Positions 1-32,000 of a stretch of 32,000 nt of DNA are shown here, piece by piece. Position 1 is the stretch's first letter. Every line of letters begins with the position of its first letter. Source of the stretch: Trichodesmium erythraeum IMS101 (GTDB lineage Bacteria; Cyanobacteriota; Cyanobacteriia; Cyanobacteriales; Microcoleaceae); NCBI RefSeq assembly GCF_000014265.1, contig NC_008312.1, positions 7,530,001-7,562,000 on the forward strand, written 5' to 3'. The notes beneath the pieces were generated by a model. The model ran no database searches, was not told the DNA's origin, and saw only the letters and a program-made list of their open reading frames with translations. The translations under genes were made by a program, and so were the position numbers.

Positions 1-202
1 CTCTTAGGAAAATTAAAATAGCAGGAGTGGCTGAGTACAGATAAAAATCATTATCTAATTTTGAAAAAATCTCTCTTTTCAAATTCATCAGACTTGTTTA
101 GATTTGATAGTAACATTAATATTAACTACCAACTACCAAAATTGACAGACTCTCGGCATTGCACTTATGCAAAAATGTAGAATTCTGAAGTCTAGAAAAT
201 TT

Positions 203-244
203 TAACCACAGTTTTGAGGTAAGGTGAAATCTTTCCCCTGTGTT
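203..244 (+). repeat. Dispersed 42-nt intergenic motif, copy A
   Basis: TAACCACAGTTTTGAGGTAAGGTGAAATCTTTCCCCTGTGTT aligns gap-free with 20031..20072 on the same strand, 36 of 42 positions identical by hand count. Both copies are in non-coding DNA. Confidence 0.8.
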
Positions 245-484
245 AATAACAATGCTCTTTTTTGTTTTACTGTTACTGTATCCAATCTGAACACTCCTAA
301 AAGTTATAGTTATGCTGTGGTAGTGTCAGTATTTCAGTACAAAAAAAGTGCATACATAATCAGGATGTGCTCCATACATGATCCCTGGCTTTGAGCCGGA
401 TGCTTCTTTTCTAAAGAAGACGGGAATTCATCTCAGGGGAATTAATTTGCTGCTATCTTCACCCTAAAAAAAAATGGAAAAAAT

Positions 485-1666
485 TTATGGTACAGAGCGC
501 CGGCGTCGTAAACGACGTTCTTTTAATATTAGAACTTCTGCCTGATTTTCTTCTCTAGCAACCCTAACTAATAATCCAGCTAAAAGCAAACTACTAATCA
601 TTGAACTACCACCATAACTAAACATTGGTAACGGCAAACCCGTAGTTGGTAGTACACCAGTAGCAACACCTATATTTAGTAAAGACTGTCCTACTAAAGC
701 TACCATAACCCCAATGGCTACAAGTTGATGTTCCATCAGTCTAGCTTTGAAAGCAACTTTTAGAGCAATAACACTGTAGACAACTAACAAGATCAATAAT
801 ACTAAAGCTCCTACAAAACCAAATTCCTCAGCATATACAGAAAATATAAAGTCGCTATAGGGAATAGGGAGAAAATGTAACTTTTGTTGAGATAACCCAA
901 AACCACGTCCCCAAATATCTCCAGAAGCAATTGCTAGTAAACTCTGAACCAGCTGATACCCATCACCCATTGGATCTACCCAAGGATTTGTAAAAGAAAG
1001 AACTCGGCTTCTTTGATAATCATTAATACTGACACTAATAGTAGCTAAAAGAAATCCAGCTACAGCAATACCTCCAAGATAAAAGTAAGGTAGTCCAGCA
1101 GCAAAGGCAATAAACCATATTATTATACCACATAAAGCTGTGGTACTCAAGTTTGGTTGTAATAGAATAGATCCTAGTACCAAAGAGAAAATAGATAACC
1201 AACTTATTCTCACTAACCAAGTTAGATAATTCCATCTACTAAATAAATAGGCAGCTTGTAGTACCAGGAAAGGTTTGATTAGTTCAGAAGGTTGAATAAT
1301 GACTGAACCTAAAGATATCCAGCGAGTCGCTCCATTAATAGTGGTCCCTATTCCTGGTATCAAGGTCAGAAGTAGCAAACTCAGTATCAGAATTACACCA
1401 ACTTTGGCACTTTGTAATATTCGATACAAGGGGCTATATACAACTACATTGAATACTAGCATTCCTGCTAAAATCCATATTAATTGGCGTTTAAAGAAGT
1501 ATAGACTATCTCCGTATTCTGTTGCAGCATTCGCATATGAAGCGGAAAATAGTATTACTAAACCCATAGATAACCAAAGAAATGTTAACCATCGTAATAA
1601 TCTCGCTTCTATTGCCCATGTTTGGACTTTAGGGTCAAAAAAAGGAATTAAATAACGTACATCCAT
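485..1666 (-). CDS. ftsW: SEDS-family peptidoglycan glycosyltransferase (FtsW/RodA/SpoVE family), FtsW-like
   Basis: 393-aa polytopic membrane ORF with SEDS signatures (QPSELIKP, DFIFSVYAEEFGFVG, GVLPTTGLPLPMFSYGGSS). FtsW versus RodA cannot be settled by eye. Confidence 0.8.
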   Translation of the reverse strand: MDVRYLIPFFDPKVQTWAIEARLLRWLTFLWLSMGLVILFSASYANAATEYGDSLYFFKRQLIWILAGMLVFNVVVYSPLYRILQSAKVGVILILSLLLLTLIPGIGTTINGATRWISLGSVIIQPSELIKPFLVLQAAYLFSRWNYLTWLVRISWLSIFSLVLGSILLQPNLSTTALCGIIIWFIAFAAGLPYFYLGGIAVAGFLLATISVSINDYQRSRVLSFTNPWVDPMGDGYQLVQSLLAIASGDIWGRGFGLSQQKLHFLPIPYSDFIFSVYAEEFGFVGALVLLILLVVYSVIALKVAFKARLMEHQLVAIGVMVALVGQSLLNIGVATGVLPTTGLPLPMFSYGGSSMISSLLLAGLLVRVAREENQAEVLILKERRLRRRRSVP

Positions 1667-1690
1667 AATCAGAAGCCATAAGTTGGAAAT

Positions 1691-1708
1691 TAGAAGTCAG
1701 AAGTCAGA
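1691..1708. repeat. Short heptamer tandem repeat (AGAAGTC) about 2.5 copies
   Basis: AGAAGTCAGAAGTCAGAA read directly, followed by an A9 run, about 25 nt upstream of the ftsW-like start on the other strand. Confidence 0.8.
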
Positions 1709-2686
1709 AAAAAAAATTTCAGTAGGACCTATATAGAAGCTAGGTTATGAGACGAAATTTTCTATTACTCCAAAAAACAATAATAAACCCAGTTTTTTTT
1801 GTTTGGATATGTGAGTCCTGGTCATGGTTATTTCAACACAAGTCCATACAAATTAAAACCTACAACCTAATATCTAGTCTAAAACTTTCTTGTAAACGCC
1901 ATTGTAACCCATATATTATTATGAGACCAGTTATTAACTTATAACCATTACTTTGATATAATTTAACAGCTTTTTGCAAGACTCTTGATATTTCTATCAA
2001 AATTTATTGAAATTTATATTTAGCAATTTTTTTTCTAATTATTTTAATCAGATTTTTATTAATCCTTGAAATATAATTTATTATCATAAGTACATTTGTC
2101 TAATTGTGAGGGCTTTATCACCTAGTTAAATTAGATAATATGCAGCAGTTAATGCTATTTTTATTGTATTTTTTCTTGCTCTTTATATCACCCAAAATTA
2201 TCCTTCTCTATTTGAATAAAAATGTCTAATTATCAAATATCTTGCTCTAGGATTTTAACTAAGCTTAGATTGTATTTTGTAACGACATAATCTATAATAT
2301 GTCTTGCTATTTTACGGTCATTTAGTTACCAATTTATAATTAACAATTATTTTTTCATATATTGATGAAATGCATTTATCAGTAATTAGTAGCTCAGTTT
2401 TATATACTTATATACTTATATATATATTCAATGCATGAATATATTTATAATAAATATTAGTAATTATAGGGTAAATAAATTATGATATCCACACTAAGAA
2501 ATCACATTTGCAGAGAATTTAGGTACTCAAAAATAACTCATAGATTACTTTTAAATTTTAACTAGTTCGTAGTTCTATAGCAATCATAATTCAGAATGAA
2601 AATATTCCTAGTTTCAAAAAAATTACTAATTCATTTAGGCTCCTGAATACTAAATGCTAATTGCTAATCCCTGAAGACTTAATTTA

Positions 2687-3286
2687 TTAACTATGAATTC
2701 GTGGTTCTGGATGTAAATTACTTAGTATCTCACTTTCAAATATTGCTAACTCCTCTAATCTTTTCTCTACAGTTTTCTGTTTAAAATAAGTTGTAGCTAA
2801 AATCCAATAGACTCCATAATGTCTAGCTTCAGATGCCATTAAACTACTATAAAATTTTGCTAATTCAGAGTCATTGCAATAATCAGCAAGTAAGCCTAAA
2901 CGTTCGTGACTACGAGCTTCAATTAAACAATAAACTAATAATAAATCTAACATTCTTTCTGGCTCATTCCGCCGAACTTGACTATTTAAAGCTGCTCCAT
3001 AAGGAGAAGCATTTAAGGGAGCTAATGGAATATTACGACGTTCTAACCACTGGTTTACTTTTTCAAAATGTTCTAGTTCTTCACGGGCAATAGCTGTTAA
3101 CATTTTGATAAGTTTAGCACTAGAAGGATAACGAAACATTAAATTTAAAGCTACTCCGGCTGCCTTTCGTTCACAGTGGGAATGATCTAATAATATAATA
3201 TCTAAATTAGCGATCGCTTGGTCTATCCAAATTTGAGAAGTAGGTTGTTTAATATACTTAATTGTTCTTTTTTTTGATGGTTGCAT
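2687..3286 (-). CDS. miaE: tRNA-(ms2io6A37)-hydroxylase MiaE, ferritin-like di-iron protein
   Basis: 199-aa ORF with MiaE-type motifs DHSHCERKAAG, EELEHFEKV, EARSHERL and SEARHYGVY (paired ExxH di-iron ligand motifs). The start is 2 nt after the upstream channel gene stop. Confidence 0.8.
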   Translation of the reverse strand: MQPSKKRTIKYIKQPTSQIWIDQAIANLDIILLDHSHCERKAAGVALNLMFRYPSSAKLIKMLTAIAREELEHFEKVNQWLERRNIPLAPLNASPYGAALNSQVRRNEPERMLDLLLVYCLIEARSHERLGLLADYCNDSELAKFYSSLMASEARHYGVYWILATTYFKQKTVEKRLEELAIFESEILSNLHPEPRIHS

Positions 3287-3288
3287 AG

Positions 3289-4653
3289 TTATTCTTTATT
3301 TTCAAGTTTATAACGTTCTTTAGCTATTTTTTTAACATGAGCTGCAAAATCTGGATAATGTTCTAATACTTTTTTAAAATCATTTTTGTATAAAATAAAT
3401 AATTCACAGTAAGTTAATGTGATAATTGATGCAGTACGTCGTTTTTCATATACTAGAGAAATTTCTCCAAAAAATGTACCTGCCTCCATAGTTCTATATA
3501 TAGAACCAGTTTTTTCTGAGAAAACTTGTACTAACCCACGCTTAATAAAATACATTTCATTTCCCAAATTACCTTCACGAATTATATATTCATTAGGTGG
3601 TACTATTTCTGGTTTTAATGCTATTACTATTTCTTCTACAAAATGTGAAGTTGAGCCTTGAAAAATAGGCACTTTTTCAATTACCTCTTTATGCAATTGC
3701 AGTGCTAGTTTAGTTTTCAGAGGATGAGGTAATTCTTCAACTATATAATAATCTCTAATATCCCGATTTTCAATCCATTTATATTGATAGTAGTCTCTAA
3801 TTTTTTTTTGTAATTTCGGAGATATTTTGTTTTCCCGCATATAGGTTTTAATTTGGTGTAACTTTTCTCTATATCTGGCTTGAGCTGCATCTAAGTTAGA
3901 AATTAATGAAGATACATTACCAATAGTATAAGCATACATAGATATCCCTAAAAACATTACCATTAATGTGAATATTATTTCGATTTCTGTAGTGGGTGTA
4001 ATATCTCCATACCCAACAGTAGTTAAAGTAGTAATTGCCCAATAAAGACAGTTAATATATTGGGTTCTTGTACCAACTGATTTTAAGGACTTATTAATTA
4101 ACCAAGACTCTCCAAAATTACTTTCCCAACTACCAATTAGAAACCATCCACAAGCTACCCAATGAGTAATTAAAGCAATAAATATTATTAACTTACACAT
4201 TCTAATTAAGGTAGGCTCAATATTAATATTAGTTTCCCATCTATTAAAAATTCGATAAAACTGAGGTAAGCGTAATAAACGAGGGCATCTACACAACCCA
4301 ATAATAAATAGTGAATTTGGTAGCAAAATTCGTGCAATTAAATCTCCAGGAAAACTAGCTATTAAATGTCTTCTTAAAAGTTTATAAAAGTAACGTTGAG
4401 CTATCTTTTTTTTATCTTCAACATATTCTCCATGCTCAAAGTAACCTAAATGGAAACGAAGAAATATATCCGCGATTAGAATAACGTCTCCGATTAGATC
4501 TAATAAAATCCAGATGCCATAAAATCTTTTTTCAAAAGAAATTCTAAATGGTATCAGAAAAGCATTATAAACAGTAATAAATACAATTAATATTTCCCAT
4601 AGTCTAATAAATTTACTATCGGGAGCAAATATAGGTATTTTGAGTATAGTCAT
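3289..4653 (-). CDS. Cyclic-nucleotide-binding, voltage-sensor-type potassium channel
   Basis: 454-aa ORF with multiple TM helices, an S4-like segment with spaced Arg (RCPRLLRLPQFYR), the K+ selectivity filter TTVGYGD, and a C-terminal cNMP-binding fold (FFGEISLV...RRTASIITLT). Confidence 0.85.
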   Translation of the reverse strand: MTILKIPIFAPDSKFIRLWEILIVFITVYNAFLIPFRISFEKRFYGIWILLDLIGDVILIADIFLRFHLGYFEHGEYVEDKKKIAQRYFYKLLRRHLIASFPGDLIARILLPNSLFIIGLCRCPRLLRLPQFYRIFNRWETNINIEPTLIRMCKLIIFIALITHWVACGWFLIGSWESNFGESWLINKSLKSVGTRTQYINCLYWAITTLTTVGYGDITPTTEIEIIFTLMVMFLGISMYAYTIGNVSSLISNLDAAQARYREKLHQIKTYMRENKISPKLQKKIRDYYQYKWIENRDIRDYYIVEELPHPLKTKLALQLHKEVIEKVPIFQGSTSHFVEEIVIALKPEIVPPNEYIIREGNLGNEMYFIKRGLVQVFSEKTGSIYRTMEAGTFFGEISLVYEKRRTASIITLTYCELFILYKNDFKKVLEHYPDFAAHVKKIAKERYKLENKE

Positions 4654-5045
4654 TAGTCAAAGTTTTCTGACAAGGAAGTATTAATAATTTTTAACTATTT
4701 TATAGAAGTCAAAACTCAAAAGTTAAAAGTTATACTAATATCTTAAAATTTTTACTAAATCTTCAGTGGAATAGGTTTTTTTACAAACATTTATTACTCT
4801 TTAAATTATCAATAGACATCTCTAGAAAATACGGATTAAGTAAAAACGTTATATGCAACCTTCAAGAGCCAATAGCAGGAAATAATTCATCAATAATAGT
4901 AGGAACATGGATTTGATTTTTGATTCTTGGAAATTTCTAATATCTGTACCCTAAATATTTAATCCTATTAAATAATTTTTTATCATCCCTAAATGTGTTT
5001 CAAAAATTACTGTCATCTAAGTAATCAATTATCAGTATATCCTGG

Positions 5046-7298
5046 TTAAGCAAGTGGCTTAAAATCAGAATTTTTCTTGTTTATTCCCTTAGAACTAGAA
5101 GTTTTATTTCTCCCATTTTCGCCATTAATCAATAATTTTTCTATCGCCCCATACATATCTTGAGCAAATTTTTTTGGGTTCCACAAAGGCGCTAAATTTT
5201 CTGGGCTCTTAGACTTAACTAAACTATCAATATATTCTTGTCGTAAATTATAATCTTGACCTAATTTTACACCCCAATTAATATATTCTTCCCATGACCA
5301 TGATACACCTAATTTAATATCTAAACTTTCTAAAAAAGAATAACCCATTCTAGATAAAAATTGTTCTCCAGCATAAGTAACCACTGGCAAGTTAAACCAC
5401 AAAGCTTCTAAAGTATGAGTACCACCATTATAAGGGTAAGAATCAAGCAAAATATCTGCTAAAGAGTAAATACTTCTATGTTCTTCTTCTGTAGAAAATA
5501 TTGGCATAAATTTAACCCGATGAATGCTCACTCCCTCAGCTTTACAAGCTTCATGATAAGCAGATTGAAATACTTCTATATCTCCCAATGCTTTATGAAC
5601 TAAGATACTATTAGGAACTTGCTTCAAAATAGCAACTTGCCCATTAACTAAATCTCGGTTAAACTTCCTCCCCGATGCTAAACAGAGATAAACTATTTGA
5701 TCCAAACCTATTCTCTGAGATTTTCTTAAAGTAGTTTTACTTGTTTCTATTCTTTCAAAACCAGAAACTGCCACAAATGAATCTTTCATTCTCACCAATT
5801 TTTCTACATAGTATTTATCTCTATCTTGAGGGTGAGTATTCCAGTCGCAGAGAAAATAATTATCTGAAGATATATAAGGAGCATCAAACCCTAACCAAGA
5901 AATACAAATAGGTGCTGGTTGATGATAAAATATCTCTGTATTAATTGGTAAACTTAGAGAGTCTAAGTCTATCAATATATCTACTTTGTCTTGCTGAATT
6001 TCCTCAATAATTTCTTTGGCATCTGCTATTCCCTCAGGATATTTTTTCGGCACATATAATTTAATGGCAGCTTGACTAAATTTATGAGTTTGGTCATCTA
6101 TTTTTAAATGTTCCGTTGAATACAAATATATTTCTGTATTCAGATTTCCTAACTCTCGAATTATATCAAGACTACACCAACCTACAGAATGCCTACAAAA
6201 ATGACTTGAGATCAACCCAATTTTTAATTTTTGACCTTGAATAAACTCAAAAGTTGATAATTGTTGATAATGATCATACTTAAGTTTAAGAACTAATTTA
6301 GTATAAGCTTTGGATACTAACCTGTAGACATTAGAATTTGCTTTAATATCATCTCTTAAGTAAGGAATACTGAATAAAAAATTGCAATATAAAGACTTTA
6401 TTTCTACTGAATTTTTCACAAAATTTATATTTTCTATAATCTTAGTCTCCAACTCAAAAAATCTATCTTTAGCAATTTCATTTAACCCAGATACTTGATA
6501 AGTGCTAATCATATATATCCCGGTCATAATTGGATCCATTTCCTGACATTCTTGATAATATTTATTCACTGCTTCTCTTGCAACTTTATAATTATTACCA
6601 TCTCTAAGAATGCCACATAAATGTTGATGAGCTGTAGCGTAGTTAGGTTGAATTTCAATAGCTTTTTTCAGATTTTGAAGAGCTTCAGAAAACTTACCTT
6701 TATTTCTCAAAATCATTCCAATTTGACCATAAGCTTCTGCTAAATTTGGCTTGAGTTTAATAGCCATTTGCCAAACAGCAATAGCTTCCTCTAATTTACC
6801 CTCCTTAGCTAACCTATATCCTTCACTTAAATTAAACTCTACCCCACCTAAACTTGGATTTAATTCTAATGCTTTTTGTTGGGAAGCGATCGCCTGATCT
6901 GACTTTCCCAGATGCTCCCAAACCTTAGCCAAATTCCAATAAGCAGCAGCCATCTCTGGTTGTAGTTGAATAGCCTTATAGTAATTAGCTATAGCTTCTT
7001 CTAATTTTCCCTGGCGATAAAACATAGTTCCCAAATTAATATAAGCTTGAGATAAATCAGGATTAAATTCTATGGCCCGATAATATACACTAATTGCTTC
7101 AGAGACTTTACCTTGGGCTTGCAGAATATTTGCCAGAGTCACATAAGCAGGGGCCCAATTTGGTTGTAAAGTTAAAACCTGACGACAACAACCCATAGCC
7201 TCTGAAAATTGTCCTTGAGTATAGTAAAGTTCTGCCTGTTGTATTAAAGTCTCAAAATTTGGAGTTTGCGATATCGAAAAACTGGGGAGAGTATTCAT
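5046..7298 (-). CDS. TPR-repeat protein with C-terminal GT41 (SPINDLY/O-GlcNAc transferase-like) glycosyltransferase domain
   Basis: 750-aa ORF. The N-terminal region has about 6-7 classical 34-aa TPRs (AxxxYxxAlxlxPnxaxAyxnLg pattern). The C-terminal region contains DILLDSYPYNGGTHTLEALWFNLPVVTYAGEQFLSRMGYSFL, typical of GT41 catalytic domains. Confidence 0.85.
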   Translation of the reverse strand: MNTLPSFSISQTPNFETLIQQAELYYTQGQFSEAMGCCRQVLTLQPNWAPAYVTLANILQAQGKVSEAISVYYRAIEFNPDLSQAYINLGTMFYRQGKLEEAIANYYKAIQLQPEMAAAYWNLAKVWEHLGKSDQAIASQQKALELNPSLGGVEFNLSEGYRLAKEGKLEEAIAVWQMAIKLKPNLAEAYGQIGMILRNKGKFSEALQNLKKAIEIQPNYATAHQHLCGILRDGNNYKVAREAVNKYYQECQEMDPIMTGIYMISTYQVSGLNEIAKDRFFELETKIIENINFVKNSVEIKSLYCNFLFSIPYLRDDIKANSNVYRLVSKAYTKLVLKLKYDHYQQLSTFEFIQGQKLKIGLISSHFCRHSVGWCSLDIIRELGNLNTEIYLYSTEHLKIDDQTHKFSQAAIKLYVPKKYPEGIADAKEIIEEIQQDKVDILIDLDSLSLPINTEIFYHQPAPICISWLGFDAPYISSDNYFLCDWNTHPQDRDKYYVEKLVRMKDSFVAVSGFERIETSKTTLRKSQRIGLDQIVYLCLASGRKFNRDLVNGQVAILKQVPNSILVHKALGDIEVFQSAYHEACKAEGVSIHRVKFMPIFSTEEEHRSIYSLADILLDSYPYNGGTHTLEALWFNLPVVTYAGEQFLSRMGYSFLESLDIKLGVSWSWEEYINWGVKLGQDYNLRQEYIDSLVKSKSPENLAPLWNPKKFAQDMYGAIEKLLINGENGRNKTSSSKGINKKNSDFKPLA

Positions 7299-7609
7299 TG
7301 AATAATTTTTTTGTACTAATTAAAATTTTAAATTTATCATATTTAACAGCTTAGTAGAGTTTATCAAATATCCAAGGGTAAATATTTTTTTTATTCCCCT
7401 ATTCCTCATACCCCCAAATAATTTATCAAAATAAAGACTACACTATAAAGTAATATAATCATCCTAAATGATTTGTGAAAAAAACCTAGGGCATGCCTTT
7501 TTTCCCCTAGCCTTAGGAACAAAACCCTATTAGATAAAATATTATGACATTTGATTAGTGAATTAACTAATAGTTGAGAGCTAAATATTTATAAATAAGG
7601 AACATTTCA

Positions 7610-8287
7610 ATGATTTGGAAAAAATTTAATCAACCACAACTAAAAATTAAATTTAAACCCCAAATAATTTTGGCAATTATTTCATTCATTTTGGCAGTGG
7701 GAATGCCTATTAGTATTAATAATAAAATTCCTGCACTAGCTAGAACTGAAAAAAACTACGAAAAAAAATTATTTGAAACTGCTCTATCTTTTACTCTATA
7801 CTTTGAAGGTGGATTTAGTAATCATCCAGCAGATAAAGGTGGTAGAACTTACAAAGGAATCTTACAAACTGAATATAATGCCTACCGACGGCGAAGGGGT
7901 TTACCACGATTAGATATTACTCAAATATCTGATGCTGAACTCATAGAAATTTATCAAGATTATTGGGATAATAGTAGGTCAGCTACAATGCATCCCTCTC
8001 TTGCTGTAGTTATGTTTGATACTGCTGTTAATTTTGGTATTAACAACTCAATAACTTTTCTACAACAAGCCTTAGGTTTACCACAAACAGGTATATTTGA
8101 TCCTAAGACTAAGAAAGCATTGGTAAAGGGAAATAATCGAAATACTGCACTGCAAATTATTAATGAAAGGATTATTTATCGTTATAAAAGGGTACAAGAA
8201 GATGCAAGTCAGATGGCTTTTTTTTATGGTTGGTTAGCTCGTGATTATAGTTTGTGGGGGTATGTGCAAAAACTGAAAGATAATTGA
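7610..8287 (+). CDS. Glycoside hydrolase family 108 (N-acetylmuramidase/lysozyme-like) with predicted peptidoglycan-binding C-terminal domain and N-terminal signal anchor
   Basis: 225-aa ORF. It has the GH108 motif FEGGFSNHPADKGGRTYKGI, a hydrophobic N-terminal segment (IILAIISFILAVGMPISI), and a C-terminal LQQALGLPQTGIFDPKTKKAL resembling PG_binding_3. Confidence 0.8.
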   Translation: MIWKKFNQPQLKIKFKPQIILAIISFILAVGMPISINNKIPALARTEKNYEKKLFETALSFTLYFEGGFSNHPADKGGRTYKGILQTEYNAYRRRRGLPRLDITQISDAELIEIYQDYWDNSRSATMHPSLAVVMFDTAVNFGINNSITFLQQALGLPQTGIFDPKTKKALVKGNNRNTALQIINERIIYRYKRVQEDASQMAFFYGWLARDYSLWGYVQKLKDN

Positions 8288-8784
8288 GATGTAAGTATTT
8301 AAATGTTAGTTAAATTCAACACTATTCTCTATCAAATATTTGAATTTTATCAATCATATCTGCCGAAAAAAAATCTCAATAACTTTTAAATTTGCTTCTG
8401 TGAAAATATTCGTGATTTAGGTTGGTGATAATTTAGAATTTTAACTGAAAGATAATTGAGATGTAAGTATTTAAATGTTAGTTAAATTCAACACTATTCT
8501 CTATCAAATATTTGAATTTTATCAATCATATTTGCCTAAAAAAAATCTCGATAACTTTTAAATTTGCTTCCGTGAAAATATTCGTGATTTAGGTTGGTGA
8601 TAATTTAGAATTTTAACTGAAAGATAATTGAGATGTAAGTATTTAAATGTTAGTTAAATTCAACACTATTCTCTATCAAATATTTGAATTTTATCAATCA
8701 TAATTTGCCGAAAAAAAATCTTGATAACTTTTGAATTTGCTTCCGTGAAAATATTCGTGATTTAGGTTGGTGATAATTTAGAAT
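8271..8784. repeat. 172-bp tandem repeat, about 3.0 copies, whose first unit starts inside the 3' end of the GH108 gene
   Basis: AACTGAAAGATAATTGAGATGTAAG recurs at 8271, 8443 and 8615, an exact 172-nt period. The units differ at only a few positions by eye. Confidence 0.95.
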
Positions 8785-9143
8785 ATTATTAGACGCATAA
8801 AAACATGGTAGATAATTTAGATTTATAAACATATAATAAATATAGTTTTTGTAGTTTAAGGACGGCGATAAAGAGTTAAGTATTCCTCTGTGAACTCTGA
8901 GGAGTAAAAACTAGACACTTTTTTTCAACGCACTTTTTTCCACCTCAAAAAGCTAAAGTAAATATCAATCAATGCTTTGATATTTAATCAGCGAGTTATC
9001 ATTAATAGAAACCTAAGTAGTTAACCAGCAAGGCTGTCCACCTAACGCCATAAATATCAAATTAGAAGAACATTCGCGAAAGCAGAACAGACTTCTATCT
9101 CTCTATAAAACCTACTTAAATATTAACTTTAGTTAGCCATATA

Positions 9144-10256
9144 TAGCAATCCCATATTGGTCGCAACAGATATAATAGTAAGAATAACAGATCTAAGAAA
9201 AAGACAAAAAATGAATATTATAGATAAACTAAATGATTTTATTAATCAAACAAAAGAGTCTAAAGAAATTAAAAGGGCCTTGGCCGTAAAAATGACCTTG
9301 TCAGGAAAATCCTACCATGAAGTCAAAGAATTATTAAATGTTTCTCACAGTTTTATTAGTGAATGGAAAAACCAAGCATTATTTCATGGTGTAGAAAGTT
9401 TAAGGCTTCAGTATCAAGGGAGACAAGGTTACTTAAAAACGGTCGAAAAAGAGAAAACAATTGAGTGGTTGAGAGCACAAGATTATCTTAGGTTATCAGA
9501 TTTAAAAAACTACTTACAGGAGCAATATGATGTGGTTTTTGAGTCTAATCAAAGTTACTATAACTTGTTTAAAGAAGCGGGCATAAGTTGGAAAAAAACT
9601 CAAAAAAAGAATCCTGCTAAAAATGATGAATTAGTAGAAGTTAAAAGAAAAGAAATACAGGAATTTTTAGCTAAATGGCAACCAGAAATAGAAACTGGAA
9701 AGCTTACAGTGTTTATGATTGATGAATGTCATCTTCTATGGGGAGACATATTAGGTTATGCTTGGGGAAAAACAGATGAAAGAATAGAAATTGCAATTAA
9801 AAATGAAAAAGAAAGACAGACTTATTATGGAGCTTTAGACTATAAAACCAAGGAATTTCTTGTGCAAGAATATGAGAGTGGAAATACTAAAAATACTATT
9901 GAATTTATTAAATATTTGCAGAAGCAAAGACCGGGCAACAAATTGGCAATATTTTGGGATGGGGCAACTTACCATAACTCTCAAGAATTTCGAGAATATT
10001 TAATGACAATTAATCAATACTTATCAGAAGAAGAATTGTTGATAAATTGTACAAGATTTGCTCCCAATGCTCCGGAGCAAAATCCTGTTGAAGATATTTG
10101 GTTACAAACCAAAAATTTCAGTATTACTTTTTATCATCTTTGCAGTTCTTTTAAAGTAGTTAAGTGGCTATTTAAGTTTTTTGCGGATGGTCAAATATTC
10201 AATTTCCCAAAACTTTTTCAGTATGAAATTTTGCCGCAACCTACTTAGGATTGCTA
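9144..10256 (+). mobile_element. IS630-family (Tc1/mariner-like) insertion sequence, apparently intact
   Basis: Terminal inverted repeats TAGCAATCC (9144..9152) and GGATTGCTA (10248..10256), extendable imperfectly to about 24 nt. They are flanked by TA (9142..9143) and TA (10257..10258), the target duplication typical of IS630. A single DDE transposase ORF fills the element. Confidence 0.85.
9211..10248 (+). CDS. IS630-family DDE transposase
   Basis: N-terminal HTH-like region, then catalytic-type motifs MIDECHLLWGD, IFWDGATYHNS and APEQNPVEDIW (D, D, E, with E about 39 residues after the second D). The ORF track starts at TTG 9157, but ATG 9211 is the more likely start. The stop codon overlaps the right IR. 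Confidence 0.9.
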   Translation: MNIIDKLNDFINQTKESKEIKRALAVKMTLSGKSYHEVKELLNVSHSFISEWKNQALFHGVESLRLQYQGRQGYLKTVEKEKTIEWLRAQDYLRLSDLKNYLQEQYDVVFESNQSYYNLFKEAGISWKKTQKKNPAKNDELVEVKRKEIQEFLAKWQPEIETGKLTVFMIDECHLLWGDILGYAWGKTDERIEIAIKNEKERQTYYGALDYKTKEFLVQEYESGNTKNTIEFIKYLQKQRPGNKLAIFWDGATYHNSQEFREYLMTINQYLSEEELLINCTRFAPNAPEQNPVEDIWLQTKNFSITFYHLCSSFKVVKWLFKFFADGQIFNFPKLFQYEILPQPT

Positions 10257-10272
10257 TAGTTTAAACAATATC

Positions 10273-10881
10273 ATGGAAAATTTATTAACAATAGAAACAG
10301 TAGCAAACTCAATTGTCAAAAATTCCCCTAACAAACCATCTCCAGATTCCGTTATATCAGCACTTCTTGAAATTGAAAAACAGTCAAAAAAAGAGAAGCA
10401 AAAGTATCAACTTGACCAGTTATCTGGTCATTGGCAATTATGTTTTATTACTGGGACTAAAAAAACTAGACAAAAAGTGGGTGCTATCTTAGGAAAAGGA
10501 CGTTACATTCCCAATTGGGTAAAAATTAAACTCTCCTATTCTTCTCCTCTCAATACTTCTGAAATACCCCAACAAGTCAAAATAGGTATGGTAGAAAATA
10601 CTGTAGAATTTGCTGTTTTAAAATTATCTCTTTCTGGGCTGACAAAATTTATAGATCGAAAAAATATTCTGGCTTTTGATTTTACAAAAATTACAGTCAA
10701 ACTCTTCGGCATAAAACTATATTCTGGATATATTCGAGGGGGTAAAGAAACTGAAAATAAATTTCTCAAGGAAACTGTAGCCAAGCAAGCATTTTTTGCC
10801 TATTTTTTGATTAAAGAAAAATTTATTGCTGCTAGGGGCAGAGGAGGAGGATTAGCTATTTGGAGACAATTGGAGCATTAA
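10273..10881 (+). CDS. Hypothetical protein, possibly PAP/fibrillin-like
   Basis: 202-aa ORF. Weak resemblance to fibrillin family features (LSGHWQLCFITG near the N-terminus, C-terminal FIAARGRGGGLAIW resembling the RISRGxxGxxFVL motif). The assignment is tentative. Confidence 0.45.
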   Translation: MENLLTIETVANSIVKNSPNKPSPDSVISALLEIEKQSKKEKQKYQLDQLSGHWQLCFITGTKKTRQKVGAILGKGRYIPNWVKIKLSYSSPLNTSEIPQQVKIGMVENTVEFAVLKLSLSGLTKFIDRKNILAFDFTKITVKLFGIKLYSGYIRGGKETENKFLKETVAKQAFFAYFLIKEKFIAARGRGGGLAIWRQLEH

Positions 10882-11453
10882 AATACCAAGAATTACTTAG
10901 TACTAAAAAAATATAATTAAAAACTAAACTTTATCTTTTTTACACCAATTAAAGCTAAAAATTTTTCTGTAATTGCAAAACAAAATGGAAAAATCAATAA
11001 AGGAATTTTTTTCATGAAAGTCGCTATTTTTATGAGGATATTTCTACCCTTTTATATTATTTATCCAAAACTTTTAACTAAGGCTTTTGAGTATGGGGAG
11101 AGACATTATATATAATGCCTGTACAACATTTATCACATAAACTTAACGAGGGTCTATTATAAAAAAAGATTATCCTCTTTGTATTAATTATTTAATAACT
11201 GAAGTTTCACAAAAAGTTAGTATTCATCTATAGAAATTATTACTAAGTTGAGTCCAGGCTGGGAATTGAAACTCGTCGCTCCTCAACTGCAGCTAATTTT
11301 TTATATCTCAACTAAATACTATTTTTTTAATCAGTTTTATATCTGCTTATTCCACATAATCTAACCTATATAATCATCAAGATTAATTATTAGCTGCATA
11401 ATTTTATTTGCAATCGTCTTTATTTCTTATTACCCATTACTTTGTGAATAGCT

Positions 11454-12095
11454 ATGGATCAAGATAATTGGTTAAACACATTACATGAAAATCGAATAAT
11501 TGCTGTTATCCGCGCATCAAAAATGCAGCAAGCTTGGCACATGGCAAATGCCGTTGCTGCTGGAGGTATTCGGATAATAGAAATTACTTGGAATAGTCAT
11601 CAAGCAGCAAAACTAATTACTTTATTACGCTCCGAATTACCAAATTGTATCATTGGTACAGGTACACTATTAACCTTAGAAGACTTACAAAAAGCACTTA
11701 AGATTGGTTGTCAGTTTGTCTTTACCCCACATATTAATCCTATTATGATTCAAACAGCAAAAATAGCAGCAGTTCCTATAATTCCTGGCGCTCTCTCTCC
11801 TACAGAAATAGTTAACGCTTGGCAAGCAGGGGCTAATTGTGTTAAAATATTTCCTATTTCCGCAGCTGGAGGAGTAAATTATATTAAAAGTTTGCAAGGA
11901 CCTTTAGGAGAAATTCCTTTAATTCCTACTGGTGGAGTTACTTTAGAAAACGCTCTAGAATTTATTAAAGTAGGTGCAATTGCTGTAGGTTTATCAGGAA
12001 AACTATTTCCAAAAAAATTAATAATTACTCAAAATTGGCAAGCGATAACTCAACAAACTCAGCTTATAGTTAAACAAATTTCAGAAAACAATTAG
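11454..12095 (+). CDS. eda: KDPG / 4-hydroxy-2-oxoglutarate aldolase (Eda family)
   Basis: 213-aa ORF with the family pattern IIAVIRA, GGIRIIEITW, GTGTLLT, FVFTPH, IPGALSPTEI, VKIFP (Schiff-base Lys context) and IPTGGV. Confidence 0.85.
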   Translation: MDQDNWLNTLHENRIIAVIRASKMQQAWHMANAVAAGGIRIIEITWNSHQAAKLITLLRSELPNCIIGTGTLLTLEDLQKALKIGCQFVFTPHINPIMIQTAKIAAVPIIPGALSPTEIVNAWQAGANCVKIFPISAAGGVNYIKSLQGPLGEIPLIPTGGVTLENALEFIKVGAIAVGLSGKLFPKKLIITQNWQAITQQTQLIVKQISENN

Positions 12096-12264
12096 TCTGG
12101 TAAATAAATTAAAATTATCTCTATTTTTCAAGATTTAGCTATCAGCTAAAGTGAAAAAAATAGGAATAAATAATTTTAAATTTATTATAGTTATAGAACT
12201 TTTTTGTTGATGCTATAAATCAAAGTCAGATCATAATTTTTCTTTTTTTTAGTGAGATATAAAC

Positions 12265-12885
12265 ATGAAAAAAATACTGATTTTAAATCTGAATAATAGA
12301 CTAAGCTTCTCAACTAAAAATCGTGATTTTAAAGGCAATAATCAGGATGAAACAATTAGCTTATTTGTTGATTTAAATAAGTCTTATAATTCTAAAAAAT
12401 TAGATCAAATAGTTAAAATATTTGCTAGTACAGCCCTAATTATTACGGTTTTTTTATCCTGGTCAATACCAGCTTTAGCTAGTAAATGGACAAATATAAT
12501 TGCGACAAGAATGTTAGAGTTACAACAATCAAATGAACGTTGGATATCAATTGATTTATCGACCCAAAGATTAATAGCTTGGGAAGGAAATGAAGCCGTT
12601 TATGCTGTCATAGTTTCTACAGGTAAAGCATCAACTCCTACGCGTCTTGGCACTTTTCAAATACAAACAAAATATCCCACCACTAGAATGACTGGGCCAG
12701 GTTACGATGTGCCTGATGTTCCCTATACTATGTATTATGATGCAGGAATGGCAATTCATGGTGCTTACTGGCATAATATGTTCGGGACTCCAGTTAGTCA
12801 CGGTTGCACAAATGTAGCAGTCAATCACGCTAAATGGCTATTTGACTGGGCATCCGTGGGAACTCCTGTTATAGTACATAACTAA
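12265..12885 (+). CDS. L,D-transpeptidase (YkuD/ErfK family)
   Basis: 206-aa ORF with a membrane anchor ([16 protein letters not shown]) and the catalytic motif [21 protein letters not shown] (HG...SHGC). The true start may be an internal Met. Confidence 0.8.
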
Positions 12886-13237
12886 AAAGAATGAAACTTT
12901 ACATTATTTGGTTAACAGTGCACGCCTTTCTTATCAACATTCACATTAGTACACTATATTGTCATTTTCTTGAGCACTAAAAATAGGAATATAATATCAA
13001 GCTGGCATTTTTCAACTAATTTTAATATTAATAATATTTAATGGTTTAACTTAGTTTTATGCATGATTTTTTGTTCAATAAAGTGTATTTAAGAACGTTT
13101 ATAGATTGAACACCAGATCAAATGAGCAAAATCTGATTAAAGATAAAAAAAACTGATGACTAATAAAGGCTTTATTTATTTAGATTTTGAATAGATTATT
13201 GACTTTTTAAAGCTTTTTTGTTATTTTAACTAAGAAA

Positions 13238-13260
13238 AGAATGATAATCATTATCATTCT
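13238..13260. promoter_or_regulatory. Fur-family (probable Zur) operator: perfect 11-1-11 palindrome containing TGATAATcATTATCA
   Basis: AGAATGATAATCATTATCATTCT is self-complementary around the central C (checked by hand). Its core equals the classical 7-1-7 Fur-family box. It lies 24 nt upstream of the znuA start, and a TTGACT (13199..13204) N17 TATTTT (13222..13227) promoter-like pair sits just upstream. Confidence 0.7.
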
Positions 13261-13283
13261 TAAAATCATAAAATAATAAAGAA

Positions 13284-14237
13284 ATGCTTAGAAAATTTAA
13301 GTGGATCGGTAGTTCATTATTATTAACAATAGCACTGAGCATAAATGCTTCAGCCATAAGTATTGGCAAGGTAGCTCAAAATAGAAATGGAATTAAAATA
13401 ATTGCAACTTTCTTGCCAATATATATCTTTACCAAAGGAGTCGCCGGAGAAACTGAAGAGATAGAAATCTTAATTCCTCCGGGAACAGATCCCCACGAAT
13501 ATCAGGGAACACCAGAAAATGCTCGTAGTATTGCACAAGCAGATATTTTAGTAAAAAATGGGTTGGGTTTAGAAGAATTTTTAGAGAAATTAGTCGATAG
13601 TACTGGTAACTCTCAACTACAAAAAATTAATGCTAGCCAAAATATTGAACCTATAGACATGGAAGAAGATGACGATAACCATAACGACCATGACCATGAC
13701 CATGACCATGACCACGACCACAGTCACAAAGAGGGAAACCCTCATGTTTGGTTAGACCCAGTTTTAGCACAGCAACAAGTCAAGAATATTCGCGATGGTT
13801 TAATAAAAGCTAACCCTAATAATGCAACTACTTATCAGGCAAATGCTAGTATTTATCTGGAAAAATTACAGCGACTTGACCAAGAGTTTAAAACTCGTTT
13901 AAAACCTTTCAAAGAATGCAAGTTTATTGTCTTTCACGATGCCTATCCATATCTAGCAAAACGCTATAATTTGCAACAAATAGCAGTTGTAGAATTGCCA
14001 CAAGACAATATTAAGCCTAGGGATATTCAAAGAGTAATAGAGGCGGCTAAAAAATATCAAGTAAAAGGTTTACTAGCGGAAATAGGATTTAATGATAGTA
14101 GAATGCAACAAATTGCTAAAGATATTGGCTTACCAATTAAAAAATTAGATCCAATAAATAGTGGTTTGTTAGACCCAGAACATTATTTCACTGCCATGAG
14201 AAATAATTTAAAAAGTTTAGAGGAAGTTTGTCAGTGA
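13284..14237 (+). CDS. znuA: Zinc ABC transporter substrate-binding protein (cluster 9 / TroA-ZnuA family) with His/Asp-rich loop
   Basis: 317-aa ORF with a signal peptide, the metal-ligand context DPHEY and NPHVWLDP, and the acidic His-rich loop EEDDDNHNDHDHDHDHDHDHSH characteristic of ZnuA. Confidence 0.85.
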   Translation: MLRKFKWIGSSLLLTIALSINASAISIGKVAQNRNGIKIIATFLPIYIFTKGVAGETEEIEILIPPGTDPHEYQGTPENARSIAQADILVKNGLGLEEFLEKLVDSTGNSQLQKINASQNIEPIDMEEDDDNHNDHDHDHDHDHDHSHKEGNPHVWLDPVLAQQQVKNIRDGLIKANPNNATTYQANASIYLEKLQRLDQEFKTRLKPFKECKFIVFHDAYPYLAKRYNLQQIAVVELPQDNIKPRDIQRVIEAAKKYQVKGLLAEIGFNDSRMQQIAKDIGLPIKKLDPINSGLLDPEHYFTAMRNNLKSLEEVCQ

Positions 14238-15034
14238 AATTAGTCGAAAGAAACAAAAGTCTACCAGTAATTACTGTACAAAATTTGACAGTAATTATAG
14301 GCCAATATAAAGCGGTAGAATCAGTCTCATTTCAAATTTTTTCTGGCAGTAATACAGCAATAATTGGACCTAATGGAGCTGGAAAAAGTACATTAATTCA
14401 AGCAATATTAGGTTTAATTCCTTATGAGTATGGTTATGTAGAAATTATTGGCAGAGAAATTAAAAATTTAGGAAAATATTGGCATAAAATTGGTTATATT
14501 CCCCAGAAGTTAACTTTTGACCGGAGTTTTCCTTTAACTGTAACTGAATTAGTTAGTTTGGGTTGGCCTCAAAGAGGTTTTATGAAGTCCCAGGAAAAGC
14601 TGATATCTGTAGAAAAAGCTTTGTTAAAAGTTGGCTTACAAAATCATCGTAAACAGCTCATAGGAAATTTAAGTGGAGGAGAGTTAAAACGGGCTTTATT
14701 AGCATATTGTTTAGTACAACCTCGCCAGTTATTAATATTAGATGAAGTGATGGCTGGTGTCGATCCAAATGGAGAAGTCGAATTTGCAGAATTATTGGCA
14801 AATTTACAAGCAGAAAATGGTTTTTCTATTCTTCAAGTTTCCCATGATTTGGATATGGTAAGCTCTTATTGTGACCAAGTTATTTGTATGAATCGTCGTT
14901 TATTATGTTGTGGTAAACCTAATATTACTTTAGATAAAGATAATTTGAGTAATATTTATGGAGACAATTTAACTAGATATTTACATCATCATCAAAAGGA
15001 AAGATTTTTAAACAAAACTATAGGTAATTCATAA
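14228..15034 (+). CDS. znuC: Zinc ABC transporter ATP-binding protein
   Basis: Walker A GPNGAGKST, signature LSGGELKR and Walker B LLILDE. It overlaps the znuA stop. The alternative GTG start at 14234 gives a GTGA start-stop overlap. Confidence 0.85.
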   Translation: MSVKLVERNKSLPVITVQNLTVIIGQYKAVESVSFQIFSGSNTAIIGPNGAGKSTLIQAILGLIPYEYGYVEIIGREIKNLGKYWHKIGYIPQKLTFDRSFPLTVTELVSLGWPQRGFMKSQEKLISVEKALLKVGLQNHRKQLIGNLSGGELKRALLAYCLVQPRQLLILDEVMAGVDPNGEVEFAELLANLQAENGFSILQVSHDLDMVSSYCDQVICMNRRLLCCGKPNITLDKDNLSNIYGDNLTRYLHHHQKERFLNKTIGNS

Positions 15035-15045
15035 CCTTAAGTATT

Positions 15046-15066
15046 CAACTATCAACTATCAACTAT
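15046..15066. repeat. Heptamer tandem repeat (CAACTAT) x3
   Basis: CAACTATCAACTATCAACTAT read directly, 12 nt after the znuC stop. Confidence 0.85.
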
Positions 15067-15473
15067 TGCTTTTAGTTTTATAGTTTTTTTAAAGTAACTA
15101 AGGTATAGTTTTTTTTATTCTTTTATGTTCTCTGTTTGTGAAATTACTATAACGCTAACTAAATGTGACGCGGACATCTTCCTACTGCCCTGATGCCTAT
15201 TTCCTTACAAGGTAAATTTCCCAGTTTTAACAAAAAAAACATTCCTATAAGACCTACGGATGTTGCATACAAGTTTTCTACTCCTGCGCAACAAATTAAT
15301 GCAAATACCTCACAGGTTATGGGAATTGCTCTGAGCAAAGCTTTATTAATTTAGTCATAATTATTATTATATTTACTTCCCTCGTACTTCTATCCTAAAC
15401 ATTAAGACATGATTTTCTAGAGCTGACAGCTAATAGATAAATTATTACTTATACTAAACCAGCTTTATATTAA

Positions 15474-16301
15474 TTGATAAATATGAATTTTTCAGAATTG
15501 ATAAGTTTATTTAGTTTGCCTTTTATGCAACGAGCAATTATTGGTGGTATTCTTTTAGGAATTTTAGGAGGTCTTCTCGGTGGGTTTGTGATTTTACGCC
15601 AGTTATCTTTATTTGGAAATGCTTTAGGTCATACCGCCTTTTTAGCAGTGGTGATAGGTGCTTTATTGCAGTTACCTACAATGATGGTTTTAATTGGTTT
15701 TTTACTATTATTTGGATTAGGGATAAATTATTTAATTCAAAAAACTAATTTGGGCGGAGATACTATTTTAAGTATTGTGATTGCAAGTTCAGTTGCATTG
15801 GGTACAATTGGGTTTAATTTTGTACCTGGATATCGTGGTAATTTATTATCTATATTGTTTGGTGATATTCTAGCAATTAGCAATTTAGATTTAGCTTTTG
15901 TGGTGATTTTATTGGTTGTATCTTTGAGTTGGTTAGGAGTAACTTTACAAAAACAAATATTGTTAACTTTGAACCCTGAATTAGCACAAGTTCAAGGAAT
16001 TCCTGTAGAGAGATATCAATATATATTTATAATTATTTTGTCCTTGGCGATCGCTCTCACAATTAGAGCAGTTGGTATTTTATTGGTCAATGCTTTTTTG
16101 GTAATTCCAGCAGCTACAGCAAAATTAATTTGTCATCAATTTGTACCTTTTTTAGGAGTTTCTGCACTCATTGGTTCTATGAGTGGGGTGATAGGAATGG
16201 TATTGTCTGGTACTTTAAATTTGCCTTCAGGTCCTAGTATTGTTTTGGTGCAATTATTGACATTTTTGGTAGTAGTATTTTCTGGTAAAGGAAGGTTTTA
16301 A
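15474..16301 (+). CDS. znuB: Zinc/manganese ABC transporter permease (ABC-3 family)
   Basis: 275-aa highly hydrophobic ORF with about 8 TM helices, typical of ZnuB/MntB permeases. The ORF-track start is TTG 15474, and ATG 15483 is an alternative. Confidence 0.8.
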   Translation: MINMNFSELISLFSLPFMQRAIIGGILLGILGGLLGGFVILRQLSLFGNALGHTAFLAVVIGALLQLPTMMVLIGFLLLFGLGINYLIQKTNLGGDTILSIVIASSVALGTIGFNFVPGYRGNLLSILFGDILAISNLDLAFVVILLVVSLSWLGVTLQKQILLTLNPELAQVQGIPVERYQYIFIIILSLAIALTIRAVGILLVNAFLVIPAATAKLICHQFVPFLGVSALIGSMSGVIGMVLSGTLNLPSGPSIVLVQLLTFLVVVFSGKGRF

Positions 16302-16756
16302 ATATTAAACCTAATCTTATCTATTTTTTTCCCATTTTTATTGGATAACCTGATCATCTGAAGATAAATAAAAATAGTAATAAAATCAGGCTTGCTAAAA
16401 AAGTTTAAGAGTGACAGAAGGGAAGTGGTAATAGATACTTTGGTAACAGTTATAGATGTTAAATTTTCGGCATTTTTTCCTGACCTAACTGGGAAAATAT
16501 CAAGTTAGCAAATATTAATTTAGTAATTTCTTGTTACTTCTTGAAAGTTGAGGAAAACTTAAACTGATCATATATCAGGATTTTCTGAAAAATTAAGTAA
16601 CCTCTCAGTATAGTATTCTAATAATTGCCAAAATCTTTAATCATAGTCTTATGTAAACAAGTGGTAAATTTAATCAAGTTAATCAAGTATTTTTCCTTAT
16701 TTTTTATTAACTTTAAACCCCAATATAGGGTAATCAAATTCTCTTAGATATAAGAA

Positions 16757-16908
16757 TTTTTATTCTTTTATATTTACAGTTTCCTGAATTGCTCTGAAAT
16801 TGAGATACTAAAAACTGACTTCATATTAATGATTTTTATTCTTTTATATTTACAGTTTTCCGAATTGCTCTGAAGTAGAGAGACTGAAAACTAATTTCAT
16901 GTTTTAGC
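16757..16908. repeat. 76-bp tandem duplication (2 copies, diverged)
   Basis: TTTTTATTCTTTTATATTTACAGTTT... occurs at 16757 and again at 16833. The rest of the unit (GAATTGCTCTGAA...ACTGA..TTCAT) is also shared, with one indel and several substitutions. Confidence 0.85.
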
Positions 16909-17129
16909 CCGCAGCGATCGCTCACCCTTATTGAAAAATTAGGTGTTGCTAATGAGTGGGCATAATTTATATTAGTTGGCAATTACTAAATTCTTAAACC
17001 ACAAATACTTAAGATGACTAAGTCTTTATTCTTATAACCTTTTCAACAACACTAAAAATTAAATCCAATTGCTAATTCAGCACTATATAACTATACTTAA
17101 ATGGAAAAAATTAAAGCCAAAATCAATTA

Positions 17130-18305
17130 ATGCCAACCCTTGTAGAAATACTTCAAATAATTTGCCTCATACCCATCATTAGTGGGTGTATATATTTAAT
17201 CTTAAGTGTCTGGACAATTAGAAATTTTTTCAGAAAAACCACTACAGAAATAAATGCCACAGAAAAATTTCAGCCTCCTGTAACTGTACTTAAACCAATA
17301 CGGGGGATCGAAAAAAACCTGAAGTCAAATCTGCATACTATTACTATTCAAGATTGGCCAGAGTATCAAGTAATTTATTCTATTCAAGACCCTCAAGATT
17401 CAGCTCTCCCTATTCTTGACGAGCTTCAAGCAGAAGTAGACAACCAGAAAATTTCCGTTGTTATTGACAATAAACAAGCAGGAGCTAATGGCAAGGTTAA
17501 TAACTTACTTGGTGCAATAGCACAAGCACGTCATCAGATTATTATTATTAGCGATAGTGATACTAATCTTAAACCTGACTATATCAAAAATATCATATCT
17601 CCTTTATCAAATCCTAATGTGGGAGCTGTCTGCACTCTCTTTAAAGTCAAAAGTGCTTATAGATGGTTTGAGAAGATGGAATTGTTAACAATAAATGCTG
17701 ACTTTATTCCTAGTGTTATATTCGCAGCAGTCACGGGAGCATCCAATGCTTGTTTGGGACCCTCGATCGCTATAAGTCGCAGCACATTACAAGAACTGGG
17801 TGGCCTTGAGAGTCTGGCAGATTATCTTGTAGAAGATTATGAATTAGGACGGAGGGTATGGACTTCTGGAAAAAAAATGGTGCTTTTGCCATATACTATT
17901 GATGTGACTGTAGACTTAAAGAATTGGCAAGAGTGGTGGACTCATCAAGTCTATTGGGATCAGAATACATATTTGGCACGTCCCTGGCCTTTTATTGCAA
18001 CTATATTAATCCGGGCAGTACCTTTTGCTATTTTGTTCGCTATAGTGAGAATGGGGGATTTACTCGGATTAGGAGTATTAGGGTTTACTTTGGCTTTACG
18101 ACTTTTCAGCGCTGGGATAACTTTAAAAGAGTTGAAAGATGTAGAAGGTTTTCAAAGTCTTTACTTATTACCTTTACGTGACACTTTCGGTTTAATATTT
18201 TGGTTTTTGGCGTTGACTAAGCGTACAGTGGTATGGAGGGGTGTTAAATACAAATTGGTCGATCATGGAAAAATGGTTCCCGTCAGCAAAGGAGTAGGGA
18301 ATTAG
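17130..18305 (+). CDS. Glycosyltransferase family 21 (ceramide glucosyltransferase / HpnI-like)
   Basis: 391-aa membrane protein colinear, from memory, with ceramide glucosyltransferase motifs: PPVTVLKPIRGIEKNL, GANGKVNNLL, IIIISDSD, LADYLVEDYELG, QVYWDQN (Q/RxxRW-like) and VVWRGVKYKL. Confidence 0.8.
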   Translation: MPTLVEILQIICLIPIISGCIYLILSVWTIRNFFRKTTTEINATEKFQPPVTVLKPIRGIEKNLKSNLHTITIQDWPEYQVIYSIQDPQDSALPILDELQAEVDNQKISVVIDNKQAGANGKVNNLLGAIAQARHQIIIISDSDTNLKPDYIKNIISPLSNPNVGAVCTLFKVKSAYRWFEKMELLTINADFIPSVIFAAVTGASNACLGPSIAISRSTLQELGGLESLADYLVEDYELGRRVWTSGKKMVLLPYTIDVTVDLKNWQEWWTHQVYWDQNTYLARPWPFIATILIRAVPFAILFAIVRMGDLLGLGVLGFTLALRLFSAGITLKELKDVEGFQSLYLLPLRDTFGLIFWFLALTKRTVVWRGVKYKLVDHGKMVPVSKGVGN

Positions 18306-18843
18306 GAAATAGAAGAGAAATTGAAATATGTTCAGTTTCTTTCTCTTAAATATCTTATATAAATAAAGATGAACATAATAAATTACACATTCAGTAAAAC
18401 AGAACTCTTTACTGTGTAAATATTTTTTGTGCAAATAATTTTGTGTAGGTGCTTAAGAGCAATTTACTAAGGTTAAGCTACACATAACTTCAGACATGAG
18501 TTATCAAGTTTATAAGTAATATCTACAAGTTTTACCTAACTTAATGAAATTGATCTAATATAATATTAATAATTATGATCAAAAGTGTATTTTAATTAAT
18601 ACTTCAAGCTTTTATAGTATACTTTTGTTATTGCTTAAATAAAAAAATTGTTATGAGTGATTTTTACAAATCATTTATTTCTCAATTTATATCATATCTT
18701 GAGATGACTTGGGTAGTACAAAATTGGGTTATGATTTACGGTGGTTACTTAAAATTAGTTACTTAAAATGTTAAACTTCGTGTTAAATATTTCGATTTTT
18801 TTAATTCGGGATATTAATAAATATTCAATATTAAATAAAGATT

Positions 18844-19995
18844 ATGAAAGTAAATCAACAAATTAAGCCATTTTATTTTGATATTTCAAATAATGAAATT
18901 CAATATTTCTTATTAGAATCAGAGAAAATTTTAAAGTCTGGGCAACTGATTTTGGGGAAACATACTACAGAATTTGAAAAAGCATTTGCTGAGTATGTAG
19001 GGACAAAGTACGCGATCGCTGTGAATAGTGGTTCTTCTGGACTAGAAATTATCTTACGCTTAAAAAAAGTAGAGGGAACAACTGTTTTAGTTCCTACCAA
19101 TACTAACTTTGCCACTATTGCGTCGGTAATTCGGGCTCAAGGAAAGGTGCAATACTTGGATATGGATGAAAAAACATTTGCACCTTCCTTAGAAATGGTA
19201 AAAGAGGCAGTAGAAAAAGGTAAAAATCTTTCAGAGAAAATTTCTGGTGTATTGTGGGTTCATATTGGAGGTGTAATTTCTCCTGAGTTTCCCCAAATAG
19301 TAGAATATTGTCATCAGCAAGGGTTGTTTGTTCTTGAAGATACTGCCCATGCTCATGGTAGCAAAATAAATGGTGTCAATGCTGGGAATTTGGGAGACGG
19401 TGCTGCTTTTTCATTTTTCCCGACCAAAGTTATGACAACCTGTGAAGGAGGAATGATAACTCTCAATAATGAGGAGGAAGATTATATCGCGCGATCGCTC
19501 AGAAACCAAGGAAAGCAAGGAATGAATTTTGGTGGTTTACATACAGATTTTGGGAATAGTACGCGGATCACGGAAATGAATGCTCTCCTAGGTAGGATCC
19601 ATTTAGCAAAGTTACCAGAAATGTTGCAAAAACGGCAGCAAGCTTATGAGTTAATTACAGCACCTTTAAAAGAAGCTGGTATATCTTTTGTGTCTACAGA
19701 AAAAATGGATGTAGCTAGTAATTATAAATTAATTGTTCATTTACCAGAAGGAAAAAACCCTCAAGAGGTAAAAAAGGCTATGGCAGAGAAAGAAATATAT
19801 TTAGGTGGAACAGTTTATGAAATACCTTGTCATCAGCAACCAGTTTTTCAAGGTATTTGTGAAGGTCAGAGTTTTCCTTACGCCGAACGTTGGTGTCCGA
19901 ATCATATTTGCCCGCCTTTAACTTCTGGTATGACAGAAGAAGATGCTGAACGAGTGGGAAAAGCTTTAGTTGAAGTACTCTCAATGTTTGGCTGA
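18844..19995 (+). CDS. DegT/DnrJ/EryC1/StrS-family PLP-dependent aminotransferase (sugar aminotransferase type)
   Basis: 383-aa ORF with AIAVNSGSSGLEI, EDTAHAHGS and FSFFPTKVMTTCEGG (PLP-lysine context). Confidence 0.9.
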   Translation: MKVNQQIKPFYFDISNNEIQYFLLESEKILKSGQLILGKHTTEFEKAFAEYVGTKYAIAVNSGSSGLEIILRLKKVEGTTVLVPTNTNFATIASVIRAQGKVQYLDMDEKTFAPSLEMVKEAVEKGKNLSEKISGVLWVHIGGVISPEFPQIVEYCHQQGLFVLEDTAHAHGSKINGVNAGNLGDGAAFSFFPTKVMTTCEGGMITLNNEEEDYIARSLRNQGKQGMNFGGLHTDFGNSTRITEMNALLGRIHLAKLPEMLQKRQQAYELITAPLKEAGISFVSTEKMDVASNYKLIVHLPEGKNPQEVKKAMAEKEIYLGGTVYEIPCHQQPVFQGICEGQSFPYAERWCPNHICPPLTSGMTEEDAERVGKALVEVLSMFG

Positions 19996-20030
19996 CGCAA
20001 TAATACAGGATTATTTACCTGAGTAAAACC

Positions 20031-20072
20031 TAACCGCAGTTTTGAGGTGAGGTAATATTCTTCCCCTGTGTT
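20031..20072 (+). repeat. Dispersed 42-nt intergenic motif, copy B
   Basis: TAACCGCAGTTTTGAGGTGAGGTAATATTCTTCCCCTGTGTT matches 203..244 at 36 of 42 positions. It lies between the aminotransferase stop (19995) and the oxidoreductase start. Confidence 0.8.
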
Positions 20073-20126
20073 CATAGTCATCCTAACTACCCCTATTCCC
20101 TCTCAGGAAAAGAGTTAGAGGACTGG

Positions 20127-21692
20127 GTGAGTTATAAGTTAATCTCTAGTTCCTATCCACAATTAATGACAAAAATCCAAGCTTCTCAAATTGAATATGT
20201 CGATGTAGTTATCATCGGTGGTGGAATTGCTGGAATTTCTATTGCCGAATTTCTGGCTCGTCATAGTCGTCTTTCCATCAAGGTATTAGATAGTGCCCCA
20301 CAATTAGGAACATTTGCTTCGGGTAAATTAGAAGGTTGGTTTCATACTGGGGCACTTTATTCAGGACATGATGATGCTCAAACTTTTATTAATTGTGTGA
20401 ATAGTCTAGAAGATTTAATCAATTTATATAGTTCCTATTTTTCAGAACAATGTAATATTGATATCACAGAAACAAAACCTAATTTTTTTACTCCCGCAGT
20501 TATCCCTAATTCTAAGGGTTGGTTTTATGATAGACCTGTATATTTAATTCATCCTAACAAAAATTCTCCGGAAATTAGTCTCTCTGGTCTCAAAAGCGAC
20601 TCAGTATATTTAGAAATTCAGCGTAACCGAGTTTTAGGAAGATTAGAAAATGCTTATGGTCAACAACATAATTGGCTTCAAAATGGCTGTTGTTTAGCAC
20701 CAATTTATGGTCAAATTGAAGGTTATGAAGGATTAAATTGTTCTTTGCGCTCTTCAACAGAAAGTATAGATAATCTTTGTCGTAGGTTTGATCATTATTA
20801 TGGTCTAAAAAAGTCTAATTATGAAGTTATTAAAACTTTGGATTGTTCCATGAATACTACTGGGATAATGACAACTTTAGTGGCTAGTGCTATGGAGCGA
20901 GGGGTGACATTTGAGACCGGGGTTACTGTTGATAAATTGCTCATAGATAGCTATGGTAAAGTTAAAATTAAAAGTATTTTATGCCACAGAGAAAATGGTT
21001 TTTCTAAACGTTTAAAAGCAAAATTATTTGTTTTTACTGTGGGAAAGGGTTTTGAATCGTTTTTATCTGATTTACAAATACGGGCAAAGCTTAAACGTAG
21101 TCGTAGTGCTATGGTGGTAGCTCAACCTGCTTTAAGTGATACTAATTTTGTGCGGATGTCTACTAAGAAAAAGTTTCATTTTAATCATTTTGTGCATAAT
21201 TGTGAGATAGGGGCGGAAAAGTTTGTTTATTCTCTTTTAGCTGATTCAAGTTATACTAATGATGACCTGATAAATGAAGAATTTGAAGTAGATATTGAGC
21301 CAATTTTGGATTCTGCAGAACAATATTTTGGTAAAGATCAACTTTACAGTCGAAATCTCTTTAGTTATGAGTGTGTCAAAACAGAGTTTATTAGTCAGGA
21401 AGAACAAAAACGGCGTTATAGTTATTGGATAGAGTCAAATCCTAATAGTAATTATTTGTGTGTTTTGCCCGGGAAATTTTCTTTTTTTCCCACTGTGGCA
21501 TTTCAATCTTATCGACGTATTAAAACTCTAATTAATTTTGAGGAATTTGTGGAGAAGTCAACTTTTGTTCCAGATGTTAAAGTTATGGAGGAGGCAAATA
21601 AGTTAATTGCTGATTATTATCCAATGAAAGTTATTGTTGAAGCTCAAAATTGTACGGCAATAAATAATAATCTGAATTTGTCGAATTTGTAG
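20127..21692 (+). CDS. FAD-dependent oxidoreductase (DAO/GlpD-like superfamily)
   Basis: 521-aa ORF with the N-terminal dinucleotide-binding motif DVVIIGGGIAGISIAEFLA and ASGKLEGWFHTGALYS, which resembles the GlpD-type SxxSSKLIHGGLRY segment. The ORF-track start is GTG, and ATG 20166 (MTKIQ) is an alternative. Confidence 0.7.
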   Translation: MSYKLISSSYPQLMTKIQASQIEYVDVVIIGGGIAGISIAEFLARHSRLSIKVLDSAPQLGTFASGKLEGWFHTGALYSGHDDAQTFINCVNSLEDLINLYSSYFSEQCNIDITETKPNFFTPAVIPNSKGWFYDRPVYLIHPNKNSPEISLSGLKSDSVYLEIQRNRVLGRLENAYGQQHNWLQNGCCLAPIYGQIEGYEGLNCSLRSSTESIDNLCRRFDHYYGLKKSNYEVIKTLDCSMNTTGIMTTLVASAMERGVTFETGVTVDKLLIDSYGKVKIKSILCHRENGFSKRLKAKLFVFTVGKGFESFLSDLQIRAKLKRSRSAMVVAQPALSDTNFVRMSTKKKFHFNHFVHNCEIGAEKFVYSLLADSSYTNDDLINEEFEVDIEPILDSAEQYFGKDQLYSRNLFSYECVKTEFISQEEQKRRYSYWIESNPNSNYLCVLPGKFSFFPTVAFQSYRRIKTLINFEEFVEKSTFVPDVKVMEEANKLIADYYPMKVIVEAQNCTAINNNLNLSNL

Positions 21693-21992
21693 GTTGGGTA
21701 AAATGAATTCGGTTTGTTTGGCTCAACGAGCTCATAAGTAAGTTGGCCCGTCCTAAAAACTAGGGATAACTAAGGGCAATTATGTAGGTTAGATTCCTGC
21801 CCTCCGGGATGAGTCATTGACTTAATTTTATAAAGTATGAAATAAATCTTAATATTTTTGATGTTTAATGCTTATTATTGTATTTTCCTGATGAAGTTAA
21901 AATTTTTTACTACTTGTTCTGATTCAGAAAAGTTCAAGTTGAAGAAGTTTAATAGAGTAGGCTAATTTTTTTATCAATACCGATTAACATCT

Positions 21993-23351
21993 ATGAACAA
22001 AGCTATTACCATTTCTACTAGTATTTCTACTACTTACATGGTAGAAGGGAAAATTATAGACAAAAAGACGAAAAAGGGAGTTGTCGATCTCCGTGTATTC
22101 GTTTATGACAAAGATCCAGGATTGGATGATTTCCTGGGAATTGCTGTCACTGACAAAGAGGGTGTATTCAAGCTTAGTTTTGATGCCTCTCAATTTAGAT
22201 TCTTTAAAGTATTGGATAGAAATCCGGATTTGTATTTTATTGTTAAGGATGCAGGACATGAATTGCTGAATACAGAGAATAATGTTATTAAGAATGCTTC
22301 TGAAAGCACTCCGGCTATCAATCTAGAAGTGGATTTGTCTGGGGATCTATTGCGCGAAGAAGTCAAAGAAGTTGCCGTGGATGGATGGGTTGGAGGATTT
22401 GAGCAATCTAACCCAGCTTTTGCTTATCCAAGTCCTGATCTTAGTTCTTTGCCTATTCTAGATAACATGGACAACATTGGAAAACTTGAGCGCGGGCAAA
22501 AAATTCTTTGGCCTGAGTTTAGTTGGAAAACTGAACCAGATCAAGAGGATGGAAAACGTTGTTATCGGATGTTTGCTCCTGATATTTCTAGATTAGGATA
22601 TACCAATGATGGAAGAATTTATTCTATTATATGCCCACAACAAGGATATTCTTCTCCTACACTTGGCTCTTTTAATGTTGAGGTGACCGTGACTGGAAAT
22701 AGAGGATGGGTTAATGAGGAGACTAGGGAGTTGGCTGCAGACATGGGGGTTGTTGGGAAAATTTGGTTTGGTCCAAGTGGTAAAGATAATAGTTTTGTAC
22801 AAAGATTAAAAGGTTATTTTGAACGCAAGAACTTGAGTTTCCCACTCAACAAAGATAATGCGATTCAAGTAAAAACACATGTACCTAATGATCCCGGTCA
22901 ACCAACATTCAAAATTGCTCAAGGATCAAGTACCAGATTCCCAATTCCTGAATTTGCCAAACACGAAGGGATAGCATGGGCTTTGGGTCATATTGAAGTG
23001 CAAATTGGAGAGCTCATAGAAACTGGCCAGGAAGAAGTTGACCGATTTAATCGGTTCATCTTGGATATCTTCAATTTAGCATCTGGAAATATGCTTAAAA
23101 ATGGTAATATCCTTACCTGGAATCTGTGGTTTAATGCGCCTGAATTAGTGGATGTTGATGAATGGCAAGGACATGCAGAGTTGTGGCGTAAATCTCTCCA
23201 AGCTGACCATGGTAAGACCCCGGAAGGACCTGGTACTGTCTCTAAATATTATGATGGCACCGAATTCCACCCTATAAAAGAACTATTGCTAGAAGAGCTA
23301 CCTAAAGTAAAAGCTTTCATTGCGGAATACATAGAAGGTGCTACAAGTTAA
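21993..23351 (+). CDS. Hypothetical protein with N-terminal transthyretin-like / carboxypeptidase-regulatory-like beta-sandwich domain
   Basis: 452-aa ORF. Residues about 17-85 (VEGKIIDKKTKKGVVDLRVFVYDKDPGLDDFLGIAVTDKEGVFKLSF) fit the transthyretin-like pattern. I recognise no family in the remaining roughly 360 aa. Confidence 0.6.
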   Translation: MNKAITISTSISTTYMVEGKIIDKKTKKGVVDLRVFVYDKDPGLDDFLGIAVTDKEGVFKLSFDASQFRFFKVLDRNPDLYFIVKDAGHELLNTENNVIKNASESTPAINLEVDLSGDLLREEVKEVAVDGWVGGFEQSNPAFAYPSPDLSSLPILDNMDNIGKLERGQKILWPEFSWKTEPDQEDGKRCYRMFAPDISRLGYTNDGRIYSIICPQQGYSSPTLGSFNVEVTVTGNRGWVNEETRELAADMGVVGKIWFGPSGKDNSFVQRLKGYFERKNLSFPLNKDNAIQVKTHVPNDPGQPTFKIAQGSSTRFPIPEFAKHEGIAWALGHIEVQIGELIETGQEEVDRFNRFILDIFNLASGNMLKNGNILTWNLWFNAPELVDVDEWQGHAELWRKSLQADHGKTPEGPGTVSKYYDGTEFHPIKELLLEELPKVKAFIAEYIEGATS

Positions 23352-23370
23352 TAGGTTCACTTACTAAATA

Positions 23371-23417
23371 AGACAAAGAAGTCTTGATCTGCATGGCTAA
23401 TTAAGACTTCTTTGTCT
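23371..23417. terminator. Bidirectional hairpin terminator between convergent genes
   Basis: Perfect 15-bp inverted repeat AGACAAAGAAGTCTT (23371..23385) / AAGACTTCTTTGTCT (23403..23417) with a 17-nt loop. It lies between the stops at 23351 (+) and 23468 (-). Confidence 0.7.
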
Positions 23418-23427
23418 AAACTTACGA

Positions 23428-23464
23428 CTAAAACCTAAAACCTAAAACCTAAGACCTAACACAC
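23428..23464. repeat. Heptamer tandem array CCTAA(A/G/C)A, about 5 units (STRR-like)
   Basis: CTAAAACCTAAAACCTAAAACCTAAGACCTAACACAC ends 4 nt before the stop codon of the first TPR-CHAT gene. Confidence 0.9.
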
Positions 23465-23467
23465 TGA

Positions 23468-26400
23468 CTAACTCAACCCTGCACAAATAAACCCACTCCA
23501 ATACGCTGGATGCTCAAAGGGGTGTTGTTTTTTACAAGCTGCTTTCAGGTACTTATTCTTAGTATTAAAAATACGCTCATAAATAGCTACAAGTTTTTCC
23601 CGCTCCTCCTCTAACTCCTGATATTCCACGGAACTTTTGGTATAACTATCACGTCTGGGTTCTATTTCCTGAAGTTGCTTAGATGTGACTTCTAACTTCT
23701 CCCCTAATGCTTTTTCTAATTCCTTTTTATATTTCTTCTTGAGTTCTTTGCCTGTTAGTTCTCGTAACTGTCGTTGTCCTAGTTGCAATGCCAGAGAACG
23801 ATTTTTTCCTTCTTGGCGCAGTTGGTGATAAAAAATCGAAAATAAACATGTTCCTAAGTCATCTACAGACCACAAACTGCTGATCACACCCCTGGCACCT
23901 GCACATAAAAATCCTGTGTTTAATGTTAATACGTCATCGGAGATTTGCACTTGACCTAAGTTGGTCTCACAATAGTCGATGAATACTTCGTCTAGATCTG
24001 GGAAACGGAAGGCAGGAGATAATAGTTGCCCTAAGGTAAGTCTGCCGTCCGCTAAGACTAATGCTGATTCCATACAGTTGTCTAGGCGAGATTCGCTGTG
24101 ATGGGTTGACAATAACCGTTGTACCTGAGATAATAATAGTATGTAACTGTCTATAGTTGCGGCTTCACCTCGCAGGCGTTGGTGTTCTGGGACTCCATAC
24201 ATTTGGGCTATATATTGCGCTTCATAACTGGAACAAGGTAGGTCGTTGTGAGTGTCTTCTACAATGCCTTGTTTGACTTCCCCTTGAATTTCTTCCCGTT
24301 GGGTACAAAAGTCTAGAATTTGGCAACTGGCCAGGGTGCGGATACGGAAACGGTCACCTAGATATTTGTTTTCTCCTGACTCTGCTACTGGCATTGCGTT
24401 CCAAGGGAGAAAGTGCAAGGATAAATGGGGAATTAATATCAATTCTTCAATGTCTTGAAGATAAGATTTGCATAATTCCTCTAATTTTAACTTCTTACTT
24501 ACATCCTGTAAAAATTCAGGCATCTGTTGTTGCCATTCTTCCGGGGATGAGAGGTAAGACTCAAACCATTTTTCCCAAATCCAGTTTTGCAGTTCTTTCT
24601 CCCCCAACCCGCTGTAAATATGAATTTTAACCCCATCTTGTCGCAATACAAATAAATAGGTATTGTCGGTGATAATATAAAAGCTCAAGATGGCTGTGAT
24701 GGGCTCCTGGATTAATGCTTGGATTTTTGGAAATTCCAGTGGGGCAACTTGAATGCCCTCTGCTAATACTCGGTCGAAGCTGCGGATTTTTTTATAGACT
24801 TCCTGCTTTTGAGTCTCTAATTGGGTAATGCGTTTGTTTCTGGTTTCTGTGGCAACTCGCCCCCTAGTTGCTACCGCTAAATATTTCGGCTCTATTCGAC
24901 GTTTTCCTTGTTGTTGTTGTTCCCAAAATTGATGAATTTGCTGTTGAATAGCTTCGTGTTCTTTTAAGGGTTCTTCAACTTCTCCTGGTATTTTACTTTG
25001 GGAGTAGCGATCGTTACTTGCCATTATATCTACTAGCCGTTTGGAGCGAGAATGCTCTACATATTCTAAGGCTTTTTCTATTTGCTCGCTATTCACGTAA
25101 GCTTGTACTATCTTGCGGTAGACATCTATAGACTCTTCGATAATTTCTTGGCGGCGATCATTTTCTTTTGACCAACTCCGGCTGAGTTCCACTGCGGTTA
25201 TGGCTTTTTTATAGTTGTCGGCGGCGAGTTGCCAGTTTTGGTTGTCGAAATATAGGTTGCCTAGGTTGCGGGTGGTTTGGAGGTGGTCGATAGGATATAC
25301 TTCTAGGGTGCGCACTTGCAAAGCTTGTTGGTATGCGACAATGGCGGCTTCAATATTTTGGGCTTGGTCTCCCTTTATTCTCTGACTGTAGGCAGAGCCG
25401 AGATTATTTTGAGTCGTTGCCCAGTCTATGGGGAAGTCTGTTTGGGTGTACACCAGCAAAGCTTGTTGGTATGCGACAATGGCGGCTTCAATATTTTGGG
25501 CTTGGTCTCCCTTTATTCTCTGACTGTAGGCAGAGCCGAGATTATTTTGAGTCGTTGCCCAGTCTATGGGGAAGTCTGTTTGGGTGTACACCAGCAAAGC
25601 TTGTTGGTATGCGGCAATGGCGGCTTCAATATTTTGGGCTTGGTCTCCCCTTTTTCTCTGACTGTAGGCAGAGCCGAGATTATTTTGAGTTGCTGCCCAG
25701 TCTATGGGGAAGTCTGTTTGGGTGTACACCAGCAAAGCTTGTTGGTATGCGACAATGGCGGCTTCAATATTTTGGGCTTGGTCTCCCTTTATTCTGTCAC
25801 TGTAGGCAGAGCCGAGATTATTTTGAGTTGCTGCCCAGTCGATGGGGAAGTCTGTTTGGGTGTACACCAGCAAAGCTTGTTGGTATGCGGCAATGGCGGC
25901 TTCAATATTTTGGGCTTGGTCTCCCCTTATTCTGTTACTGCAGGCATAGCCAAAATTATTTAGAGTTGCTACCCATTTCATGGGGAAGTCACTTTGGGTG
26001 CGCACCAGCAAGGCTTTTTGGAATGCAGCAATGGCGGCTTCAATATTTTCGGCTTGGTCTCCCATTACTCTCTGAGCGTAGGCAGAGCCGAGATTATTTT
26101 GAGTTGCTGCCCATTTCATCGGGAAGTCAGTTTGGGTGCGCACCAGCAAGGCTTTTTGGAATGCAGCAATGGCAGCTTCCATATTTTGGGCTTTATCTCC
26201 CCTTATTCTCTGAGTGTAGGCAGAGCCGAGATTATTTTGAGTTTGTGCCCATTCCATGGGAAAGTCTGTTTGGGTGTGCACCTGCAAAGCTTGTTTGTAT
26301 GCAGCAATGGCGGCTTCAATATTTTGGGCTTGGTCTCCCATTATTCTGTCTTTGTGGGCAACGCCGATATTTTGTTGAGTTGCTGCCCATTCTATGGGAA

Positions 26401-28333
26401 AGTCTGTTTGGGTGTGTACCTGCAAAGCTTGTTTGTATGCAGTAATGGCGGCTTCAATATTTTGGGCTTGGTCTCCCATTATTCTGTCTTTGTAGGCAAC
26501 GCCGATATTTTGTTGAGTTGCTGCCCATTCTATGGGAAAGTCAGTTTGGGTGTGTACCAGCAAAGCTTGTTCGTATGCAGCAATGGCGGCTTCAATATTT
26601 TGGGTTTTGTCTCCCCTTCTTCTGTTTCTGTAAGCAATGCCGAGATTATTTTGAGTTTGTGCCCATTCCATGGGAAAGTCTGTTTGGGTGTGTACCAGCA
26701 AGGCTTGTTCGTATGCAGCAATAGCCACTTCAATATTTTGGGCTTTGTCTCCCCTTATTCTGTTTCTGTAGGCAATGCCGAGATTATTTTGAGTTGTTGC
26801 CCAGTGGAGGGGAAAGTCAGTTTGGGTGTGTACCAGCAAAGCTTGTTCGTATGCAGCAATAGCCACTTCAATATTTTGGGCTTTGTCTCCCCTTCTTCTT
26901 TTACTGTAGGCAACGCCGAGATTATTTTGAGTTTCTGCCCAGTCCATGGGGAAGTCTGTTTGGGTCCGCACCTGCAAAGCTTGTTCGTAGGCAGCAATGG
27001 CAGTTTCAATATTTTCGGCTTGGTCTCCTCTTTTTCTCTGAGTGTAGCCAATACCGAGATTATTTTGAGTCATTGCCCAGTCCATGGGGAAGTCTGTTTG
27101 GGTCCGCACCAGCAAAGCTTGTTGGAATGCACCAATAGCCGCTTCAATATTTTCGGCTTGGTCTCCCCTTTTTCTCTGAGTATAGGCATAGCCAAGATTA
27201 TTTTGAGTCATTGCCCAGTCAATGGGGAAGTCAGTTTGGGTATATACCAGCAAAGCTTGTTGGAATGCACCAATAGCCGCTTCAATATTTTCGGCTTTGT
27301 CTCCCTTTCTTCTCTGAGTGTAGGCATTGCCGAGATTATTTTGAGTTGTTGCCCAGTCCATGGGGAAGTCTGTTTGGCTGTACACCTGCAAAGCTTTTTG
27401 GAATGCACCAATAGCCGCTTCAATATTTTCGGGTTTCTTTCCCCTTATTCTGTTTCTGTAGGCAATGCCGAGATTATTTTGAGTCATTGCCCAGTCCATG
27501 GGGAAGTCTGTTTGGGTCCGCACCAGCAAAGCTTGTTGGAATGCACCAACGGCCGCTTCAATATTTTGAGCTTTGTTTCCCTTTCTTCTCTGAGTGTAGG
27601 CAATGCCGAGATTATTTTGAGTCATTGCCCAGTCCATGGGGAAGTCTGTTTGGGTCCGCACCAGCAAAGCTTGTTCGTATGCAGCAATAGCGACTTCAAT
27701 ATTTTCGGCTTGGTCTCCCCTTATTCTCTGAGTGTAGTCAATACCGAGATTATTTTGAATAGCCGCCCAACTTTTCCGGTGACTCTTATATGTCAAAACT
27801 TTTAGCACTACTTCACAACCGGCAATACTAATTTCCATATTGTTGGCTTTGCTGCCCAGAGGAAATTGCCAGATCAGGTTACTGAACTCACCAATATCTA
27901 TAGCAATGTCTTTTGCTAGATCCGCCTCCACTTCAGAAAATTTAGCAGTTGCCCAGTTTTGCAATATCTCAGCAAAGTGATCATCAAGTTTATCTAAGTT
28001 TTGCTGTAGGAGTGGGTAGACAACTTTCGAGTCACCATTACTTTCTGCAGTTGCCTGCAATACTTCCATCAAAAAGTCTAAATATTCTGCCGATGAGTAA
28101 TGAGTTGAGGGAGAATATTCTGAAGTTTCTAGTATTTCTGCAAGCTGACTCCTGAGATGGCGTAAAAAATTAGGAGCTGCTGCGAATTGTTGTGCACAAA
28201 GTTCCATTGTTTCGAGTAACCCTTCATCTACCAACTCTTGGTTGGCTTCGAGGATTTTTTCTACCTCACCGTTGGGGGAACTTAGCAGTTGCTGGATGAG
28301 GTTGATATATGCTTCTCTGGGTTTTTTGTCCAT
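23468..28333 (-). CDS. Giant TPR-like repeat / CHAT-domain (caspase-like clan CD peptidase) protein
   Basis: 1621 aa. It has an N-terminal module of about 185 aa (AYINLIQQLLSSPNGEVEKILEANQELVDEGL, common in cyanobacterial TPR/CHAT proteins), then 18 near-identical 46-aa helical repeats plus one degenerate repeat, a charged linker, and a C-terminal CHAT pattern (LLSTHH ... LVLADG ... EVFIDYCET ... GFLCAGARGVISSLWSVDD ... HPAYWSGFICAG). Confidence 0.9.
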   Translation of the reverse strand: MDKKPREAYINLIQQLLSSPNGEVEKILEANQELVDEGLLETMELCAQQFAAAPNFLRHLRSQLAEILETSEYSPSTHYSSAEYLDFLMEVLQATAESNGDSKVVYPLLQQNLDKLDDHFAEILQNWATAKFSEVEADLAKDIAIDIGEFSNLIWQFPLGSKANNMEISIAGCEVVLKVLTYKSHRKSWAAIQNNLGIDYTQRIRGDQAENIEVAIAAYEQALLVRTQTDFPMDWAMTQNNLGIAYTQRRKGNKAQNIEAAVGAFQQALLVRTQTDFPMDWAMTQNNLGIAYRNRIRGKKPENIEAAIGAFQKALQVYSQTDFPMDWATTQNNLGNAYTQRRKGDKAENIEAAIGAFQQALLVYTQTDFPIDWAMTQNNLGYAYTQRKRGDQAENIEAAIGAFQQALLVRTQTDFPMDWAMTQNNLGIGYTQRKRGDQAENIETAIAAYEQALQVRTQTDFPMDWAETQNNLGVAYSKRRRGDKAQNIEVAIAAYEQALLVHTQTDFPLHWATTQNNLGIAYRNRIRGDKAQNIEVAIAAYEQALLVHTQTDFPMEWAQTQNNLGIAYRNRRRGDKTQNIEAAIAAYEQALLVHTQTDFPIEWAATQQNIGVAYKDRIMGDQAQNIEAAITAYKQALQVHTQTDFPIEWAATQQNIGVAHKDRIMGDQAQNIEAAIAAYKQALQVHTQTDFPMEWAQTQNNLGSAYTQRIRGDKAQNMEAAIAAFQKALLVRTQTDFPMKWAATQNNLGSAYAQRVMGDQAENIEAAIAAFQKALLVRTQSDFPMKWVATLNNFGYACSNRIRGDQAQNIEAAIAAYQQALLVYTQTDFPIDWAATQNNLGSAYSDRIKGDQAQNIEAAIVAYQQALLVYTQTDFPIDWAATQNNLGSAYSQRKRGDQAQNIEAAIAAYQQALLVYTQTDFPIDWATTQNNLGSAYSQRIKGDQAQNIEAAIVAYQQALLVYTQTDFPIDWATTQNNLGSAYSQRIKGDQAQNIEAAIVAYQQALQVRTLEVYPIDHLQTTRNLGNLYFDNQNWQLAADNYKKAITAVELSRSWSKENDRRQEIIEESIDVYRKIVQAYVNSEQIEKALEYVEHSRSKRLVDIMASNDRYSQSKIPGEVEEPLKEHEAIQQQIHQFWEQQQQGKRRIEPKYLAVATRGRVATETRNKRITQLETQKQEVYKKIRSFDRVLAEGIQVAPLEFPKIQALIQEPITAILSFYIITDNTYLFVLRQDGVKIHIYSGLGEKELQNWIWEKWFESYLSSPEEWQQQMPEFLQDVSKKLKLEELCKSYLQDIEELILIPHLSLHFLPWNAMPVAESGENKYLGDRFRIRTLASCQILDFCTQREEIQGEVKQGIVEDTHNDLPCSSYEAQYIAQMYGVPEHQRLRGEAATIDSYILLLSQVQRLLSTHHSESRLDNCMESALVLADGRLTLGQLLSPAFRFPDLDEVFIDYCETNLGQVQISDDVLTLNTGFLCAGARGVISSLWSVDDLGTCLFSIFYHQLRQEGKNRSLALQLGQRQLRELTGKELKKKYKKELEKALGEKLEVTSKQLQEIEPRRDSYTKSSVEYQELEEEREKLVAIYERIFNTKNKYLKAACKKQHPFEHPAYWSGFICAGLS
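25311..27770 (-). repeat. Intragenic 138-bp (46-codon) tandem array, about 18 units
   Basis: CACCAGCAAAGCTTG recurs with an exact 138-nt period (e.g. 25451 and 25589). Units 25321..25458 and 25459..25596 look identical by eye. Confidence 0.95.
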
Positions 28334-28364
28334 TTTTAGTTATTAGTTGGTTGATATCTTTTCT

Positions 28365-28399
28365 TAGGTGTTAGGTATTAGGTGTTAGGTATTAGGTGT
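28365..28399. repeat. Heptamer tandem array TAGGT(G/A)T x5, the reverse complement of the CCTAACA-type unit
   Basis: TAGGTGTTAGGTATTAGGTGTTAGGTATTAGGTGT lies 32 nt upstream of the first TPR-CHAT start codon, in inverted orientation relative to the arrays at 23428 and 28974. Confidence 0.9.
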
Positions 28400-28772
28400 T
28401 AAATTTTCAGCTTTTGTGCATTTAAACCACTAATTCTTGTATACCTCAGTTCAGATAAAAAAACCTTCTCAATTCTAAATTCTCAGACTTGGCCACGGAT
28501 ATCAACATAAGAGAACAGACAAGATAAGTTGATCTCCATCTCCTGATGTCCTATTTTGAGATGGCTTGGGGGTGTTGATGGCCTTCCTAGTCCCAGCTCT
28601 CAAGATATTCCTCTTCCCAATAACAATATTTTACACAATTAAACAGCAGAAATTTGCGATCGCTTCCCAGAGTACATTCATTGTTTCCTTTAATTGTTAA
28701 ATTGATGAATTTGAGCCATGTAAAATTATTAATTATTTGTTCTAATATATTTACGGGTTAAACCGGGGATAG

Positions 28773-28790
28773 TTTGGCAATATTGCCAAA
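28773..28790. promoter_or_regulatory. 18-bp perfect palindrome TTTGGCAATATTGCCAAA, candidate protein-binding site
   Basis: Self-complementarity checked by hand. It lies in the 680-bp spacer between the two TPR-CHAT genes, about 440 nt upstream of the first gene's start. No regulator is assigned. Confidence 0.3.
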
Positions 28791-28874
28791 ATTTTTTGTT
28801 GAGAATGATAGACCTTGTTAGACTTTTGAGAATTTTGGGGAACAGAAATATTTTTTAGACAGAAAAAGAGGTTT

Positions 28875-28924
28875 GTAGTTGGGGTTTAGCCCTAATATCC
28901 TTAGAGAAACTCAAGTCCAACTAC
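28875..28924 (-). terminator. Possible terminator hairpin downstream of the second TPR-CHAT gene
   Basis: GTAGTTGG (28875..28882) pairs with CCAACTAC (28917..28924). On the minus strand the hairpin is followed by AAACCTCTTTTTCT. The loop is large, so this is weak. Confidence 0.35.
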
Positions 28925-28973
28925 GATCAGAATTAATCTCTGTTGGGTTTCCTGGCCTCAAGCCAACTGAGGA

Positions 28974-29010
28974 CTAAAACCTAAAACCTAAAACCTAAAA
29001 CCTAACACAC
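28974..29010. repeat. Heptamer tandem array CCTAA(A/C)A, about 5 units, paralogous copy of 23428..23464
   Basis: CTAAAACCTAAAACCTAAAACCTAAAACCTAACACAC ends 4 nt before the stop of the second TPR-CHAT gene. It differs from the first copy by a single base by eye. Confidence 0.9.
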
Positions 29011-29013
29011 TGA

Positions 29014-32000
29014 CTAACTCAACCCTGCACAAATAAACGCACTCCAATACGCCGGATGCTCAAAGGGATGTTCTTTTTTACAAGCTGCTTTCAGGTACTT
29101 ATTCTTAGTATAAAAAATACGCTCATAAATAGCTACAAGTTTTTCCCGCTCCTCCTCTAACTCCTGATATTCCACGGAACTTTTGGTATAACCATCACGT
29201 CTGCGTTCTATTTCCTGAAGTTGCTTATATGCCGGTTCCAACTTTTCATCTAACGAACTTTCTAACTCCTTTTTATATTTCTTCTTGAGTTCTTTGCCCG
29301 TTAATTCTCGTAACTGTCGTTGTCCTAGTTGCAATGCCAGAGAACGATTTTTTCCTTCTTGGCGCAGTTGGTGATAAAAAATCGAAAATAAACATGTTCC
29401 TAAGTCATCTACAGACCACAAACTGCTGATCACACCCCTGGCACCTGCACATAAAAACCCTGTGTTTAATGTTAACACGTCATCGGAGATTTGCACTCGA
29501 CCGAAATTGGTCTCACAACAGTCGATGAATACTTCATCTAGATCTGGGAAACGGAAGGCAGGAGATAATAGTTGCCCTAAAGTAAGTCTGCCGTCCGCTA
29601 ACACTAACGCTGACTCCATACAGTTGTCTATGCGAGATTGAGCGTGATGGGTTGACAATAACCGTTGTACCTGAGATAATAATAGTTTGTAACTGTCTAT
29701 AGTTGCGGCTTCACCTCGCAGGCGTTGGTGTTCTGGGACTCCATACATTTGGGCTATATATTGCGCTTCATAACTGGAACAAGGTAGGTCGTTGTGAGTG
29801 TCTTCCACAATGCCTTGTTTGACTTCCCCTTGAATTTCTTCCCGTTCGGTACAAAAGTCTAGAATTTGGCAACTGGCCAGGGTGCGGATACGGAAACGGT
29901 CACCTAGATATTTGTCTTCTCCTGACTCTGCTACTGGCATTGCGTTCCAAGGGAGAAAGTGCAAGGATAAATGGGGAATTAATATCAATTCTTCAATGTC
30001 TTGAAGATAAGATTTGCATAATTCCTCTAATTTTAACTTCTTACTTACATCCTGTAAAAATTCAGGCATCTGTTGTTGCCATTCTTCCCGGGATGAGAGG
30101 TAAGACCCAAACCATTTTTCCCAAATCCAGTTTTGCAGTTCTTTAAGCCCCAACCCTTCGTAAGTATGAACTTTTACCCCATCTTGTCGCAATACAAATA
30201 AATAGGTATCGTCGGTGATAGTATAAAAACTCAATATCGCTGTGGTGGGCTCCTGGATCAATGCTTGAATTTTTGGAAATTCCAGTGGGGCAACTTGAAT
30301 TCCCTCTGCTAATACCCGGTCGAAGCTGCGGATTTTTTTATAAACTTCCTGCTTTTTGGCTTCTAATTCCCCAATGCGTTTGTTTCTGGCTTCTGTCGCA
30401 GCTCGCCCCCTAGTTGCTACAGCTAAATCTTTCGACTCTATTTGACTGCCCTTTTGTTGTTGTTCCCAAAGTTGATTAATTTGCTGTTGAATAGCTTCGT
30501 GTTCTTTTAACCGTTCTTCAACTTCTCCTGGCATTTCACCTTGGGAGTAGCGATCGTTACTTGCCATTATGTCTACTAACCGTTTGGAGCGAGAACGCTC
30601 TACATATTCTAAGGCTTTTTCTATTTGATCGCTATTCACGTAAGCTTGTACTATCTTGCGGTAGACACCTATAGACTCTTCGATGATTTCTTGGCGACGG
30701 TCGTCATCTTTTGACCAACTGCGGCTGAGTTCCACTGCGGTTATGGCTTTTTTATAGTTGTCGGCGGCGAGTTGCCAGTTTTGGTTGTCGAAATATAGGT
30801 TGCCTAGGTTGTTGGTGGTTTGGAGGTGGTTGATGGGGTCTGCTTCTAGGGTGCGCACCAGCAAAGCTTGTTCGTATGCAGCAATGGCGGCTTCAATATT
30901 TTCGGCTTTGTCTCCCCTTATTCTGTAAATGTAGGCAAGGCCGAGATTATTTTGAGTTTGTGCCCATTCCATGGGGAAGTCAGTTTGGGTGCGCACCAGC
31001 AAAGCTTGTTGGTATGCAGCAATGGCAGCTTCAATATTTTCGGCTTTGTCTCCCCTTATTCTGTCACTGTAGGCAATGCCGAGATTATTTTGAGTTTGTG
31101 CCCAGTCGATGGGGAAGTCAGTTTGGGTGCGCACCTGCAAAGCTTGTTCGTATGCAGCAATGGCGGCTTCAATATTTGCAGCAATGGCGGCTTCAATATT
31201 TTCGGCTTTGTCTCCCCTTATTCTGTCACTGTAGGCAAGGCCGAGATTATTTTGAGCTGCTGCCCAGTTGATGGGGAAGTCAGTTTGGGTGTACACCAGC
31301 AAAGCTTGTTGGAATGCAGCAATGGCAGCTTTAATATTTTGGGCTTTGTCTCCCCTTATTCTGTCACTGTAGGCATTGCCGAGATTATTTTGAGTCATTG
31401 CCCATTCCATGGGGAAGTCAGTTTGGGTGCGCACCAGCAAAGCTTGTTGGTATGCAGCAATGGCAGCTTCAATATTTTCGGCTTTGTCTCCCCTTATTCT
31501 GTCACTGTAGGCAATGCCGAGATTATTTTGAGTTCTTGCCCAGTTGATGGGGAAGTCAGTTTGGGTGTACACCAGCAAAGCTTGTTGGTATGCAGCAATG
31601 GCAGCTTCAATATTTTCGGCTTTGTCTCCCCTTATTCTGTCTCTGTAGGCAATGCCGAGATTATTTTGAGTATTTGCCCAGTCCATGGGGAAGTCAGTTT
31701 GGGTGCGCACCAGCAAAGCTTGTTGGAATGCAGCAATGGCAGCTTCAATATTTTCGGCTTGGTCTCCCTTTATTCTGTTACCGTAGGCAGAGCCGAGATT
31801 ATTTTGAGTATTTGCCCAGTCCATGGGGAAGTCAGTTTGGGTGCGCACCAGCAAAGCTTGTTGGCATGCAGCAATGGCGGCTTCAATATTTTCGGCTTTG
31901 TCTCCCCTTATTCTGTTTCTGTAGGCAGCGCCGAGATTATTTTGAGTCATTGCCCAGTCCATGGGGAAGTCAGTTTGGGTGTACACCAGCAAAGCTTGTT
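29014..32000 (-). CDS. Second TPR-like repeat / CHAT-domain protein, 5' end outside the window (partial)
   Basis: The frame stays open to the window edge (the ORF-track TTG start at 31992 is an artefact, since the preceding codons read QA). At least 8 full 46-aa repeats plus one degenerate repeat are visible, followed by a linker and a CHAT domain colinear with gene 1 (LLSTHH, FIDCCET, HPAYWSAFICAG). Confidence 0.9.
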   Translation of the reverse strand, partial: QALLVYTQTDFPMDWAMTQNNLGAAYRNRIRGDKAENIEAAIAACQQALLVRTQTDFPMDWANTQNNLGSAYGNRIKGDQAENIEAAIAAFQQALLVRTQTDFPMDWANTQNNLGIAYRDRIRGDKAENIEAAIAAYQQALLVYTQTDFPINWARTQNNLGIAYSDRIRGDKAENIEAAIAAYQQALLVRTQTDFPMEWAMTQNNLGNAYSDRIRGDKAQNIKAAIAAFQQALLVYTQTDFPINWAAAQNNLGLAYSDRIRGDKAENIEAAIAANIEAAIAAYEQALQVRTQTDFPIDWAQTQNNLGIAYSDRIRGDKAENIEAAIAAYQQALLVRTQTDFPMEWAQTQNNLGLAYIYRIRGDKAENIEAAIAAYEQALLVRTLEADPINHLQTTNNLGNLYFDNQNWQLAADNYKKAITAVELSRSWSKDDDRRQEIIEESIGVYRKIVQAYVNSDQIEKALEYVERSRSKRLVDIMASNDRYSQGEMPGEVEERLKEHEAIQQQINQLWEQQQKGSQIESKDLAVATRGRAATEARNKRIGELEAKKQEVYKKIRSFDRVLAEGIQVAPLEFPKIQALIQEPTTAILSFYTITDDTYLFVLRQDGVKVHTYEGLGLKELQNWIWEKWFGSYLSSREEWQQQMPEFLQDVSKKLKLEELCKSYLQDIEELILIPHLSLHFLPWNAMPVAESGEDKYLGDRFRIRTLASCQILDFCTEREEIQGEVKQGIVEDTHNDLPCSSYEAQYIAQMYGVPEHQRLRGEAATIDSYKLLLSQVQRLLSTHHAQSRIDNCMESALVLADGRLTLGQLLSPAFRFPDLDEVFIDCCETNFGRVQISDDVLTLNTGFLCAGARGVISSLWSVDDLGTCLFSIFYHQLRQEGKNRSLALQLGQRQLRELTGKELKKKYKKELESSLDEKLEPAYKQLQEIERRRDGYTKSSVEYQELEEEREKLVAIYERIFYTKNKYLKAACKKEHPFEHPAYWSAFICAGLS
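30854..32000 (-). repeat. Intragenic 138-bp tandem array of the second TPR-CHAT gene (truncated by the window)
   Basis: Same unit family as 25311..27770. One unit carries a 24-bp in-frame internal duplication (31154..31201). Confidence 0.9.

Follow-up and report, generated by a model that had tools for sequence, protein, structure and literature searches.

The window, a stretch of 32,000 nucleotides of Trichodesmium erythraeum IMS101 DNA, carries a 138-nt tandem array, located by Tandem Repeats Finder (TRF) at 25306-27758 with 17.8 copies, 89% matches, 0% indels and a score of 3219. This array is the minus-strand coding sequence of an 18-unit TPR-like helix-loop-helix solenoid with 46 residues per unit, and it lies within the 1621-aa ORF of gene A (Table 1). 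A preliminary description of this DNA had given about 18 units with an exact 138-nt period; TRF and our unit table agree with it on both points, and its array limits, 25311-27770, fall within ~15 nt of those of the D-F-P register. The first unit has no DFP start, and the last one terminates in TLE. No strand had been given in that description, and the motifs quoted there are a minus-strand reading. Plus-strand ORFs that overlie the array, the longest of 603 aa, were rejected as genes; they are antisense shadows of the repeat. The period had been recognised as longer than that of the canonical 34-aa TPR, and at 46 aa it is also longer than that of the 42-aa TPR class. We name the 46-residue unit 46PR under the nPR nomenclature; no description of a 46-residue TPR class was found in the literature searched.

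Table 1. Positions of the genes, domains and repeat features in the window.
Feature	Position	Strand	Basis or detail
Gene A, complete ORF, 1621 aa, TPR-CHAT protein holding the array	23468..28333	-	ORF list, translation, Pfam
N-terminal helical domain, aa 1-137	27923..28333	-	conserved in 105 cyanobacterial proteins
N-terminal degenerate cap unit DLAKDIAIDIGEFSNLIWQFPLGSKANNMEISIAGCEVVLKVLTYK, aa 138-183	27785..27922	-	homologue stretch fits the unit HMM in register
Array in D-F-P register, 18 units in direct tandem, each 138 nt / 46 aa	25301..27784	-	aa 184-1011
QQNIG variant pair, units A09/A10	26267..26542	-	98% nt identity
Two consecutive units with identical DNA, 296 nt	25318..25613	-	exact 158-nt match at offset 138
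C-terminal degenerate cap unit VYPIDHLQTTRNLGNLYFDNQNWQ..., aa 1012-1057	25163..25300	-	modelled helical, high confidence
Linker/middle region, aa 1058-1291, with long helices followed by a small beta-sheet	24461..25162	-	second AlphaFold model, mixed confidence
CHAT domain (caspase-like, clan CD), aa 1292-1619	23477..24460	-	Pfam PF12770, E 3.3e-31
Gene B, tandem paralogue, runs past the window end	29014..32000	-	at least 8 units, ~30844-32000
24-nt (8-aa, NIEAAIAA) internal duplication in gene B	31153..31201	-	TRF period 24, 2.0 copies, 100% match

The repeat array and a CHAT effector domain are both present in the one polypeptide encoded by gene A, and its product is, by prediction from the sequence, a large cyanobacterial CHAT (caspase-like) protease. 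In Pfam the protein scores 116.8 bits with TPR_12 (cut-off 30.1), 111.8 bits with TPR_10 (cut-off 27.5) and 109.3 bits with CHAT (cut-off 24; profile positions 19-288 of 289), and no NTPase family is among the Pfam matches of the 1621 residues. The candidate CHAT dyad, His1412/Cys1455, aligns with the H-G-E and C-E-T motifs of Csx29, whose aligned residues are presumably the catalytic ones of that protein. The alignment with the Csx29 chains 8d9g and 7x8a has an E-value of ~2e-5 and sets HH-S-E opposite H-G-E and C-E-T opposite C-E-T; H1411, H1412, C1455, E1456 and T1457 are unchanged across 10 homologues. A second AlphaFold model (aa 920-1621) reaches a pLDDT of 69 overall and falls below 50 over the catalytic core, and it was left out of the protease reading for this reason. 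The N-terminal domain has no match in the Pfam search and is modelled by AlphaFold as helical, with block-mean pLDDT values mostly of 65-95 and a low-confidence loop at aa 70-78. In the model the N-terminal cap consists of two helices (H137-156 and H162-179), and the best TPR_12/TPR_1 stretch in Pfam (aa 991-1047) overlaps the C-terminal cap. An exact-sequence look-up of the 1621-aa protein matched no record, and the NCBIfam search returned no informative family.

Gene B resembles gene A closely in its C-terminal 610 aa, which are 91% identical to those of gene A (94% at the nucleotide level, in mosaic blocks of 88-99%), and the NIEAAIAA duplication in its array creates one 54-aa unit. The other genes nearby are housekeeping-like (glycosyltransferase, aminotransferase, FAD oxidoreductase, zinc ABC transporter) and form no defence island. 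No known defence family was found by PADLOC, no CRISPR-like array by TRF in the window, and no Cas domains in the neighbouring ORFs scanned or translated. The promoter and terminator scans gave nothing that exceeded shuffle expectation.

The AlphaFold model of the array (pLDDT 90.4, pTM 0.75) contains two helices per 46-aa unit, with helix A at positions 3-19, a loop at 20-24, helix B at 25-40 and a linker that starts at position 41 and extends over the first two residues of the following unit. The residues of the TPR signature, L13-G14-Y17 and A32-Y/F36-A39, show little or no variation and align with the corresponding residues of the SPINDLY TPRs; W4 and P32 of the TPR consensus are displaced, the former to W6 and the latter to P3 of the next unit. 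In the alignment with the SPINDLY TPRs, the A-B loop is longer by ~6 residues, and so is the linker between units. The best Foldseek matches of the model are the TPR domains of LGN/Pins with groove-bound peptides, with target-normalised TM-scores of 0.66-0.82.

Neighbouring units had been said to be more alike than distant ones. The mean nucleotide identity of adjacent units is 0.897, compared with 0.850 ± 0.008 after shuffling (0 of 20000 shuffles reach the observed value), and identity declines with unit distance (Mantel rho -0.32, 5/5000). The units at 25321-25458 and 25459-25596 are 100% identical, just as described previously, and the tract around them (25318..25613) is the most recent duplication or conversion tract of the array. 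The QQNIG-type units also form the near-identical pair noted earlier, 26267-26404 and 26405-26542 differing at 2 amino acids with 98% nucleotide identity. The suggestion of recent unit duplication or homogenisation thus holds, given the 296-nt identical tract and the long exact matches at offsets of 1-4 units inside the array, several of which extend over 80-100 nt; no exact match of at least 50 nt was found between the gene A array and the paralogous array. Most units are unique, with 82-92% identity, and each of the units A14-A17 is 91% identical to the next one. At an offset of 46 residues, the identity is 81% over the entire array and rises to 94% in the best 138-aa window, above the threshold for highly internally conserved (HIC) repeats of >85% identity over at least 100 aa (Dyrka 2014). 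The unit DNA has been homogenised by duplication and deletion in unit register and by gene conversion within the array, which explains the likeness of neighbours and the one identical pair.

Variation is distributed unevenly over the 46 columns, as the preliminary description had proposed, with a dispersion index of 1.74 for the minimum number of changes per column (P=0.002). The columns D1, F2, P3, W6, N12, G14, R20, G23, N28, A32, A35, A39, L40 and V42 are fixed in all 25 units of both genes, which agrees with the nearly invariant motifs listed before. By entropy, the most variable columns are 8, 15, 18, 19 and 5, followed by 43, 21, 34, 22 and 4. The columns named as variable in the preliminary description (5, 8, 15, 18-19 and 21-22) are all variable here, but the list was incomplete, since columns 43, 34 and 4 vary too; columns 21-22 are variable at this locus, not family-wide. 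Ten columns account for 58% of the amino-acid diversity, and the inter-unit identity is 0.27 at the five hypervariable columns versus 0.79 elsewhere.

By the Nei-Gojobori method (NG86), dN is 0.585 at the variable columns of the preliminary description, whereas dS over all codons is 0.165. The resulting dN/dS of about 3-3.7, versus 0.44 at the remaining columns, is to be read with the fact that the columns were picked for their variability, after the data had been seen, and that gene conversion violates the NG86 model. Codons 5, 15, 18 and 19 have zero synonymous variation despite 5-7 amino-acid states each. By these estimates amino-acid change appears to outpace synonymous change at codons 5, 8, 15, 18 and 19, and less so at codons 4, 21 and 22. 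Codon 15 varies at its first two bases only (NNT), with AAT as the family consensus, and amid the variable stripe the Asn-Asn pair of columns 11-12 is conserved.

A conserved scaffold with variable surface columns had been supposed for the repeat, and the model agrees with it: the hypervariable columns are on one face of helix A, opposite the packing face made by W6, Q10, L13 and Y17. The variability moment of helix A, the helical-wheel measure by which the face was assigned, is 0.53 for the units of this locus (P=0.019) and reaches 0.63 (P=0.0015) when computed over the family, and the exposed face of helix B has no significant variability bias. In TPR domains the concave face is lined by helices A (PMC5642895), and by this geometry and the model the hypervariable columns probably face the groove. 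Peptides lie in the inner groove of LGN, where the Asn of the Leu-Gly-Asn triplets binds their main chain (PMC3438535), and column 15 would, by analogy, take the position of this ligand-contacting Asn in LGN/Pins.

The same features recur in the family. A 46-aa self-period is present in all 120 of the best 120 homologues, many of them with an internal identity of 0.8-0.96. Column entropies at the locus and in the family correlate with r=0.80, and among 111 homologous cyanobacterial proteins the six most variable columns include column 8 in 99, column 18 in 92, column 19 in 83, column 15 in 75 and column 5 in 66. The hypervariable positions of 1211 units hold 874 distinct residue quadruplets. 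A small residue code of the TALE kind was ruled out by this number and by the mutual information between columns, which is at most 0.28 bits above shuffle. Two Microcystis alleles, P0087 and P0263, differ by exactly one 46-aa unit, whose junction is chimeric, and show 100% identity otherwise, and copy number in the family changes by unequal recombination, as read from these homologue sequences. Clusters 1, 5 and 6, with degenerate repeats (internal identity ~0.5), have a constant length across strains. The same or nearly the same repeat is joined to CHAT domains of different subtypes in some proteins and stands alone in others, a 47-aa variant of it accompanies a TIR domain, and many paralogues of array proteins are found per genome, tandem ones among them. 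The homologues listed apparently comprise only proteins of up to ~1.75 times the query length (321/183 for the N-domain, whose 105 homologues all have 321 aa or fewer; 642/368), so their length distribution is biased and they give no measure of the frequency of arrays without CHAT. Genome contigs scanned with the C-terminal 610 aa gave only paralogues and related species (Trichodesmium MAGs 83-89%, Okeania 29-44%), and the closest match to the N-domain in the metagenome contigs scanned was 62%; neither scan yielded a near-identical orthologue or an allele of the gene A locus.

We propose that gene A encodes a recombination-prone, diversifying ligand-recognition solenoid joined to a predicted caspase-like protease, a reading to which we assign a probability of roughly 0.68. 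The hypervariable face of helix A and the position of column 15 at the Asn site of LGN/Pins together suggest that the array is a diversifying ligand-binding surface. The array would be the sensor or recognition arm of the 1621-aa TPR-CHAT protein; its surface would bind a ligand, most likely an extended polypeptide, and its specificity would be re-assorted by unit shuffling and point substitution. More tentatively, ligand binding might control or direct the C-terminal CHAT protease with its putative dyad, and the protein might act like the HIC repeat sensors of NLR proteins in non-self recognition, defence or cell death, though with no NTPase switch. The protein family and its mode of evolution are already known in kind.

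A somewhat unlikely alternative, which still deserves weight, is that gene A encodes a housekeeping or developmental CHAT protease, in which the array is a general substrate-recruiting scaffold, not a sensor of immunity or non-self, and the variation reflects relaxed constraint on exposed residues and array turnover. Regulatory CHAT proteases do exist in filamentous cyanobacteria: HetF of Anabaena reportedly cleaves PatU3 and so couples division with differentiation (PMC9457339, PMC8406250). The neighbourhood without a defence island, the negative PADLOC result and the strict length conservation of clusters 1, 5 and 6 also fit this alternative. However, relaxed constraint predicts dN close to dS, in contrast to the values of ~0.59 and ~0.17 obtained here, and the same five codons are affected in more than 100 proteins. 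The abundance of distinct quadruplets argues in the same direction, and the tandem and numerous paralogues, together with the fusions to TIR and to several CHAT subtypes, suit a diversifying repertoire better.

The unit count and order could also be wrong here, the array having been collapsed or expanded in assembly although the repeat itself is real; we regard this as quite unlikely. The array had been called easy to mis-assemble, and such arrays do break assemblies: Trichodesmium MAG contigs begin or stop inside them (locus L005), and the closest homologues of the N-domain are proteins labelled 'partial' in their source, on contigs of 0.8-6 kb. The evidence for breakage consists of these 'partial' labels, the short contigs and the loci L002 and L005, protein lengths being set aside. 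In gene A, the 296 nt of perfect two-unit repetition and the exact matches of 80-100 nt are of the kind that invites a miscount. On the other hand, the frame is intact over 1621 codons with proper caps at both ends, the mostly unique units would anchor reads longer than ~300 nt, and a comparable array of 16.6 copies is present in a related MAG.

It is very unlikely that the array is a pure structural spacer or spring, whose neighbour likeness would be a by-product of slippage and whose variable columns would be the least constrained ones with no specificity. The variable copy number suggests that length is loosely fixed, and TPR solenoids can serve as mechanical elements (PMC8944806). A spacer, however, does not account for variation limited to one face of helix A when the equally exposed face of helix B is unbiased, for the excess of non-synonymous over synonymous change at the variable codons, or for the Asn-Asn pair conserved in mid-stripe as in peptide-binding TPR grooves. 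Finally, it is scarcely credible that the hypervariable codons were written by targeted mutagenesis through a diversity-generating retroelement (DGR) or the like, even though DGRs are a source of diversity in the putative sensors of multicellular cyanobacteria, Trichodesmium among them (PMC10907252), and the NNT pattern of codon 15 with its AAT consensus would fit: we rejected this origin because the window contains no reverse transcriptase ORF, template repeat or C-type-lectin-fold target, the variable codons extend over 18 units and 2.5 kb rather than one variable region of ~100 bp, and codons 8, 18 and 19 misfit an adenine-only pattern.

The reading of a diversifying receptor-protease can be carried further, to a form that we hold to be speculative and rather unlikely, in which 46PR arrays are a natural, recombination-programmable polypeptide-reading code in NTPase-less innate immune or allorecognition receptors. 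Each unit could then touch one or two residues of the chain lying in the groove by way of four to five hypervariable positions of helix A, with the Asn-Asn pair as a fixed backbone clamp; filamentous cyanobacteria could keep large array repertoires fused to CHAT or TIR effectors, and the binding of phage or non-self proteins could trigger proteolysis or cell death.

Should gene A indeed encode a ligand-recognition solenoid joined to a protease, as we prefer to read it, the 'CHAT domain-containing tetratricopeptide repeat proteins', of which thousands are uncharacterised, would be diversifying receptor-proteases, in bloom-forming or filamentous cyanobacteria that include Trichodesmium, Microcystis, Nostoc, Moorena and Microcoleus. 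Such proteins would be relevant to phage defence, to the evolutionary roots of caspase-linked immunity and, in Trichodesmium, to programmed cell death and the collapse of blooms, and the hypervariable columns 5, 8, 15, 18 and 19 make the receptor hypothesis directly testable. Short-read assembly systematically breaks array genes or miscounts them, and gene counts and pangenome statistics of the family are therefore unreliable without long reads.

Several known systems share parts of this organisation. By sequence, the C-terminal domain has only one solved relative, Csx29 of the type III-E CRISPR Craspase (PDB 8d9g, 7x8a), which has the same order of an N-terminal TPR and a C-terminal CHAT domain, with aligned His and Cys motifs; it differs in its short, non-repetitive TPR region and in being activated by the Cas7-11/gRAMP-crRNA complex, whereas the window contains neither CRISPR-Cas genes nor a CRISPR array. 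TAL effector arrays are comparable by analogy only: they too consist of long runs of near-identical units with few hypervariable residues, are recombination-prone and are hard to assemble, but their 34-aa repeats read DNA with a small residue code, and in the 46-residue units the hypervariable residues are highly combinatorial and the fold is that of TPRs. The 42PR of the kinesin light chain type (Pfam TPR_10/TPR_12) is likewise a long-helix TPR variant with a helix A of the xxNNLAxxY type, and its natural members may have very high internal identity (Marold et al. 2015); the period in gene A is 46, with the extra residues in the A-B loop (R-x-x-G-D-x) and in a T-Q-T-D-F-P linker. LGN/Pins (PDB 3sf4, 3ro2, 4wng) is the best structural match and shares the L-G-N-A-Y motif of helix A, the triplet Asn presumably corresponding to column 15, which is hypervariable with Asn as the family consensus. 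Unlike the gene A protein, LGN/Pins is eukaryotic, has eight non-identical units of ~40 residues and fixed partners, and has neither concerted evolution nor a protease.

The last comparison is with the HIC TPR, WD and ANK repeats of fungal and bacterial NLR (STAND) proteins (Paoletti 2007; Dyrka 2014, PMC4986451; Dyrka 2020, bioRxiv 10.1101/2020.01.06.895854). Gene A differs from these in its unit of 46 rather than 42 or 34 residues, in having no NB-ARC/NACHT NTPase between repeats and effector, and in its C-terminal effector, which is N-terminal in NLR proteins; since the NTPase domain is absent, the likeness to NLR proteins is functional only. What the two have in common are units 80-95% identical within a protein, the joining of the array to a death or effector domain (CHAT being among those listed), and an enrichment in filamentous, multicellular organisms. 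Further likenesses would be unit-number polymorphism and shuffling, of which the homologous Microcystis gene gives the example, and a few hypervariable positions on a predicted binding face of helix A with a probable excess of non-synonymous change.

Tandem Repeats Finder resolved array A, the 138-nt array of gene A, into 17.8 copies with 89% matches and no indels, and 18 units are counted when the 46-residue unit is set in the D-F-P register (D being column 1), in agreement with the exact head-to-tail array of about 18 units in the preliminary description. The first unit is without the DFP start and the last one terminates in TLE. The ORFs of up to 603 aa on the plus strand over array A were rejected as genes, being antisense shadows of the stop-free repeat. 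The G+C content of the window is 35%.

Coordinates of gene A, gene B and other features (window nucleotides unless marked aa or by contig)
Feature	Position	Strand	Remarks
Gene A	23468–28333	minus	1621-codon ORF enclosing array A
Array A, 18 units	25301–27784 (aa 184–1011)	minus	D-F-P register
Array A, Tandem Repeats Finder	25306–27758		period 138
Degenerate cap units of gene A	aa 138–183 and aa 1012–1057	minus	one per array side
N-domain of gene A	27923–28333 (aa 1–137)		helical
CHAT domain (PF12770) of gene A	aa 1292–1619		109 bits
Gene B	29014 to beyond 32000	minus	tandem paralogue of gene A
Array B, Tandem Repeats Finder	30849 to window end		unit as in array A
Heptamer (GTTAGGT/TTTAGGT)x5	23428–23459	minus-strand reading	8 nt past gene A stop codon
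Heptamer (GTTAGGT/TTTAGGT)x5	28974–29005	minus-strand reading	8 nt past gene B stop codon
Inverted heptamer (CACCTAA/TACCTAA)x5	28364–28401		~30 nt upstream of gene A ATG
Heptamer on Trichodesmium MAG contig L002	L002 1433–1878		three blocks, ~10–12 copies, after homologous gene
Paralogue on Trichodesmium MAG_R02 contig L001	L001 6806–11815		1669 aa; 16.6 units of 138-nt repeat
452-aa ORF	21993–23351	plus	convergent with gene A
172-bp tandem repeat	8271–8788		non-coding; 3.0 copies, 97% identical
GH108 lysozyme-like ORF	7610–8287		
IS630-type DDE_3 transposase	9157–10248		
(GACCAT)x5.8	13686–13720		HDHDHD... His/Asp run
ZnuA-like ORF	13284–14237		
76-bp tandem repeat	16756–16900		intergenic; 1.9 copies, 88% identical

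The units at 25321–25458 and 25459–25596, which had looked identical, are 100% identical, with an exact match of 158 nt at an offset of 138, and the supposedly near-identical pair of QQNIG-variant units shares 98% of its nucleotides. Permutation and Mantel tests both bear out the impression that neighbours are more alike than distant units: the mean nucleotide identity of adjacent units is 0.897 versus 0.850 ± 0.008 in random orders (matched by 0 of 20000 shuffles), and identity declines with distance (Mantel rho −0.32, 5/5000). Exact matches of 158, 102, 87, 82, 81 and 70 nt occur within array A at offsets of 1, 2, 3 and 4 units; given a unit divergence of ~13%, exact runs this long are not expected by chance. 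Arrays A and B share no exact run that reaches 50 nt. Homogenisation therefore acts mainly within one array, and array A undergoes concerted evolution through duplication, deletion and conversion in unit register.

Variation is spread unevenly over the columns, as had been claimed (index of dispersion 1.74, P = 0.002). Fourteen columns are invariant across 25/25 units of both genes. Substitutions had been placed at columns 5, 8, 15, 18, 19, 21 and 22; entropy is maximal at 8, 15, 18, 19 and 5, the five core hypervariable columns, followed by 43, 21, 34, 22 and 4. Ten columns account for 58% of the amino-acid diversity; identity between units drops to 0.27 at the core five, while elsewhere it is 0.79. 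Codons 5, 15, 18 and 19 have 5–7 amino-acid states apiece with zero synonymous pairs, the hypervariable codons showing essentially no synonymous variation against a homogenised unit background. By the Nei-Gojobori method (NG86), dN at the seven columns first named is 0.585 and dS over all codons 0.165, with dN/dS being ~3.7 at these columns versus 0.44 outside the ten most variable; since the columns were picked post hoc from the data and conversion breaks the assumptions of the model, this contrast is indicative and not a formal test.

The same pattern is family-wide and not peculiar to the locus. Among 8000 candidates scored, the full-length gene A protein has more than 4300 relatives at E ≤ 1e-10, and essentially every named one is a 'CHAT domain-containing (tetratricopeptide repeat) protein' from a filamentous or colonial cyanobacterium. 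The strongest self-period is 46 in all 120 best matches, many of which have an internal identity of 0.8–0.96. For the 111 of these that were split into units by an HMM built from array A, with entropy computed per protein, column 8 was among the six most variable in 99 proteins, 18 in 92, 19 in 83, 15 in 75 and 5 in 66, and the entropy profiles of family and locus correlate (r = 0.80); columns 21–22 are variable at the locus but not generally so in the family. A small residue code at columns 8/15/18/19 was rejected, as 874 distinct quadruplets among 1211 distinct units are highly combinatorial. In the array of the L001 paralogue, whose N-terminus differs in having ordinary TPRs of ~40 residues, strong variation is confined to columns 8, 15, 18 and 19, with columns 21–22 fixed as I-R.

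Pfam assigns TPR_12 and TPR_10 to the repeats of gene A. The 46-residue period does exceed the canonical 34-aa TPR, and alignment with the 34-residue TPRs of SPINDLY places ~6 of the extra residues in the A-B loop (R-x-x-G-D-x) and another ~6 in the inter-unit linker (T-Q-T-D-F-P). The nPR nomenclature, as quoted in PMC5642895, would name the unit '46PR'; no description of a 46-residue class was found in the literature searched. AlphaFold modelled aa 1–597 from an 18-homologue alignment with a mean pLDDT of 90.4 and a pTM of 0.75, giving a helical N-terminal domain ahead of the array and two helices per unit (helix A 3–19, loop 20–24, helix B 25–40). The closest solved structures are LGN/Pins TPR domains with Inscuteable, NuMA or Frmpd4 peptides (target-normalised TM-score ≤ 0.82).

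A helical-wheel 'variability moment' on the modelled helices shows the variable columns to lie on one face of helix A, in line with the proposed conserved scaffold with variable surface columns. The variation there is strongly one-sided (moment 0.63, P = 0.0015 for the family; 0.53, P = 0.019 for the locus), with positions 4, 8, 11, 12, 15 and 19 on the variable face and 3, 6, 10, 13 and 17 (P, W, Q, L, Y) on the conserved opposite one; helix B has no significant bias of this kind. TPR domains have their A helices along the concave groove (PMC5642895), and in LGN the peptide in the inner groove is held at its main chain by bidentate hydrogen bonds from the Asn of each Leu-Gly-Asn triplet (PMC3438535). 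Column 15 corresponds to this Asn, because it comes directly after L13-G14 and the family consensus there is Asn. The N11-N12 pair, midway along the variable stripe, is nearly invariant. From the groove geometry, the LGN Asn position and N11-N12, we infer that the hypervariable stripe runs along the inner groove and would contact a ligand, an extended polypeptide being the likeliest candidate.

No NTPase domain is among the Pfam matches of gene A. The only solved sequence relatives of its C-terminal domain (E ~2e-5) are structures of the type III-E CRISPR TPR-CHAT protease Csx29. His1412 and Cys1455 align with the H-G-E and C-E-T motifs of Csx29 and are invariant in 10/10 homologues; array A is joined to a predicted caspase-like domain whose His/Cys pair is intact. 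The AlphaFold model of the C-terminal half was too poor over the catalytic core and was not used for the protease.

The last 610 residues of gene B are 91% identical to gene A (94% in nucleotides) in mosaic blocks of 88–99%, and array B has at least 8 units, one with a 24-nt internal duplication. Among genomes, Trichodesmium MAGs and Okeania come closest. The first ~40 nt downstream of the two genes are nearly identical, and the heptamers at the CHAT genes could represent an STRR-like element or a signal for regulation or recombination. Nothing in Pfam, NCBIfam or PADLOC matched the 452-aa ORF that converges on gene A. Elsewhere in the window, the 172-bp repeat sits between the lysozyme-like ORF and the transposase, and the His/Asp run lies inside an ORF that, with its translation read by eye, resembles a periplasmic metal-binding protein, followed by ABC-transporter ATPase and permease ORFs read likewise.

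Protein look-up and scans of genome and metagenome contigs found no alleles of the gene A locus. A Microcystis aeruginosa homologue has alleles of 1326 and 1280 aa (P0087 and P0263, one 90%-identity cluster) that are 100% identical at aligned residues, the sole difference being one exact 46-residue unit. At the junction stands a chimera of the two neighbouring units, the hallmark of unequal recombination or of slippage that keeps the unit register. Clusters with degenerate repeats (internal identity ~0.5) keep a constant length over many strains, which fits homology-dependent instability. Three lines of evidence support the warning that such arrays are easily mis-assembled. Trichodesmium contig L005 starts inside an array, and the homologous gene on L002 is only partly present. 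In Trichodesmium MAGs, the N-domain's best relatives are proteins labelled 'partial' by their source, on contigs of 0.8–6 kb that stop after one to three units of the array; their uniformly short lengths were not used quantitatively, being partly a property of the search, in which the proteins listed were seemingly ≤ ~1.75x the query.

The repeat is paired with at least two CHAT/linker subtypes. In a complete Moorena genome it stands alone with an N-domain as in gene A (P0330, ~600 aa, without CHAT), and P0379 combines a 47-residue variant with a C-terminal TIR domain (TIR_2, E 2e-14), also without CHAT. These architectures suggest that the repeat is a sensor module that swaps effectors. The N-domain, which has no match in the Pfam version searched, recurs with 40–77% identity at the start of more than 100 cyanobacterial TPR and TPR-CHAT proteins; PF27904.1, precomputed on many full-length homologues, may or may not be this domain.

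With moderate confidence, the variable face would act as a groove for ligand binding, and the shuffling of units together with substitution would re-assort its specificity. More tentatively, binding might gate or target the predicted CHAT protease in the context of non-self recognition, defence or cell death. This second step draws on the effector modularity (CHAT subtypes, repeat alone, TIR) and on the parallel with the highly internally conserved (HIC) TPR, WD and ANK repeats found in NLRs of fungi and bacteria, repeats that show positive selection on the concave face and repeat-number polymorphism (PMC4986451; bioRxiv 10.1101/2020.01.06.895854). Against a defence role, PADLOC gave no match to known defence families for the locus and the neighbouring genes are housekeeping-like. 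The protease could instead serve development, and developmental CHAT proteases do exist in cyanobacteria, HetF being one (PMC9457339).

Trichodesmium genomes are rich in large CHAT/TPR repeat proteins (bioRxiv 10.1101/2022.04.20.488952). The evolutionary regime of the array is already known, and the protein family is widely annotated but functionally uncharacterised; the finding yields a testable hypothesis and is unlikely to surprise a specialist. As judged from the literature searched, three points appear to be new: a 46-residue unit class made explicit, a map of its hypervariable columns over the whole family, and the HIC regime in NTPase-less TPR-CHAT proteins. The gene A locus belongs to both the TPR superfamily and the CHAT family. 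It is excluded from the NLRs, having no NOD domain, from Craspase, having no CRISPR context, and from the DGR targets. Its array would work in the manner of an NLR-type HIC repeat sensor, only without the NTPase.
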